From: Candidatus Bathyarchaeia archaeon | Lineage (GTDB): Archaea > Thermoproteota > Bathyarchaeia > 40CM-2-53-6 | Assembly: GCA_050013255.1 (NCBI GenBank) | Contig: JBEKFP010000002.1 | Span: forward strand, 352,001-416,000 | Direction of reading: 5' to 3' | DNA length: 64,000 bases | Shown: one piece after another, positions 1 through 64,000 of the stretch | Layout of the letters: each line of letters begins with the position of its first letter | Numbering within the stretch: the first letter of the stretch is position 1 | The notes under the pieces: generated by a model | Databases searched by the model: none | What the model was told of the DNA's origin: nothing | What the model saw: the letters and a program-made list of their open reading frames with translations, nothing else | Program-made: the position numbers and the translations under genes

Positions 1-1
1 T

Positions 2-49
2 GTCAGGGATGAAACTGAGAAAGAGGAAGTCGCGGAGGTTCAAGTCTAA
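2..49 (+). CDS. 3' end of an upstream gene, probably exosome subunit Rrp41 (partial)
   Basis: Open frame VRDETEKEEVAEVQV* whose TAA overlaps the rrp42 ATG. Identity is inferred only from the conserved rrp41-rrp42 order. Confidence 0.4.
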   Translation, partial: VRDETEKEEVAEVQV

Positions 50-864
50 TGTCGGTAACGCATCAACTTTCACCCGTCGCTAAGCTAGAACAGAAGACTG
101 TTCATGACCTAATCGTGAAAGGTAAGCGGTTGGACGAACGGAACGCCCTTGACTATAGGCCGCTAACAATAATGTTGGGCACAATCGAGAAAGCCAACGG
201 GTCAGCCCAAGTGTACCTTGGAAAGACGAAGGTTCTGGCCGGAGTGAAGATACAGACTGGAACTCCATTTCCCGACACGCCTGATGAAGGCATTCTAACG
301 GTCAATTCAGAATTCGTACCTCTGGCATCACCTAACTTTGAAGCTGGACCGCCCGGTGAGGACTCGATCGAACTTGCCCGTGTTGTCGACCGTGGTATTA
401 GAGAGTCGAAAGCCATTGATCTGAAGAAACTCTGCGTTCAACCGGGTAAGAAAGTCTTCGTAGTCTTTGTCGATATCTACGTTCTTGACCACGATGGTAA
501 CTTGATCGACGCAGCAGGTATGGCAGCGTTGGGCGCTCTTATTAGCTCAAAGATGCAGGAATTCGAAGTCAAGAACGACGAGTTAGTCTTCAAAGACAAA
601 ATGATGCCGCTTCCAATGCACGACTACCCGGTTCCCATAACATCCGTCAAAATCGATGGGTCAATTGTCCTTGACCCCTGTCTGGAAGAAGAGCAGGTCA
701 CAAGCTGCAGGTTAACAGTCACAACCGGTAAAGACGACCGCATCTGTGCTATGCAAAAGGGAGGCCTGGGCGTCTTTACGCCTGACGAGGTAAAGCAGAT
801 AGTTTCCACGGCCATAAGCAAATCACGAGACCTACGCCAAAGAATTCTATCAAAAGTGAACTAG
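49..864 (+). CDS. rrp42: Exosome complex component Rrp42
   Basis: RNase PH fold motifs: GKRLDER, KANGSAQVYLGKT, ELARVVDRGIRES, LDHDGNLIDA, MQKGG. Confidence 0.95.
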   Translation: MSVTHQLSPVAKLEQKTVHDLIVKGKRLDERNALDYRPLTIMLGTIEKANGSAQVYLGKTKVLAGVKIQTGTPFPDTPDEGILTVNSEFVPLASPNFEAGPPGEDSIELARVVDRGIRESKAIDLKKLCVQPGKKVFVVFVDIYVLDHDGNLIDAAGMAALGALISSKMQEFEVKNDELVFKDKMMPLPMHDYPVPITSVKIDGSIVLDPCLEEEQVTSCRLTVTTGKDDRICAMQKGGLGVFTPDEVKQIVSTAISKSRDLRQRILSKVN

Positions 865-865
865 T

Positions 866-1285
866 GTGGGACGAACATACAAGGTCGGCCCTTCAGGCAG
901 CTTCGGGGCCCGCTACGGAACAGTGGTTCGGAAGAGATATTCAACCGTTGTAACCGCGCTAAGGGCCGCGCATGAATGCCCACAATGTCATTTAGCGGCT
1001 GTCAAGCGCATGTCCATTGGAGTCTGGCTGTGCGATAGTTGCGGGTTCAAATTCGCCGGGGGCGCATATGTGCCTAGCACGAAACTCGGTCAAGTTGCGG
1101 AGAGAGCTGCTCGTGCAGGTGTCGCATCGGGCCTACTTGCAGAGCTTAAAGCAGAGAAAGCAAGGGCATTTGAAGCTGAGGCCAAAGCGAAAATCGCGAA
1201 GAGACGTCGAAGGAAGGCCGAGGCCAAGAAGAGCGAAGAGAAACCGAAGGGAGCGGAGACGGTCCCCGAGGACAAATCAACCTGA
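866..1285 (+). CDS. rpl37ae: 50S ribosomal protein L37Ae (eL43) with a Lys/Glu-rich C-terminal extension
   Basis: FGARYG, CPQC...GVWLCDSC zinc finger, FAGGAY. Follows rrp42. Confidence 0.93.
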   Translation: MGRTYKVGPSGSFGARYGTVVRKRYSTVVTALRAAHECPQCHLAAVKRMSIGVWLCDSCGFKFAGGAYVPSTKLGQVAERAARAGVASGLLAELKAEKARAFEAEAKAKIAKRRRRKAEAKKSEEKPKGAETVPEDKST

Positions 1286-1298
1286 TCGGCATTTCGAT

Positions 1299-1610
1299 TT
1301 GGAAAAAAAGCAATTAACCAAGGCTCGGGCCACAGTTCGCGTCATTTTTGGCGCAAAGCAACAGGCCGATGCGATCGCGAAAGCTCTGAGCCCAGAACTT
1401 TTTCACCCAGCTGGTGAACGAGCCATGGCGAGGCTTGTGGTTCGCCGACTGACGATGAGCATCCATTTTGAGGCAAAGGACTCGATAGCGCTTCGCGCGA
1501 TTATGAGTTCCGGTCTAAGAATTCTGGCTGCTTCCTTGAACGTTTCTGACTCTCTTATCCAGCTTGAGCGCTCATATTCCATTAGCAAAGGCGATAAGGG
1601 CGGAAAGTAA
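1299..1610 (+). CDS. pcc1: KEOPS complex subunit Pcc1
   Basis: TTG at 1299 is in frame with ORF 1017-1610. Has AIAKALSPE and FEAKDSIALRAIMSS patterns and the usual exosome-operon position. Confidence 0.7.
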   Translation: MEKKQLTKARATVRVIFGAKQQADAIAKALSPELFHPAGERAMARLVVRRLTMSIHFEAKDSIALRAIMSSGLRILAASLNVSDSLIQLERSYSISKGDKGGK

Positions 1611-1638
1611 CAGCGGAACAGCCTGAGCGTGTTTTCGT

Positions 1639-2859
1639 TTGATTAAGGATTTGGACGCAGAGATGGGTAAGCGAGGTGTTAGTGGAATCGTAGTTCTCGG
1701 TGAGACCACCCTTGCGAACCCTGATCTGATCTATGCCGTCGGAGGGAACCTTGCGCGTGGTGGCATATACTTCAAACGGAAAGGAAGCAACCCACTATTG
1801 CTGGTAAGCAACCTTGACGTTGGCACTGCAAGGAAGCTAGGGGTTGTTCGGAGAATCGAAACTTACACTCAGTGGGGGTTCGAGGAACTTGTAAAGAAAT
1901 ACCGTCGAAGGGACGAAGGGATGGCCCGTCTTATTTCCGCCGTACTCAGGCACGAAGGCGTTTCAGGAAGGGTAGGCCTTTTCGGAAGAAGCGACTTGGC
2001 CTCAGGAATTCATCTGGCCAACAGGTTAGGGTCGCTTGGCGTTAAGATTGTTGGCGGAGAATCCCCGACAATACTTGAAGCGGCGCGAGAAACGAAGGAG
2101 AAGCGAGAGATTGATGAGATACGAAATGTGGGAAGAAAAACAACAGAAGTCGTGTCCGAAATTGTCGATAATCTGAGCAAGATGAAAAGAATTCGTGGAC
2201 ACCTGCAAATTGGCAAGCGACGAGCAACGATTGGATTGGTCAAATCGATGATTTCCACTAGAATTGCAAATAAGGGTCTGATTGCGCCCGAGGGGACGAT
2301 CTTCGCCATCGGCCCGTCAAGCGCTGATCCGCACAACAGCGGCGTCAACTCCGATCAAATAAAGCAGGGCCGGTTAATTGTCTTCGATATATTTCCGCAA
2401 GCAGAGAGCGGATATTGGTTCGATCTAACCCGAACATACGTGGTCGGCAGGGCAGGCCCGAAAGCTAAACACGCCTTCGAGGTTGTGTACGAAGCGCAGG
2501 CTACCTCACTAGATGTCCTTGAGGCGGGTGTAACAGGCGAGGAAGCAATGCTTGCTGCATGTGACGTAATCGAGCGGGCAGGGTACAAGACAGTGCGAGA
2601 GGTGTATGAGGGTAGGTCAAAGAATGTGTCATCGGGCTTCAATCACTCGCTCGGCCATGGAGTTGGCTTGACAATCGGCGAGAGGCCAAACCTCAGCCTC
2701 CTGAGTAAAGACCCACTAAAGGCAGGAGGAGTAGTGACGGTTGAGCCAGGGGTCTACCTTCCCAAGTATGGCGGCGTAAGGATCGAAGATACTGTACAGA
2801 TAACCCGAAACGGGTATGAGCAATTGGCGAATGTCGCCAAAGAGTTGGAGATAGTGTAG
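1639..2859 (+). CDS. M24 family Xaa-Pro aminopeptidase/dipeptidase
   Basis: Metal-ligand motifs [32 protein letters not shown]. Confidence 0.9.
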
Positions 2860-2873
2860 GGAAGGCCAGAGAA

Positions 2874-3362
2874 ATGAACACCAAAGTTATCGATGTGAAG
2901 GTCCCCGAAGGATGCAACAGCATATTGGGACAAAGCCACTTCATTAAGACGGTTGAGGACCTTTACGAGGCGCTCGTCAACGCGGTTCCAACCATAAAGT
3001 TCGGATTAGCATTTTGTGAATCAAGCGGGCCATGCTTAGTTCGAGTTGATGGGAACGACGCTGAACTGAAGGATTTGGCGTCAAAAACTGCTTTCGCACT
3101 ATCTGCGGGCCACAGTTTCATTATCTTCATGCGAAACGCATATCCGATAAACGTTCTCGACAAAATAAAAGCGGTTCCAGAAGTGTGCAACATCTTCGTA
3201 GCCACGGCAAACCCATTCCAGGTCATCCTTGCCGAAACGGAACAGGGCAGAGGTATCTTGGGGATTGTGGATGGCTACGCGTCCAAGGGAGTTGAGACCG
3301 AAAAAGATGTGCAAGATCGGAAGACATTTCTCAGAAAAATAGGCTACAAGCTTTCAACTTGA
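2874..3362 (+). CDS. Adenosine-specific kinase family protein (DUF355)
   Basis: [42 protein letters not shown]. Confidence 0.85.
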
Positions 3363-4787
3363 TTTTGCAGTGGGTCTTGTCGAGGCAAGATACCAACGCA
3401 TTCCAGCCGGCGTATCTTCTAGTCCAATTCCTAAGCTAGTGAGACTGTCACGTATGGTATCAGCATTTTTCCAGTCGCCTCGTTTTCTTGCGCCCTCCCT
3501 CATTTGCAAAAGGAGTTTCAGTAGTCCTTCGAACGGTTTCTCTTGCTCGGCATTACTTGGGCGGAGTATGCCGAATACACTGCCAAAATAATCAAACGTC
3601 TTGATTATCAATTCAGTAGCGCCGCGACCGATTTGTCGAAGGGCGTAGGGCTCAACGTCTTTGGAGTAGGCTATCATCGCTGCCAGGGCGCGTGGTGTAT
3701 TGAAATCATCGTCCATGGCTTCTACGAAGCGTTGTGTTGCCTCCGCCGATAAACGCTCGACGTCCGCGTTCCTTTCATTTCCGGGTTCCACGGTTTCCTT
3801 TAGCGCTTTGAATTGATTATACACTGCGCGCAATTTGTCAAGAACTTGTTCTGCTTGAGTGATATCGGATTCATCAAATTCGAGTTGACTGCGGTAGTGC
3901 CTCATACCATAATACAGCCGAAGAGCCTCGGGGTCATGGTTCCGAAGCGTTTCCTCTATGGTTATGAAATTACCCATTGAATGCCCCATCCGTTCACCGC
4001 GGGTCATGAGTAACCCACCGTGCACCCAGAATCTCACGAGCGGTTCGACACCAGTGGCCGCTTCAGCTTGAGCGATTTCCGCTTCATGGTGCGGGAAGAC
4101 TAAGTCGAGGCCGCCCCCGTGCAGGTCATAGGTGGGGCCGAAATAGGTCGTCGTAATCGCCGTATCCTCAATATGCCAGCCGGGTCTGCCCTTGCCCCAC
4201 GGGCTATCCCAGAAGGGCTCACCCGGCTTCTGGCCTTTCCACAGAGCGAAGTCGACCACATTCCTCTTTCGTGCATCGGGGTCGATTCTGTGCATTACTA
4301 ACTGGTCTATCTTTTGCCCCGACAGCTCTCCGTAGCGAGGGAACTTTGCAACGTCATAGTACACATCGCCTTCCACCTGGTATGCAAATCCCTTCCCAAC
4401 GAGCGTGGCTATCTGTGCAATTATCTCGGGCACGTGCTCCGATGCCTTCGCGTAAAGATTTACGCTGGTGATCCCGAGGGATTCCATGTCGCGCATGAAT
4501 TCCTTCGTAAACCGATCCGCCAGATGCAGGGGATCTTCGCCCGATTCATTTGCTCGGTTGATGATTTTATCCTCGATGTCTGTTATGTTCATCAAGTAAA
4601 AGAGGCTGAAACCTCTCGCCCTTAGATATCTCGCGATAATGTCATACGCCAAATATGTTCTCGCGTGGCCGATATGGCTGTGATCGTAAACAGTGGGCCC
4701 GCATACAAACATGTAAACTCGGTTGCCTCGGGCCGGCTTGAATTCCTCAACGGAGCGTGTTTTAGTATTGTAGATTCTCAAACCCAT
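3354..4787 (-). CDS. cysS: Cysteine--tRNA ligase
   Basis: [15 protein letters not shown] (HIGH motif), [35 protein letters not shown]. Start placed at MGLRIYNT. Confidence 0.95.
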
Positions 4788-5113
4788 AATGAGTTCCTCC
4801 AGTGGAGGCGAAGAAGTTTCGACGGCCAACATAACTTGGGGTCAGTTAAGCGCAAGAGCGTGGGTTCCTTCGCAAACGCCTTCACCCATATTCCTCGCCG
4901 TCTCGACAGACGAACCTTCTTGACGTCTAATTAATCTTATGATGTGGGTCGAACACATAGCTTGAGTTCAGGGAGTCTTTGGTGAGCTTGCTCAATCAAA
5001 GGACGGCTGTTTGGAGAAGCACAACAGGTGAAATCATCACAGAATTTTGATATTTCGCTCTAATTTTACCCTTACACATATATTGAACGGAATGGTTCCA
5101 ATCTGCAAAATGG

Positions 5114-6397
5114 ATGATTCTCGGCATGGCGCAAGCGATTCTCAAGTCAGAGAAGAAGGGCGATGAACTCGTTGTTCAGCCAGAGATTAACATTGGCACT
5201 CTCGGGCATGTCGACAACGGTAAGAGCACGCTTGTGCAGGCCCTGACCGGCGTTTGGACCGCCAGGCATTCAGAAGAACTTCGAAGAGGAATCACGATTA
5301 AGATCGGGTACGCAGACGCATTCATCTACAAATGCCCAAAATGCCGTGCCCCAAGCAATTACACGACTCAAACCAAATGCCCAAATTGCGGCAGCGAAAC
5401 CAAGTTCGTTCGCGCCGTGAGCTTTGTTGACTGCCCTGGTCACCACAGCTTAATGGTCACGATGCTCTCGGGGTCTTCCTTGATGGACGGGGCGCTCTTC
5501 GTGTTAGCGAGCAGTGCCAAGTGCCCTCAAGCACAAGATAGAGAACACTTGCTAGCAGCGGAAAGTGTAGGAATCAAGAACCTAATCATAGTGCAGAACA
5601 AGATCGACGTTGTCACAAAAGAACGAGCAATAGAAAATCACAAAGAGATTCGCGCGTTCGTGAAGGGAACGATCGCCGAGGAAGCGCCAATCGTACCCAT
5701 CTCAGCCCAACATGGAACGAACATCGACGTGTTGTTGAAGGAGATTGAAGAGCGGATACCGACGCCGAAACGAAACCTCGCCGCGTCAGCACGCGCATAC
5801 GTGCTTAGATCTTTTGAAGTGAACAAGCCGGGAACTGAAGTGGACGAATTGGTCGGGGGAGTAATCGGGGGGTCAATTATTGAAGGCGCCTTCAAACTCG
5901 GAGACCAAATCGAGATTCGGCCAGGAATCGTAGTGCAGGAGGGCGGAAAGAGTAGATACGAGCGATTAGTCACGACCGTCAGAAGTCTGAGCGTCAGCCG
6001 AGGGCTCGTGGTGGAGGCAAAGAGCGGCGGCCTAGTTGGAATCGGAACGGACTTAGACCCATCACTCACAAAATCGGACGGTCTCGTTGGGAGCGTTGCT
6101 GGAAAAGTTGACACATTACCGCCCAGCTTGGGGAACATAACACTCGACGTCAAGCTTTTCGCGAAGGTCGTTGGGACAGAACTTGCGGTGCCCGTGGACA
6201 AGATAAGGACGAACGAGGCTCTAGTGCTGAATGTGGGAACCACCGTGACGTCAGGGATCGTTACCTCCGCGCGCGAAGACGTGGCGGACGTTGGCCTCAA
6301 GAAACCCATCTGCGCCGAGAGCGGGTCGAAAGTCGCGATAAGCCGCAGAATTGCAGATAGTTGGCGACTCATCGGATTCGGAACATTGAGGGCGTAA
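5114..6397 (+). CDS. eif2g: Translation initiation factor aIF2 gamma subunit
   Basis: QPEINIGTLGHVDNGKS, RGITIKIGYA, zinc knuckle, DCPGH, NKID, WRLIGFG. Start may be 5126. Confidence 0.97.
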   Translation: MILGMAQAILKSEKKGDELVVQPEINIGTLGHVDNGKSTLVQALTGVWTARHSEELRRGITIKIGYADAFIYKCPKCRAPSNYTTQTKCPNCGSETKFVRAVSFVDCPGHHSLMVTMLSGSSLMDGALFVLASSAKCPQAQDREHLLAAESVGIKNLIIVQNKIDVVTKERAIENHKEIRAFVKGTIAEEAPIVPISAQHGTNIDVLLKEIEERIPTPKRNLAASARAYVLRSFEVNKPGTEVDELVGGVIGGSIIEGAFKLGDQIEIRPGIVVQEGGKSRYERLVTTVRSLSVSRGLVVEAKSGGLVGIGTDLDPSLTKSDGLVGSVAGKVDTLPPSLGNITLDVKLFAKVVGTELAVPVDKIRTNEALVLNVGTTVTSGIVTSAREDVADVGLKKPICAESGSKVAISRRIADSWRLIGFGTLRA

Positions 6398-6399
6398 AA

Positions 6400-6807
6400 T
6401 TGCCCATAAAGGTCATTCTTGATTCAAACTTCCTGATGATTCCCTTCCAATTTAACCTCGATGTTTTCCAGGAAATCGAATTTCTTCTCCAAAAGAAAGT
6501 AGATTTCATTGTCCCATCAGCAGTAAAGAGTGAGCTAACCGGCCTCTCCACAAGGGGCGGGGAAGGAGCCGCAGAAGCTTCGTTGGCCCTTCAACTCGCA
6601 TCGCGCTGTCGCGTGGTGGAGGTGACTCTAGAAACGAATGAAACGGTTGATGATGCAATAGTTAAGGCGTCCCAAAAACTCGGCGCGGTCGTCGCGACAA
6701 ACGACATCGAACTCAAGAACCGGCTAAAACTACTTAAAGTACCGGTTGTGTACCTGCGCGACAAATCCAAACTAGAGGTCGACGGAATAGAACCAGCCTA
6801 CTTCTAG
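6400..6807 (+). CDS. PIN-domain ribonuclease (Fcf1/Utp24-like)
   Basis: VILDSNFL, VDDAI, VATND. Conserved position between eif2g and rpoE. TTG start. Confidence 0.85.
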   Translation: MPIKVILDSNFLMIPFQFNLDVFQEIEFLLQKKVDFIVPSAVKSELTGLSTRGGEGAAEASLALQLASRCRVVEVTLETNETVDDAIVKASQKLGAVVATNDIELKNRLKLLKVPVVYLRDKSKLEVDGIEPAYF

Positions 6808-6839
6808 AATGAATTTGTAGTTGTGTTGAGGCAAAGAAA

Positions 6840-7415
6840 ATGTTCCGATTAGTGACCGTTGAGGATATTGTCAGAATTCCACCTAAAAGTTTCGGCCACC
6901 CGATCGATAAGGCCGCCAAAGAACAAATCAAGTTAAAGTATGAGAACATCGTGGACGAGGAACTTGGTTATGTAATACTTGTCGTAGATGTGGATGTAGA
7001 CCCGGTGGGGAAGATCCTGCCCGGCGACGGGTCTACGTACCATAAGGTAAACTTCAAACTCCTTTCATTCTATCCGGAAATGCATGAGGTTGTGGAGGGG
7101 GAGGTCGTCGAAGTGACCGATTTCGGCGCCTTCGTCAGAATCGGCCCAGAGGACGCGTTGCTGCACGTTTCTCAAATCATGGACGACTACATCTCTTTCG
7201 ACGAGAAGCACGGCGTGCTGGTTGGCAAGGAATCTCAAAGAAAACTAGGCAAAGGCGACATGGTGAGAGGGCGCATTATTGCCGTTAGCTTTCCACGTGG
7301 AGGCGCAGGAGGCAAGATTGGTATCACAATGCGCCAACCTTTCCTCGGTAAACTCGACTGGATAGAGGCTGACATAAAGCGAACAAAAGTCGTACATGAG
7401 GAGAAGGCTGCTTGA
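6840..7415 (+). CDS. rpo7: RNA polymerase subunit Rpo7 (E')
   Basis: VRIPP, S1 domain EGEVVEVTDFGAFVRIGP, LLHVSQIMDD, TMRQPFLGK. Confidence 0.96.
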   Translation: MFRLVTVEDIVRIPPKSFGHPIDKAAKEQIKLKYENIVDEELGYVILVVDVDVDPVGKILPGDGSTYHKVNFKLLSFYPEMHEVVEGEVVEVTDFGAFVRIGPEDALLHVSQIMDDYISFDEKHGVLVGKESQRKLGKGDMVRGRIIAVSFPRGGAGGKIGITMRQPFLGKLDWIEADIKRTKVVHEEKAA

Positions 7416-7597
7416 CGGAGAAGGCCTGCAAGAACTGCAGGTTCATCAGTAACGGGCCTATTTGCCCAAACTGTAAGTCGAACAATCTCAGCGACGACTG
7501 GAGCGGTCTAGTGGTCATCATTGATCCTTCAACGTCTGAGGTCGGGAAAAGAATGGGGATTAAAGCGGCGGGTCGTTATGCCTTGAGAGTCCGCTGA
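7412..7597 (+). CDS. spt4: Transcription elongation factor Spt4 (RpoE'')
   Basis: KACKNC...CPNC, DWSGLVVIIDP, GRYALRVR. Confidence 0.95.
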   Translation: MTEKACKNCRFISNGPICPNCKSNNLSDDWSGLVVIIDPSTSEVGKRMGIKAAGRYALRVR

Positions 7598-7630
7598 ATG
7601 TCCACCCCCCACTAACACAAGTGTCTTCAC

Positions 7631-8149
7631 GTGCCAACTCTGGTCTTGACGAACGCCCAGAGGCGGTTAATGAAACAACCGCTCGGAGAGTTGATCGCAG
7701 GAACCCCAGCCGATTGTAACCGCATACTCAATGAAATAGTTACAAAGGAGAAACCAACTCGGCTAATTCTGGTCGGTGATACTGTTAGCAGAAATGCCAT
7801 CCAAATGCAAATGAGACCAGACGTAATCATTGTCGATAACATGGAGAAGCGGGAAAAAGCTGCTCAATTTGACTACACGGCAGAGCATATCTTCCGAACA
7901 CAAAACCCGGCTGGAACAATCGAATCAGGGGCATGGCGAATTATCGATGAAGCAGTACGGAAAGGCAACAGCGTTGTCGTGGTGGATGGCGAAGAAGATT
8001 TGCTTACTCTGCCAGCTATCTTGTCATCACCTGACAAGTCCCTAGTTGTTTATGGGCAGCCTAGCGTAGGAATCGTCCTCGTCAGGGTTACCCCCGAGAA
8101 GAAGAAGGACGTCACTAAATTAGTTGAGGAAATGGAAAAGAAAAGCTGA
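7631..8149 (+). CDS. GTP-dependent dephospho-CoA kinase (DUF359)
   Basis: VGDTVS, NPAGTI, VDGEEDLLTLP, YGQP. Follows spt4. Confidence 0.88.
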   Translation: MPTLVLTNAQRRLMKQPLGELIAGTPADCNRILNEIVTKEKPTRLILVGDTVSRNAIQMQMRPDVIIVDNMEKREKAAQFDYTAEHIFRTQNPAGTIESGAWRIIDEAVRKGNSVVVVDGEEDLLTLPAILSSPDKSLVVYGQPSVGIVLVRVTPEKKKDVTKLVEEMEKKS

Positions 8150-8151
8150 GC

Positions 8152-8343
8152 CTACTTTGCAGTCTTCACGAAATCAGTGAAGCTACAGGAGCCACAAGTC
8201 CAACGTTCCACGGGGCTCTTGTGAAACGCCATAACGTTGCCGCACCGGGGACACTTTCGGTTCTTGAGCTTAATTGTCCCCTTCTGAGGGTCGACTTCGT
8301 AGAGAGTGCCCAATCCACGCTTGGGCTGCTTTTTTTCGCTCAC
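8152..8343 (-). CDS. rps27ae: 30S ribosomal protein S27ae (eS31)
   Basis: KCPRCG-x-MA-x-H...RWTCGSC. Confidence 0.93.
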   Translation of the reverse strand: MSEKKQPKRGLGTLYEVDPQKGTIKLKNRKCPRCGNVMAFHKSPVERWTCGSCSFTDFVKTAK

Positions 8344-8816
8344 TTCGCTTCGCTTCCTTTGGCTTTCTTGGGTGGTTCCGTCGCCGGCTTTGCTTCTTGT
8401 TTAGGCTTTTCTTCCTTAGCTTCTTTGGGTTCTTCTTTCGGTTTTTCTGGCTTTGCTTTTTCGGCCTTCGGTTTCTCCGCTTTGGGCTTCGCTTCTTCCT
8501 TCTTCGCTTGCTCTTCCCTGACGCGTTTTCGTTCTTCGGGTGGGAGGTTACGGACTTGGATGTACTTTGGTACGGTGCGTTGAGCGCTCTGCGGATCATC
8601 ATAGACTTCTATCGCGCATAGTGCGCTCTGTGTTCCAGTATTGGTTTCGATATCGAGAACGTACACGTTCTCTGGTTTTGTGTTGAATTTAGAGGCAACG
8701 GCTTTCCTCACATCCACTCTCGATGGGGTGCCTTCGCCCTCATGGTCGACTTCCACGTGGACTTCTTTTCTCTTTAGCAGAGGGTTATACGTGTCCTGTC
8801 TGACTTTGAAATCCAA
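8340..8816 (-). CDS. rps24e: 30S ribosomal protein S24e with a K/E/P/A-rich tail
   Basis: NPLLKRKE, TPSR, YDD, PKYIQVRN. Confidence 0.92.
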   Translation of the reverse strand: MDFKVRQDTYNPLLKRKEVHVEVDHEGEGTPSRVDVRKAVASKFNTKPENVYVLDIETNTGTQSALCAIEVYDDPQSAQRTVPKYIQVRNLPPEERKRVREEQAKKEEAKPKAEKPKAEKAKPEKPKEEPKEAKEEKPKQEAKPATEPPKKAKGSEAK

Positions 8817-8829
8817 TCACGTCCACCTC

Positions 8830-9318
8830 TTACTTTGATTTCTTGCCCGCCTTCTTTGCTGCCTTCTTGGTTTTAGGCTTCTCAGCCGCTTTCTCAACGG
8901 CTGGCCTAGGTGGCTTGGGTTGCTCGGTCGTGGCTTTGGTTTCGGTTGGTCGCTTTGCCTCAGCGCCGGTTGCTTCCTTACTGAGGGTGAAATTGATCTG
9001 GTAGGTTTCATCCGTTATTGTTCGGCCGCGCACGAGTTTACTCCTTCTTTCACCGTGTCGGGTTGGTCTGAATCCTGGCCCACTGGAGAGGACGATGTGT
9101 TTCTTAACACCGCCATGAACATCAGGACGCATGGGAATGCCGTTCTTGTCACACCCTCCGGAGATACGCATCCGATTGGAGCCGAGCCCTAGCGCCGAAC
9201 CATCTATTACCTCGCCCAAGGAACGGCCGATGAGGGCCTGGGCCCTAGACCCTTCTATCTCGCTTGCGGCGGACTTGCCAGTAGCTGGGTCGGAGACAAT
9301 CACTTTGAACTTTGCCAT
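8830..9318 (-). CDS. rps6e: 30S ribosomal protein S6e with a Lys-rich tail
   Basis: FKVIVSDP, ISGGCDKNGIPMRPDVHG, GERRSKLVRG, QIN. Confidence 0.93.
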   Translation of the reverse strand: MAKFKVIVSDPATGKSAASEIEGSRAQALIGRSLGEVIDGSALGLGSNRMRISGGCDKNGIPMRPDVHGGVKKHIVLSSGPGFRPTRHGERRSKLVRGRTITDETYQINFTLSKEATGAEAKRPTETKATTEQPKPPRPAVEKAAEKPKTKKAAKKAGKKSK

Positions 9319-9390
9319 GACATTGACCAGTCTGAAAGCGCGGAGCGATACTACGCCCTAACTGCCTTTTATTAACGTTGCCAGAATTTC

Positions 9391-9759
9391 TTACTGGGGC
9401 GTATGCCCCCGAAAGAAGGTTTTCAATTCGGAGATGCTCATGAATCCGTGCTCCTTACGTTCTCTACCCCCAGTTTCCAACCAAATGTGCTTAGCCTTCT
9501 TCCCTTCGATTTCTCTTAGGAAATCCCCCACAGCCAGCGGCGTTACGTTTTCAGGAGTCTTGCCGGAGTAAAATGCATCTGCCAACCTGCTTCTGTCCCC
9601 TTGGCTGAGTCCTCCTTGCAACTTGAAGTACGTCATCCTGTCCCCGGCTGTGTGCGAGATGCCCAGAGTCGTCGCTTCTCGTAGTTCGACAAGTAGGATT
9701 GCGTATTGATGAATTTCACTTAATATCTGGAGGAGGTCACTCGCGGAGATCATCGTCAA
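9391..9759 (-). CDS. Hypothetical protein
   Basis: 122-aa ORF filling the intergenic space. No family recognised. Confidence 0.55.
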   Translation of the reverse strand: MTMISASDLLQILSEIHQYAILLVELREATTLGISHTAGDRMTYFKLQGGLSQGDRSRLADAFYSGKTPENVTPLAVGDFLREIEGKKAKHIWLETGGRERKEHGFMSISELKTFFRGHTPQ

Positions 9760-9976
9760 TCATTACTCGGTAACGAGACGAAGGCTAATGGCTTGTCACC
9801 GTTAAGGTGCCTATTCAAGTTTGGCGGGCGCGCAATTGCCGCAACGTGAAGCCATTTTCAGTTCACGGGCTTTTCCAGTCAAAGGGGACACTTGACGCGT
9901 TATCCCCCCGCAGAAATGTTCATAAAAGGCTCACCGCTGGTTACGCTAGCCAATTGGCAAATGTGCGGTGAAGCGA

Positions 9977-10375
9977 ATGCCAAAGTCGTTCTACGTTAAG
10001 TTCGAAGTCCCTAAGGAATTGGCCGACAAAGCACTACAGGTTGTGCAAGTGGCCAAGGACTCCGGAAAGCTAAGAAAAGGAACTAATGAAAGTACCAAGG
10101 CGATTGAACGTGCCGTCGCAAAGCTCGTTCTGATAGCAGAGGATGTTGACCCTCCGCAGGTGGTTGCACACTTACCCATCTTGTGCGAAGAGAGGAAGAT
10201 ACCGTTCCTCTTCGTGCCGAGCAAACTCGAACTTGGTCGGGCTGCCGGCATCGATGTTGGTTGTGCAGCGGTCTCCATCCTCGATGGCGGTGAAGGCGCC
10301 AAGACTCTAAAGGAGTTGGCCGACGCAACACAACAGTTCAGAAAGGGCGGAGCCAAAGGACAAGGACAGGCATGA
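9977..10375 (+). CDS. rpl7ae: 50S ribosomal protein L7Ae (eL8)
   Basis: [34 protein letters not shown] at 9977 follows GGTGA. Confidence 0.96.
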
Positions 10376-10596
10376 GCACCGCGAAGGAACGCATAGAAGA
10401 AGCCATTACCCCCGCCGAAGTCACCCAAATCATTGGAAGAACTGGCGTAACCGGCGAAGTTATCCAGGTCCGTGTCCGAATACTGGAAGGACGCGATAAG
10501 GGTCGAGTCATTACAAGAAATATCAAGGGCCCAATCAGAACCGGCGACGTCTTAATGCTAAGAGAAACTGAAAGAGAAGCCAAAAAGATCCGGTAG
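10372..10596 (+). CDS. rps28e: 30S ribosomal protein S28e
   Basis: [32 protein letters not shown]. Confidence 0.96.
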
Positions 10597-10613
10597 GGAG
10601 TCGCGCCTATAAT

Positions 10614-10808
10614 TTGCCGAGAACATTCAGGTGCTCGTTCTGCGGAAAGGACTTTCCGCAGGCTACTGGGATAATGTTCGTTAAGAATGATGGATCAATT
10701 CTATACTTTTGCTCATCAAAGTGCCGGAAAAGCCTCATGGTTTACGGAAGAGACCCTAGGAAGCTAAAGTGGACAGTTTACCACGGAAAGAAGGAAAGAG
10801 GCAAGTAA
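10614..10808 (+). CDS. rpl24e: 50S ribosomal protein L24e
   Basis: CSFCG...FCSSKC, PRKLKWT. Confidence 0.95.
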
Positions 10809-10819
10809 GGGAAGGAGAA

Positions 10820-11278
10820 TTGCAAACAGAGCAAACCTTCTCCTTCCTCAAACCCGAAAGCGTGATGCGAGGATTCATTGGGGAAATCGTTTCTCGTTTC
10901 GAAAGGAAGGGACTACTGCTACTTGGCGGCAAACTTATCCAGATGACTTCCGAACAGGCGCAGAAGCTGTACGAAGTACATAAGGGGAAACCGTTTTTCC
11001 AAGAACTCGTCTCCCACGTAACGTCAGGCCCAGTGTTTGTAATGGTTTGGGAAGGACCGAATGCCGTTAGTGTGGTTCGGGGTTTGGTGGGAGCTACGAA
11101 CCCACTGAATGCGGCGCCTGGCACGGTTAGAGGTGACTTTGCCCTCTCAATCACTCCAAATGCGATTCATGCCGCAGACTCACAAGATAACGCCAAACGT
11201 GAGATGTCCATTTTCTTCCAAACAAATGAGCTCACGAAATATTCGAAACCGACGGAACGTCAATTTCTGTTAAAGTAG
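10820..11278 (+). CDS. ndk: Nucleoside diphosphate kinase
   Basis: EQTFSFLKP, HKGKPFF, GATNP, PGTVRGDF, NAIHAADS. TTG start after GGAG. Confidence 0.95.
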   Translation: MQTEQTFSFLKPESVMRGFIGEIVSRFERKGLLLLGGKLIQMTSEQAQKLYEVHKGKPFFQELVSHVTSGPVFVMVWEGPNAVSVVRGLVGATNPLNAAPGTVRGDFALSITPNAIHAADSQDNAKREMSIFFQTNELTKYSKPTERQFLLK

Positions 11279-11279
11279 A

Positions 11280-13067
11280 TTAGAAGCCCCAGACGGGGTT
11301 CTCTCTCCTCTTAATTTGGATTAGTTCCTTAATTGTGACTTGGTCGCTCTCCATAAGTTCACTGGGAAACTTGGTCATGAGCGTTTTCAAATGTCTCTCT
11401 GGAACGTCAGCGTAGAAAGTATCGCCTTCGGAAATATTGCGTCCGACGACCCCGTCTTCTATTGAGACAGCAACCTGCATGCCGACCACGGCTTCCTGGA
11501 TATCCTTCCCTTGGTCCTGTACTCTCTGCACTTCGCCAAGTTTCCGCCCTGATGATGTGATCATGTGAATTTTCGGTTTCAGTCGGCCGGAAAGAATTTC
11601 GACGCCAACTATGGCAGGTTTGCTTCTCCTGAAAATAAGCCCGGTCAAGACCTTTGCTTTGCAGGGTCGCACGAGAAGGTCTAATTCGGCCTTTACTCCC
11701 GCCGTGCGTTGCTCATCGCTCCATCTTAGATAGTCCTCAATCATATGGTAGATTACGTCAGAGTGAAAGACCGGTATCCCAGCCACCTTGGCCTCCTCTT
11801 CAGCGTCGGGCAGAACCTTCACGTTGAAAGCCAAGACCACAGCCACGAGCCTGTCCTCTTGGCCCGCCGCCTCTGCCTCAACGACGTCTCGCCTCGATAC
11901 GTCGCCTATATCAGCGAGGCGAATCTGGACATCGTGGCGAGAGAGTTCCTCAGTCACAGCTTCGAGTGAACCAAGAGTATCCGTCTTCAGAACGATGCCC
12001 GATCTTTCCGCCTTGATTCGAAGCTTCTCAACCTCATCTTCAACGATTCGAGCATACTCCTTGGCGTTCTTTCCCTTTATAACCGCGTAAAGCGGAGAGC
12101 CAGCGAGTGCGGTCTCCAAGTTGGGAGCCGCGACCTTTACGCCTGATGCTGCAGTAACCCTCTTTACGCTTGTGAATCGGTCACGCGGGTCTCTGATTTC
12201 GTCTAGAGGCTTGGGGACCAGAATCGCGCGGACTTCGGTGATTATTGGTTTCTCTCGCCCGCCGAGTACTATTGTGTCACCGACCTTTAGTGAGCCGTCA
12301 TAGATGATGGCGTTGATAGTTTTCCCGAGGCCAGGTTCATCCTTTACCTCGAGCACAGTTCCCCTTGCCGGGCCCGAAGTGACTTGGAGTTCATTCGACA
12401 AGTATGCTTGAGTTAGGCCTGTCAGTATAGCGAGCAATTCGGGTATGCCTTCCCCAGTTTTGGCGCTGACGGGGACAATCGCGATAGTTTGGGTATAGTC
12501 GGAAATCCTGTCGAACCTCTCTGCGCGAAAGCCGAGCCTGGAAAGTGTTCCAATGATTGTGTATATGTGATTATCGAGTTCCGTCTGTATCTCGGGAACC
12601 TGATTCTTGAACGAAGTCAGGAAAGAGATTTCTGGTGCTGATTTCCATCCCTTGATTGCGTCAATTTTGTTCGCGGCCACTATGAACGGTGTCTTTCTAC
12701 TCTTCAGAATGTTTAATGATTCTACGGTTTGTGGCTCAACGCCCTTCATCACATCAATTACGAGGATTGCGATGTCAGCAGCAGAACCGCCCCTTCGCCT
12801 CAGGTTCGAAAAGGTCTCATGGCCAGGAGTATCAATGAAGAGCAAGCCAGGAACTTTGAGTTCGAAATGAAACTGCTTCAGTAACTCGCCGCAGATTGCC
12901 TCTATCGTCTTGCTTGGAAGTAAGCTGGCGCCTATCATTTGAGTAATCTGGCCAGCTTCTCGTTTCGCAACCGTCGTCCCCCGCAGCTTGTCCAATAGAG
13001 TTGTCTTTCCATGGTCTACATGACCGAGTACAACGACGATTGGCTGGCGAAGGGTCAACGTTCTCAC
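11280..13067 (-). CDS. infB: Translation initiation factor aIF5B (IF-2)
   Basis: LRQPIVVVLGHVDHGKT, DTPGHE, NKID, DTLGSLEA, IFRRSKPAIVG. Confidence 0.97.
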   Translation of the reverse strand: MRTLTLRQPIVVVLGHVDHGKTTLLDKLRGTTVAKREAGQITQMIGASLLPSKTIEAICGELLKQFHFELKVPGLLFIDTPGHETFSNLRRRGGSAADIAILVIDVMKGVEPQTVESLNILKSRKTPFIVAANKIDAIKGWKSAPEISFLTSFKNQVPEIQTELDNHIYTIIGTLSRLGFRAERFDRISDYTQTIAIVPVSAKTGEGIPELLAILTGLTQAYLSNELQVTSGPARGTVLEVKDEPGLGKTINAIIYDGSLKVGDTIVLGGREKPIITEVRAILVPKPLDEIRDPRDRFTSVKRVTAASGVKVAAPNLETALAGSPLYAVIKGKNAKEYARIVEDEVEKLRIKAERSGIVLKTDTLGSLEAVTEELSRHDVQIRLADIGDVSRRDVVEAEAAGQEDRLVAVVLAFNVKVLPDAEEEAKVAGIPVFHSDVIYHMIEDYLRWSDEQRTAGVKAELDLLVRPCKAKVLTGLIFRRSKPAIVGVEILSGRLKPKIHMITSSGRKLGEVQRVQDQGKDIQEAVVGMQVAVSIEDGVVGRNISEGDTFYADVPERHLKTLMTKFPSELMESDQVTIKELIQIKRRENPVWGF

Positions 13068-13439
13068 CCAAGAGTGGCATTTTCAACGGCCTGTAAAAGG
13101 ATGTTAGCCCCTTAAACTTTCGTTGCGTTTCAGGCAAGTTATGTCAAAAGGTTGTTACGGGTGGATACTCTCAAGCACCATGCCCAGGAGAGGTAAAACT
13201 CGTTAGAGGGACGAATTCAACCGTCCGCATCGACATACCTGCAATATCTGTATAGCCCACCTGTAAACTCATGCTGCAATCCTATACAAGAAATGTAGGT
13301 GTCCAATTTTTAGTAAACGATACTTTGGGTAAGTCTCATGTTTCTGTTCCGATATCGAATGAGCAGATAGATAAGGGGCCGCGAGGCATGTGCTGTTGAG
13401 TTAACGTTGCTTTTTGTGTGATTCTTCCAGATAGATGGT

Positions 13440-14822
13440 GTGAAGCCTATGCCAATACATCCATACATTCCCAACAGCGAGCCAGAAACAAAACGAGAAA
13501 TGCTCAGAGAGATTGGAGTGCGAAATGTCGAAGAACTTTTTGCCGTTATTCCCGAGAGAGTCCAGTTCAAGAAATCGCTCAATCTTCCTGAGCCTGTTTC
13601 TGAAAATCAGCTTAGGAAACGTGTGGAAGCTATCCTATCCAAGAATAAAACCTCAAGCGAAATACTTAGCTTCTTGGGCGCAGGTTGCTGGCCACATTAT
13701 GTTCCAGCTGCATGCGATGAGATTAATTCGCGCTCAGAATTCCTAACGGCCTACACAGGCGACGTCTATTCTGACTTGGGCAGATTCCAAGCTCTTTTCG
13801 AATTCCAGAGCATGATCGGCGAACTAGTCGGACTTGACGCGGTGACGTTCCCAACATACGATTGGGCTACGGCTGCAGGCGATGCGGTTCGCATGGCCGC
13901 GATCGTTACGAGACGATGTGAAGTCCTCGTTCCTAGAACTATCAGTTCCGACCGTCTTTCGGTTATCCGAGGTTTCTGTGAGCCGCTATCGAAGATCAAT
14001 TATGATCGCAATAGTGGGCAACTCGACCTTGAGGACATGCGGAAGAAGTTGTCTTCAGATACGGCCGCAATCTATGTTGAGAATCCAACATATTTGGGCT
14101 TTATCGAAACGCAATTGGAAGAGATAGGAGAGATAGCGCACAAGAATGGTTCATTGTTGATTGTCGGCGTTGAACCACTCTCGCTAGGCGTATTGACTCC
14201 ACCCGGGGAAATCGGGGCCGACATAGTCTGCGGCGAGGGTCAACCCCTAGGCTTGCATATGAGCTTCGGCGGTGCGTTGTCGGGCTTTCTCGCATGCCGC
14301 GACGAAGTGCGCTTTCTTGAAGCGACCGGTCATAGGTTAATCACGTTAACCAAGACCCAGCGCGAGGACGAAATGGGATTCGCATACGTCTTGCCTGAGA
14401 GGAGTATGTTCTCGTCGAGAGAGAAATCAGCCTCAATCACGGGCACAGGCACAGCCCTCTGGGCCATCACCGCCGCAACTTACCTTGCGTTGCTCGGTCC
14501 CAAGGGCATCCAGGAACTTGCCGAGGTAATCATGCAGAAGGCGCATTATGCCATGAGGCGCATGGCCAAACTCAAAGGTGTGCGAGTCCCACTGTTTGCC
14601 TCAACTCACTTTGAGGAATTTACAGTTAATTTCGATGGAATGGGAAAAACTGTGCGAGAGGTCAACAAGGCACTTCTAAAGCGTGGAATTCAGGGAGGGA
14701 AGGACATCTCCAAAGAATTTCCAGAGCTGGGCAACACAGCGCTTTACTGCGTAACCGAGGTTCACAGCATGGAGGACATCGACAGTCTCATCGAGGCGCT
14801 TGTGGAGATCGCAAGTCAATGA
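13440..14822 (+). CDS. gcvPA: Glycine dehydrogenase (P-protein) subunit 1-like
   Basis: HPYIP, SFLGAG, QALFEFQS, GADIVCGEGQPLG, REK, CVTEVH. Confidence 0.85.
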   Translation: MKPMPIHPYIPNSEPETKREMLREIGVRNVEELFAVIPERVQFKKSLNLPEPVSENQLRKRVEAILSKNKTSSEILSFLGAGCWPHYVPAACDEINSRSEFLTAYTGDVYSDLGRFQALFEFQSMIGELVGLDAVTFPTYDWATAAGDAVRMAAIVTRRCEVLVPRTISSDRLSVIRGFCEPLSKINYDRNSGQLDLEDMRKKLSSDTAAIYVENPTYLGFIETQLEEIGEIAHKNGSLLIVGVEPLSLGVLTPPGEIGADIVCGEGQPLGLHMSFGGALSGFLACRDEVRFLEATGHRLITLTKTQREDEMGFAYVLPERSMFSSREKSASITGTGTALWAITAATYLALLGPKGIQELAEVIMQKAHYAMRRMAKLKGVRVPLFASTHFEEFTVNFDGMGKTVREVNKALLKRGIQGGKDISKEFPELGNTALYCVTEVHSMEDIDSLIEALVEIASQ

Positions 14823-16381
14823 ATGACAGCGCCAGGTACCACGCCGCCCTGTGGAACGAGCCGCTCATCTACCAACTTGGAAGAACAGGAAGACGAGGCC
14901 TAACGGTACCAAAGGCTGAGAAGAAGATCAGGTCAAATGTTGGAGACGTTCTCTCGCATATCCCATCCCAAATCAGGAGAAAAGAGCCGCCGAAGTTGCC
15001 GGAGATTTCGGAACCCGAGGTGATAAGGCACTACATTCGTCTCTCGCAGGAGACCTATGGCGTAGATTCAGGAATAAGCCTCGGCGTCGGCACGTGCACA
15101 ATGAAGTACAGTCCCAAGGTCAACGAGTCGCTGGTAAAATCGAACAAGCTGACTGATGCACACCCACTGCAGGACGAGAGCACCGTTCAGGGAATTCTCG
15201 AGATAATGTTCAGACTTGGCGAGTTTCTCTGCGAAATATCGGGAATGGACGAATTCTCGCTTCAGCCGCGAGCTGGCGCACATGCGGTTCTCACCAACGC
15301 TCGGATTATCAAAGCATACCACAAATCCAAAGGCGAGTCAGAGCAGAGAAACGAAATCATCACAACGGTCCTTTCGCACCCGTGCAACGGTGCCGCCCCA
15401 GCGGTCGCAGGCTTCAAAGTCATAACACTGTACCCAGACGAGGAGACCGGTGTTCCAGACGTGGAGGCTCTGAAGGCAGTGGTGTCGCAACACACAGCGG
15501 GGTTAATGTTCACCTTTCCCTATGACACTGGCGTATTCGATCCGAACATCGACACATACTTCAAGATCATTCATGAAGCGGGAGGCTTAGTGGCGATCGA
15601 TCAGGCCAACGCCAACGGCGTCTTAGCTAGGCTAAGAGTTGGGGATGTCGGAGCCGACCTCTGCCAATTTAATCTACATAAGACCTTCTCTACTCCCCAT
15701 GCATCCTCAGGTCCAGGCAGCGCCCCAATCGGCGTCAAGAAACACCTGGTTAAGTTCCTTCCTGTCCCAACGGTAGAGTTCGATGGGAAAAAATACTCTT
15801 TGAATTACGACCACCCACAGAGTATCGGCAAGGTAGCCAGCTTCTACGGTGTCATTCCGAATGTTGTGAGAGCCTACGCATGGATACTGAGCATGGGCGC
15901 AAAAGGTCTGGAGGAAACCTCCGAAGTCGCCATTATAAACAACAACTACCTGATCAAGAAATTGCTCAAGATCCGCGGGGTCACGTTACCCTGGGTTAAG
16001 AGCCACCCCAGGAGACTTCAGGAAGCGAGATTCAGCCTCGAGAAGATGAAGCATGACACTGGAATCGGAATCGATGAAGTAAACTGCAGGATAGTGGATT
16101 ATGGGATACAGAAATGCTTCACAAGTCACGAGCCCTGGATAATACCTGAACCCTTCACACCAGAACCCACTGAATCAACTCCAAAAGAAGACATCGACAA
16201 GTTCGTTGAGGTCTTCAAGCGAATCTCTGACGAGGCGTACTTGAATCCCGAGATACTGAAGAACGCGCCACACAACTGTTCGATAGCAAAGATTGACTCA
16301 ACCCCGTCCAGAGATCCTAAGCAATGGGCTTTGACTTGGAGAGCTTACCTCAAGAAGCATCAAACTGGCGAAGAGGAATAG
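14819..16381 (+). CDS. gcvPB: Glycine dehydrogenase (P-protein) subunit 2-like
   Basis: RHYIRLSQ, CTMKYSPK, HPLQ, PLP lysine motif NLHKTFSTPH, EPTES. Confidence 0.88.
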   Translation: MNDSARYHAALWNEPLIYQLGRTGRRGLTVPKAEKKIRSNVGDVLSHIPSQIRRKEPPKLPEISEPEVIRHYIRLSQETYGVDSGISLGVGTCTMKYSPKVNESLVKSNKLTDAHPLQDESTVQGILEIMFRLGEFLCEISGMDEFSLQPRAGAHAVLTNARIIKAYHKSKGESEQRNEIITTVLSHPCNGAAPAVAGFKVITLYPDEETGVPDVEALKAVVSQHTAGLMFTFPYDTGVFDPNIDTYFKIIHEAGGLVAIDQANANGVLARLRVGDVGADLCQFNLHKTFSTPHASSGPGSAPIGVKKHLVKFLPVPTVEFDGKKYSLNYDHPQSIGKVASFYGVIPNVVRAYAWILSMGAKGLEETSEVAIINNNYLIKKLLKIRGVTLPWVKSHPRRLQEARFSLEKMKHDTGIGIDEVNCRIVDYGIQKCFTSHEPWIIPEPFTPEPTESTPKEDIDKFVEVFKRISDEAYLNPEILKNAPHNCSIAKIDSTPSRDPKQWALTWRAYLKKHQTGEEE

Positions 16382-16693
16382 ACTGGGCACTCAAACTTCG
16401 CCTCCAGAGAATGGATTCAGCAAGAAATTAAGTGGAGCCTATGGATATAGCAGCGTTCGAATATTCATTGATTCTCGTTCTTCACTATATCTGCCGAAGG
16501 TCCAGTCAAAGTCCGAGTCAAACTTGATGCTGAGTTTCATGGAAAAAGTGTAATGATCCACGCGTACGCCTTGCAAAAGGGAAAGCGTAATCACTTCTGG
16601 TATGTGGGTCTTCGCACGTGAATCCAGCAAGACGATAGATTCGTTGCGCTTTTTACATCCGACGGGATACGTTGGGCAGGCGTTCCGCTGTCA

Positions 16694-19561
16694 ATGGTCC
16701 TTCAAGAACCTAACGTCTTCGATGAGCTTGCGAAACCCATACGCGAGGCTATCGGAGAACGTGGCTTCACCTCCCCCACAGATCCACAACTGAAGGCAAT
16801 CCCTCAGATCCTAGCCGGCAAGAATGTTCTCCTAATTTCGCCGACGGCCTCTGGCAAGACTGAAGCCGCGATACTGCCGGTCTTGAGCATGTACATCGCA
16901 GACCGTGGGGAGGATCGGGGGATCAAGATACTCTACATCACCCCACTCCGTGCGTTGAACCGAGACATGCTCGAACGTTTCGAATGGTGGGGGAAGAAAC
17001 TTGACCTAAGAATCGCGGTCCGGCATGGCGATACTGAAACGAAGGAAAGAACACTTCAAGCAAAGAACCCTCCCGACCTGTTGATTATTACACCCGAAAC
17101 GCTCCAAGCGATTTTGACGGGCCGCATTATGAAGCGGCACTTGCAAGCCGTAAAGTTCATCATAATTGATGAAGTCCATGAGTTAGCCGAAGACAAGCGT
17201 GGCAGCCAACTCGCCCTCGCCCTCGAGCGACTTCGGTGGACGGCCATGCATGATTTTCAAGTCATCGGGCTTTCGGCGACTATAGGGACGCCTGAGAAGG
17301 TGGCTCAATTTCTTGTCGGTGCTGGGAGAGAAGCTACAATAGTTCACGTCCCTGTGGGCAGGGAGGTACACATTGAGGTTGCGTGTCCTAAGCCGGGTGC
17401 CAGGGATGTGGCCTTGGCCGCGCGACTCTACACTCACCCGGATGTGGCGGCTCGCCTCAGGCTCATGCGAGAGCTGATCGAATCCCATCGGTCCGTCATA
17501 CTATTTACCAACACTAGGGCAATTGCGGAGATTCTTGCAAGCAGAATGAAAGTCTGGGACGTTGACTTCCCAATCTCGATCCACCATGGTTCACTTGCCA
17601 AACCATCTCGCATCAGTGCCGAGAGGGGATTGAAAGATGGCCAACTTCGAGCGCTAGTTGCCACTTCATCCTTGGAGCTTGGGATTGATGTGGGTAAAGT
17701 TGACTTTGTGATACAATACATGAGCCCGCGCCAGGTCACCCGGCTCATCCAGCGTGTTGGTAGGAGCGGCCATAGGATTGGTAGAATCGCGGATGGAATG
17801 ATCGTGGCATTAGACTCCGACGACACCTTGGAGGCGATGGTTATTGCCCGGCGTGCTCTCGACGAGGATCTTGAGCCAGTTTCAATCCCATACAAACCAT
17901 TGGATGTCCTAGCCCACCAATTAGTCGGCTTGCTGATACAGAAAGGGAGGTGGTATGTCAACGAAATTATGGATATTTTCACGAAGGCCTACCCATACGC
18001 GGAGCTGACCGAACAAGATCTGATTGGCGTAATCAATTACATGCACTCCCGCTTTCCAAGGCTGGCATGGTATTCGCCGCAGGACAACGTAATCCTTAGG
18101 CCTCGAAGAATTAAGGCGCTTTTCACGTACTACTTTGGCAAGCTATCCATGATACCTGACGAGAAACAGTACTTGATTATTGACGAAGGAAAGGATGAAG
18201 CTGTTGGAGTTCTCGACGAAGCATTCGTCGCCGAGTATGGAGAGCCGGGTCGGAAATTCATAATCCGCGGGTCGCCTTGGAAAATGATGAGCATCCGAGG
18301 AGACAAAATATACGTTAAACCTATTCGAGATCCAACGGGTTCAATCCCAAGTTGGGTGGGTGAAGAAATTCCAGTCCCATATGAAATTGGCCAAGAAGTC
18401 GGTGCGATACGAAGGCGTATAGAAGAAGGCCTCGAAGCGAGGAGAAGTGGGTCCGACCTTGTCCAGGAGCTCTGCAAGGATTATCCAGCCGATTCTGAAA
18501 CCATAGATCGTTCGCTAAGCGAAACGTTCGAACAAATCTCGCTCGGCCTCAAAGTTCCCACGGATAGACGCATCCTGTTGGAGGACTGGGAAGATTTCGT
18601 TATTATTAACGCCCATTTCGGATTGTTGGTCAACAGGACACTAGCGCGATTGGTCGGGCACGTTCTGTCGGAGGAAATCGGCATTACGATAGGAGTCCAA
18701 CAAGACGCATACAGAATTGTTGTACAAACCTCTGGGTCAGCTAATGCGGAAAAAGTTGCGCAAACCCTCCGCAGACTCGCAACCATGGATGTCCAAACCC
18801 TCGTCTCTGAAGCATCGAAGAAGACCGGCTTGTTCAAACGCCGGTTGGTCCACGTCGCGAAAAGGTTTGGGGCCATAACCAAATGGGCGGACTTTGGAAG
18901 CGTCAACCTCCGCCAAGTGATGAAAAGCTTTGAGGGAACTGTAATCATGGAGGAGGCATTCAAAGAAACTATGGAGAAGGATTTGGACGTGCAGAACACG
19001 CTTCAGGTCATCACAAAGTTCGGCAGTGAAATCGAGCTTGTAGTGGCCCCTCGCACACAGGAAGCAAGCCCGATCGCAAGAATTGGAATCGAGCGAATAA
19101 GCCGAAAAACGGATCTAATTCCGCCTGAGAAAATGAAACGAATACTCGTTGAATCCGCAAGGGTAAGAATACTGAATGAATCGAGGACTTTGGCATGTCC
19201 AACCTGCTTGGCCTACGCCCGAATTCAAATGGTCAAAGATATGCCAACCGACTTCTCTTGCCCGAATTGCAAAACCGGCAAAATTGGAATCACTAGTGAG
19301 CTTCCTGAACTCGTCGCGAAGATTGGGAGTAAGAATGGACGTAAATTATCGGAACGGGAGGAGAGAGTTCGCGACGACCTCAAGGCCACCGCAGGGCTGC
19401 TCCAGAAATATGGGAAAGTAGCGGCATACGTGCTCGCTGGAAGAAGAATTGGCCCTGGAGAAGCTAAGGTTGTCCTTAGGCGGACACATCGCGTCTCGGA
19501 CCGACTCTTCGAATCCATTATGGATGCTGAGCGACGGGTCCTACGCCGACGATTTTGGTGA
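16694..19561 (+). CDS. lhr: Lhr-family SF2 DEAH-box helicase
   Basis: SPTASGKT, TPLRALNRD, DEVH, LSAT, HHGSL, SSLELGIDVG, QRVGRSGH, C-terminal CxxC/CxxC. Confidence 0.93.
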   Translation: MVLQEPNVFDELAKPIREAIGERGFTSPTDPQLKAIPQILAGKNVLLISPTASGKTEAAILPVLSMYIADRGEDRGIKILYITPLRALNRDMLERFEWWGKKLDLRIAVRHGDTETKERTLQAKNPPDLLIITPETLQAILTGRIMKRHLQAVKFIIIDEVHELAEDKRGSQLALALERLRWTAMHDFQVIGLSATIGTPEKVAQFLVGAGREATIVHVPVGREVHIEVACPKPGARDVALAARLYTHPDVAARLRLMRELIESHRSVILFTNTRAIAEILASRMKVWDVDFPISIHHGSLAKPSRISAERGLKDGQLRALVATSSLELGIDVGKVDFVIQYMSPRQVTRLIQRVGRSGHRIGRIADGMIVALDSDDTLEAMVIARRALDEDLEPVSIPYKPLDVLAHQLVGLLIQKGRWYVNEIMDIFTKAYPYAELTEQDLIGVINYMHSRFPRLAWYSPQDNVILRPRRIKALFTYYFGKLSMIPDEKQYLIIDEGKDEAVGVLDEAFVAEYGEPGRKFIIRGSPWKMMSIRGDKIYVKPIRDPTGSIPSWVGEEIPVPYEIGQEVGAIRRRIEEGLEARRSGSDLVQELCKDYPADSETIDRSLSETFEQISLGLKVPTDRRILLEDWEDFVIINAHFGLLVNRTLARLVGHVLSEEIGITIGVQQDAYRIVVQTSGSANAEKVAQTLRRLATMDVQTLVSEASKKTGLFKRRLVHVAKRFGAITKWADFGSVNLRQVMKSFEGTVIMEEAFKETMEKDLDVQNTLQVITKFGSEIELVVAPRTQEASPIARIGIERISRKTDLIPPEKMKRILVESARVRILNESRTLACPTCLAYARIQMVKDMPTDFSCPNCKTGKIGITSELPELVAKIGSKNGRKLSEREERVRDDLKATAGLLQKYGKVAAYVLAGRRIGPGEAKVVLRRTHRVSDRLFESIMDAERRVLRRRFW

Positions 19562-19619
19562 CTGAAAGTGGCGCGTTAGTGTACCTCCACAAGAACGATA
19601 AGCGGGAGGAGTCAAGAGC

Positions 19620-19687
19620 TTGTGGGCAATGACGAAAGCTGGTATTGGATTAACCTGTGATCGAAGAAACCAGACCGGAGCCCACAA
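19620..19687 (+). ncRNA. Candidate K-turn / box C/D-like small RNA
   Basis: 8-bp terminal stem TTGTGGGC/GCCCACAA closing a standard kink-turn (AAU bulge, G.A and A.G pairs, then C-G and G-C). C-like ATGACGA and D-like CGGA boxes. Confidence 0.45.
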
Positions 19688-19799
19688 AGCCAGTGACGTT
19701 CAGAACACTCCACGAATCAAGCGGTCTTGTCGAACCAGGGGATCCTGCGAATTATGACCCTCAGTACGAACATTCCCTACGAGAGACGCGTTTGGGAGC

Positions 19800-19810
19800 T
19801 TTTATATAAA
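19800..19810 (+). promoter_or_regulatory. TATA box of peptide ABC operon 1
   Basis: TTTTATATAAA about 50 nt upstream of the solute-binding protein ATG. Confidence 0.6.
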
Positions 19811-19859
19811 CCAACGACTCCTGTCTCCCCCACGGAAATTTTGGAGGAAAATAGCGTAA

Positions 19860-21488
19860 ATGTCAGCTACATCGAAACGAAACAAAACATACATCGCAGC
19901 AGCAGTCCTAATAGTAATAATCCTAGCTGGAGTAGGCTACTACTACTATTCCTTACCAAGCGTTCCAACGACCAAAGACACCATCGTTATCGGCACGACC
20001 GACACTGTTCAAACTACACTTGACCCTGCAGACGCATACGACTACTTTGCACAAAGCGTAATCATGACCAACATAGCTAATGGGCTCGTTGAATACATCC
20101 CAGGAACGACTCAATATGTACCAGCTCTGGCGACAGATTGGAAAGTAAGCTCGGATGGTCTCACGTGGACATTCAACCTGCGGCAGGGCGTAAAATTCGC
20201 GGACGGAACACCATTTGACGCAAACGTCGTGAAGTATTCCATAGATAGAGAGTTTGCAATCGACGAATCATCAGGTCCATTCGCGGGAGTCGGCATCGAC
20301 ACAATGATCAGCAAAACTGTTGTGACAAGCCAATACCAAGTTCAATTCGTTCTAACCGCGCCGTTCTCAGCGTTCCTCGCAATCGTCGCCTTCCAGGCCA
20401 TGTGGCCAGTCAACCCGAATGTGGCCCCAATGCATTCTATAGTAAACTACACAGGAGATGTGAAAACAGAAATCAACACAAACATCGGAGCCTACGTTCT
20501 GACCAATTGGCAAAGAACAGGCGGCAAGGATGTTGAGCTTGATCTGCAGGCAAATCCAAACTATTGGAACGCATCAGGAGGCTATCCCAAAACAAAGAAT
20601 ATCATCTTCAAGATCTACTCTGATTCCACAGCGCTCAACCTAGCTATGCAGAGTGGGGAAATAGATATCGCCTATAGGCAGCTCGCTCCAAGTGACAACC
20701 AAGCGTATAAAACAAACACAAACTTCAAGTTCTGGGAAGGGCCCGGCGCATTCATACAATACCTTTGTTTTAACGAGAACTCAGCGCCATTTAACAACAC
20801 GGCGGTGAGGCAAGCAGTCGCGGCAGCTCTTGATAGGTCACTCATAACCAACACGGTCTTCCTAGGACAGGTAGACCCGTTGTATAGTATGATACCGGCT
20901 GGAATGGCTTATCACGAAGATTCGTTCAAGACTTACGGTGACGCGAACGTTGCCCAAGCCACATCGTTGCTACAAGGCGCAGGTTACAGTACATCAAACC
21001 CACTGAAATTCACACTGACATACCCCACAGGGCACTACTCATCGACGGACGGGATTTCTTCTGCAATTAAGCAAGCGCTTGAAAAGACCGGTATCGCACA
21101 GGTTACACTCAGCAGCCAACCATGGGCAAACTACAAAGCAAGCACGCAGTCGGATCAACTGCAGGCGTACATTTACGGATGGTACCCTGACTTTGTGGAT
21201 CCATACGACTACACACAACCATTTCTCCCAGCCGACGGCCGCGGTTTCCTGAACACACACTACGTCAACCCCAACATGGCAGCATTAATCAAGCAAGTGG
21301 GTTCGTCCACTGACACGAGCACGTTCGCCGCAACCTACGCGAGCATTCAACAGTTGACTGCAACAGACGCGCCGGTAGTGCCTCTCTTTCAAGGCAAAAC
21401 CACTGCTGTAAGCAATCTAAAGGTCAACGGAATAGTACTAGACGAAACGATCTGGTTCAGAGCCTACCTGTTGTGGGAAACAGCATAG
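19860..21488 (+). CDS. Peptide/nickel ABC transporter substrate-binding protein (family 5)
   Basis: N-terminal membrane anchor, TLDPA, PALATDW, LRQGVKFADGTPF, VRQAVAAALDR, GWYPDF. Confidence 0.93.
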   Translation: MSATSKRNKTYIAAAVLIVIILAGVGYYYYSLPSVPTTKDTIVIGTTDTVQTTLDPADAYDYFAQSVIMTNIANGLVEYIPGTTQYVPALATDWKVSSDGLTWTFNLRQGVKFADGTPFDANVVKYSIDREFAIDESSGPFAGVGIDTMISKTVVTSQYQVQFVLTAPFSAFLAIVAFQAMWPVNPNVAPMHSIVNYTGDVKTEINTNIGAYVLTNWQRTGGKDVELDLQANPNYWNASGGYPKTKNIIFKIYSDSTALNLAMQSGEIDIAYRQLAPSDNQAYKTNTNFKFWEGPGAFIQYLCFNENSAPFNNTAVRQAVAAALDRSLITNTVFLGQVDPLYSMIPAGMAYHEDSFKTYGDANVAQATSLLQGAGYSTSNPLKFTLTYPTGHYSSTDGISSAIKQALEKTGIAQVTLSSQPWANYKASTQSDQLQAYIYGWYPDFVDPYDYTQPFLPADGRGFLNTHYVNPNMAALIKQVGSSTDTSTFAATYASIQQLTATDAPVVPLFQGKTTAVSNLKVNGIVLDETIWFRAYLLWETA

Positions 21489-21495
21489 ACATCTT

Positions 21496-21536
21496 CTGGG
21501 TAAGTTTAAAGCCCAGCCTCCCATCCCTCCTTTTTT
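21496..21536 (+). terminator. Hairpin plus pyrimidine/T tract between the binding-protein and permease genes
   Basis: CTGGG...CCCAG stem followed by CCTCCCATCCCTCCTTTTTT. Confidence 0.45.
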
Positions 21537-22568
21537 GTGGGCTTAAGAGATTACGTAATCACTAGGATACTTCTAACGATCCCCATGATTATGATTTTGC
21601 TTTCGATCGTGTTCATAATCATGAGAGTTTTGCCGGGCAACCCAGTGTTGCTTAGGTTTGAGAAGAACGCCGACCCGGCATTGATAGCGTCGTTTACGCA
21701 TCAGCTCGGCTTGGATAGACCACTGTACGTTCAGTATGTCGATTACCTGTGGGGTCTTTTGCATGGCAACTTTGGCACATCTATGGCGGGGGACTTCGAA
21801 CCGGTCGGCCCTCAGATACTCTCCAGATTCCCTGCTACCCTTGAACTGACGTTCTACGCATTCATTGTAGCAGTCGTGGTCGGGGTTTTTTTGGGGGCGT
21901 TCGGTGCTCGCAAGGGTGGTGTTCCTGACGAGGGCGTCAAGGTATTTGGCATTCTCATCTACGCTTTTCCCGTCTTCTTCCTCGGCATGATACTTCAGCT
22001 TGTGTTCGGGATTTGGATTCACCTCTTGCCAGTATCAGGAAGACTCGGCGCAGGAGTCATGCCCACGGGACTATCGATTGACGGAGTTCAATATCAAACT
22101 GGCATATACACGCTCGACAGCCTCTTATCCGGCAATGTCACCGAGTTCATCGACGCGGTCAGGCACTTGATTCTCCCTGCAACTGCTTTGGGCCTAGTGA
22201 TTTCAGGTGTGTTTGTGAGGATGACGAGAGCAAACATGATGGAGACGATGAGGTCAGATTTTGTTACAGCTGCCCGCGCGCGAGGATTAAATGAGAAAAC
22301 CGTCGTGTACTCTTACGCCCTGAGAAACGCAATGCTACCAATCGTAACCATCATGGGCTTGCAGTTTGCGATCCTTCTGAGCGGCGCTATTCTTACGGAG
22401 ACTGAGTTTAGCATACTCGGGCTGGGCACGTATCTTATTGATAGAGTCAATTTCAGGGACTACACAGCTGTCCAAGGTACTGTTGTTTTTCTTGCTCTGC
22501 TAATATCATCGGTCAGCCTCTTCGTTGACATCCTCTATGCCTACCTCGACCCGAGGGTCAGACTATGA
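21537..22568 (+). CDS. Peptide ABC permease (DppB/OppB-like)
   Basis: LPGNP, LGLDRPLYVQY, FPATLEL, EAA loop DFVTAARARGL, DPR. Confidence 0.93.
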   Translation: MGLRDYVITRILLTIPMIMILLSIVFIIMRVLPGNPVLLRFEKNADPALIASFTHQLGLDRPLYVQYVDYLWGLLHGNFGTSMAGDFEPVGPQILSRFPATLELTFYAFIVAVVVGVFLGAFGARKGGVPDEGVKVFGILIYAFPVFFLGMILQLVFGIWIHLLPVSGRLGAGVMPTGLSIDGVQYQTGIYTLDSLLSGNVTEFIDAVRHLILPATALGLVISGVFVRMTRANMMETMRSDFVTAARARGLNEKTVVYSYALRNAMLPIVTIMGLQFAILLSGAILTETEFSILGLGTYLIDRVNFRDYTAVQGTVVFLALLISSVSLFVDILYAYLDPRVRL

Positions 22569-23446
22569 AGCGGAATAATTCCCGCCAACAACCAGTCTCT
22601 TTGATGGGGACCCTGCTCTCCCCACTCGTAGGAAAGGGGCACGGTAGGCCCCTAATGTTGGTTGGCATCGGAATAACTTTGTTCATAACCCTCATGAGTA
22701 TCACTGCCCCTTTCATCTCACCCCACGACCCAACGCTCATCGGTTTTGGGCCTCCTGACTCGCCCCCAACTGCTCAGTATCCCTTCGGAACAGACCAATA
22801 TGGCAGAGACCTACTAAGCCGGACGATTTGGGGCGGGCGATTCATACTGCTCGTCGCAGTCACAGCGGTCTTGATCTGCATGGCTGTGGGACTACCGATA
22901 GGGCTCGTATCGGCTTACAATGGCGGTAACTTGGACAGAACCGTAGCTCTCGTGATGGATAGCATCTATGCGTTTCCGAGTTTAGTGCTCGCCATAATGA
23001 TTATCAGCGTTTTCGGTGTTTCGATAATAAATGAGTCATTAGCAATCGCGGTCATTTATATCCCGACTTACTTCAGAGTAGTGAGAAGCCAGGTACTCGC
23101 GATAAAGGAAATGCCGTACGTTGACGCTGCAAAATCCGTTGGGGCAAGTGGTCCCGCAATTTTGCTAAAATATATCTTGCCAAATGTAATTTCATCCATT
23201 GTTGTAATAGCCACAGTCAACTTCGCTGACTCGATTCTAACGACAGCGGGGCTTGATTTCGTAGGTCTAGGCTTGTCCGTCACCCTCCCCGACTGGGGAA
23301 TAGACCTCACATATGGGAGGCAGTTGCTGCCCACTGGAGCGTGGTGGACGATATTCTTTTCTGGTTTAATGATTCTCCTAGCGGCACTTGGTTTCTCGTT
23401 AATCAGCGAGGGTTACGCGGAGAGGACGAATCCGAAGCTTCGGTGA
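22565..23446 (+). CDS. Peptide ABC permease (DppC/OppC-like)
   Basis: PFGTDQYGRDLLSR, YVDAAKSVGAS, PDWG. Confidence 0.93.
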   Translation: MKRNNSRQQPVSLMGTLLSPLVGKGHGRPLMLVGIGITLFITLMSITAPFISPHDPTLIGFGPPDSPPTAQYPFGTDQYGRDLLSRTIWGGRFILLVAVTAVLICMAVGLPIGLVSAYNGGNLDRTVALVMDSIYAFPSLVLAIMIISVFGVSIINESLAIAVIYIPTYFRVVRSQVLAIKEMPYVDAAKSVGASGPAILLKYILPNVISSIVVIATVNFADSILTTAGLDFVGLGLSVTLPDWGIDLTYGRQLLPTGAWWTIFFSGLMILLAALGFSLISEGYAERTNPKLR

Positions 23447-23450
23447 AACC

Positions 23451-24437
23451 TTGGAAGCACTCGTAAGCATACAGGGCCTCTCAGTCGTGTACAGGACTGG
23501 TGATGTTACAGCAAAAGCGGTTCAAGATGTTACGCTTGATCTCAGGAAGGGCGAGACACTCGGACTAGTTGGCGAATCGGGATCTGGAAAATCAACACTG
23601 GGATTGGCTCTGATGGGTCTCATTCAGCCTCCAGGCTATATTACTTCGGGAGAAATAACGTTCGATGGGGTTGACCTCAGGAACATGGGTAGGGATGACC
23701 TGAGACGCCTTCGCGGTTCCAAAATTGCCATGATCTTCCAGGACCCTATGACTTCACTCAACCCTGTGAAGAAAATAGGTGACCACTTCATCGAATACAT
23801 ACGAGCGCACGATGCGGATGCCTCGGAACAGAAGGCTAGGTCGATAGCTGAAAAGGCCCTGGCCGATCTTGGAATTCCGGCCTCAAGGGTCGATGACTAC
23901 CCGCACCAGTTCAGTGGAGGCATGAGGCAAAGGGTAATGGTTGGCTTAGCGCTCGCGCTGGGCCCGTCCCTCATAATTGCGGACGAACCTACGACGGCCC
24001 TTGATGTTATCGTGGAGGCCCAAATCCTGAAACTTCTTAGGGACTTGAAGGCGAAGTACTCGCTTTCCCTTCTCCTAATCACGCACAATATGGGTATCGT
24101 TGCAGAGATGGCTGATAGGGTTGCCGTCATGTACGCCGGAAAGATTGCGGAAGTCGCGCCAACGACCAAGATTTTCGAAGACCCGAAACACCCATACACC
24201 AAAGCTCTTCTGGACTCAATCCCTAACATCCAAGTCGAAGATAAGGTTCTCAATACTATCCCGGGTTCGCCACCGAGTCTAACCGACCCGCCGCCTGGTT
24301 GCCCGTTTCATCCCCGATGCCCCTACGCATTCGAGAGGTGTCGAGCTGAAGTGCCCGAATCCGTAGTGACTGGGACCGATTCCGAAGCAGCGTGTTTTCT
24401 GCTGGAGGGTGTAGTAGCTCGCCATTCATCGAAGTAA
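23451..24437 (+). CDS. Peptide ABC ATPase (DppD/OppD-like)
   Basis: GESGSGKS, FSGGMRQR, ADEPTTALD, C-terminal GCPFHPRC. Confidence 0.95.
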   Translation: MEALVSIQGLSVVYRTGDVTAKAVQDVTLDLRKGETLGLVGESGSGKSTLGLALMGLIQPPGYITSGEITFDGVDLRNMGRDDLRRLRGSKIAMIFQDPMTSLNPVKKIGDHFIEYIRAHDADASEQKARSIAEKALADLGIPASRVDDYPHQFSGGMRQRVMVGLALALGPSLIIADEPTTALDVIVEAQILKLLRDLKAKYSLSLLLITHNMGIVAEMADRVAVMYAGKIAEVAPTTKIFEDPKHPYTKALLDSIPNIQVEDKVLNTIPGSPPSLTDPPPGCPFHPRCPYAFERCRAEVPESVVTGTDSEAACFLLEGVVARHSSK

Positions 24438-25405
24438 ATAACTTGAAGAAGTACTTCCCGGTTCAGAAGGGACTTGTCGCTCAACTATTGTCCCGCACAG
24501 AACAATCTGTCAAAGCAGTGGATAACGTTACATTCAATGTGGAGAAGGGTGATGTATTCGGCCTTGTCGGTGAATCAGGCAGCGGGAAGACCACAACAGG
24601 TAAGATCACGGCTGGGCTCCTCAGACCTACCAGCGGCCAAGTTCTGATTGATGGCGTTGACCTTTACGGCCTCGAAAGGAAGAAATTGCGGGCGTTCAGG
24701 CGGAAAATGCAGCTCGTCTTCCAAGACCCATTGTCATCGTTAAACCCGAAGATGACTGTCGGTAACACCATATCAGAACCGCTACGTTATTTGAGCGACG
24801 TACCAGCATCGAAGAGACGAGACAAAGTCCTCGAGCTCCTGGAGAGAGTGGGACTTTCACCCGCAGATTCCTTCTATTCAAGATACCCCCATCACTTGAG
24901 TGGAGGACAGCGACAGAGAGTAGTTATTGCGAGGGCAATTTCAATCGATCCTGAATACTTGATCGCAGACGAGCCCGTCGCTATGGTGGACGTTTCCGTC
25001 AGGGCCCAGATAATTGAGCTGCTCTTGAAAATGCAGCGGGAGCTGAACCTGACGATTCTTCTCATAACCCATGACCTGGCAGTTGCGAAATACATGTGCA
25101 ACAAGATTTCTGTGATGTACTTAGGGAAGATTATGGAAGCGGGGCCAACCAAGGACATATTTGCAAATCCATTACATCCCTATACACAAGCGCTCCTCCA
25201 AGCCGTCCCAATCCCCAACCCAAGGCAACGTTCGGAGAAGAAAATACCAGTAGGGGAGATTCCGAGTGCGTTGAACCCGCCAACTGGATGCGTGTTTCAC
25301 CCCCGTTGTCCATTCGTATTCGACAGGTGCTCTTCTGAAATACCCGAACTTCTTCAACGTGACACGGGACATTACGTCGCCTGCCACCTCTATACTGGGA
25401 AATAG
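24392..25405 (+). CDS. Peptide ABC ATPase (DppF/OppF-like)
   Basis: GESGSGKT, LSGGQRQR, ADEP, GCVFHPRC. Start uncertain (GTG 24392 or TTG 24443). Confidence 0.92.
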   Translation: MFSAGGCSSSPFIEVNNLKKYFPVQKGLVAQLLSRTEQSVKAVDNVTFNVEKGDVFGLVGESGSGKTTTGKITAGLLRPTSGQVLIDGVDLYGLERKKLRAFRRKMQLVFQDPLSSLNPKMTVGNTISEPLRYLSDVPASKRRDKVLELLERVGLSPADSFYSRYPHHLSGGQRQRVVIARAISIDPEYLIADEPVAMVDVSVRAQIIELLLKMQRELNLTILLITHDLAVAKYMCNKISVMYLGKIMEAGPTKDIFANPLHPYTQALLQAVPIPNPRQRSEKKIPVGEIPSALNPPTGCVFHPRCPFVFDRCSSEIPELLQRDTGHYVACHLYTGK

Positions 25406-25415
25406 ACCCGGCGGC

Positions 25416-25818
25416 TTATTTCGCGGGTGCGTATGACGATCGCTTACGCATTTCCCAATTCTTTGCTGATTCAAACCCGAGACGTTTGTAGAATTCCTCG
25501 GTTCCATCGAAATGGTATGACCGAAAAGTCGCTCTGGGGATAATGATCTAAGACAGCTTGGATTAGGCCTGTGCCGACGCCGTGGCTTTTGTGGGAAGGG
25601 GCTACTTCGAGGTAAACAATTATGAATTCTTTCATGTTTGATCGGCTAAGCACAGTTAATCCAATGATCGTGCCTTCTTCGATCGCAATCCAGAACTCAT
25701 GCCCCATGCCGAGAACATTAAATTCGATGCTCTCAGCAGTGGCGGAAAGGCCTTCAGAAATTTGTAGCCTTGAAAGATCTTCAAGGCTACCCCTTCGATA
25801 AACGATCGAGAGGGGCAT
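25416..25818 (-). pseudogene. GNAT acetyltransferase with a one-base frameshift (or sequencing error)
   Basis: Motif A VAPSHKSHGVGTGLI lies in ORF 25471-25818. Motif B FDGTEEFYKRLGF continues in another frame after the T run at 25510-25512 and ends at the stop at 25416. Confidence 0.7.
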
Positions 25819-25931
25819 TCACACCACCAACTTAGTCATTGACTTAACCACAAGGTTTATGTTTGCTCATCCCGAACCGCTCGCCGAATGAAACTCAGAA
25901 TCCATTAAAACAGTCAGAGATATGATAATTC

Positions 25932-26666
25932 TTGGGTAGGCAGATTCGCGTCCAACGGAGAGGAAGGGGAGGGTCGGTCTTCGTTTCCCGCTCCTTCAGA
26001 CGAATCGCACCCGCACGGTTCCCAGCTACCGCACCAGCCTACCCTTCACTGAAAGGCGTTGTCAGAGAGATTATGCATGAAACTGCTAGGGGCACTCCAC
26101 TGGCCTTGGTTGAGTTCGTCAATGGCACTGCCTGCTGCTTGACCGCGCCAGAAGGTCTCGCATTAAATCAAGGGATAACCATCGGGCCCGACGCCTCGCC
26201 GGACGTTGGAAACGTTTTACCCCTGGGCCGAATACCCGAAGGAACACTCGTATCAAGCGTGGAGCTGCGCCCTGGGGATGGCGGTCGCTTAGCCAAATCT
26301 TCAGGAACCTACTGCATGATTGTGGCGCACACTCCGCAGGGAACCGAGGTTCGCATGCCCTCAGGAAAATCAGTTTACATGAACGACAAATGCATGGCTA
26401 TGGTCGGCGTCGTTGCCGGAGCGGGAAGAACTGAGAAACCATTCCTTAAGGCTGGAAACGCTAAGAAGTTAATGAGAGCACGAGGACGAGTCTGGCCAAC
26501 TACTAAGGGACAGGCCATGATTTCAGCATCACATCCTCACGGCGGCGGGCGGCACAAACACGCAGGAAAACCAACAACCGTTGGTCGCAACACGCCGCCC
26601 GGAAGAAAGGTTGGAATGATCGCCGCCCGACAGACTGGCCGAGCGAAACGAGCAATTAGAACTTGA
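25932..26666 (+). CDS. rpl2: 50S ribosomal protein L2 (uL2)
   Basis: QRRGRGG, PEGT, RPGDGG, PSG, KPFLKAG, HPHGGG, PPGRKVG. Confidence 0.96.
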   Translation: MGRQIRVQRRGRGGSVFVSRSFRRIAPARFPATAPAYPSLKGVVREIMHETARGTPLALVEFVNGTACCLTAPEGLALNQGITIGPDASPDVGNVLPLGRIPEGTLVSSVELRPGDGGRLAKSSGTYCMIVAHTPQGTEVRMPSGKSVYMNDKCMAMVGVVAGAGRTEKPFLKAGNAKKLMRARGRVWPTTKGQAMISASHPHGGGRHKHAGKPTTVGRNTPPGRKVGMIAARQTGRAKRAIRT

Positions 26667-26683
26667 ATTCACGGGCGAAATAG

Positions 26684-27076
26684 ATGACTCTACTCGATCC
26701 ACTGTCAAATGCTCTTAACACCATCTACAATAATGAACGAAGACACAAGCGCGAATGCATAGCCTGGCCAGCCTCAAAGCTGATGGGACAAGTTCTGCGT
26801 GTAATGCAAAAGAACGGCTACATTGGCGAGTTCGAATTCATCGACGATGGTCGCGCTGGCAAATACCGAATCCAGCTGTTGGGCCGCGTGAATAAATGCG
26901 GCGTTATCAAACCGAGGTATGCTGTCAGGACGCCTGAGATCGAGGATTGGGAGGAACGATACCTTCCCTCACGAGACGTTGGCGTCCTCATAGTGAGTAC
27001 GCCGAAAGGAGTGGTATCGCATATGGATGCCAGGACGGCCAAAACGGGCGGGCGTTTGCTCGCTTATGTCTTTTGA
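26684..27076 (+). CDS. rps8: 30S ribosomal protein S8 (uS8)
   Basis: DPLSNAL, GYIGEFEFIDDGRAG, INKCGVIKPR-like segment, GGRLLAYV. Confidence 0.96.
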   Translation: MTLLDPLSNALNTIYNNERRHKRECIAWPASKLMGQVLRVMQKNGYIGEFEFIDDGRAGKYRIQLLGRVNKCGVIKPRYAVRTPEIEDWEERYLPSRDVGVLIVSTPKGVVSHMDARTAKTGGRLLAYVF

Positions 27077-27146
27077 AATCGCCCAGCTGGAAACGCTTTA
27101 ATTCCGCACTGAGAACTCGGGTTTACTTCGAAGAGAGGCGTGGAAG

Positions 27147-27746
27147 TTGGCTAAAGGACCACAATACAATCTCCCATTCCGCAGGAGGCGCGAGGGAAGA
27201 ACACATTACGGGAAAAGAAGGAAGCTGGTAACATCGGGAATTGCACGGTTCGTTATCCGTCCAACGAACAAGCATTTGGGAGCGCAAATTATCCAAGCGA
27301 AGCCGGAAGGCGACTTCGTGCTCGCTAGCGCGCATTCCTCCGAGCTGAAAGAGTTCGGCTGGAAGGCACCTTGCGGTAACATGCCCGCCGCATACTTGAC
27401 TGGGTTACTGGCTGGCCGAAGAGCCAAAGCTAATGGCGTTTCTCAAGCAATTTTAGATATTGGCCTATACGCACGAGGGCCTGGCTCGCGCATATTCGCA
27501 GCGGCGAAGGGAGCTCTAAACGCGGGTCTGACCATCCCGCACGAAGAAACGGTGCTTCCCAAAGCGGAACGCATCAAAGGTGAACATGTTAGCAATTATT
27601 CAAAACAGCTCAGTTCGGAAGCAGAAACCCATAAGAAAAGATTCTCGGTGTACTTGAAACACAAACTGAAGCCTGAGGACCTACCGGATCTCGTGGCCCA
27701 GGTAGAGGCGAAAATAAACGCTTCACAGCAGGAAACGAGCAAATGA
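27147..27746 (+). CDS. rpl18: 50S ribosomal protein L18 (uL18)
   Basis: FRRRREGRTHY, NMPAAYLTGLLAG, ILDIG, RIKGEH. Confidence 0.95.
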   Translation: MAKGPQYNLPFRRRREGRTHYGKRRKLVTSGIARFVIRPTNKHLGAQIIQAKPEGDFVLASAHSSELKEFGWKAPCGNMPAAYLTGLLAGRRAKANGVSQAILDIGLYARGPGSRIFAAAKGALNAGLTIPHEETVLPKAERIKGEHVSNYSKQLSSEAETHKKRFSVYLKHKLKPEDLPDLVAQVEAKINASQQETSK

Positions 27747-28369
27747 GCACGCCCCAGAAGCATAAGGCAAAACCCAAGGCTCCTCGGAAAGCCAAGGTGC
27801 ACGTCCCTCGCAAACGGGCAGCTCCCTCCAAGAAACCCGCTGCAAAGGAAGCGGTGCAGCCGCAAAAGAAGGCAGTTGAAGTTGCACCTGAAAAGGTCTT
27901 CCTCTTTGCGGTACGACTCAAGGGGTCCTTCGGCATGCCATTTCAAACTGAGGAAACCTTGACGACCCTTAGGCTGAATAGAAAATTCAATGCTGTTCTC
28001 CTGGAGAATAACGCAAACGTACAGGCTACATTGCGTCAAGCAAAGGATTACGTGACATGGGGCGAAGCTAAGCCTAGAGACATTGTAATGTTGCTAAAGG
28101 AGCGTGGAGAACTTCTCGGCGGGCTCCGAATAACAGACAAATCGGTTCAAGAGAAGTTCGGGGTTCAAACAATAGATGGATTGGTGACCGCACTTGCAGA
28201 CGGTGGTATCACCTTGAAGCAGCTGTGGCAGAAGGGACTCAAACCTGTATTTCGGCTCCATCCACCATCAGGTGGGTTCGCCACCAGCACCAAGCGACCT
28301 CACGGGAGCAGAGGCGAGCTCGGGTACAGAGGCCCAGAAATGGCAACTCTGGTCGCAAGAATGGTTTGA
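27743..28369 (+). CDS. rpl30: 50S ribosomal protein L30 (uL30) with a basic N-terminal extension
   Basis: AVRLKG, KDYVTWGE, FRLHPPSGG, GELGYRG. Confidence 0.92.
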   Translation: MSTPQKHKAKPKAPRKAKVHVPRKRAAPSKKPAAKEAVQPQKKAVEVAPEKVFLFAVRLKGSFGMPFQTEETLTTLRLNRKFNAVLLENNANVQATLRQAKDYVTWGEAKPRDIVMLLKERGELLGGLRITDKSVQEKFGVQTIDGLVTALADGGITLKQLWQKGLKPVFRLHPPSGGFATSTKRPHGSRGELGYRGPEMATLVARMV

Positions 28370-28415
28370 CAGAGTTTAGTCTTTTTCCGGAACAGATCTT
28401 CACCATTGATACACA

Positions 28416-29183
28416 TTGGGGCGACATACCTCTATCACCCTGCTGCCAGTAGGATTCCCGCTCGTCAACCAAGGTCAAAATCTCAATGAACTGGTCGACC
28501 GCGCACTCAGACGTAAAGACCTGAGTCTACGGAATGGCGATGTGCTCGCTGTAGCGAGCAAAATTGTATCATCTTGCGAGAATCGCATCTTTAAACTCGA
28601 TACAGTCAGAGTGTCGGCTAAAGCCATACGACTGTCAGAACGATGGAAAATAGACAGACGCCTTGCATCCATAGTCCTTCGGGAAGCCGACTACATTCTC
28701 GGTGGGATTCGCGGCTTTCTACTTACCATCAAAGATGGGATCTTAACGGCAAATGCAGGAGTGGACGTGAAAAATTCTCCGCGCGGAATGGCGACACTGT
28801 GGCCTAAGAACTCCGACAAATCAGCTTCCCAGCTCCGGCAACATTTAGCGCGGAAAGGGCTTACTCGTCTCGGAGTGGAGATTGTTGACAGCCGCGTGAC
28901 ACCTCTTCGACTGGGAACTATTGGGCTTGCAATTGGGTCGTTTGGGTTTGAACCCGTTCGTGACTATCGGCATAAACCAGATCTGTATGGGCGAGAGGTA
29001 AGGGTTACTCAGATCAATATCGCCGACGACCTAGCTTCAGCGGCTCACATGCTCATGGGGGAAACACGGGAACAGATAGGAGCCGTTGTGATCAGAAACG
29101 CGCCAGTACTATTTGGTAGTTCGGTAGGGTCAAGCCGAGCAATACTAGAACCACAACGTTGCTTAATTTCATCCAACTTCTGA
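28416..29183 (+). CDS. cofE: Coenzyme F420-0:gamma-glutamyl ligase family protein
   Basis: GDVLAVASKIVS, ANAGVD, DSRVTPLRLG, DLYGR, ADDLASAA-x-MGE. Confidence 0.85.
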   Translation: MGRHTSITLLPVGFPLVNQGQNLNELVDRALRRKDLSLRNGDVLAVASKIVSSCENRIFKLDTVRVSAKAIRLSERWKIDRRLASIVLREADYILGGIRGFLLTIKDGILTANAGVDVKNSPRGMATLWPKNSDKSASQLRQHLARKGLTRLGVEIVDSRVTPLRLGTIGLAIGSFGFEPVRDYRHKPDLYGREVRVTQINIADDLASAAHMLMGETREQIGAVVIRNAPVLFGSSVGSSRAILEPQRCLISSNF

Positions 29184-29293
29184 ACCCTTTCCAGTAATTC
29201 CACGTGCAATATCACTTTTCCACTCGGGTTGATCGACAGGATCAAGTCGAGTCAGATTCTTGTTGCTTCTATAACTGTAGAAGAACGAATGTG

Positions 29294-30556
29294 TTACGTC
29301 AATTCAATGATAGGAATTTCTTTCAACCCTAAAACTTCCCGGGCGATTACCCACAACACAGCGAGGCCCGATACGGCTCCGCCCACTAAGATTGTGGGGA
29401 CGATACCAAGATAAGTGCCGAGTATTCCTCCCACTATTGATCCGACAGGCAAAGTACCCCAGTTTACCGTTCGAAATGTGGCGTTCAACCGACCTTGAAG
29501 CCGCTCCGGGACAATGCTCTGCCGAAAGCTTACCTGGTTGATGTTGTAGATTGGTAATGCGAAGCCAGTTACGAAACCAATTACTCCAATTACCAAGAAC
29601 GCAGCTCCGTAGAGGGCTAGAGGTGAAATCATGCTGATGGCTGAAACAAGAATTGATAGAGCGATTGCTGGACCCAATCCTATATGTTTCGTTATGTTAG
29701 GGGCCAAAACTGTGCCAAAAAGGAAACCCACCGCTCCAACCGTGCCAACGAGGCCGATTAATGCAGGGGAGAATTTGAGCATATTCACGAGAAAAATTAC
29801 GAAAACTGCTCCGCCAATCGCACCGCCGAAATTTGCAGTTGCGGTGCAACTCATCAACCTCCAAAGTATCGAATGTCGGAACACTATGCCTACTCCCTCC
29901 TTCATCTCGGAGAAGAATCCTGATTTGCCGTTCAACGCAGACTTCACAACGGGCCTTTGCTCGCATTTTTGTATTGAAAGCAGGGCCAAGGCGGAAGCAA
30001 GATAACCGGCAGCGTCGACGGCGATTGTAAGAGCACCTCCCACGAACTGGTAAACGAATCCAGCTATCCCTGGACCAACAACTTGCGCACCAGAAGCACT
30101 GGTCTGCAGCTTAGCGTTACCCTCCACGAGGTCAACTCGATCAATCAGAACCGGAAGGTATGATTGATACGAGATTTCGAAGAAAACAGTGAAGACCCCG
30201 TTGACAGCCGCTACAATGAACAATTCGCATAATGATAGCGCGTTGAAGTAGTAAGTAATCGGGATCGATGCTAGAGTCGCCATGCGCCCGAGGTTGCACA
30301 TTATCATGATTGGTAGTTTTCTTAGACGATCAGCCCAGACACCGACAAAGAGACCTAGGATTGGAAATGGGATGGTTTGAAGCGCGAGTAACAAGCCCAT
30401 TTCGAATGTGGATGCATGGAATAGTAGCACGGCCATGATTGGTAGGGCAAGCGTAGTAAACTGGTTGCCAAGTTGGCTAACTGTATCACTGAACCAAAGC
30501 CGTTTGAAGTCTCGATGTGACCAGAGCCGTCCACGGGGCGAAATTCTCACCAGCAT
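29294..30556 (-). CDS. MFS transporter (MFS_3-like)
   Basis: About 12 hydrophobic segments, RDFKRLW, GVWADR, RQSIVPERLQGRLNA. Confidence 0.9.
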   Translation of the reverse strand: MLVRISPRGRLWSHRDFKRLWFSDTVSQLGNQFTTLALPIMAVLLFHASTFEMGLLLALQTIPFPILGLFVGVWADRLRKLPIMIMCNLGRMATLASIPITYYFNALSLCELFIVAAVNGVFTVFFEISYQSYLPVLIDRVDLVEGNAKLQTSASGAQVVGPGIAGFVYQFVGGALTIAVDAAGYLASALALLSIQKCEQRPVVKSALNGKSGFFSEMKEGVGIVFRHSILWRLMSCTATANFGGAIGGAVFVIFLVNMLKFSPALIGLVGTVGAVGFLFGTVLAPNITKHIGLGPAIALSILVSAISMISPLALYGAAFLVIGVIGFVTGFALPIYNINQVSFRQSIVPERLQGRLNATFRTVNWGTLPVGSIVGGILGTYLGIVPTILVGGAVSGLAVLWVIAREVLGLKEIPIIELT

Positions 30557-30589
30557 TCCTGCGATTATGTCGTTTTCTTAATTGTAAAC

Positions 30590-31693
30590 CTAGGTTCGCC
30601 GGCGGCGCGTCCCGCGTTTCTTGGTCCTTCTACCGCGTTTGTTCAAGATTAGCCTACTTTGCACAACGAATGCGCAAGTAACAAAGGCTAATGAAAAAAT
30701 GGCCGTCCATATCAGAGGCTTCGTGTAGTCGCCATGCCAGCGTGCCTCCAAAGTGTGCGGCTTGTTCATGCTAATCTGGCCCGTTGTTGCGTGGCCTAGG
30801 AGTGTTTGGCCTTCGTACCAGCCCTGGAATCTCCAATTCCCTCGAAGAATTCCTAGTAAGCCGTTCATTGGTAGGATTCCTGGAGGCGCAGAGACGTTCG
30901 CGACCGAGCCTTCGTTGTACCAGCCCATTCCAGTGACATTCACTTGAGGGCTGATTAGAGTAAGGAAGTGTTGTGTTTGGTAGATTGCCTCTAGGGTAAT
31001 TCCTTGGTTGAGTTGGACTGTTCTATTCTCTTGGGTCACGCCGTCAGACCATTTTTCGAACTTAATCCTGGTTCCATCATCGAGCTGGACAATATCGGGT
31101 ATTGAGACGTTATGGTTGCCAACTACCAGTGACACACTAATACTTCCCTGCCCCTGCTCCTTTCCGTCGACTAAGACGGTCACCGAGTTTGGGACGTTCA
31201 GCTGTAGGTTGAGTGCAGTGGCCACCCTAATTGCAAATTCGACGTCGCTTGTCGAGCCCGGGATGAGCGTTGAGGAGTCGTTGCCATAAATGCCAGCGAC
31301 CAAGGTCAACTGCATAATGCGCCTCGGAGACGTCAGCTGAAATGTTACATTTTCGGTTCCTGCGGACGACGTGATAACCACTAGGCAACCTGCGTACAGA
31401 TAGCGGGGTACGCACTCCGCCGGTGAAGCGTTACCCGAGCCGTTTTCCACGCTACCACTCTCGAGGTCGAAGACCCCCACGGCCAGGAAGTCTCCTACCT
31501 TTGCATCTGAGAAACCCACAGTGGCGCTCACGGTTAAAGGGGGATTAGAAGTTCGCGATTCCAAATTGAAAGCAGACTGCTTGGGATATGAGATGTCAGT
31601 AATCATAGTTGTCTGGGCGCGTACGCTTGGGAAAATGCAAGTCAATAAAGCGATTGTCAGTATGGAAACAAGAATCTGCGGGCGCAATCCCAT
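30590..31693 (-). CDS. Secreted, C-terminally anchored surface protein
   Basis: Signal peptide, beta-rich repeats (FEKWSDG, GWYNEG), C-terminal TM helix and basic tail. Confidence 0.75.
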   Translation of the reverse strand: MGLRPQILVSILTIALLTCIFPSVRAQTTMITDISYPKQSAFNLESRTSNPPLTVSATVGFSDAKVGDFLAVGVFDLESGSVENGSGNASPAECVPRYLYAGCLVVITSSAGTENVTFQLTSPRRIMQLTLVAGIYGNDSSTLIPGSTSDVEFAIRVATALNLQLNVPNSVTVLVDGKEQGQGSISVSLVVGNHNVSIPDIVQLDDGTRIKFEKWSDGVTQENRTVQLNQGITLEAIYQTQHFLTLISPQVNVTGMGWYNEGSVANVSAPPGILPMNGLLGILRGNWRFQGWYEGQTLLGHATTGQISMNKPHTLEARWHGDYTKPLIWTAIFSLAFVTCAFVVQSRLILNKRGRRTKKRGTRRRRT

Positions 31694-31772
31694 CTAAGAA
31701 CGTGGAGTTCGACCTATATGAAAAGACTTACCACAAAACTCTACTGATCGCATAGGACATCGCCTTCCAAGT

Positions 31773-33122
31773 TCATCTGCGCGTACGATGGGGGCTTTTG
31801 CCGGTCTTTCGCCAGCGCGTAGCAAGAAACATAATAACTATCACGGATGCAGAAACTCCAACAAGGGTTACCGTGTAATCGCTTATCCAAACTGCAGTTA
31901 CAGTTCTTGGGCCGTCCATGGTGATCGTACATTCCGGCTGGATTGATGTACAGGCTCCCTCCCAGTTGCTAAACACGTACCTGACTCCAATTAACCCTAA
32001 CCAGCCTTCTACGGGAACGGCGCTTGGAACAGTTGCTTTCGCCTCAGTGCCGCTGAAGTACCAGCCTGAGCCATTCGTGGCGCTGTGCGAGGAATTGATG
32101 GTAAGTTGGTATTGTTTTCCATAGTTGAGTGTTAAGGTCATGTTATTGCCGATCGTTAGTCGGCGAGTTGCTTCTTTGGAGCCATCGCCCCAATTCTCAA
32201 AGACTGCCCGTTGTCCCTCGCCTAATGGTACGACCTGTGGGACAGATACGGAGTATGTGCCCCACGGTATAAGTGCCTCAAGGTTTCCATTAGCATCCGT
32301 TTCGAAGGTTTGGTTCGCAATGGAAATTTGAAGATGTGCATATTGAGACTCGAATCGTAGGTAAGGTTCTACGAAGACGAGAGACAAACGTGGTAAGGTT
32401 ATTCCTTTTGCCTCTTGAGTTTCTCTTGAATCGAACCAAACATAGTTCTTCCAGTCGACCGAAGACCCTGTTAGGGCCAAAGAGACTTCGCTTGAATTAC
32501 TGAGCGAAAGGCCTACGATCTTGGTGACATCCCACCGAGCCCAAGTACCATTGGCGGTTACTCTTGCAGTAGAAGAATCGGTCGGTATAATCGAAGGCAT
32601 GTTCTCCCAGTCAATCGTGTCCTCCGTCCAATCATTACTCGGAACTGACTTTACATCAACGCTCGCGTTATAGAGAAAGTTCGTCAGCCGCACGTACAAT
32701 GACAATGATGCGTTGCTAGGCTTTGCATGGACGCGTAGAATCTGTATGGGGAGAACATCAGTTAGAGTGAACTTGAGGTACGCTATGTCGCGAGCCACTG
32801 GAACGCTCGGGGTGGCTTGAACGATCAATACGGGTAGACCTCCGAAGTTAGTTATTGGGGACAAATTGTCAACGAAGGAATCCTGGGTTGGTGTAACGAC
32901 GGCGTGCACAATGGAGGGCAGACGACCGCTCGCAGGTGATGGAGAGAGAGGACGGCTCAGTGTAGCAGAAAATGGGGATGCCTCACTGGATCTAAGAGGG
33001 TTTATGGAATTTGATTGTGAAGTAGCAAGTTCCGCTGAAGCGATGGATGGGAGCAATAGAAGCCAAATGACGAATAGTTGTGAACCTAGAGTGTGAACTT
33101 TCGTCTCGACGTCCTCCCTCAC
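31773..33122 (-). CDS. Surface protein with a DNRLRE/CBM96-like domain and C-terminal TM anchor
   Basis: PTQDSFV...NFG, AYLKF, WTEDTIDWENMP, WDVT, FDSRE, PRL pattern. Confidence 0.7.
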   Translation of the reverse strand: MREDVETKVHTLGSQLFVIWLLLLPSIASAELATSQSNSINPLRSSEASPFSATLSRPLSPSPASGRLPSIVHAVVTPTQDSFVDNLSPITNFGGLPVLIVQATPSVPVARDIAYLKFTLTDVLPIQILRVHAKPSNASLSLYVRLTNFLYNASVDVKSVPSNDWTEDTIDWENMPSIIPTDSSTARVTANGTWARWDVTKIVGLSLSNSSEVSLALTGSSVDWKNYVWFDSRETQEAKGITLPRLSLVFVEPYLRFESQYAHLQISIANQTFETDANGNLEALIPWGTYSVSVPQVVPLGEGQRAVFENWGDGSKEATRRLTIGNNMTLTLNYGKQYQLTINSSHSATNGSGWYFSGTEAKATVPSAVPVEGWLGLIGVRYVFSNWEGACTSIQPECTITMDGPRTVTAVWISDYTVTLVGVSASVIVIMFLATRWRKTGKSPHRTRR

Positions 33123-33206
33123 AGTTTTTCTCGAATTCTCTCGATGGAGGTGTTCAGCTAGCTCAGCAGTCGAGTATAGCCTTGATGGAGGATATCAGGC
33201 GTGGTG

Positions 33207-33797
33207 TTATGGCGAATGGTCCGCACCTTTCTTACTCAGTAGGTCCCGGAGCGCCTTGTCCATCATTCGATCTCTTCGTTCCTTGTACTCATAGTAATAG
33301 AGCGAAGATAGGCCCGCAAGGATAACGAAAATCCCGAGAGTTGTTGCTCCCCCACGATATTGGTAGAATGGTGACCACACGGAGTCTAAGTGGAATTGAA
33401 ACGAGCTATTGTAGCTCGTTATCATCAGAAGGTAGGGCCCGCTCTTCGGGGCTATTGCGAAAAAGACGATTCCCTTCTGATTAGGTCCGAATGTGACATA
33501 AAGAATCGTGGGAAGGTTAATGGTAAGTTGTTGCGAATCAAACGATGCCAACAACAAGGTTGTGGCACCTGGCTTGTCAGCGAGAAAGTCTAGGTTGATC
33601 GGTGTGCCCTTATCGACGGGGGGAACGATGTACGTTGATACGGTATAGGGCGCGTACTGAGCCCTTGGACCGCTGCCCGTCATTCGCTGCGGAGTTTTGT
33701 AATACGGCAACAGTACCCCTGTAATTAGCAGCAGAACTCCGAAAACAATAGTGGCGTTCGAAAGATGTTGGAAAACTCGAGCGTTCGTAAGCGCCAC
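33207..33797 (-). CDS. Hypothetical membrane protein (two TM helices)
   Basis: N- and C-terminal hydrophobic helices flanking a beta-rich domain. Confidence 0.7.
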   Translation of the reverse strand: MALTNARVFQHLSNATIVFGVLLLITGVLLPYYKTPQRMTGSGPRAQYAPYTVSTYIVPPVDKGTPINLDFLADKPGATTLLLASFDSQQLTINLPTILYVTFGPNQKGIVFFAIAPKSGPYLLMITSYNSSFQFHLDSVWSPFYQYRGGATTLGIFVILAGLSSLYYYEYKERRDRMMDKALRDLLSKKGADHSP

Positions 33798-33835
33798 ACC
33801 TGGCTAATCCAGTCTTCTATTGGGTTAGGCAGATT

Positions 33836-34846
33836 CTAGACAAATTTGTCTGCGTGGTGACATGCCACATAATGGTTCGGTATCAGTTTATCTTCGAATG
33901 TCGGAGCGGTTTCCCCGCAAATTTCAGTAGCATATGGGCAGCGAGGATGAAATCTACAACCTTTAGGCGGGTTGATGGGGCTAGGCACTTCACCGGGCAA
34001 GATTACCCTCGTGGTCTTATGTTTGACATCAGGTACTGGGACTGCAGAAATTAACGCTTGAGTATACGGATGTAGGGGTTTATCGTAGAGACTGTTGGTT
34101 TCGGCAAGTTCTACAATCTCACCTAGATACATGACGGCGACGCGATGGCTAATTTGCCGGACTGAACTCAGGTCATGCGAGATATACAAATAGGAAAATT
34201 CTTTCTTCTGCTGCAGGTCGACAAGCAAATTCAGTATTTGTGCTCTTATGGAGACGTCCAGCGAGGAGACTGGCTCATCACAGACAATGAACTCAGGGTC
34301 AACAGCTAGTGCTCTAGCGATTGCCACACGTTGCCGTTGACCTCCGCTGAACTCGTGTGGATATCGCTCCGCATGATACTCCTCGAGGTTCACCATCCGA
34401 AGCAATTCGTATACTCTTTCCTTCCAATCTTTCTTGGGGATATTCTTGTGAATTATGAAGGGCTCGCTCAGGATGTCAAATATTGTCATTCTGGGGTCAA
34501 GTGAGGTGTACGGGTTTTGGAAGACCATCTGCATTTTCCGCCTCAGTTTCTTTGCATCTGCCGTCTTCCCGCCCTTACCGAAAGTTTCGAACACGTCCAT
34601 TCCGTGAAATTCAACTGTGCCTGAGGTGGGTTCTTCCAAGTAGAGCAGTACTTTCCCGGCTGTGGTCTTTCCGCAGCCGCTCTCCCCTACGAGGCCCAAT
34701 GTTTCGCTTTGTTTGATATCGAAGGTAACGTTGTCGACAGCGTGTACTTCGCCAACCTTCTTCCTTCCGATTATTCCTCGTTCAACTACGTCGAAGTGTT
34801 TGACTAGAGATTTTACTTGAAGCCTAGGTTCGGACGATTGAGTCAT
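33836..34846 (-). CDS. Peptide ABC ATPase (OppF-like)
   Basis: GESGCGKT, FSGGQRQR, CDEPVSSLD, GCRFHPRC. Start set at MTQSS. Confidence 0.94.
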   Translation of the reverse strand: MTQSSEPRLQVKSLVKHFDVVERGIIGRKKVGEVHAVDNVTFDIKQSETLGLVGESGCGKTTAGKVLLYLEEPTSGTVEFHGMDVFETFGKGGKTADAKKLRRKMQMVFQNPYTSLDPRMTIFDILSEPFIIHKNIPKKDWKERVYELLRMVNLEEYHAERYPHEFSGGQRQRVAIARALAVDPEFIVCDEPVSSLDVSIRAQILNLLVDLQQKKEFSYLYISHDLSSVRQISHRVAVMYLGEIVELAETNSLYDKPLHPYTQALISAVPVPDVKHKTTRVILPGEVPSPINPPKGCRFHPRCPYATEICGETAPTFEDKLIPNHYVACHHADKFV

Positions 34847-34850
34847 CTTG

Positions 34851-35837
34851 CTAACTCTTCCCTTCGAGGTCGAGTTCTCTCCACCTATGGCACGCGACGT
34901 AGTGTCCTTCAGCAACTTTCTCCCATTGGGGATCCTGTTTCATGCAGATATCTTTCGCGTACTTACAACGGGGATGGAATACGCACCCTGTCGGAGGTTC
35001 GATGAGGTTGGGTATGTTGCCAGGGATTACCTCCAACGCCCTCGTTTGCGTCACGCTTGGTACGGCTTTTAGAAGTGCTTCTGTATACGGGTGCTTGGGC
35101 TGGGTGAAGAGTGTAGTTGTGTCCGCCTCCTCCATGACCTTGCCCGCGTATAGAACAGTCACGCGTTCTGTCATGTCTGCAACTATTCCCATGTCATGGG
35201 TAATCATGACCATCGTCATCCCATACTCTTTTTGGAGTTGCTTTAGGAGGTCCAGCACTTGGGCTTGGATGGTAACATCAAGGTTCGTTGTTGGTTCATC
35301 CGCGAAGAGTAGTCTCGGTTCGCAGGACAGGGCGCGAGCGATCGCAATTCGCTGTTTCATTCCTCCACTCAGTTCGTGCGGGTACGCGTTCAGCCTGCTT
35401 TCAGGCTCCTGAATTCCAACCTTCTCAAGCAACCCTAAGGCAGACTTTGTTGCCTGCTCCTTCGTAAGCCCCTTGTGAAGGAGAATAATGTCGGTGAGTT
35501 GCTTCTTCACAGTGTACACCGGATTGAGCGATGTGGTAGGGTCTTGGAAGACAACAGCCATCTTGGCGCCTCGCATTTTCCGCATTTCAGATTCTGATTT
35601 CTCTAGGAGGTTTTCTCCATCGAATTTTATGGTCCCATCGACGATTCGTCCCGGTCTCGGAACTATTCGCAGAACGGATTGAGCGGTAACCGACTTACCG
35701 GACCCAGATTCCCCAACGAGCCCTACGGTTTTGCCTTCTTCCACTGAAAGAGAGATGCCATCTACCGCCTTTACAACCCCTGCTTCGGTGAAGAAGTAGG
35801 TGCGGAGGCCAGTAACGTCTAGGAGGTTCTTCGTCAT
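34851..35837 (-). CDS. Peptide ABC ATPase (OppD-like)
   Basis: GESGSGKS, LSGGMKQR, ADEPTTNLD, GCVFHPRC. Confidence 0.94.
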   Translation of the reverse strand: MTKNLLDVTGLRTYFFTEAGVVKAVDGISLSVEEGKTVGLVGESGSGKSVTAQSVLRIVPRPGRIVDGTIKFDGENLLEKSESEMRKMRGAKMAVVFQDPTTSLNPVYTVKKQLTDIILLHKGLTKEQATKSALGLLEKVGIQEPESRLNAYPHELSGGMKQRIAIARALSCEPRLLFADEPTTNLDVTIQAQVLDLLKQLQKEYGMTMVMITHDMGIVADMTERVTVLYAGKVMEEADTTTLFTQPKHPYTEALLKAVPSVTQTRALEVIPGNIPNLIEPPTGCVFHPRCKYAKDICMKQDPQWEKVAEGHYVACHRWRELDLEGKS

Positions 35838-35855
35838 GATTCGATTCAACTATTG

Positions 35856-36746
35856 TTATTCACGAAGTCTCGGATTGAGCGCGTCGGATAGTCCGTCGCC
35901 CATAAGGTTGAACCCTAGGACGGCGAATACCACGGCCAACCCTGGGAAAAGCGCGACCCACCAGTCAGTCCTGACGTATGAGAACCCCTCGTTTAGCAAT
36001 AATCCCCACGTCGTCGTGTTCGCGTCCCCGAAACCGAGGAAGCTTATGATTACTTCAGTCAGAATGAATCCTGCAATGTTCAGAGTCGTTACTACAATAA
36101 CCGGCGACATTATGTTGGGGACAATGTGCCGAAACAGCAGTCGAGAAGAGCCCGCCCCAAGCGACCGCGCTGCCTGAACGAAATCCATCTCTCTAACACG
36201 AAGAGTTTCGCCGCGAACGATGAAAGCAACACCTGACCAACCAAAGAAGGAAAGAATTAACACAATCAATGTGAGTCCAAACCCCCTAAACACCAACTGT
36301 AAGAAAATTCGTGCAAAGAGAAGTATCAAGAGGATCGCAGGAATAACGAAGAACACCTGGATAACGCCTAGTACGACGTCTGAAACGATCCCCTTGAAGT
36401 AGCCTCCAAGTGCTCCCAACGCAATTCCGATAATCATAGTTAGAAGAGCGGCGGCGAGCCCTACGTAGAGGTCACCCCTAGTGCCGTGTATAACCTCGCT
36501 AAACACGTCGATTCCAGAAGATTCAACTCCGAAAGGATGCTGCCATGAGGGTGGCGTACCTGCAACGCCTTCGTAAAGGGGCTCATAGCTGCGGGGCGGA
36601 TAAGGGGCTAGCCACGGTGAAAGAACCGCTACGGCGAGGAAGAATACTACCATTGCACTTCCGATTAAAGCCGACTTGTTTCTTCGAAACCGCCGCCAAG
36701 CAACCGCCCACTGTGTTGCAGCACGTCTCTCAGCAGGTTTCTCCAC
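35856..36746 (-). CDS. Peptide ABC permease (OppC-like)
   Basis: WRRFRRNK, HPFG, DFVQAARSLGA, SFLGFG, GDGLSDALNPR. Confidence 0.93.
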   Translation of the reverse strand: MEKPAERRAATQWAVAWRRFRRNKSALIGSAMVVFFLAVAVLSPWLAPYPPRSYEPLYEGVAGTPPSWQHPFGVESSGIDVFSEVIHGTRGDLYVGLAAALLTMIIGIALGALGGYFKGIVSDVVLGVIQVFFVIPAILLILLFARIFLQLVFRGFGLTLIVLILSFFGWSGVAFIVRGETLRVREMDFVQAARSLGAGSSRLLFRHIVPNIMSPVIVVTTLNIAGFILTEVIISFLGFGDANTTTWGLLLNEGFSYVRTDWWVALFPGLAVVFAVLGFNLMGDGLSDALNPRLRE

Positions 36747-36756
36747 TAATCCTCAC

Positions 36757-37752
36757 CTAACCAATGCGGACTCTCGGGTCAAGCATCGCATATACCAAAT
36801 CAGTTATCAGATTCGCTACCAACACCATGATCGTGATGACGACGGTTATTCCCTGGACGAGAGGAATGTCAAGGACTGACGCCGCGCGGGCGAAAGCATA
36901 GCCTAACCCTGGCCATGAGAACACTGTCTCGGTTGCAGGAGCTCCTCCGAGGGCCGCCCCGAAAGATAACCCGACAATCGTGACGACAGGAGTGATGGCG
37001 TTTCTCAAAGCATAACGATAGGTTACGGTGCGCTCGCTCAATCCGCTTGCGCGGGCCGCGAGAATGTAATCCTGCCGTAGGGCTTCTAGCATGTTGGCCC
37101 TGACCAACCTCACGATTGTTGCTAAGCTTACGTAAGTTAGAACGGCGACTGGAAGGATAAGGTGCATTAAGTAGTCCGTTATCGGGCTTCCACCCCACAT
37201 GAAGGAGATGCCCGCAGACCCACTGCTAGGCAGCCAACCAAGCTCGAACGAAAACACAATGATGAGCATTATTCCCAACCAAAATGTGGGCATTGAATAA
37301 CCAAAAATGGCAAAGGTAGTAATCGCATAATCGCTCTTCGCATACTGGTGCTTTGCGGAATAAACCCCCACAGGGATTCCAATGACCACGGCGAGCAGTA
37401 GCGAGATCACTTGAAGTTCAAGTGTGGTAAGTGTCCACGCACCAATCTGATCAGAGACCTGCCTGCCGCTTATGGAAACGCCAAGATTTCCTTGCATGAG
37501 GTTCCACAGCCAGTAGAGAAAACGTTCCCACACCGGCTTATCCAGATGATAATACGCGCGGAGAGCTGCGAGGACTGCGGGGCTGGGGTTTCTAAGGTAG
37601 ATCCTGATTAGATCAATTGGGTTTCCGGCTGCGTAGCCAACGAAGAAGGTAAGCATCGCTACACCAAGAAAGACGGGTATCATGAAGAGCAAACGCCTTA
37701 TAAGGTAGCGAAAAATGCTGGCCAATCGTATCCCTAGACGAAGTGACCGCAT
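36757..37752 (-). CDS. Peptide ABC permease (OppB-like)
   Basis: RYLIRRLL, LDKP, SMPTFWLG, DYILAARASGL, DPR. True start may be the TTG near 37725. Confidence 0.92.
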   Translation of the reverse strand: MRSLRLGIRLASIFRYLIRRLLFMIPVFLGVAMLTFFVGYAAGNPIDLIRIYLRNPSPAVLAALRAYYHLDKPVWERFLYWLWNLMQGNLGVSISGRQVSDQIGAWTLTTLELQVISLLLAVVIGIPVGVYSAKHQYAKSDYAITTFAIFGYSMPTFWLGIMLIIVFSFELGWLPSSGSAGISFMWGGSPITDYLMHLILPVAVLTYVSLATIVRLVRANMLEALRQDYILAARASGLSERTVTYRYALRNAITPVVTIVGLSFGAALGGAPATETVFSWPGLGYAFARAASVLDIPLVQGITVVITIMVLVANLITDLVYAMLDPRVRIG

Positions 37753-37910
37753 ACCGCGGCTATATTTGTTTCGTGCTCAACTATGCAGGTCAGTTGACTG
37801 CTTTTCTGCCTGGAATTTTCGGCTCTAGGATAGAGAGAACTCGCGCACCGTTTCGTTACGAGAAAATCAGAAAACTAGCTCATTTGTGATAAGGCATAAA
37901 TAGCGAGATT

Positions 37911-40289
37911 TTGGTAGCCAACACCACCGTGAAGAAAATGAATAATAGACAACTAAAAGAAATTCTACAAGGCATAGCGCTCGCACTTCTCGTTTACGTA
38001 ACACTCTCTAGTGCCGTTCCTCTATTCCTAGCACCCGCATATGCACAGTCCGCGCCAATTTTTTCCGCTACTATGATTGCCTCTACAGGTAACCCTGTGA
38101 GGCGTCAATACGCTAGCATAATCGCAGCCAATCTGCGATCAGTTGGAATCGATGCGCGATTGTTCTATGTCAACTTCGACGTCCTCGTAAACCGCATGTT
38201 CTTCGCAGGATCTGCGAAGCAGGGAAGCACCTTTGACCAAGGCGGATACGACATTGGCTTTATCGGCTGGGGATTCACATCCCCTGTGCCCGACTTCAGA
38301 GCAAACTTCGACGGCAGGCCAGCATACTTGGCACCGGCAGGCAGTAACTACGCGCTTTACAATAGCGCGGAGCTCAACGCTGTCTTTGACCAATTGTATG
38401 CTAGTGCGGATCCTACCGTTCAGAAGCAGCTAACTGACAAAGCCCAAGAAATCGTATTCAGGGACAAACCATACAACTACGTCTATGAGCCAACCGATGC
38501 AATTCCAATCAACTCGAAGTGGACTGCGTGGGGAAGCCAAGGCGTGTACAGCGAAGTAACGTTCCCCGATGTCCAGCATTGGTCAGGCGCGAACCAGTTG
38601 ACCTTCGCCGAAGTAAGCAACGTTTTCCCTGACAACAACTTGAACCCGCTCTCAACTCCCTCATCGAACAGCTTCTACGCCCTTTACGTTTACGGAGCTG
38701 TTTGCTACTCTGGTGCAGGTTTACAAGATGTTGATGCAAGAACACTGCAATTCTATCCTGCTTTGGCATCCAGCATTAATCATTCCGCAGACCTTCTCAA
38801 TTGGAACATCACAATCCAGCAAGGTGCCAAGTGGGCAGACGGAGTTGAGATAACTGCAGATGACTTCGTCTATACACAGTACCTGCTGACAAACGCAAAG
38901 GCCAACTCAGTTGGTTTGGGTTCGAACATCCAGTACCTCGGCAATTATGTCACGTTCAAGTTCAGCGACGGTTCCAGTCTCGTTGATGACAATAGCGCAG
39001 GTGCAGCTCACACAACCGGTTCGTGGACTGCAACTGGCAAGTACAGTTTCACATTTACCTTGCCAGCAGCATACGCCTTTACAGGCCAAACTTACGCGGC
39101 ATTCTCTCCAGTTCCAAAGCACATCCTAGAACAGATTCCAGCCGACCAAATTGACAGCAGTGACTACAGCACTGCAGCCAAGGCACACACCTACACTTGG
39201 GATAAGACAAAGTATGGTGGTAGCGGAACTTACACTGCAACAGGCCCCGTATGCGCAGGCCCATACATCCTCGACAACTATGATTTCACAGCGAACGTTG
39301 CAACGCTGAAGAAGAACCCATACTACTGGAACGCCACAGGTCTCCAAGCCTTAGGACAATATACGGTTGACACGTACAAGGTCGCATGGATCGAAAGCAA
39401 AGACGCAGCAATCGCTTCACTCAAGAACGGCGAAGTCGACATTCTAGACTACAACTACCAACTAGCAAAAGACGTACCCACACTCAAATCACTGCCCAAC
39501 GTAATCCTAGTCAATCAAGCAGAATTGGGTTGGCAGGAGCAGGGCTTCAACATGCAGAACCCGATCTTCGGCACTGGTGTTGATACGCCTGCAGGTAAAG
39601 CTGATCCAACGAAGGCTGCTGATGCAGCGCGCAGTATCAGGGCCGCCGTCAGCCACCTGATCCCCCGAGAACAGATCATCCACGACCTCCTAAGCGGTGT
39701 TGGAACACCGATCGCGTCTTGGATTGGTCCAGGTTGGGGTGTCTGGTATGACCCGAACCTGAAACCTGACGCGTACGACGTTAGCGCGGCAGTTCAGGAC
39801 CTTAACGCGGCAGGCTACAGCGTACAGTTCACACCGCCCGCACCCATCGCTCTGAGCGGAACACCAATGCTAGGCCAAGCGGTAACCGTAACCGGAACCG
39901 CGCGGCTCGCGCATGAAATGGTCGTCGTCGAACAGAGCACTGATAGCGGGAACACGTGGACACCGGTCGCAGCAGCGTTAGCAGACAACAGCAGCCGGTA
40001 CTCGGTCTCCGTTCCAGGTCCGCCAGCGTTCGGCACAACCTGGTACGCAGCCAACTTCACCGGCTGCGCCCTAAACAACGACACGCTAGCCATGACGCCA
40101 CTAACACCAACCCTCGTCGACCAGTACATCGACAACGGACAAAGCGCAGCAGGACCCATCCCAGGGAAACTCTCAGACCCAATCACCGTCTCCTCTACAA
40201 CAAATGACGCAATGGTCGTCCTCGTGCCGATCATCATCATAGTTGTGGTCGCGGCGCTGGTCATGAGAAGTCGCAAAAAGAAGGCATAG
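37911..40289 (+). CDS. Family 5 ABC substrate-binding protein, circularly permuted, with a C-terminal TM anchor
   Basis: SBP_bac_5 motifs (YPALA, KWADG-x-ITADD, GPYIL, KKNPYYW, IRAAVSHLIPRE) in permuted order. Divergent from the permease genes. Confidence 0.85.
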   Translation: MVANTTVKKMNNRQLKEILQGIALALLVYVTLSSAVPLFLAPAYAQSAPIFSATMIASTGNPVRRQYASIIAANLRSVGIDARLFYVNFDVLVNRMFFAGSAKQGSTFDQGGYDIGFIGWGFTSPVPDFRANFDGRPAYLAPAGSNYALYNSAELNAVFDQLYASADPTVQKQLTDKAQEIVFRDKPYNYVYEPTDAIPINSKWTAWGSQGVYSEVTFPDVQHWSGANQLTFAEVSNVFPDNNLNPLSTPSSNSFYALYVYGAVCYSGAGLQDVDARTLQFYPALASSINHSADLLNWNITIQQGAKWADGVEITADDFVYTQYLLTNAKANSVGLGSNIQYLGNYVTFKFSDGSSLVDDNSAGAAHTTGSWTATGKYSFTFTLPAAYAFTGQTYAAFSPVPKHILEQIPADQIDSSDYSTAAKAHTYTWDKTKYGGSGTYTATGPVCAGPYILDNYDFTANVATLKKNPYYWNATGLQALGQYTVDTYKVAWIESKDAAIASLKNGEVDILDYNYQLAKDVPTLKSLPNVILVNQAELGWQEQGFNMQNPIFGTGVDTPAGKADPTKAADAARSIRAAVSHLIPREQIIHDLLSGVGTPIASWIGPGWGVWYDPNLKPDAYDVSAAVQDLNAAGYSVQFTPPAPIALSGTPMLGQAVTVTGTARLAHEMVVVEQSTDSGNTWTPVAAALADNSSRYSVSVPGPPAFGTTWYAANFTGCALNNDTLAMTPLTPTLVDQYIDNGQSAAGPIPGKLSDPITVSSTTNDAMVVLVPIIIIVVVAALVMRSRKKKA

Positions 40290-40300
40290 CAGAGTTAACC

Positions 40301-40348
40301 AAGCCTGGTAGGTCAATGACCCCAGGCTTCCCCGTTTTCTTTTTCTCC
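40301..40348 (+). terminator. Hairpin and T-rich terminator after the binding-protein gene
   Basis: AAGCCTGG...CCAGGCTT stem with inner GGTCA/TGACC, followed by TTTTCTTTTTCT. Confidence 0.6.
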
Positions 40349-40367
40349 TATCTTAAGTGAGTGTCTC

Positions 40368-40706
40368 TTAGAACTCTAACGCCAGAAAAACCATGATTAT
40401 GAACAGCGTTACACCTGACGCAACAAAAATAAGGGCACGCCTCTCCGCTTCCTTTCGCAGTCCCAATGTGAAAGCCTCCTTAGATCCCCCAATCAACTTC
40501 CTGAATTGAGCAAAGCCAAGTGAAGATCCAAAATCAACGATCCCTGCTAAAAGGAAAAGCAGTGAAGTCTCGACGAGCAAAAGGTCTCCAAAGAGTTCCA
40601 ACGGATGAATAATTCCCTTTAGGAGAATAACAGCTAATCCGTTAACCACGAGCAGGGTTCCTGAGATCCTAAAGGATCTCAGCACGACTTGTGTATATGT
40701 GAGCAC
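40368..40706 (-). CDS. Hypothetical membrane protein (three TM helices)
   Basis: 112-aa ORF with three hydrophobic segments. Confidence 0.65.
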   Translation of the reverse strand: MLTYTQVVLRSFRISGTLLVVNGLAVILLKGIIHPLELFGDLLLVETSLLFLLAGIVDFGSSLGFAQFRKLIGGSKEAFTLGLRKEAERRALIFVASGVTLFIIMVFLALEF

Positions 40707-40757
40707 GAAGAGGTTTAAGTGGGCTTAGAAGATTAAGCTAGCGAAAGGTTCAGTGGC

Positions 40758-41705
40758 ATGCCCAAGAAAGGAAGACCACAAGAGACCAAATCGTCGGCAA
40801 GGACTTACGCCTTCCTTGGCACACTTCTCTTACTGGCCATTATTGTTGCTTCGTCCTACTACAGTTCTCTGCCGAAGGTCGATCATATCCCTGATAATTT
40901 TCAAATCAACACGGCTGACTGGATGAAATTCGTCCCACAGAACGCCCAATACGTCTCTTTCGTGAACTACCAAGCGGCGATGACGACTTCTGGGAATGTG
41001 TTTCTGTTTGGATCGCAAGCCATTTTCCAGTTCTATCAACTAAACGTTAACGTGCCACCGCAAAGTATCACTTTTGACCTTGACGTGCAACTCCCACAAG
41101 CTGCGTCCACTTCCGCTGCCGTAACAGTAAGCGTAATCGGGCTCCGCAACGACACTCTTAGTTTCCTCATAAATGAACTCGCAAAGACCAACACGACTGG
41201 GTCGCAATACGATGGCTATCCGGCTTACAACCTATTGGTGGTAAGTAGTGTCGCTGCGCAGCAGAAGCTGATCAGTGTATATGTCGCAATTGTGCCAGGC
41301 GCCTTGGTACTTAGCATCGACCCCAACTCAGCAAAGTACGGAGTCAAAACCATCCTTGACAAATACGTTAGTTCAACTCCAACTTTGTTCGATAATTCTG
41401 ATGTTAGGAGGGGTGTCTATGCCAGCGGCGCCGCAGGGACATCCTACATCGCCCTGTTCGTGGGGACTTTTTCAAGCCAGTTCAACAATACGCGTATGAT
41501 AGTAAAATCGGTGATTCAGAATATTAATGGGATAAGCGTTACCAGGTCTGTACTCTTCCCCAGCTCTGACTTTGCAATGAGCGAGATAGGGCATGCACAT
41601 AATGTCTACCGGAACGCCGACTCGTATGGGGTTCTAGATGACTGGTTAGTGATATCCTATAGTTATTCAATTGACAAGCTTCGCGGGGAACTGACAGGCA
41701 TTTGA
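40758..41705 (+). CDS. Hypothetical membrane-anchored extracellular protein
   Basis: Basic N-terminus and TM helix, then an S/T/N-rich domain. Confidence 0.7.
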   Translation: MPKKGRPQETKSSARTYAFLGTLLLLAIIVASSYYSSLPKVDHIPDNFQINTADWMKFVPQNAQYVSFVNYQAAMTTSGNVFLFGSQAIFQFYQLNVNVPPQSITFDLDVQLPQAASTSAAVTVSVIGLRNDTLSFLINELAKTNTTGSQYDGYPAYNLLVVSSVAAQQKLISVYVAIVPGALVLSIDPNSAKYGVKTILDKYVSSTPTLFDNSDVRRGVYASGAAGTSYIALFVGTFSSQFNNTRMIVKSVIQNINGISVTRSVLFPSSDFAMSEIGHAHNVYRNADSYGVLDDWLVISYSYSIDKLRGELTGI

Positions 41706-41756
41706 CGATAGATTCTTACCTTGCTTCTGAGATTAGTCACGCCACGCGGTAACAAC

Positions 41757-43568
41757 ATGCTCTCGTCGCGCCTGCCCGTTCTGCTGCTAGCGCTGGCAAC
41801 AATCTCACTCCTGACCACGATCCCCAACTCAAACGCAGACCCCGCTTCCGGCGCACCGTTCGGCCTTGTTTCATTCTCAACCCTTGCCACCAAGGTTGTG
41901 TTGGACTCGGGTGGTTCGGTTCACATCATATGGACAGTTCACCCGTCCAACGTCACTACTACTGCACCCGGAATATGGTACGCGAGATATGGACCCAATG
42001 GAGCAAACTCAATTCCTCCAATGATAATAAGAAACGCAACAGATATTCAATCGGCCGACCTAGTTGTGGGAAGTGACGGTCAAGCCCATATTGTATGGGC
42101 TGAGGGACCAGCATTTCAAAATTCCACATTAAATTTGTTCAATACGAATTCGGATGCACAAATCTACTATGCTGCAATCAATTCGACTGACGATAATATC
42201 ACGAATTTCGGTTCGCTCACGGGTTTTGGCAAAATCGGAATGTCGCCCTCAATATCAGTTGACAATCGATCGATACCACACGTCGTCTGGACCGAAGAAA
42301 CAATCAATTCGAAGAATCGTACTTTATCCGTATACTGCGCCACCATAACCAACCATCATCTCGATCACCCCATCCTGGTGGCCGAATACTACAACCAAAG
42401 CTTCGTTACTGCTCCTCGACCCCAAGTGGCCTTCGACACGGCCACTGCAAGTCTCAACATTGCGTGGGTCTACAGCCAACGTGCTCAGTTATCCGGCATA
42501 GTGTCACATGTCAATTTCGCGAGGATAAACGCGACTAGCGGCCAAGTTAATCGCATAGGGATAGCAGAACAACCTGAACTTCTCCTAGACGCAGAGGTAG
42601 CTAACGGTCAGAACGGCACCGCATTCGTAGTGTGGCAATCACCGGAAACGGACTCGCTCGCAACGGTGTATGTTTCCAAAATATCGAACGACGGAAGAGT
42701 ACTCTTCCTCAAGAGTTTCAAGAGATCCTATTCATCCACTTCGTACTTAACGGCATCATCGGACGATGAAGAAGATCTCTACCTGGTTTGGTATTATCCA
42801 CCCATACTCCCGCAATCCACGGTACCGGTCAGAGCTGTATCAAATGTTAGTTACATGAAGATCGATGAGGCAGGGTCTGTAACTGATTCTGGAAACGAAT
42901 TGATCCGTGGAACTGTACTCGCAATTGGAATATCAGGCAACGAAGGCCTCTATGCCGTCTCGTCCTCAGGGCTAGTACAAGTCAAAAGGCCGGCCATGGT
43001 ACCCTTCGCTCAACTAGTGATAGGCCTGGGCGCTCTTTGCGGAGTAGGCGTTGCAATCACCGAGGAAGGAAGATACAGAATTCTTCTCTCCCTAAGAACC
43101 CCCGCGAAAATGCATCCTGACCAATCATTGCAACATGATGACGAGGTACTCATCGGAATGCTAAATGAAAGACCAGGAATTCGCCTTAGTCAAATTAGGG
43201 ACAACCCTAGGAATGACATGGGATCTGTAAACCTAAGGAAGCTAGTACGACTTGAGCGAGGAGGATATGTATCATCGATTCGCGTAGGTCTGGGACGAAG
43301 GTTCTTTGGGTCGGCGCCGCTTGAGGCCGCATCTGATTACCAAACGTCGGTCGCAACTCGAATCTTGAATTCGATTAAGGACACGTCTGGCATTTGGGAA
43401 GGAAAGCTTGCTCAAGATTTAGGTCTAAGCCAACAGATCGTCCACTATCATTTGAAGCGATTGCGTTCTGCTGGGTTGTTGAGTGTCCAGATCGATCAGA
43501 GGCGAAAGTTGTACCGGCTGGCAAACTCAAACCAGGCGAGAGACGGGAACTCCTCCCTCGGAGAGTAA
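41757..43568 (+). CDS. Membrane-spanning regulator: extracellular repeat domain, TM helix, tandem winged HTH
   Basis: Signal peptide, repeated hIVW motifs, TM LVIGLGALCGVGVAI, and C-terminal wHTH LAQDLGLSQQIVHYHLKRLRSAGLL. Confidence 0.75.
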   Translation: MLSSRLPVLLLALATISLLTTIPNSNADPASGAPFGLVSFSTLATKVVLDSGGSVHIIWTVHPSNVTTTAPGIWYARYGPNGANSIPPMIIRNATDIQSADLVVGSDGQAHIVWAEGPAFQNSTLNLFNTNSDAQIYYAAINSTDDNITNFGSLTGFGKIGMSPSISVDNRSIPHVVWTEETINSKNRTLSVYCATITNHHLDHPILVAEYYNQSFVTAPRPQVAFDTATASLNIAWVYSQRAQLSGIVSHVNFARINATSGQVNRIGIAEQPELLLDAEVANGQNGTAFVVWQSPETDSLATVYVSKISNDGRVLFLKSFKRSYSSTSYLTASSDDEEDLYLVWYYPPILPQSTVPVRAVSNVSYMKIDEAGSVTDSGNELIRGTVLAIGISGNEGLYAVSSSGLVQVKRPAMVPFAQLVIGLGALCGVGVAITEEGRYRILLSLRTPAKMHPDQSLQHDDEVLIGMLNERPGIRLSQIRDNPRNDMGSVNLRKLVRLERGGYVSSIRVGLGRRFFGSAPLEAASDYQTSVATRILNSIKDTSGIWEGKLAQDLGLSQQIVHYHLKRLRSAGLLSVQIDQRRKLYRLANSNQARDGNSSLGE

Positions 43569-43741
43569 GTGCAGAACACGGAAGGCGTTGCACGAAGTAC
43601 CGCAGGGAAATTGCTAACCCGACTGAATCTAGGCATTTTAATGATTCTGGCTTCAAAGCATTGCCAAATAGGACCCTAGCGTAATGTCGAAGTTCTCGTT
43701 ATAGCTTAAGAGTTTAGTTTCCTCAGTCGTGCCGACCGCAG

Positions 43742-44368
43742 ATGATTGTTGTCGAAACCCGCGAGCTGGGAAGGAAGTTCGATTCAAAGGGCACCAGCAT
43801 CGCCGCTTTGGAAAACGTAAACTTGGAAGTAAATGAGGGTGAGGTTTTCGGGTTGCTTGGCCCAAATGGTGCCGGCAAAACAACGCTGATACGAATACTG
43901 TCAACACTACTTCTGCCTTCAGGGACAGCAACTATTGCTGGATATGATGTAGCCAGCGAGACTGAGGCAATCAGACCGCTAATCAACATGGCAAGCGGTT
44001 CCGAAAGGGCAGGTTACGAGTTCATCACAGCAAGGCGAAACATGTGGTTCCTCTCTCAGCTGTACGGAATCTCTACTGAAGATTTCAAGCAACGTATCTC
44101 CACGCTCTCTTCGCAACTGGAGTTGAACGCATACCTAGACAAAAAGGTCTACGCCCTGTCAACAGGATATCGTCAACGAATAACAATCGCTTGGGCTTTC
44201 ATAAACGAGAGAGCGGCCCTCATCTCTGACTCCTGGACGCTGTATGTGAACTCGATGGCTTTTCTTGCCTTGGGCGGAATATTTCTCTTGGCGATTGGAA
44301 TCGTAGCGTTCAGCTATTCGGAGCGTATTGCTAGGGCGAAAGGTTTCATCGATAAGAAAGTAATGTAG
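43742..44368 (+). pseudogene. Truncated ABC ATPase fused in frame to a permease C-terminus
   Basis: Walker A GPNGAGKT and signature LSTGYRQR are present. Walker B, D-loop and H-switch are absent and replaced by a TM helix plus ERIARAKG. Confidence 0.7.
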
Positions 44369-44405
44369 GAATGCCTACGGTCGTAGCAATCGACCTAGGC
44401 TCACT

Positions 44406-45578
44406 TTATTGGAGCTTCATAGTTTTGTTTCGTTTCTTCACCAATCCAATCATAAGTCCGAGGACAATAGCTGCTACTCCAGTCAACAGAACTATCGTCA
44501 CACTCAGGTCTGTATCCCATCCCGCTTCTATCTTCCTGTCCGAAAGCATTAGTATTTGTACAGTTAGGTTTCTTGAATTGGCCGCGCCAGTCCATCCTCG
44601 AAACCGGTCCTTCGCGCCAATCAACCCTAGGATCCCAGAGGTGCCAGTGACGGTGTCAGGTAATGATACGTAGGCGAACATGCCCTTTGGAATGGCGATC
44701 GATGCGGTTCCCGTGAAGCTTTGCGTTCCGAGGGGTGAAGTTACTAGAAATGGAGTATTTGCGTGGACATCGACGTCAAGCTTCACGTAACCGCTCGTCC
44801 ACAAGAGCGCGCCCTCATGAGACTTTGTTACTCCTGAACCCGCGATGAGCGCGTTTGCATTATCTGTCGCGCTGACGCCGAATGGAGTTTCACAACCTCC
44901 ACTCGGTTGGCAGTAGCTAAGCGATATCAAGGAATTAGTTTCCTGCCACCCGGTTGAGTTCAGGTATGAAATATGCCTGAATCTTACTGGCCCGAGATCG
45001 ATAGGGATGGGAGAGGCTTCTGTCCTCTCAGCTACCACGAATGCAGGGTCCAATGAAGGGTTGACGGTGAGATTTGAATTCGCCACAATGTGCCCATCAA
45101 TCAGAAAGGTCCAGAAGTTTGAGGAATTGGGACGGATAGCGTACGCGTGCCATGTGCCGTTGGTTCCACCTGAGCCTGTTGGGCCGATCTGATAGTAATA
45201 TTCTGACCCGCCACGATTGGGCCAGTATTGCCATTGCCATCGCGGATCGGAAGCGGGAATTATTTCCGAAGCTCCTAGGCATTTGAACTTGCCGCCGACA
45301 AAGGCGCCCTTAAGGCAGTACACTCCAGGTTCCAATGAATACCCAAATTGAATGAATGCGCCATTCGCCAAGTTGTTCCCAACCCAAAAGTAATCGAGTG
45401 CATTGGAGTAAGTGTCGTAAGCATGTGTTTCAATTTCTACTTGAACACCGAGATTATTCCTGGAGGCATCATCAGCCCAAGCACCGACTTCGATGGTAAC
45501 ACCGGTCTGCGGTGGAGCAGAGGCCAATAGGATCGAGTTCAGAAGAAGGAAGGCTGCGAAACATCCTCCCTTAGACAA
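44406..45578 (-). CDS. Secreted membrane-anchored protein, possibly a G1 glutamic peptidase-like fold
   Basis: Signal peptide, FWVG...FIQFG...WQYWP...VVAE pattern, C-terminal TM. Confidence 0.6.
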   Translation of the reverse strand: MSKGGCFAAFLLLNSILLASAPPQTGVTIEVGAWADDASRNNLGVQVEIETHAYDTYSNALDYFWVGNNLANGAFIQFGYSLEPGVYCLKGAFVGGKFKCLGASEIIPASDPRWQWQYWPNRGGSEYYYQIGPTGSGGTNGTWHAYAIRPNSSNFWTFLIDGHIVANSNLTVNPSLDPAFVVAERTEASPIPIDLGPVRFRHISYLNSTGWQETNSLISLSYCQPSGGCETPFGVSATDNANALIAGSGVTKSHEGALLWTSGYVKLDVDVHANTPFLVTSPLGTQSFTGTASIAIPKGMFAYVSLPDTVTGTSGILGLIGAKDRFRGWTGAANSRNLTVQILMLSDRKIEAGWDTDLSVTIVLLTGVAAIVLGLMIGLVKKRNKTMKLQ

Positions 45579-45681
45579 GGCAATCGCCTCGATACGGATA
45601 CGAACATGGTCATAAACCCCTTGCGCATGGCCTTCGTTCAGAAATCGTTGTTCGAGTCTGAGGGTGAACTGTTAGCGGATC

Positions 45682-46896
45682 TCACTTGATGTTGGGGTTA
45701 ATTGGGGGCTGTTGTTTCGGAATGAGTCTGCTCGCGTCAGGGATAACGGAGATCTTGGATTCTGCTCCAAGGGCACGTTGAGCCGTTTGTAATGCCGCAT
45801 TGACGGTTCGAGAAGCCCGCATTCCGAATACATTTTCAACGTAATAATCTGGAATTGTTGAGACTAGGTATATCCGATGAGAGTCAAGCGCTCTCGAAAG
45901 GTATACGGCCTTAAACCCGTCATAATTGAAGTTGTGGCGAAGCCTAGCCTCTAGATGGTGCGGCTGCTTCCTTTCCACGGTCCACTCGTAGAACTCGGTG
46001 TCGCCGTGCCCTTTGCCGCACTCCGCCGCAATGATCAATGCCCCGTTCCTTTTCAGCGCCCCGATGCCGGTTGGGAACGTTTCAATGGCTTGAAGTAGCG
46101 ATTCGTCGTCAGGCGTTCCTCCAGCACTCATTACAACTATATCCGCTAATTTCGGGATATCTCTCGTTAGAGTTGTATTCAACGCTACTTCCAGTGTTGA
46201 CACGGCTTCTCTTACATTTCCAAACGCAACATGTACCGGTTCCTTCCCAGAGTCAAGGACAACTCCCAACGCGTAAGTATTGCTTACCTTGTCACTGACT
46301 TCGTCCCGTTCTTTGCGTAGGTCCGCGGCCGTAAAGCCTGGGCGGTTTGTGAGATGACTTCGCAGAGAGCTCTCAGATGCCAGACCTGGGAAGACTATGT
46401 CGCATATTCCGGTGTATAGGAGAAAATGGTTGGGCTTCAGTTCGCCTACCACGAGCCGAAGGTCAGCTTTGAGGAAGTCTGCATTCAGCTGGGGTGAAAA
46501 CTTGCCACTGAAATCCTCAATTGGAAGGGTAGGCGACAACTTTGGGTTATGACCAGAAACAGTAGTTTCAGAAAGCGCCTCAGCGTTGAGTTCAACCGCA
46601 CTTTGCGTGCGCAAGATTGTAACCGCAGGCCTCTGGGCCCCTAGGTTCTCCAGAAGGATTTTGATCAAATCGATGGCTAGCGGTCCGTTGCCGCATTGTC
46701 CGAGGGCAATGCATGGTTGTTTAGCCTCTTTTGCGATTGTTTGGAAGCGTTCGTTAGATTCGATTAGCTTTCTTGCCTCAGTTAGGGTGTCCAATGGTTT
46801 GCTGGAGTTCTGAGTTCTGAAGATGTCGATTAGTCTCTCCTCGGGAACGCGTACGGGGATCTCGGATGATCCATATGGGAGCCAAACCTCGACCAA
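45682..46896 (-). CDS. LarA/DUF2088-like protein with a degenerate active site
   Basis: WLPYG start, ADLRLVVG, VFPGLA, ADIVVMSAGG, GALIIAAEC. Confidence 0.75.
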   Translation of the reverse strand: MVEVWLPYGSSEIPVRVPEERLIDIFRTQNSSKPLDTLTEARKLIESNERFQTIAKEAKQPCIALGQCGNGPLAIDLIKILLENLGAQRPAVTILRTQSAVELNAEALSETTVSGHNPKLSPTLPIEDFSGKFSPQLNADFLKADLRLVVGELKPNHFLLYTGICDIVFPGLASESSLRSHLTNRPGFTAADLRKERDEVSDKVSNTYALGVVLDSGKEPVHVAFGNVREAVSTLEVALNTTLTRDIPKLADIVVMSAGGTPDDESLLQAIETFPTGIGALKRNGALIIAAECGKGHGDTEFYEWTVERKQPHHLEARLRHNFNYDGFKAVYLSRALDSHRIYLVSTIPDYYVENVFGMRASRTVNAALQTAQRALGAESKISVIPDASRLIPKQQPPINPNIK

Positions 46897-47044
46897 GAGC
46901 CGAAAGCACCTTCCTGTAGTCCGTTTCGCTACCGATTGCTCGGGTGCTGGTTAAAGTTTCATTTACATGGGGCGAGCGAAATCCATTGTTTGAACAGCAC
47001 CATTGGATGCCGTTCAGCAAAAGAATAAACGCTGAAGTCATTCT

Positions 47045-47677
47045 ATGAAGAACGGGGAAGTTGCTGTGCGCCAAAGTCTGGGTGAGGATGATTTTACTGA
47101 GATTCTGCTGAGAACGGGAAGCCTCAAATTCGGAACATTCAAGCTTGCAAGCGGCATACTGAGTTCGTATTACGTTGACTTGCGTCTTCTTCCAGGCGAT
47201 CCCGAGGCGTTCCACAGGGCCATTAACTTCTACAGGGCCGTCGTGGAACCTAGTCTAGCGAAGAGGATTCAACGTTTGGCAGGTATACCAACTGCCGGTA
47301 TAGCCTACGCAGCCGTGTTAGCATTCAACCTCTCAAAACCGTTTCTGTATGTCCGAAAGGAAACGAAGGAACATGGCCGTGAGCGTCGAATTGAGGGCCT
47401 CCTGTTGCCAGGCGACAAGGTCTTGGTCTTAGATGATGTCGCAACGACCGGGAAGAACATCATAGAGGCGGTTGAAGCAATCCGTGGCGAAGGGGGAGTC
47501 GTCGAAGACGCTGTTGTACTCCTTGATCGACAGCAAGGCGCTAAGGAGAACCTTCGAAAGGCCGGGGTGAAGCTTCACACTTTTACGACGATACGGCAAA
47601 TTGCCGATAAGCTTCTTGCTCTTGGGACGATTGATGAAACGCAACACAAGGAAATTGTGGGGCAAATCGTTAGCTAG
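47045..47677 (+). CDS. pyrE: Orotate phosphoribosyltransferase
   Basis: KFGTFKLASG-x-S-x-YVDLR, YVRKETKEHG, PRPP motif VLDDVATTG. Confidence 0.95.
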   Translation: MKNGEVAVRQSLGEDDFTEILLRTGSLKFGTFKLASGILSSYYVDLRLLPGDPEAFHRAINFYRAVVEPSLAKRIQRLAGIPTAGIAYAAVLAFNLSKPFLYVRKETKEHGRERRIEGLLLPGDKVLVLDDVATTGKNIIEAVEAIRGEGGVVEDAVVLLDRQQGAKENLRKAGVKLHTFTTIRQIADKLLALGTIDETQHKEIVGQIVS

Positions 47678-49910
47678 CTTTCACTTTGAAGAGCTCGTTA
47701 AGGCGTTGTTTATCATATCCTAAAGGGGACAGTAAGGCAGCGGTTGAATCGATCAAAAGCTGCTTGTACTTTTGCACATCGTATTGCACTGGCCCATCAA
47801 TCAGTTCACTCGTCAACACAGCATTTCCGGACAAACCATTCGCCTCTTGAAGTATGTAAGAAACGTTTTGCCCTGCGGAGATTTGTACACCTTCGCTGAC
47901 GAGTTGCTTCGCCGCGATAGCCTGCATCACATTATGCCTGTATTCTGTCGGGTTCTTGGAAAGCTGTTTCGTTATGAAAAGGTCCTGCAGATCCACTTGC
48001 CCATTTCGCAGTCTGTCTATGTGTTCGTGGACAAGCTTGAGAGCCCCAGGAATATGCATGCGATAGTCAGCGCAATTGCACGCTGAGGCTAGGTAATTGA
48101 TCACGTCGCTTTGGCATGTCTTAACTATGGGTGGTGTGTCTCGTCGGCGGTACTCTATGCCGCGGACCTTGATTTTTCCATTCCTGAAGGCACCGTAGTA
48201 TCTGTTAAGAACAGGAAACTCAGCGTGAACTTTCGAGGGGAGAAACATGATCCAGCGGTAAATTCCCTTAAACGAAATTGGAAGGCCTAATCTCCTCTCA
48301 ATAGTCTCGCACAAGTTGACGTAGTCACTTTCACCAGCATTGTTTCTCTTCAACCATACTGAATCCACGATCCCGTGAACAACTGAGAATCCACGCTCCT
48401 GGGCAATCTCAATGGTTTCACGAAGAACCTTGCGTGCGAAGGCGCATACAGCTATGTGCGCATCGATCTTTCCGAAACGTGCATTCTTGTAGCCAAGATA
48501 ACCAAACGATGTAATTAGCGACCATTTGAGTGCAGCCTGTCTTTGATCGTAAATATTCCTTAAGTTCGGATCGTTTGTCTTACTCATCAACGTCTTGTAT
48601 TCAGCGCGTTTGTGGAGCAGTATTCGTAGTGTGTGTGGAACTATTCCAATCTTCTTCTCGCAGATGTTGTAGTTTAGTTCCGGGACTCTTTCTCGAGTCT
48701 CGCTGTGGGCGCAGCATTGGCAGTCAATGCATTCGGGTGTGAGGTTGTATCTCATCATGAGCGTTGGGTATAGCGATGCGTAGTCTATCTCGCCTACATT
48801 ATCGAAGAGGCCAACTTTAGGTTCTAATATGAAACCGCCGCGGTCGGCTTTTAACAGTTCACTTGCGGTTTTGAAATTCTCGGGCTCGTTTTTCCTCCAG
48901 GGGATCAAGATGTCGCGGCGAAAGGCTTGGTACATTTGAAGTGAGGTCATGTTGGTGCCGATGGTTTCACGGGACGCCCGGTGCAACGGTGTGCGGCATG
49001 TTCGGGATATCTCGAAGAGTCCTTGGAGCCCGCTGTCTTCGAAGATGAAATCATTGAATGCGTCTAGGTGAAGCCTGCCGAGCAGGTGAACGGGTGTGGG
49101 TTTGTAGTAGATTCGCCCATACGAAAAGTATGATTTCCCCTGTTTATGCGCAGATTTCAGATGCCGTCCTTCGCGGTCAAGGATCAACTGTGATAGTATC
49201 TGATTCTGAAAGGCTCTTTGAATTAAGTACGGGAATAGGAAAGAGTCACCGTTCTTTGTGAGAATTATGTCAGGGTCCGCCTCCTTAACTGACCTTACTA
49301 ATTCAAGTAGTTTATCTGCCTCTGAACCAGCTTCAATTTTCAAGGCACCGCTAGAAGCTTCAACAGTCATTGACGCAATTGGGTCGCGAAAAGTCGGCGT
49401 CTTTTCAGATTTCTGAACGTGAAGCGAAATAGTTGCGCCCCTCAGCGGGGGCGTTTCGTATCGGCATGAGTACGCGTCGTCAAGCAATTCCCAATCTATG
49501 CCAGCGCTTCCGGCTTGTGCTCGGACAAAGGCAAGTGGGAAGAGGTTTTTCTCGTATAGGTATAGTTGAGTGGTTGGAATGTCAACGTTGAATAGCCGAG
49601 CATTGATCAAACACGTGGGATTGAGGCTTTGTAGGAACGTTTTGATGTCGCTTGAGCGTTGAAAAGTTAAGCGGAGAACCTTAGTTCGTTCGAAGTCATT
49701 TGGACTCACGTATTTGTAATCGACTGTGCGTTCTATCTCAAAACCGCAATTCGTAAGAAAAGCAGGAAGGCTTTCCGAATTTCTAGTCCACTCGTAAATG
49801 CTTGGGCGCCATGAGTCGAGTAGGCGGATCGGCTCACCCTTACGAGTTATCAACCAGATGACCATTCCGCCCTGAGGCGCCGGATAGAGATCAAAGAGCC
49901 ACCCTTCCAA
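47670..49910 (-). CDS. polB2: Family B DNA polymerase, PolB2 subfamily
   Basis: GWLFDLYP start, DYASLYP, ALKW-x-FGYLGY, HGIVDS in place of YGDTDS, KVRGIEYRRRD. Degenerate exonuclease domain. Confidence 0.88.
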   Translation of the reverse strand: MEGWLFDLYPAPQGGMVIWLITRKGEPIRLLDSWRPSIYEWTRNSESLPAFLTNCGFEIERTVDYKYVSPNDFERTKVLRLTFQRSSDIKTFLQSLNPTCLINARLFNVDIPTTQLYLYEKNLFPLAFVRAQAGSAGIDWELLDDAYSCRYETPPLRGATISLHVQKSEKTPTFRDPIASMTVEASSGALKIEAGSEADKLLELVRSVKEADPDIILTKNGDSFLFPYLIQRAFQNQILSQLILDREGRHLKSAHKQGKSYFSYGRIYYKPTPVHLLGRLHLDAFNDFIFEDSGLQGLFEISRTCRTPLHRASRETIGTNMTSLQMYQAFRRDILIPWRKNEPENFKTASELLKADRGGFILEPKVGLFDNVGEIDYASLYPTLMMRYNLTPECIDCQCCAHSETRERVPELNYNICEKKIGIVPHTLRILLHKRAEYKTLMSKTNDPNLRNIYDQRQAALKWSLITSFGYLGYKNARFGKIDAHIAVCAFARKVLRETIEIAQERGFSVVHGIVDSVWLKRNNAGESDYVNLCETIERRLGLPISFKGIYRWIMFLPSKVHAEFPVLNRYYGAFRNGKIKVRGIEYRRRDTPPIVKTCQSDVINYLASACNCADYRMHIPGALKLVHEHIDRLRNGQVDLQDLFITKQLSKNPTEYRHNVMQAIAAKQLVSEGVQISAGQNVSYILQEANGLSGNAVLTSELIDGPVQYDVQKYKQLLIDSTAALLSPLGYDKQRLNELFKVKAS

Positions 49911-49925
49911 AACAAGTGCCCGCCG

Positions 49926-51005
49926 TCATGCGTTAAGCGATGCAGGAAAGTGGTCGAGTTTTAGGTCTGATCGACCGATTGTGAAGGCGAGTTTATCGGT
50001 GATTCGTGTCGGGCACGGTTTGAGTGGGTGTTTTTCGAGCAAGAATGTAGTATCCTGTCCTGTTCGCTCGGCTTTGAGCACAACCCGTGCACGGCTCGTG
50101 AGGAATTGGCGAAGTGATGCTTCATGGTTATTTTTGCTTAAAGGGCAAGTTACGACGATGGCAACGTCGTTTTCGTATGAAAATCGGGCTAAGAATGCGG
50201 AGAGAAAATTGACCGTCTGCTTTGCCTCTTTAAAGTCCACATCTGTATCCAGGAACATGCACAGGAGATTTGCTATGACAATTAGCCCTACTTTCTCTTC
50301 ACCGAGAAGTTCAGGCAGTTTTTCTAAGATGAGGTTTACAAGCTGGTAGCATGTGAAGGCACGGGACACCTTAATTCTGCTAAGAACCTCATCGCGATCT
50401 AACTGAAGGACGCTAGCGTAGTCTGATACTTGGTACAAATCAAAAGTGTTCCCGCCGTCAATGAACACGCTTGCCGCATTGAACCCGCCCAAATCCACTG
50501 GCAGCTGCGACCGGACGCAAAGGTGTTCAGCGATCGATTGACACGCATTTTCGCCATATAGAACCGTTAATTGGCCACTATAAACGCCCCCGCACTCATC
50601 TAGATAATTCCCGAAACTTAATCGGGAACCTTTAGACAACGCGGCCTTCTGGAATGTTTGCGTAGTTTCATTAGTCAATAGTGATTTAAGGCCGGAAGTC
50701 TGTGTGCCGCTAATATTTCGCACGTGGTTGTTTCTTAGGAGAACACCAACGGGTACTCGTGTGCTAAGCGCTTGACATTTTAGCGATGCCTCCAACTCAA
50801 AATGGCAGCCAGGGCATTTGTTGAAAGTGGTGTACAGGAAGCTTTGAGGTTGCTCCAACTTGTTACGTAGGGCTAAGACGGAATTGCAAACGTCGCAGTA
50901 GTAAACGTACACAATTCGTGTAGGAAATTCTTCAGAGCAAAAGTTCGGGTCGGCAATGCACGGTGCTAGCTCCTGCAATTGCCCGATTCTATGGTCGCTA
51001 TCCAT
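49926..51005 (-). CDS. Inactivated RadA/RecA-fold protein with an N-terminal zinc ribbon (PolB2-associated)
   Basis: FIDGGNTFD and SRAFTCYQL are present, Walker A is degenerate (LYGENAC), and CDVC...CPGC lies at the N-terminus. Confidence 0.8.
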   Translation of the reverse strand: MDSDHRIGQLQELAPCIADPNFCSEEFPTRIVYVYYCDVCNSVLALRNKLEQPQSFLYTTFNKCPGCHFELEASLKCQALSTRVPVGVLLRNNHVRNISGTQTSGLKSLLTNETTQTFQKAALSKGSRLSFGNYLDECGGVYSGQLTVLYGENACQSIAEHLCVRSQLPVDLGGFNAASVFIDGGNTFDLYQVSDYASVLQLDRDEVLSRIKVSRAFTCYQLVNLILEKLPELLGEEKVGLIVIANLLCMFLDTDVDFKEAKQTVNFLSAFLARFSYENDVAIVVTCPLSKNNHEASLRQFLTSRARVVLKAERTGQDTTFLLEKHPLKPCPTRITDKLAFTIGRSDLKLDHFPASLNA

Positions 51006-51076
51006 AACGGCGAATGTTTCGGCGAAGGCTGAATAACAACGTAAGCCCCGTGTTACATGGGGTGAGGTAGCTCAAA

Positions 51077-52051
51077 CTATCGGCTTGCTCGGCGCTTAGT
51101 GACTAGCTTGCGGCCGGCGGAGTAAGGATCTATTTTGTTCGCCTCCACCTGTTTCATGATTTTCTGAAACAGTTCGGATGATGCTATCTCCTTTAATGAT
51201 ATCTCCTCAAAATACTGCTTGGCTGCCTCAAGCACCTCCGAGCGCAACCGGTCTTCTTTCGCCTTCCCCAACCCATCAGAGTCCTTAAGGTATTTTGAGT
51301 GCTGGTTTATGGCCTCCACAAGGCCAGTGACTCCTTCTCCGGACATCGCGACCGTCTTCAGGACGCGTGGCCGCCAGCCTCGGAAATGTTCGGACATCAT
51401 GATCATTTGGTCAATTTCTTGCGCTGCGCGGTCCGCATTCTCCCTATCGGCCTTGTTGACGACGAAGATATCAGCGATTTCCATAATGCCCGCTTTCAAC
51501 GCTTGAATTTCGTCCCCCATCCCGGGGGCAGTTACAACGATTGTGGTATGGGCGAGTTGCTTCACATCTACATCAGACTGACCCGCTCCCGCTGTTTCAA
51601 CAATCACATAGTCCATCGCTGACGCGTCGAGGATTCGAACCGCGTCCTCCGTTGCTCTTGCAATTCCTCCAAAATGCCCGCGAGTAGCCATGCTCCTGAT
51701 GAAGACTCGGGGGTCCGACGCGAGTTCTCCCATCCTAATTCGATCACCGAGCAAGGCTCCACCAGTTATGTGACTTGATGGGTCGACGGCAACAATTCCT
51801 ACACTGCGGCCAGCATCTCTGTAACGCTTCGCGAGCTGTGCGATTAGCGTGCTCTTTCCACATCCTGGCGGACCAGTTATACCAATGATCTGAGCCTTCC
51901 CAGCAAGCCAGTACAAGCTGGAAAGAATCGTAATTCTCGCAAGAGGATCATTTTCCGCAGTCGACATTAACTGCGATATGGCACGTCGATCGCCATGCAC
52001 AGCTTTTCGAATTAATGTGTTGGGTGTTGATTTTGCATGGGATTTAGGCAC
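51077..52051 (-). CDS. meaB: Methylmalonyl-CoA mutase-associated GTPase MeaB
   Basis: GITGPPGCGKS, VDPSS-x-GGALLGDRIRM, FIRSMATRG, KAGIMEIAD, NKAD. Confidence 0.95.
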   Translation of the reverse strand: MPKSHAKSTPNTLIRKAVHGDRRAISQLMSTAENDPLARITILSSLYWLAGKAQIIGITGPPGCGKSTLIAQLAKRYRDAGRSVGIVAVDPSSHITGGALLGDRIRMGELASDPRVFIRSMATRGHFGGIARATEDAVRILDASAMDYVIVETAGAGQSDVDVKQLAHTTIVVTAPGMGDEIQALKAGIMEIADIFVVNKADRENADRAAQEIDQMIMMSEHFRGWRPRVLKTVAMSGEGVTGLVEAINQHSKYLKDSDGLGKAKEDRLRSEVLEAAKQYFEEISLKEIASSELFQKIMKQVEANKIDPYSAGRKLVTKRRASR

Positions 52052-52075
52052 GAGTGTGGGCGCCTCGTTATCTTC

Positions 52076-53665
52076 CTAGATAATGGTCTTGGGATGAAAC
52101 TCCCCATATTCCTCTCTTATGACATCGCTTATTTCGCCAGTGGTACCCCCGGACTTTACAGCGCTGATTATCAAAGGCATCACGTTGATGTCGTCCTCCA
52201 AAGCCTTCTGAAGCTTTCTGAGGCTGCGAAGTAGCCGAGTTTTGTGGCGTTTTCGTTTGAAAGCTTTGGTGCGGGAGATCTGCCGGCGTACTGCTGCCGG
52301 AGCGATCTTATGGAGGGTGATGTGGTACGGTTTCGGGTCAACATATACGTTAACCCCGACTATCTTGTTAGCTCGCGATTCTATTCCCATTTGCCTCTTG
52401 AAGGCGCTATCGCGAATCTGGTTCTGGATGTATCCGCTCTGGATTGCTTTGACAGCACCGCCTAATTTGTCGACTTGATGTATCTCGGCTTTGGCTTCGC
52501 TCTCAATCTTGTTCGTTAGAGATTCCACGTAGAAGCTCCCACCCAATGGGTCAATTGCCTTTGTCACGCCACTTTCGAAGGCTATTATCTGCTGCGTTCG
52601 GAGGGCTATTTTCACGGCTTCCTCTGTAGGTAAAGATAACGCTTCGTCGAGGGAATTTGTGTGCAGGGATTGTGTGCCCCCTAAAACCGCTCCCAAAGCT
52701 TGTATAGCTACGCGCACAATGTTGTTTTGCGGTTGCTGTGCAGTCAACGTTTCACCGCTAGTCTGAGTATGGAAACGTAGCTTCATAGACTCAGGATTCT
52801 TCGAGTGGAATTTCTCTTTCATCATATGCGCCCATATGCGACGCGCTGCACGGAACTTCGCTATCTCTTCCAGGAAATCGTTATGGCATGCAAAGAAGAA
52901 GGACAAGTGTGGTGCGAAATCGTCGACCTCCAATCCTCGCTTAATGCAAGCACGAACGTACTCCTCTGCGTTTGCAAACGCGTAAGCGAGTTCCTGGACT
53001 GCGCTTGAGCCACTTTCCCTTATGTGGTATCCGCTTATGCTGATTGGGTGCCACATCGGCATCTGCTTCGCACAAAATTCGATAATGTCCACAGACAACC
53101 TCAAGGATTGCTCGGGAGGGAAAATGTAGGTATTTCGTGCGATGTACTCTTTGAGAATATCATTCTGCGTCGTTCCCCGCAATCGTGAAAGTGGAACCCC
53201 CTGCGAAGTCCCAACCGCAGCATACATCGCCAGCATTATGGCCGCCGTAGCGTTAATGGTCATCGAAGTACTGACCATTCCAAGCTTGATGCCTTGGAAA
53301 AGCAATCGCATATCTTCCACGGAACTGATGGGTACTCCTACCCGGCCCACTTCGCCCTCGGCTCTCGGGCTGTCTGAATCATACCCCAATTGAGTCGGAA
53401 GGTCAAAGGCGACGCTGAGCCCGGTTTGTCCTTGCTTTATCAGAAACCTGAAACGCCTATTCGTGGCTTCCGCGCTACCAAACCCCGAATACTGCCTCAT
53501 CGTCCAGAGCCGCGAACGGTACATTTCAGGGTAGATACCGCGCGTAAATGGAAATTTGCCCGGTTCACCCAGAATGCCTTTGGGGTAGCGAGGACTGGAA
53601 TCTGACCCGTCGTAATGCTGCTTCCCTGGCAGGCCAGGCGAAGAAGAACTCTTCCCTCCCTTCAA
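52076..53665 (-). CDS. Acyl-CoA mutase large (substrate-binding) subunit, methylmalonyl-CoA type
   Basis: PFTRG, WTMRQYSGF, QNDILKEYIAR, ISGYHIRE, LGGTQSLHTN. No fused B12 domain. Confidence 0.92.
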   Translation of the reverse strand: MKGGKSSSSPGLPGKQHYDGSDSSPRYPKGILGEPGKFPFTRGIYPEMYRSRLWTMRQYSGFGSAEATNRRFRFLIKQGQTGLSVAFDLPTQLGYDSDSPRAEGEVGRVGVPISSVEDMRLLFQGIKLGMVSTSMTINATAAIMLAMYAAVGTSQGVPLSRLRGTTQNDILKEYIARNTYIFPPEQSLRLSVDIIEFCAKQMPMWHPISISGYHIRESGSSAVQELAYAFANAEEYVRACIKRGLEVDDFAPHLSFFFACHNDFLEEIAKFRAARRIWAHMMKEKFHSKNPESMKLRFHTQTSGETLTAQQPQNNIVRVAIQALGAVLGGTQSLHTNSLDEALSLPTEEAVKIALRTQQIIAFESGVTKAIDPLGGSFYVESLTNKIESEAKAEIHQVDKLGGAVKAIQSGYIQNQIRDSAFKRQMGIESRANKIVGVNVYVDPKPYHITLHKIAPAAVRRQISRTKAFKRKRHKTRLLRSLRKLQKALEDDINVMPLIISAVKSGGTTGEISDVIREEYGEFHPKTII

Positions 53666-53773
53666 AGTTGCACGAACAATCCTAGGAACCAGGCACGTAT
53701 ATGACCTTGAAGGAAAACGCTCTCAGATCACCCAAAAGAACATTAACGCCCCTCCTCTGAACTTTCTAAGTTC

Positions 53774-55546
53774 GTGTGGAAACAAATGCCACCAAAACGA
53801 AAAATGAATTACTGGGCCAAGAAAGTTGAGCAAATTGCAGCCGCCAAAAAGAAACAGGGCAGGCTGTACAACCGCAAGGAGCTCCATTCCATCGCGCGAA
53901 AGCAGCGCAAATGGAGCCAAGGCGCTCTCACGGAATGGTTGGTAAAAGCACCTGAGCGCAGGGAAGCCTTCGAGAATCCCTCAGGAATCCCCATCAAGCG
54001 CATCTATGGTCCCACTGATGTGTCGCACCACGATTATCCTCGTGATGTTGGATTACCCGGCGATTTTCCATACACCCGTGGAATTTACCCTACCATGTAC
54101 AGGGGTCGCCCGTGGACTATGCGAATGTTCTCAGGTTACGGGAGCCCTGAGGAAACCAACGCCCGCCTAAAGTACCTCCTTAAAGAAGGCGAAACTGGAC
54201 TGAGCATCGCTTTCGACATGCCCACCTTGTATGGAATTGACGCTGACCATCCGAGAGCGGAAGGCGAGGTTGGCAAATGCGGCGTTTCCGTATCGTCACT
54301 CAAAGACATGGAGGCTATCTTCGATGGTATTCCGCTTGATCAGGTCAGCACTTCAATGACAATCAACGCGCCGGCTTCGGTCCTAACTTGTATGTATGTT
54401 GCAGTCGCAGATGGACGCGGATTGAGGTCAAGAAAACTGCGCGGCACCGTGCAGACGGATATTCTCAAGGAGTATGCTGCCCAAAAAGAGTGGGTGTATC
54501 CCCCTGAAGCCCATCTCCGAATTATCCGTGACATGATGCTTTACTCCACAAAACACCTCCCGCAATGGAACTATGTCAGCATAAGCGGATACCACATTCG
54601 AGAAGCTGGTTCAAGCGCCTTGCAAGAACTGGCTTTTACACTGGCCGATGGTTTTGCATATGTAGACCTAGGCCTCGAGGCTGGGTTGAAGGTGGATAAT
54701 TTTGCCCCCAGGCTGTCGTTCTTCTTTAACTGCGGAATGGATTTCTTCGAGGAAATTGCAAAATTCCGGGCTGCCCGACGAATCTGGTCTAAAGTTCTCA
54801 AGGAAAAATACCATGCGAAGGACCCAAGGTCAATGCTGATGCGATTTCACACTCAGACATCGGGCGTATCGTTGACATGGCAACAACCACTCAACAACAT
54901 CGTAAGAACTGCGGTAGAGGGCTTAGCCGCAGTAATGGGTGGAACACAATCTTTGCACACAAACGCCTACGATGAAGCCTGGGCTCTGCCAACACAGCAG
55001 GCTGCCTTAATTGCGCTGAGAACGCAGCAACTCCTGGCCGAAGAGACAGGTGTTGCGAACGTAATTGACCCTCTCGGCGGGTCTTATTATGTAGAATCGC
55101 TAACGGATGAAATGGAACAGCGAACATTCGAGTATCTCGCGAAAATCGAGGACATCGGCGGTATTCTGGCCGCCATCAAGAAAGGTTTCATCCAAAGAGA
55201 AATCGCAGACACCTCATACAAGTATCAACGTCAGATGGAAGAAGGCAAGAGAGTTATTGTGGGAGTCAATGCCTACGAAATGAATGAAGCTTCTCCTATT
55301 GAGACTCTAAGAATCGACGAAAAGGTGCGCCAGAGCCAGGTAAAGAGGTTAAATGAAGTCAAAAATACTAGGGATGCCACCGCGGTGAAAAACTCTTTAG
55401 AACAACTGCGCTCCTCTTTCGCGGATCCTGATTCAAACAGTATTTACCCGATGCTTAAAGCCGTCAAATCCTATGCGACACTTGGAGAGATCGTTGACGT
55501 TGGGAGAAAAGTGTTCGGGGACTGGAAGGAACCCTCGATACTCTGA
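53774..55546 (+). CDS. Acyl-CoA mutase large subunit, isobutyryl-CoA mutase-like (Phe/Gln)
   Basis: PYTRG, WTMRMFSGY, QTDILKEYAAQKEW, ISGYHIRE, GGTQSLHTN. Start may be 53786. Confidence 0.9.
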   Translation: MWKQMPPKRKMNYWAKKVEQIAAAKKKQGRLYNRKELHSIARKQRKWSQGALTEWLVKAPERREAFENPSGIPIKRIYGPTDVSHHDYPRDVGLPGDFPYTRGIYPTMYRGRPWTMRMFSGYGSPEETNARLKYLLKEGETGLSIAFDMPTLYGIDADHPRAEGEVGKCGVSVSSLKDMEAIFDGIPLDQVSTSMTINAPASVLTCMYVAVADGRGLRSRKLRGTVQTDILKEYAAQKEWVYPPEAHLRIIRDMMLYSTKHLPQWNYVSISGYHIREAGSSALQELAFTLADGFAYVDLGLEAGLKVDNFAPRLSFFFNCGMDFFEEIAKFRAARRIWSKVLKEKYHAKDPRSMLMRFHTQTSGVSLTWQQPLNNIVRTAVEGLAAVMGGTQSLHTNAYDEAWALPTQQAALIALRTQQLLAEETGVANVIDPLGGSYYVESLTDEMEQRTFEYLAKIEDIGGILAAIKKGFIQREIADTSYKYQRQMEEGKRVIVGVNAYEMNEASPIETLRIDEKVRQSQVKRLNEVKNTRDATAVKNSLEQLRSSFADPDSNSIYPMLKAVKSYATLGEIVDVGRKVFGDWKEPSIL

Positions 55547-55581
55547 ACTTCGGAGGTGGAAAGATCTCAACAACAGGGTTG

Positions 55582-56022
55582 ATGGATAGGAAGACCCAGC
55601 CGAGAAAGATTAGGGTGCTTGTGGCAAAGCCCGGGCTCGCGTAAAACCTACGGCCAAACGGGCACGACCGTGGCGCCCTTGTTCTGTGCAGGGCACTCCG
55701 AGATGCTGGGATGGAGGTAATCTACGCAGGGCTCTTGGCTAGCCCTGAACAAGTCGCCCAGATGGCCATAGATGAGGACGTTGATGTTGTCGCTATGAGT
55801 CTACTCAACGGGGCACACATGACCGCGTTCCCGAAAGTCGCGAAGGCGCTAAAAGAGAAACGGGCAAGCGACATACTGCTTGTAGGTGGCGGCATTATTC
55901 CCGAGGAAGATAAACCAAGACTAGAAAGGTTGGGAATAACGGGAAATTTCGGCCCAGGCACAACTCTGAAAGCGATCGTCGACCACATAGTGGTCCGCGT
56001 TCAGAAGGAACGCTGGAAGTAG
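55582..56022 (+). CDS. Cobalamin-binding small subunit of acyl-CoA mutase, join(55582..55639,55658..56022), 140 aa after splicing
   Basis: KIRVLVAKPGL|D|GHDRGA...ALRDAGMEVIY, EDVDVVAMS-x-GAH, GGIIP, FGPGT. Interrupted by an 18-nt insertion containing TAA. Confidence 0.9.
55640..55657 (+). other. 18-nt bulge-helix-bulge (tRNA-type) intron in an mRNA
   Basis: GCCCG-GGCT-CG^C-GTA-AAACC-TAC-GGCC-AA^A-CGGGC: exon stem, 4-bp helix, two 3-nt bulges and intron stem-loop. Excision regenerates GAC (Asp). Confidence 0.85.
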
Positions 56023-56180
56023 CCTCAGTATTCAGCACATTAGGCTACTTTATCGAAATGCTCGATGTCGAGTATAGGATCCCGTGCGTTTGGCCCTTTC
56101 CCTGAAACCTAGGCGAAACCTTGTCGCCAATTGCAAGTAACAATCGTTTTTTGACTTCGATGTTGTAGGGCAGAACTCCT

Positions 56181-56867
56181 CTACTTGGTTTTCTGACCAA
56201 ATCGTTCCTTGACCCAGACTCGTATCGGTTCGAGTTGTTTCCTCATTCGTGCTTTTTCTTCCTCTGATCTTCTGCTCCGCGGGGGTCCTGACGGAACGAA
56301 GTAGATGTCCATGGGATTGCCGCTGGGCTGATCGACGAACTTGATTTCCACATTCATGTCGCACTCTGCGTCTTCTGGCTCGATGCCCACTAGGCGGCCC
56401 GCGATCAGAGTGTTCGCCCCTTCAACTCTGACATACGCCAATATGAAAGGCAGATCCGCCAGAAATGCTTCGCCTGCGAAGCCAAGGACTGTGAAGCAGT
56501 GAAGCGTGCCACGCATTGGCATCTCTACCCACTGAGTCTCAATAAGACGACACTTGTTCCTCCAGCAGTGCGCTCTCGGCGGGCAGAATACGTCTCCGCA
56601 TTTCGGACACTTAGTTCCGAACAGCTTCTTCTCGAGCAGTTCCTCAAAGAATTTTGAGACCAGTCCGTAACTGTGCTCGTACATCACATCCCATGGCCGG
56701 TTGACGAGCATGTATCTTGCTCTTTCGAGCTTGTCAGGTCTTGGGCCCTTGTCCCCTTCGATGATCTTGTAGCCGGCCACGTTCCACTTCCCAAGCCGGC
56801 CCCATTCACTCCATTTCTCATCGGGCTTCTTCTCTTTGAGAACTTTGTCAGGTTGCATTTCCATCAC
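56181..56867 (-). CDS. DUF35-family zinc-ribbon/OB-fold protein (thiolase partner)
   Basis: KFFEEL, KCPKCG-x-PPRAHC, GTLHCFT, PFILAYV. Confidence 0.85.
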   Translation of the reverse strand: MMEMQPDKVLKEKKPDEKWSEWGRLGKWNVAGYKIIEGDKGPRPDKLERARYMLVNRPWDVMYEHSYGLVSKFFEELLEKKLFGTKCPKCGDVFCPPRAHCWRNKCRLIETQWVEMPMRGTLHCFTVLGFAGEAFLADLPFILAYVRVEGANTLIAGRLVGIEPEDAECDMNVEIKFVDQPSGNPMDIYFVPSGPPRSRRSEEEKARMRKQLEPIRVWVKERFGQKTK

Positions 56868-58144
56868 CTCTCCATGATCATGACTGAGATCGCAGTTCCG
56901 GTGCCCGCATGGCTGTGATTAAGCCCAACCTTCGCGCCCTTCACTTGAGTAGCATTGCTCTTGTGCTTCTTTCCAATCTCCTGTCTCAGTTGCCAAAAGA
57001 GCTCGACGGTTTGGCCGATTGCCGTAGAGCCAACCGGGTGCCCGAACCCTTCCAGACCCCCGCTTACGTTCACCGGTATATCGCCGTCCACGTAAGTCTG
57101 TCCTTCCCTGATGAGCGTCTTGCCTTCGCCCCTTTTGCAAAAGTCTAGATCTTCGTAGGTTTGGAGTTCGCTCGAATCGTAGGCGTCGTGTATCTCTACG
57201 ACATCGATCTCCTTGAGAGGCTTCCTGATTCCCGCCATCTTGTAAGCGGTTCTGGCGGCGAACTTGCAGGCCCCGAAGTTGGTCAGCTCGGGGTAGGGCT
57301 CTCTGGGTTTCAGGGCGTGTTTCGGGTAGGATCGTGCCTCGCTGGGGAACATGCCATGAAAACCGGGGTTGTCGGGACGGTCTCCGGGCCTCATCATGTC
57401 GCTTCCTAGACCGAGCCCTGTTATCCAGACTGGTGTGTCGGTGATTTTCCTCGCGTATTTCTGAGAGGCAAGAACTATTACACTTGCTCCTTCGCTGAGA
57501 AGGCAGCAATCAAGCACCTTCAGAGGCCATGCAATCAGACGAGATGACAGGACGTCATCGACAGTGATCTTCTTTCCTCCACACTCGATCGGCCACTGTG
57601 CGTAGGGGTTGTCGAGGCTGTAGTTACGATTCTTCACAGCAATCATTGCAAGATCCTCCTCTGTCTCGCCGTAGAGGTACATATGACGCGCTTCCATTGC
57701 CGCGTAGTACCCAGTATAGTAACCGCCAACAGGAAAGTCAAAATCGGTGTCGCTCGCCAGCGCTATGAATTCATTCGCTTTCGCCGATGGTACCTCTCCT
57801 TGCTTCTCGAAACCGCTCACCAAACAGACTTCGGAGAGTCCTGATGCCACAATCGCCCAGGCGGTCCTAATTGCGGTGCCAGGTCCTGCCCCTCCGTTTT
57901 CAACCCTAAAAACGGGTTTCGGTGTCAACCCAAGATAATCGTGCAGAATCCATTGGAACGCAAGTTGTTGTTCGAAGTGATCGCTGAAGTAGGAACAGAC
58001 ATGGTTGTCAATGTCGCCAATCGACAGATTCGGGGTATCCTCAAGAGCCTCCTCCATGGCTTGGGCGACCATCTCCTCCTGGGTTTCATGTCTAGGTTTC
58101 TGATACCTAGAGATCCCACCTGCAACTACAGCTACTCTTCTCAA
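56864..58144 (-). CDS. Thiolase-fold protein lacking the nucleophilic Cys
   Basis: RVENGGAG, AVKNR, DCCLLSEGA, EIHDAY, NVSGG, GHPVG. Confidence 0.88.
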   Translation of the reverse strand: MRRVAVVAGGISRYQKPRHETQEEMVAQAMEEALEDTPNLSIGDIDNHVCSYFSDHFEQQLAFQWILHDYLGLTPKPVFRVENGGAGPGTAIRTAWAIVASGLSEVCLVSGFEKQGEVPSAKANEFIALASDTDFDFPVGGYYTGYYAAMEARHMYLYGETEEDLAMIAVKNRNYSLDNPYAQWPIECGGKKITVDDVLSSRLIAWPLKVLDCCLLSEGASVIVLASQKYARKITDTPVWITGLGLGSDMMRPGDRPDNPGFHGMFPSEARSYPKHALKPREPYPELTNFGACKFAARTAYKMAGIRKPLKEIDVVEIHDAYDSSELQTYEDLDFCKRGEGKTLIREGQTYVDGDIPVNVSGGLEGFGHPVGSTAIGQTVELFWQLRQEIGKKHKSNATQVKGAKVGLNHSHAGTGTAISVMIMER

Positions 58145-58576
58145 GAAATTTCACTGGGGTGGTGAGCCTGTTGTGCAATAAAACATTTCGTCCCTCCGCT
58201 CCTTCAATAGGGAGTAGATCGCGTCGCGGAACTTGAGGTCTATTCTTCAGTTGCTCCTATCACGACTACCATCTCGAAACAAAACTGAGTGCTTCTCCAC
58301 CAAGTTTTCGTCGCTACTGTCGAGGGTGGTGCTCCGAGCAATAGTAAGCCTTTGACAAAATCCCGTTTGATTTCAGGCAACCAGTGCACAGGGTTTTTGC
58401 ACACACAGAACTCGCACCGTCCAAGAAAACCTCGTCGTCTCAGGTTAGGGGGCCAAGAGGTTGTCTTTGATTACGAGGAGGACAACTTCACGCGAGTATT
58501 GGGTGTGGGATAATAACCTTCATTATTACGACGCTGTATTCGGACGAGTATCCAGCGATTTGAGGATTAATTCAGG

Positions 58577-59749
58577 ATGACACAACCGCTAGCCAGTATT
58601 GTTTCGGCGGGCGTTTCGAAATTTGGTGTTCGTGAAGGGTTGTACGGAAGAGAACTCTTTGCCGAGGCCGCCAGGGAGGCTTTCGATAGTTGTCCCAATC
58701 TGAACCCAAAACGGGACATTCAAGCCCTTTTTGTAGGCATGATGAGCGACTCGTATGAACACCAGGCCCATGTTGCACCCCTCTTCTTAGACTGGATCGG
58801 CCTGCTTCCCAAGCCTGCTTTTCGGACCGAAGCGGCGTGCGCGTCCTCTAGTGTGGCGATGCGAACCGCTTTGTTTGCGATAGCGTCTGGGATGTACGAT
58901 GTCGTTCTTGTTGGCGGAGTTGAGAAGATGACACATGTAAGCACAACAGGCGTAACTGAGATCTTGGCAATGGCATCGGACTTCCCATTCGAACAATGGC
59001 ACGGAATCTCCTTTCCAGGAATATTCGGCATGATGGCTGTCGATCACATGAACCGGTACGGGACGACGGAGGAGCAGATGGCTAAGGTTGCAGTGAAGAA
59101 CCATGAGCATGGAGTGCTGAACCCAAAGGCACATTTCCAGAAGCGAATAACGGTCAACGAAGTGCTCGCGTCACGGCCCGTCGCTTGGCCCTTGAAGTTG
59201 TACGATTGCTGTCCTCGGTCGGATGGCGCTAGCTGCCTTGTACTTACGTCACCAAAGATAGCTAGGAAATTTACTGATACGCCCGTGAACATAATTGGTT
59301 CAGGCCAAGCCCAGGACACACTCAGCCTATGTGAACGAGAGAACTTCAGCACAATGAAGGTCACAAAGTTTGCTGCGCAGCAAGCTTACGAAATGGCCAA
59401 AGTGGGGCCGAAGGATATTGACGTGGCTGAACTGCATGATTGTTTTACAATAGCCGAAATCATCGCCTACGAAGACTTAGGCTTCTGCGAGAAGGGGAAG
59501 GGCGGCAAGCTCATCGACGAAGGGGCAACATACCTCGGCGGCAGGATTCCGTCGAACACTAGTGGTGGGCTCAAAGCGAAAGGCCACCCAGTGGGAGCAA
59601 CTGGAACGGCACAAGCATGCGAAATCTACTTGCAACTAACTAACCAAGCAGGGCGAAGACAAGTCAACGGAGCTGAAATTGGGCTGACAGAGAACGTAGG
59701 CGGTTCTGCGTCAACAGGCGTCGTCCACGTCTATCAACGGGGAGATTGA
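58577..59749 (+). CDS. Thiolase (SCP2/archaeal type acetyl-CoA acetyltransferase)
   Basis: EAACASS, GGVEKM, AVKNH, SDGA, ELHDCFT, KGHPVGATG, NVGG. Confidence 0.93.
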   Translation: MTQPLASIVSAGVSKFGVREGLYGRELFAEAAREAFDSCPNLNPKRDIQALFVGMMSDSYEHQAHVAPLFLDWIGLLPKPAFRTEAACASSSVAMRTALFAIASGMYDVVLVGGVEKMTHVSTTGVTEILAMASDFPFEQWHGISFPGIFGMMAVDHMNRYGTTEEQMAKVAVKNHEHGVLNPKAHFQKRITVNEVLASRPVAWPLKLYDCCPRSDGASCLVLTSPKIARKFTDTPVNIIGSGQAQDTLSLCERENFSTMKVTKFAAQQAYEMAKVGPKDIDVAELHDCFTIAEIIAYEDLGFCEKGKGGKLIDEGATYLGGRIPSNTSGGLKAKGHPVGATGTAQACEIYLQLTNQAGRRQVNGAEIGLTENVGGSASTGVVHVYQRGD

Positions 59750-60219
59750 AGGTAGCAGGAAAGATGGCAGCATCAGTGATGGCGTCACCATCAGAAGGAA
59801 CAGGTTTCATTTGCGATGAGAATGGGTCCGTACTTCCCACCGTTGAGAACTTTTACAAGTTCTGTGCGGAAAGAAAGCTCATGGGTGTGAAATGCAAGGC
59901 TTGCGGAGCGCTTCTTTGGCCCCCGCGTGGCATCTGCCCCAAGTGCTTTTCCTACAATGTCGAATGGATTGAATTCAAAGGCAGGGGCAAGCTGCTTACC
60001 TACACGATTATCCATTTTCCGCCAAGCCAATTCCAAGCCTTAGCTCCCTACGCTGTGGGAATAATGAAATTGACGGAAGGACCTCAACTGCCCGGCATGA
60101 TAAGAAACCTCAAACTTGAAGACCTACGCATTGGAATGGACCTTGAAGTTGATTTCGAAACCACGGTCCCTAAGGAATGGCCACGGTGGCCACGGTACTT
60201 CTTCAAACCTGCAACTTAG
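59746..60219 (+). CDS. DUF35-family zinc-ribbon/OB-fold protein
   Basis: KCKACG-x-PPRGICPKC, GKLLTYT, PYAVG, IGM. Confidence 0.88.
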   Translation: MKVAGKMAASVMASPSEGTGFICDENGSVLPTVENFYKFCAERKLMGVKCKACGALLWPPRGICPKCFSYNVEWIEFKGRGKLLTYTIIHFPPSQFQALAPYAVGIMKLTEGPQLPGMIRNLKLEDLRIGMDLEVDFETTVPKEWPRWPRYFFKPAT

Positions 60220-60370
60220 ATTCAAACTCATCGCAAGGGCAACCCGCCGTTAGGGGGATCCTAATCGACTTGGCACTGAAAAGGCGCTATTCCTATTGGA
60301 ATTGTCAGAGTCCTAGAATATTAATATTGGAATACGCTCTGAAGACGCATTCTGACATGTTGGCGGAGAA

Positions 60371-61330
60371 TTGGTCGTGGTAGAAGCACAACTGACTGGG
60401 GTTTTCCCCCGCTCCGAAAAGCTTGTGGAGGCCACACGAGCCCTAACGCGAGGAAAGATTTCGCAACCCGAAGTAGATGCGATCTTCGACCAAGACCTCG
60501 CTTCTCTCGTTGACCTGCAGAGCAGCGCCTCCTTGGACATTTTAGTCGATGGCCAATTGAATTGGCAAGATGTGTTCAGACCCTTTTCTGGACTGTTCAC
60601 GGGGGTCCAATTGGGAGGCCTAACAAGATGGTTCGACAACAACACTTTCTATCGAAAACCCAACATAATTCAGAAGGTAAGTTACAAGGGAACGGATCTT
60701 AGGCGATATTTCAGGCATGAGCTGCTGCCTCGAAATTCCCGTAAGAAGGCCATTCTTCCTGGCCCATTTACGTTCGCAGCGCTTGCGCAGAACTCTGCCT
60801 GCAAGTCACTCGCGGACCTTGCTGACGACCTTGCGCACGCTCTGAGACAAACTGCTAATGAGTTACAGAAGCTAGGTTACACAGACTTTCAATTTAATGA
60901 GCCAGCACTAACCGCAAACGGGGGAAGCAGACGGGACCTTGAGGTCGCAAAGCACGCGTTTGAAGTTTGCGCGAAAGGCCTAGCCGCCCACACAATCCTA
61001 CAAACATACTTTGGCGACGCAGGACCTGTTATTGATGATTTATTGGATTATCCAGTGAATTGTATCGGGTTGGACTTCTATGCCACCTCACTTGAATCCT
61101 TGGAGCAACATGATTTCAATTTGGAATTAGGCTGCGGGTGCATCGATGGAAGAAACTCGTTACTTGAAACAGCAAATATGCTGAGTAAGTTTGTTGCTGA
61201 TGTGGACGAACGCTTAAGCCCAAAGAACATAATCGTTGGCCCCAACTGCGACTTGGATTTTCTTCCCCAAAAGGTAGCGGAACGGAAAGTCCACTTGCTA
61301 GCAGAAACCAAGAGGGAGCTGGCAACATAG
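60371..61330 (+). CDS. Split cobalamin-independent methionine synthase, N-terminal-like subunit
   Basis: GVFPRS, DGQLNWQD, RWFDNNTFYRKP, LPGPFT, TYFG, GCIDGRN. Lacks the HxC zinc motif. Confidence 0.8.
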   Translation: MVVVEAQLTGVFPRSEKLVEATRALTRGKISQPEVDAIFDQDLASLVDLQSSASLDILVDGQLNWQDVFRPFSGLFTGVQLGGLTRWFDNNTFYRKPNIIQKVSYKGTDLRRYFRHELLPRNSRKKAILPGPFTFAALAQNSACKSLADLADDLAHALRQTANELQKLGYTDFQFNEPALTANGGSRRDLEVAKHAFEVCAKGLAAHTILQTYFGDAGPVIDDLLDYPVNCIGLDFYATSLESLEQHDFNLELGCGCIDGRNSLLETANMLSKFVADVDERLSPKNIIVGPNCDLDFLPQKVAERKVHLLAETKRELAT

Positions 61331-62461
61331 ATGGCAAGCGCGGTATTTCCCGCACAGGAAATTGGGAGCCTGCCGAAAGCTCCTTGGTTAATTTCATACC
61401 TTCGCGGAAGGAAAATAGACCAATCTGACCTAAATCAACTATCGAAGTGGTCGAAGGCCATCGGTTTTGAAGGTGAAGCGCAGGTAAGAGACCTCCTGTC
61501 CCATGCCAAGACGCCTGAAGCCGAGGAACGTACCCGAGCGCTTGCTTCATTATTCGGTATCAGGTTTCTTGAGTCAGCTGGCCTCGAATACATTTATGAT
61601 GGCGAAGCAAACCGTATCGAAATGTACGAGCATCCAGTTCGAAACTCTGAAGGGTTCGAATTCTATGGACACGTAAGATCCTTTGACAACAGGTACTATC
61701 GGAAAGCTGCATGCGTGCGCAAGCTAGGATTCCGTGAACCGTACCATCTGAAAGAATTCCTTTTTGTGAAGAAACAGGCGAAACGCAAAGTCAAAGTCCC
61801 TGTCACTGGGCCGTACACGATAGCAGAATGGTCGTTCAACGAATATTACCAGAGGCAAAATGCGGGAAAGTATTCTGACCTACGGAAACTCAAGTTCGAA
61901 GCGAAAAGAGAATTCGTTCTCGACGTAGCTAAGGAGATCATTCGACCGAACCTCCAAGCGCTTGTCAATGCTGGCGCGGAATGGATTCAAGTAGACGAAC
62001 CTGCTCTGACAACTAAACCAGTAGAGGTCCCATTCTTCGTAGAAGCATTCAATATCTGTACGCAGGGAATTGAATGTAAATTCAGCCTGCATGTGTGCTT
62101 CAGTGATTACAGCTTACTGTACCCGCACATCATGGGAATGAAAAACTGTAGTCAACTCGCTTTGGAATTCGCCAACCGTAGCGATCAGCAGGGTGTTGCG
62201 TATGACCAGCTCAAGCTTCTCACCGAGTATGGTGACGATAGAGAAATCGGTTTGGGCGTGGCGGACGTGCATGTTGATGAGATTGAGAGCCCAGAGCTTG
62301 TTGAGGAGCGAATAAAATACGCCACGAAGCTACTTGGAGACCCAGAAAGAATCTACGTAAACCCTGATTGCGGTTTACGGACACGGTCATGGGATGTGGC
62401 ATATGCAAAACTTTCCAATATTGTGAAAGGAGCGGCTTTGGCCAGACAATCGCTTTCCTAG
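61331..62461 (+). CDS. metE: Cobalamin-independent methionine synthase, catalytic subunit
   Basis: EIGSLPK, DGE, PVTGPYT, IQVDEPA, zinc ligands HVC...E...NPDCG. Confidence 0.88.
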   Translation: MASAVFPAQEIGSLPKAPWLISYLRGRKIDQSDLNQLSKWSKAIGFEGEAQVRDLLSHAKTPEAEERTRALASLFGIRFLESAGLEYIYDGEANRIEMYEHPVRNSEGFEFYGHVRSFDNRYYRKAACVRKLGFREPYHLKEFLFVKKQAKRKVKVPVTGPYTIAEWSFNEYYQRQNAGKYSDLRKLKFEAKREFVLDVAKEIIRPNLQALVNAGAEWIQVDEPALTTKPVEVPFFVEAFNICTQGIECKFSLHVCFSDYSLLYPHIMGMKNCSQLALEFANRSDQQGVAYDQLKLLTEYGDDREIGLGVADVHVDEIESPELVEERIKYATKLLGDPERIYVNPDCGLRTRSWDVAYAKLSNIVKGAALARQSLS

Positions 62462-62591
62462 TCAAGGAATATTCGAACTCTAATTGAATGAGAGGCTCCA
62501 AGCTAACAAAATGAACCATTTTTCAGCCGCTCTACTATGCATCTAAGAAATGGATGCAAACCTGGTTTAGCAGAAAGATGAGGCACATTTC

Positions 62592-63455
62592 GTGAGAATA
62601 ACTGAAATTCTGAAGAGCAACCGGCCAATGTTCTCCCTCGAGTTTTTTCCACCAAAGACGGAGGAAGGAATGAGTGAGCTCTTTGAAACGCTGAGGGAAG
62701 CGAAGAAACTACAGCCCGGGTTTATCTCTGTTACTTACGGAGCTGGCGGCGGGACGCGGGATAAGACGATTGAGATAGTCAAGCGTGCTAAGAGAGAGAT
62801 TGGTTTGGAGAGTATGGCACACCTCACCTGCGTTGGGCATTCAAAGCAGGAAATCAAAGGGCTCTTGGACGAAATATCAACGTCGGGGATTGAAAACGTG
62901 GTTGCACTTCGTGGAGATCCCCCAAGAGGGGAACCAAGGTTCGTGCCCAATCCCTATGGATTCAGATACGCAAGCGAATTGACCGCGTTCATCCACGGCT
63001 CTTACTCCCTATGCGTCGCTGTTGCCGGTTATCCAGAGGGGCATATCGAATCGCTGGACAGGGAAACGGATTGGGGCCATCTCCAGGAAAAGGTGGAGGC
63101 TGGAGCAGATTTTATCATAACCCAACTCTTCTTTGACAACCACCATTTCTTCACTTTCGAGAGAAGCATGCGGGAGAGGGGGGTGAAAGTTCCCATCATA
63201 CCCGGTATCATGCCGATTACGAATTATAATCAAATACTGCGCTTCACCCGCATATGTGGGGCAACGATCCCCGATAAGCTGGTAAAGGATCTTGAACCTA
63301 TTCAGAACAACCTAGACGCGGTCCACCGGTACGGCGTTAAACATGCCATCCAGCAATGTGAAGAGCTTCTTGATCATGGAGTCGCTGGAATCCACTTTTA
63401 CACATTGAACAAGTCAAAGGCTACTGGGGAAATAATCAGAAGTCTAAGGGGTTAG
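62592..63455 (+). CDS. metF: 5,10-methylenetetrahydrofolate reductase
   Basis: SLEFFPPK, SVTYGAGG, AHLTC, ALRGDPP, AGYPEGH, ITQLFFD, GIHFYTLN. Confidence 0.95.
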   Translation: MRITEILKSNRPMFSLEFFPPKTEEGMSELFETLREAKKLQPGFISVTYGAGGGTRDKTIEIVKRAKREIGLESMAHLTCVGHSKQEIKGLLDEISTSGIENVVALRGDPPRGEPRFVPNPYGFRYASELTAFIHGSYSLCVAVAGYPEGHIESLDRETDWGHLQEKVEAGADFIITQLFFDNHHFFTFERSMRERGVKVPIIPGIMPITNYNQILRFTRICGATIPDKLVKDLEPIQNNLDAVHRYGVKHAIQQCEELLDHGVAGIHFYTLNKSKATGEIIRSLRG

Positions 63456-63995
63456 CATCTTCGTCGGGTTGCCTGCGTTTCCACCCACAACCAATAGTAG
63501 CGAGTCCTTCTTGACCGCATCTCCTTCTCGAACGTGAATGGATTTGACCAGCCCACTCGTGGGAGAAGTCAGCTCGTTCTGCATTTTCATGGCTTCCAAG
63601 ATCAAGAGCGGTGTTCCGGTCTCCACAGCTTCCCCTTCCTTGACTAGGATGCTCGTTATTCGGCCAGGCATGGGAGCCCGAATGCTACCACCGACGCGTT
63701 CTTCGCCCCTGCCATGTGATGCTAACGTATAACCTCCCGCTCCGATGACGTGAACCGCGGCTTGGAACGCCGCCCCGGCAAGCCAGACATCTACTTTGTC
63801 GGTGGGCAGAATTCTGGTTTGGGCGCGGATTGTATCATTGCCTGATTGGACTAAACATGTTGAAATCGCGTGGTTCGCCAATGATTCGACGTTGAAAGTC
63901 TCGCCGTCTATTGTAACCTTAAAGTCGTGCTGTCCAGTTTGTTCGACTGCAACAGTATATGCCCTTTCGCTGAGTTGGATACTGTATGTGCGCAT
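63444..63995 (-). CDS. Biotin carboxyl carrier subunit of an acyl-CoA carboxylase
   Basis: APMPG and the biotinylation motif LEAMKMQNE. Confidence 0.9.
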   Translation of the reverse strand: MRTYSIQLSERAYTVAVEQTGQHDFKVTIDGETFNVESLANHAISTCLVQSGNDTIRAQTRILPTDKVDVWLAGAAFQAAVHVIGAGGYTLASHGRGEERVGGSIRAPMPGRITSILVKEGEAVETGTPLLILEAMKMQNELTSPTSGLVKSIHVREGDAVKKDSLLLVVGGNAGNPTKMLTP

Positions 63996-64000
63996 CGCCA

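What the first reader, a model, noticed from the sequence alone, without database searches (positions are those of the whole stretch)
55582..56022. tRNA-type bulge-helix-bulge intron inside a metabolic protein-coding gene (B12-binding mutase subunit)
Seen in sequence: the ORF track starts this gene at 55711, but the true N-terminus runs from ATG 55582 (MDRKTQPRKIRVLVAKPGL). It is broken by GCG TAA AAC CTA CGG CCA AAC before resuming GHDRGA. The region folds into a complete BHB: exon stem GCCCG(55629-33)/CGGGC(55659-63), central 4-bp helix GGCU(55634-37)/GGCC(55652-55), bulges CG^C(55638-40) and AA^A(55656-58), and intron stem GUA/UAC with loop AAACC. Cutting after the second base of each bulge removes exactly 55640-55657 and joins G+AC = GAC, restoring KPGLDGHDRG. 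Shifting the cut by one base gives Asn or Ala, so the RNA structure and the protein motif independently select the same junction. Established knowledge: archaeal splicing endonuclease (EndA) cuts BHB motifs this way and RtcB ligates. DxHxxG supplies the His ligand to cobalt. mRNA introns in archaea are rare, and the well-known case is cbf5 of some Crenarchaeota. Inference: this is an EndA-spliced mRNA micro-intron in a central metabolic enzyme. Unspliced mRNA gives a 20-aa peptide, and restart at 55711 would give a protein lacking the B12 ligand. Gene callers would report a truncated gene or pseudogene, so such introns may be systematically overlooked in this lineage. I cannot check whether this case has already been reported.
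Basis: partly seen in the sequence, partly recalled or inferred. Interest (0 to 1): 0.96.

Follow-up and report, generated by a model that had tools for sequence, protein, structure and literature searches.

The report
tRNA-type mini-intron in B12 mutase gene
The only gene for the vitamin-B12-binding subunit of the acyl-CoA mutases in this peat Bathyarchaeia archaeon is broken by an 18-base insert shaped like a tRNA intron. At least 14 related species carry such an insert at the same spot, so the mRNA is almost certainly cut and rejoined by the tRNA-splicing enzymes, which the papers I found show inside an archaeal coding sequence for one gene only (cbf5).

Summary
An 18-nt insert (55640-55657) with an in-frame TAA splits KPGL|DGHDRG of the mutase small subunit. 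It can fold as a canonical helix-bulge-helix-bulge-helix.

The shape alone occurs at chance density: 17 such motifs in the genome against 14-15 in shuffles. The comparative evidence is strong:
- Thirteen species of the genus, plus one population known only from metagenome contigs, carry 16-, 17-, 18- or 23-nt inserts at the same site. Most break the frame.
- Cutting after the second bulge base restores the frame and the Asp codon in all 14.
- Both exons are under purifying selection (pN/pS 0.12 and 0.09) at near-saturated synonymous divergence.
- This is the genome's only mutase-type B12 subunit.
- CCC GGG codons, which form the helices, occur in 13 of 13 intron-bearing genome alleles (the contig population has them too) and in 0 of 8 intronless DNA alleles within the family.
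- One contig (L121) lacks exactly the 17 nt present in two metagenome contigs of the same species. It is either a spliced transcript or a precise loss.
- The genome encodes an alpha/beta EndA pair and RtcB.
- I checked three more mRNA introns of this type in the same genome: glyA, cbf5 and EF-2.

No read-level RNA test could be run. The scan had already noted this site, and similar introns on other DNA. Verdict: a real mRNA intron, a new member of the cbf5 kind.

The parts
55582..55639 (+). Exon 1 of the acyl-CoA mutase B12-binding small subunit: 19 codons plus the first base (G) of the split Asp codon.
   Evidence: RKIRVLVAKPGL is conserved in 13 intron-bearing orthologues, with pN/pS 0.12 at pS 0.52. 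It corresponds to positions 1-13 of TIGR00640, which the intronless orthologue P0015 covers.
55640..55657 (+). 18-nt BHB micro-intron.
   Evidence: Homologous inserts of 16, 17, 18 and 23 nt lie at the same site in 13 genomes and in contigs L146 and L147. The insert is absent, with exact boundaries, from L121, L140, L143, G008 and G005.
55642..55644 (+). In-frame TAA inside the intron. Unspliced mRNA ends after 20 aa.
   Evidence: All 14 introns have TAA, TAG or TGA at this position.
55658..56022 (+). Exon 2: the last two bases of the Asp codon, then GHDRG... to the stop codon at 56020-56022.
   Evidence: TIGR00640 positions 14-130; PF02310. pN/pS 0.09. No start codon lies between the intron and 55711.
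55629..55633 (+). Outer (exon-exon) helix, 5' strand. Pairs with 55659-55663.
   Evidence: 94% of cells paired across 13 sequences.
55634..55637 (+). Central 4-bp helix, exon side (GGCU). Pairs with 55652-55655.
   Evidence: paired in 13 of 13. The intron side varies only G/A and C/U, and both keep the pairing.
55638..55640 (+). 5' three-base bulge. Predicted cut after 55639.
   Evidence: The rule of cutting between the second and third bulge base is stated in PMC2738675.
55641..55651 (+). Inner intron hairpin (GUA / loop AAACC / UAC).
   Evidence: The stem is 2-5 bp and the loop varies among orthologues.
55652..55655 (+). Central 4-bp helix, intron side (GGCC).
55656..55658 (+). 3' three-base bulge (AAA). 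Predicted cut after 55657.
55659..55663 (+). Outer helix, 3' strand (in exon 2).
53774..55546 (+). Acyl-CoA mutase large subunit immediately upstream. It needs the small subunit.
   Evidence: PF01642, TIGR00641. Phe in RMFSGY and Gln in KEYAAQK.

Best explanation
The 18 nt at 55640-55657 are a bulge-helix-bulge intron in the mRNA of the acyl-CoA mutase B12-binding small subunit.

Proposed mechanism:
1. In the transcript, codons Lys-Pro-Gly-Leu of exon 1 pair with the first codons of exon 2 (outer helix) and with the 3' part of the intron (4-bp central helix). This exposes two 3-nt bulges on opposite strands.
2. The heterotetrameric (alpha-beta)2 splicing endonuclease cuts after the second base of each bulge.
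3. RtcB joins the exons, recreating the GAC codon and the cobalamin-ligand motif D-x-H-x-x-G.
4. The spliced mRNA gives a protein of about 140 aa that serves the one or two mutase large subunits encoded next to it.
5. Unspliced mRNA ends at a stop codon kept inside the intron, after a 20-aa peptide.

Shown here: the structure, its conservation, selection on both exons, the exact junction in intronless relatives, and the presence of the enzymes.
Inferred: that EndA and RtcB do the cutting and joining in the cell.
For: 1. Same site in many species. Thirteen species of the genus carry inserts of 16 (x2), 17 (x8), 18 (x2) and 23 (x1) nt. Eleven of these break the frame. The BHB cut rule restores the frame and KPGLDGHDRG in 13 of 13, and also in L147.

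2. Not a dead gene. pN/pS is 0.12 for exon 1 and 0.09 for exon 2, with pS of 0.52-0.79. It is the sole mutase-type B12 subunit of the genome. The 17 conserved codons between the intron and the first ATG have no start codon.

3. RNA-structure constraint on the exons. CCC GGG is used in 13 of 13 intron-bearing alleles. Eight intronless DNA alleles within the family use CCT/CCG/CCA with GGT/GGA/GGC instead. pS over the KPGL codons is 0.31, against 0.63 over the eight exon-1 codons before them. The central helix is paired in 13 of 13, and the intron side changes only G<->A and C<->U.

4. Junction seen directly. L121 lacks exactly the 17 nt present in L146 and L147. The three are 98.2-98.6% identical, the boundaries are unambiguous, and they equal the predicted cuts. 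L121 nests with intron-bearing G013 and G016 (support 98/99). The intronless DNA alleles L140 and L143 are sister to intron-bearing G017 and read CTA GAC GGG.

5. Machinery. The genome has an alpha EndA with Tyr/His/Lys, a beta paralogue without the His, and RtcB. The (alpha-beta)2 type is the one linked to cbf5 mRNA splicing and relaxed substrates (PMC10485636; abstract of PMC5829648).

6. Same rule elsewhere in this genome.
- glyA: 34 nt, SHMT profile 5-50 then 51-399.
- cbf5: 19 nt, splits the catalytic Asp codon.
- EF-2: 28 nt, restores IRNMGIIAHVDHGKT.
- 25 of 30 tRNA genes that ARAGORN found are reported with introns.

7. Not an artefact. The insert is identical in six assemblies.
Against: - No RNA from a sample known to be RNA was examined.
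- No pair shows changes on both sides. Structural support rests on one-sided changes and on conservation, and one strand of each exon helix is also constrained by coding.
- The BHB shape has chance density genome-wide, and its folding energy is not unusual.
- The canonical BHB is the minimum-energy fold in only 3 of 14 orthologues. In the rest it lies 0.8-4.4 kcal/mol above it.
- The inner stem is only 2 bp in several orthologues.
Confidence: 0.9

Rival explanations
1. The gene is a pseudogene, or is knocked out by a small insertion, and the BHB-like fold is coincidence.
For: There is an in-frame stop or a frameshift in every carrier. The motif shape occurs at chance density. Gene callers report a truncated ORF.
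Against: Both exons are under strong purifying selection at near-saturated synonymous divergence across 13 species. This is the only mutase-type B12 subunit, although two large subunits are kept. Inserts of four different lengths all keep the BHB register.
Confidence: 0.02
2. The insert stays in the mRNA and the ribosome deals with it, either by hopping over it (as in phage T4 gene 60) or by stop read-through plus frameshift.
For: A stop codon follows shortly after the break and sits in a hairpin. This looks superficially like the gene 60 take-off site.
Against: - No take-off and landing codons match: Leu CUN against CCA, CUA and so on before AAC.
- A hop would give Asn or lose the Asp.
- Read-through would insert six residues into the D-x-H-x-x-G loop, and it works only for the two 18-nt forms.
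- L121, L140 and L143 show the exact excision product as nucleic acid.
Confidence: 0.03
3. Exon 2 is expressed on its own, from Met 55711 or from a GTG inside the insert in some species, as a truncated B12 domain. Exon 1 is then only a leader peptide.
For: ATG 55711 is conserved. In some species GTG within the insert is in frame with exon 2, and gene callers produce 126-aa products.
Against: Such a protein lacks strand beta-1, and from 55711 it also lacks the His ligand. The GHDRGALVLCRALRDAG codons upstream of 55711 are under selection (pN/pS 0.024 for the first four). In the window they have no start codon, and the GTG is not conserved. Exon 1 is conserved as protein and is always restored in frame.
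Confidence: 0.03
4. The insert is removed from the RNA, but not by EndA and RtcB (another nuclease and ligase, or self-cleavage).
For: EndA action was not tested. The canonical BHB is not always the minimum-energy fold.
Against: The boundaries fall exactly at the EndA positions in 14 of 14. 16-23 nt is too small for any self-splicing intron class known to me. The same geometry holds in glyA, cbf5 and EF-2. EndA alpha/beta and RtcB are present.
Confidence: 0.02

Closest known systems
BHB intron in the cbf5 (pseudouridine synthase) pre-mRNA of Desulfurococcales and Sulfolobales (Watanabe 2002; Yoshinari 2006; Yokobori 2009, PMC2738675)
   Same: - A short BHB-type intron inside an archaeal protein-coding sequence.
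- Cut between the second and third bulge bases.
- The host has a hetero-oligomeric (alpha-beta)2 EndA.
- Patchy presence and absence among relatives, with gain and loss.
- The intron also splits an essential Asp codon between its first and second base.
   Different: - A different gene: a metabolic B12 enzyme subunit rather than an RNA-modification enzyme.
- A different lineage: peat Bathyarchaeia.
- A strict rather than relaxed BHB.
- One of several such introns in the same genome, which also has its own cbf5 intron.
- Splicing is not yet shown experimentally.
EndA-processed intron in the 5' UTR of Haloferax volcanii HVO_1309 mRNA (Schwarz 2020, PMC7714728; discussed in PMC10485636)
   Same: [quoted passage not shown]
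   Different: Here the intron lies within the coding sequence, and splicing is needed to make the protein at all.
Non-canonical multiple tRNA introns of Thermoproteota (Thermoproteales and relatives)
   Same: The same hBHBh' geometry, the same size range (about 12-30 nt), and the same enzymes. This genome's tRNA genes are heavily interrupted.
   Different: The host RNA is an mRNA. The exon strands of the helices are codons, so RNA structure and protein sequence constrain the same bases (CCC GGG).
IRE1/RtcB splicing of XBP1/HAC1 mRNA in eukaryotes
   Same: Non-spliceosomal removal of a small intron from an mRNA by an endonuclease, followed by tRNA-ligase-type joining. The unspliced form gives a different, short product.
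   Different: A different endonuclease and recognition motif (twin stem-loops rather than BHB). That system is regulated by stress; regulation is not known here.

Membership tests
Archaeal BHB (hBHBh') intron, substrate of EndA | Two 3-nt bulges on opposite strands, separated by a 4-bp helix | tested here: met
   55638-40 and 55656-58 flank GGCU/GGCC. The central helix is paired in 13 of 13 orthologues and in L147. The MFE fold prefers a one-pair shift in some.
Archaeal BHB (hBHBh') intron, substrate of EndA | Flanking helices h and h' on either side of the bulges | tested here: met
   The outer helix is 5 bp (3-5 bp in orthologues) and the inner stem is 2-5 bp.
Archaeal BHB (hBHBh') intron, substrate of EndA | Cutting after the second base of each bulge gives a functional mature RNA | tested here: met
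   The frame and KPGLDGHDRG are restored in 14 of 14 despite four insert lengths. The same junction is present in L121, L140 and L143.
Archaeal BHB (hBHBh') intron, substrate of EndA | The host encodes the splicing endonuclease and the RtcB ligase | tested here: met
   PF01974 matches twice, once with the catalytic His and once without. PF01139 (RtcB) is present.
Archaeal BHB (hBHBh') intron, substrate of EndA | The RNA is actually cleaved by EndA and the exons are ligated in vivo | not testable with these tools
L121 shows the junction, but its sample type (RNA or DNA) is unknown to me.
Archaeal BHB (hBHBh') intron, substrate of EndA | Compensatory (two-sided) base changes in the helices | tested here: not met
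   No pair shows a change on both sides; there are only U-G/U-A and G-C/G-U alternations. This is expected where one strand is coding, so it is uninformative rather than contrary. It is supporting evidence, not a defining feature of the family.
Acyl-CoA mutase B12-binding small subunit (TIGR00640 / PF02310) | Match to the family profile above the curated cut-off | tested here: met
   Exon 2 alone scores 129 bits against a cut-off of 57 and covers profile positions 14-130. PF02310 scores 55 bits for the 103-aa ORF.
Acyl-CoA mutase B12-binding small subunit (TIGR00640 / PF02310) | D-x-H-x-x-G motif supplying the His ligand to cobalt | tested here: met
   Present only after excision: the Asp codon is split G|AC. 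Intronless orthologues read DGHDRG. The role of the His rests on established knowledge of B12 mutases and was not tested here.

The most novel reading that the evidence does not exclude
Splicing of this and the other coding-sequence introns is not mere housekeeping but a control point. The intron sits 20 codons into the gene, keeps an in-frame stop in all 14 species or populations, and splits the cofactor-ligand motif. Production of the sole B12 subunit, and hence of two acyl-CoA mutases, would then depend on EndA/RtcB capacity. Together with EF-2, cbf5 and glyA, this would tie central metabolism and translation to the tRNA-splicing system across this Bathyarchaeia genus.
Probability: 0.12. 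Interest if true: 0.9.

Novelty: new member of a known kind. Interest (0 to 1): 0.78.

Why it matters
The papers I could search document EndA-type splicing inside an archaeal coding sequence for cbf5 only, plus one Haloferax mRNA (HVO_1309). A 2023 review says more cases probably remain to be found.

This case matters for four reasons.
- A core metabolic enzyme depends on such splicing, and the intron lies in the codon next to the cobalt-binding histidine.
- The intron has been kept across at least 14 species or populations of abundant peat Bathyarchaeia. At least three more genes in the same genome carry introns of this type.
- Gene callers report a 103-aa fragment without the B12 ligand. Metabolic reconstructions of these organisms may therefore wrongly score B12-dependent mutase pathways as broken.
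- It gives a clean natural system, with intron-bearing and intronless sister alleles, for studying how these introns are gained and lost, and how RNA structure constrains codon choice.

Tried and rejected
- An exact-pattern scan of metagenome contigs for the spliced junction with degenerate codons found one contig, L135. It is a distant, naturally intronless homologue and tells nothing. The scan did not return L121 although L121 fits the pattern, so that JGI sample is not in the collection. This is compatible with L121 being a metatranscriptome but does not prove it. A text search for the sample id found nothing.
- Looking for a full-length (spliced) protein of the window's own species found none. 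The best intact hit is 92% identical, and the cluster members read are 86, 103 or 126 aa.
- Folding energy against shuffles is not significant. The covariation measures do not exceed their shuffles.
- A blind genome-wide screen (BHB plus ORF fusion plus codon score) gave 36 candidates. By eye most look like fusions of neighbouring genes. The screen missed the known cases because of its own thresholds: a short exon 1 here, and a relaxed outer helix in glyA. I dropped it as a census.
- P0152, P0154 and P0017, full-length proteins in or near clusters of truncated forms, turned out to be DNA alleles of intronless lineages.

Full report
WHAT IS THERE

Window 55582-56022 (+) lies 35 nt downstream of an acyl-CoA mutase large-subunit gene (53774-55546; PF01642, TIGR00641). 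It encodes the B12-binding small subunit (PF02310, TIGR00640). The frame opened by ATG 55582 reads MDRKTQPRKIRVLVAKPGLA and stops at TAA 55642-44. The same frame goes on as NLRPN-GHDRGALVLCRALRDAG, and the first in-frame ATG after the insert is at 55711. Removing 55640-55657 joins G to AC and gives KPGLDGHDRG. Exon 2 alone covers TIGR00640 positions 14-130, while an intronless orthologue (P0015) covers 1-130. Exon 1 therefore supplies the missing first 13 positions.

THE RNA SHAPE

- an outer helix of 5 Watson-Crick pairs;
- a 4-bp central helix GGCU/GGCC with one U-G pair;
- two 3-nt bulges on opposite strands;
- an inner 3-bp stem with a 5-nt loop.

RNAfold prefers a structure with one pair shifted, 0.8 kcal/mol better. 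The folding energy is ordinary (z = -0.54). A motif of this quality occurs 17 times in the genome against 14-15 in locally shuffled copies. The shape by itself proves nothing. Its register with the insert does.

COMPARATIVE EVIDENCE

NCBI names on proteins 81-89% identical to the query place the organism in Bathyarchaeia. The same DNA occurs in several metagenome assemblies (JGI and ENA), always with the identical 18 nt.

Fifteen of the 22 other genomes of the genus that were searched have the gene, as does the window's own genome. Thirteen of these 16 genomes carry an insert at exactly this site, of 16, 17, 18 or 23 nt. Eleven of the thirteen inserts are not multiples of three.

All thirteen fold as BHB. 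The central helix is paired in 13 of 13, and its intron side varies only G/A and C/U, both of which keep pairing. Overall, 94% of cells are paired, against 19-35% when the 3' partners are slid. Cutting after the second base of each bulge is the rule stated for cbf5 in PMC2738675. It restores the frame and KPGLDGHDRG in every case.

Both exons are under purifying selection at near-saturated synonymous divergence: exon 1 has pN/pS 0.12 at pS 0.52, and exon 2 has pN/pS 0.09 at pS 0.79. The genome has no other mutase-type B12 domain. Yet it keeps two large subunits and MeaB in this window. A pseudogene is excluded for practical purposes.

STRUCTURE LEAVES A MARK ON CODON CHOICE

Pro-Gly is CCC GGG in 13 of 13 intron-bearing genome alleles, and also in the L146/L147 contig population. 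In eight intronless DNA alleles within the family it is CCT, CCG or CCA followed by GGT, GGA or GGC. Synonymous divergence over the KPGL codons is half that of the eight exon-1 codons before them (0.31 against 0.63).

THE JUNCTION ITSELF

Contig L121 (JGI 3300019273) encodes an uninterrupted protein but has the intron-bearer signature CCC GGG CTT GAC GGG C. In the gene tree it groups with intron-bearing G013 and G016 (support 98/99).

I then looked up the 103-aa truncated product that a gene caller would make from an interrupted copy of L121's gene. That found two ENA metagenome contigs, L146 and L147, 98.2-98.6% identical to L121 and to each other. Both carry a 17-nt insert at the site. L121 lacks exactly those 17 nt. 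The boundaries cannot be slid, and they equal the BHB cut positions.

L121 is therefore either a spliced transcript or a strain that lost the intron precisely. I could not establish the sample type. My recollection that this JGI series contains metatranscriptomes is unverified. Either reading confirms the predicted exon-exon junction. In the same way, the intronless DNA alleles L140 and L143 are sister to intron-bearing G017 and read CTA GAC GGG. The intron has thus been lost precisely at least once.

MACHINERY AND CONTEXT

The genome has two EndA paralogues. One carries the Tyr, His and Lys expected of a catalytic subunit, and the other lacks the His. This arrangement is that of the (alpha-beta)2 enzyme associated with cbf5 splicing and relaxed substrates (abstracts). 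RtcB is present and appears to hold an intein. ARAGORN finds only 30 tRNA genes and reports 25 of them with introns.

Following leads from earlier notes of this scan, I checked three more coding-sequence introns in this genome:
- glyA: 34 nt, with SHMT profile positions 5-50 and 51-399 on either side;
- cbf5: 19 nt, splitting the catalytic Asp codon G|AT;
- EF-2: 28 nt, restoring IRNMGIIAHVDHGKT.

All obey the same cut rule.

A DETAIL

All 14 introns have TAA, TAG or TGA two codons after the Leu codon, although the loop next to it varies freely. This may be selected so that unspliced mRNA terminates at once. That is inference, and the sequences are related by descent.

RIVALS

- Ribosomal hopping or read-through cannot produce the Asp, has no matching take-off and landing codons, and would need a different trick for each insert length.
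- Independent expression of exon 2 would lack strand beta-1 and, from 55711, the His ligand. It also leaves the selected codons upstream of 55711 unexplained.
- Removal by some other RNA activity is possible in principle, but the boundaries fall at EndA positions in 14 of 14.

WHAT IS KNOWN

In the papers I could search, confirmed EndA-type mRNA splicing in archaea is limited to cbf5 and the Haloferax HVO_1309 mRNA. Introns in other protein genes were only 'predicted'. Nothing was found for Bathyarchaeia or for B12 mutases.

Earlier notes of this scan describe the same site, and similar introns in this and other genomes. I treated them as leads and tested what I used. I file this as a new member of the cbf5 kind. 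Membership rests on geometry, cut-rule consistency, enzymes and the observed junction. In vivo cleavage remains untested.

Noticed in passing
window 52076-53665 (-) and 53774-55546 (+); 51077-52051 (-): Two divergently placed acyl-CoA mutase large subunits share one small subunit. The minus-strand one has Tyr (RQYSGF) and Arg (KEYIARN), as in methylmalonyl-CoA mutase, and sits next to a MeaB-type GTPase. The plus-strand one has Phe (RMFSGY) and Gln (KEYAAQK), as in isobutyryl-CoA mutase, and scores below NCBIfam's MCM equivalog cut-off.
   Followed up: partly
G000 C1:706117-706150 (+): A 34-nt intron lies in glyA between YAE and GWVGER. The SHMT profile runs 5-50 and then 51-399 on either side. 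The BHB is relaxed: the outer helix is almost absent and the inner stem is 11 bp.
   Followed up: partly
G000 C2, about 595050-595100 (-): A 19-nt intron in cbf5 splits the catalytic Asp codon (GTL-D-PKVTG) between its first and second base. This is the same codon position as the classical crenarchaeal cbf5 intron.
   Followed up: partly
G000 C2, about 307100-307130 (-): A 28-nt intron lies 21 codons into EF-2. Its central helix is UCCG/CGGA and its inner stem is 7 bp. Excision restores KEQIRNMGIIAHVDHGKT.
   Followed up: partly
G000 C1:110968-113778 (-): The RtcB profile matches in two pieces (1-60 and 49-426) within one 1039-aa open frame, about 1.4 kb apart. This looks like an intein inside the RNA ligase.
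   Followed up: no
window 55553-55560 and orthologues: GGAGGTGG about 22 nt upstream of the start is conserved across the genus. In frame it reads GGG-x-IS, so it could be a distant Shine-Dalgarno site or part of a longer N-terminus in some species. Start codons vary (ATG, GTG, TTG).
   Followed up: no
whole genome G000: ARAGORN finds only 30 tRNA genes in a genome rated 100% complete, and reports 25 of them with introns. Several reported 'introns' of 1-2 kb are surely spurious. Many tRNA genes are probably missed because they carry several introns.
   Followed up: no
L018 (G024:C103): An intronless orthologue from another genus of the same family reads KPGLNGHDRG, with Asn in place of the motif's Asp.
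   Followed up: no
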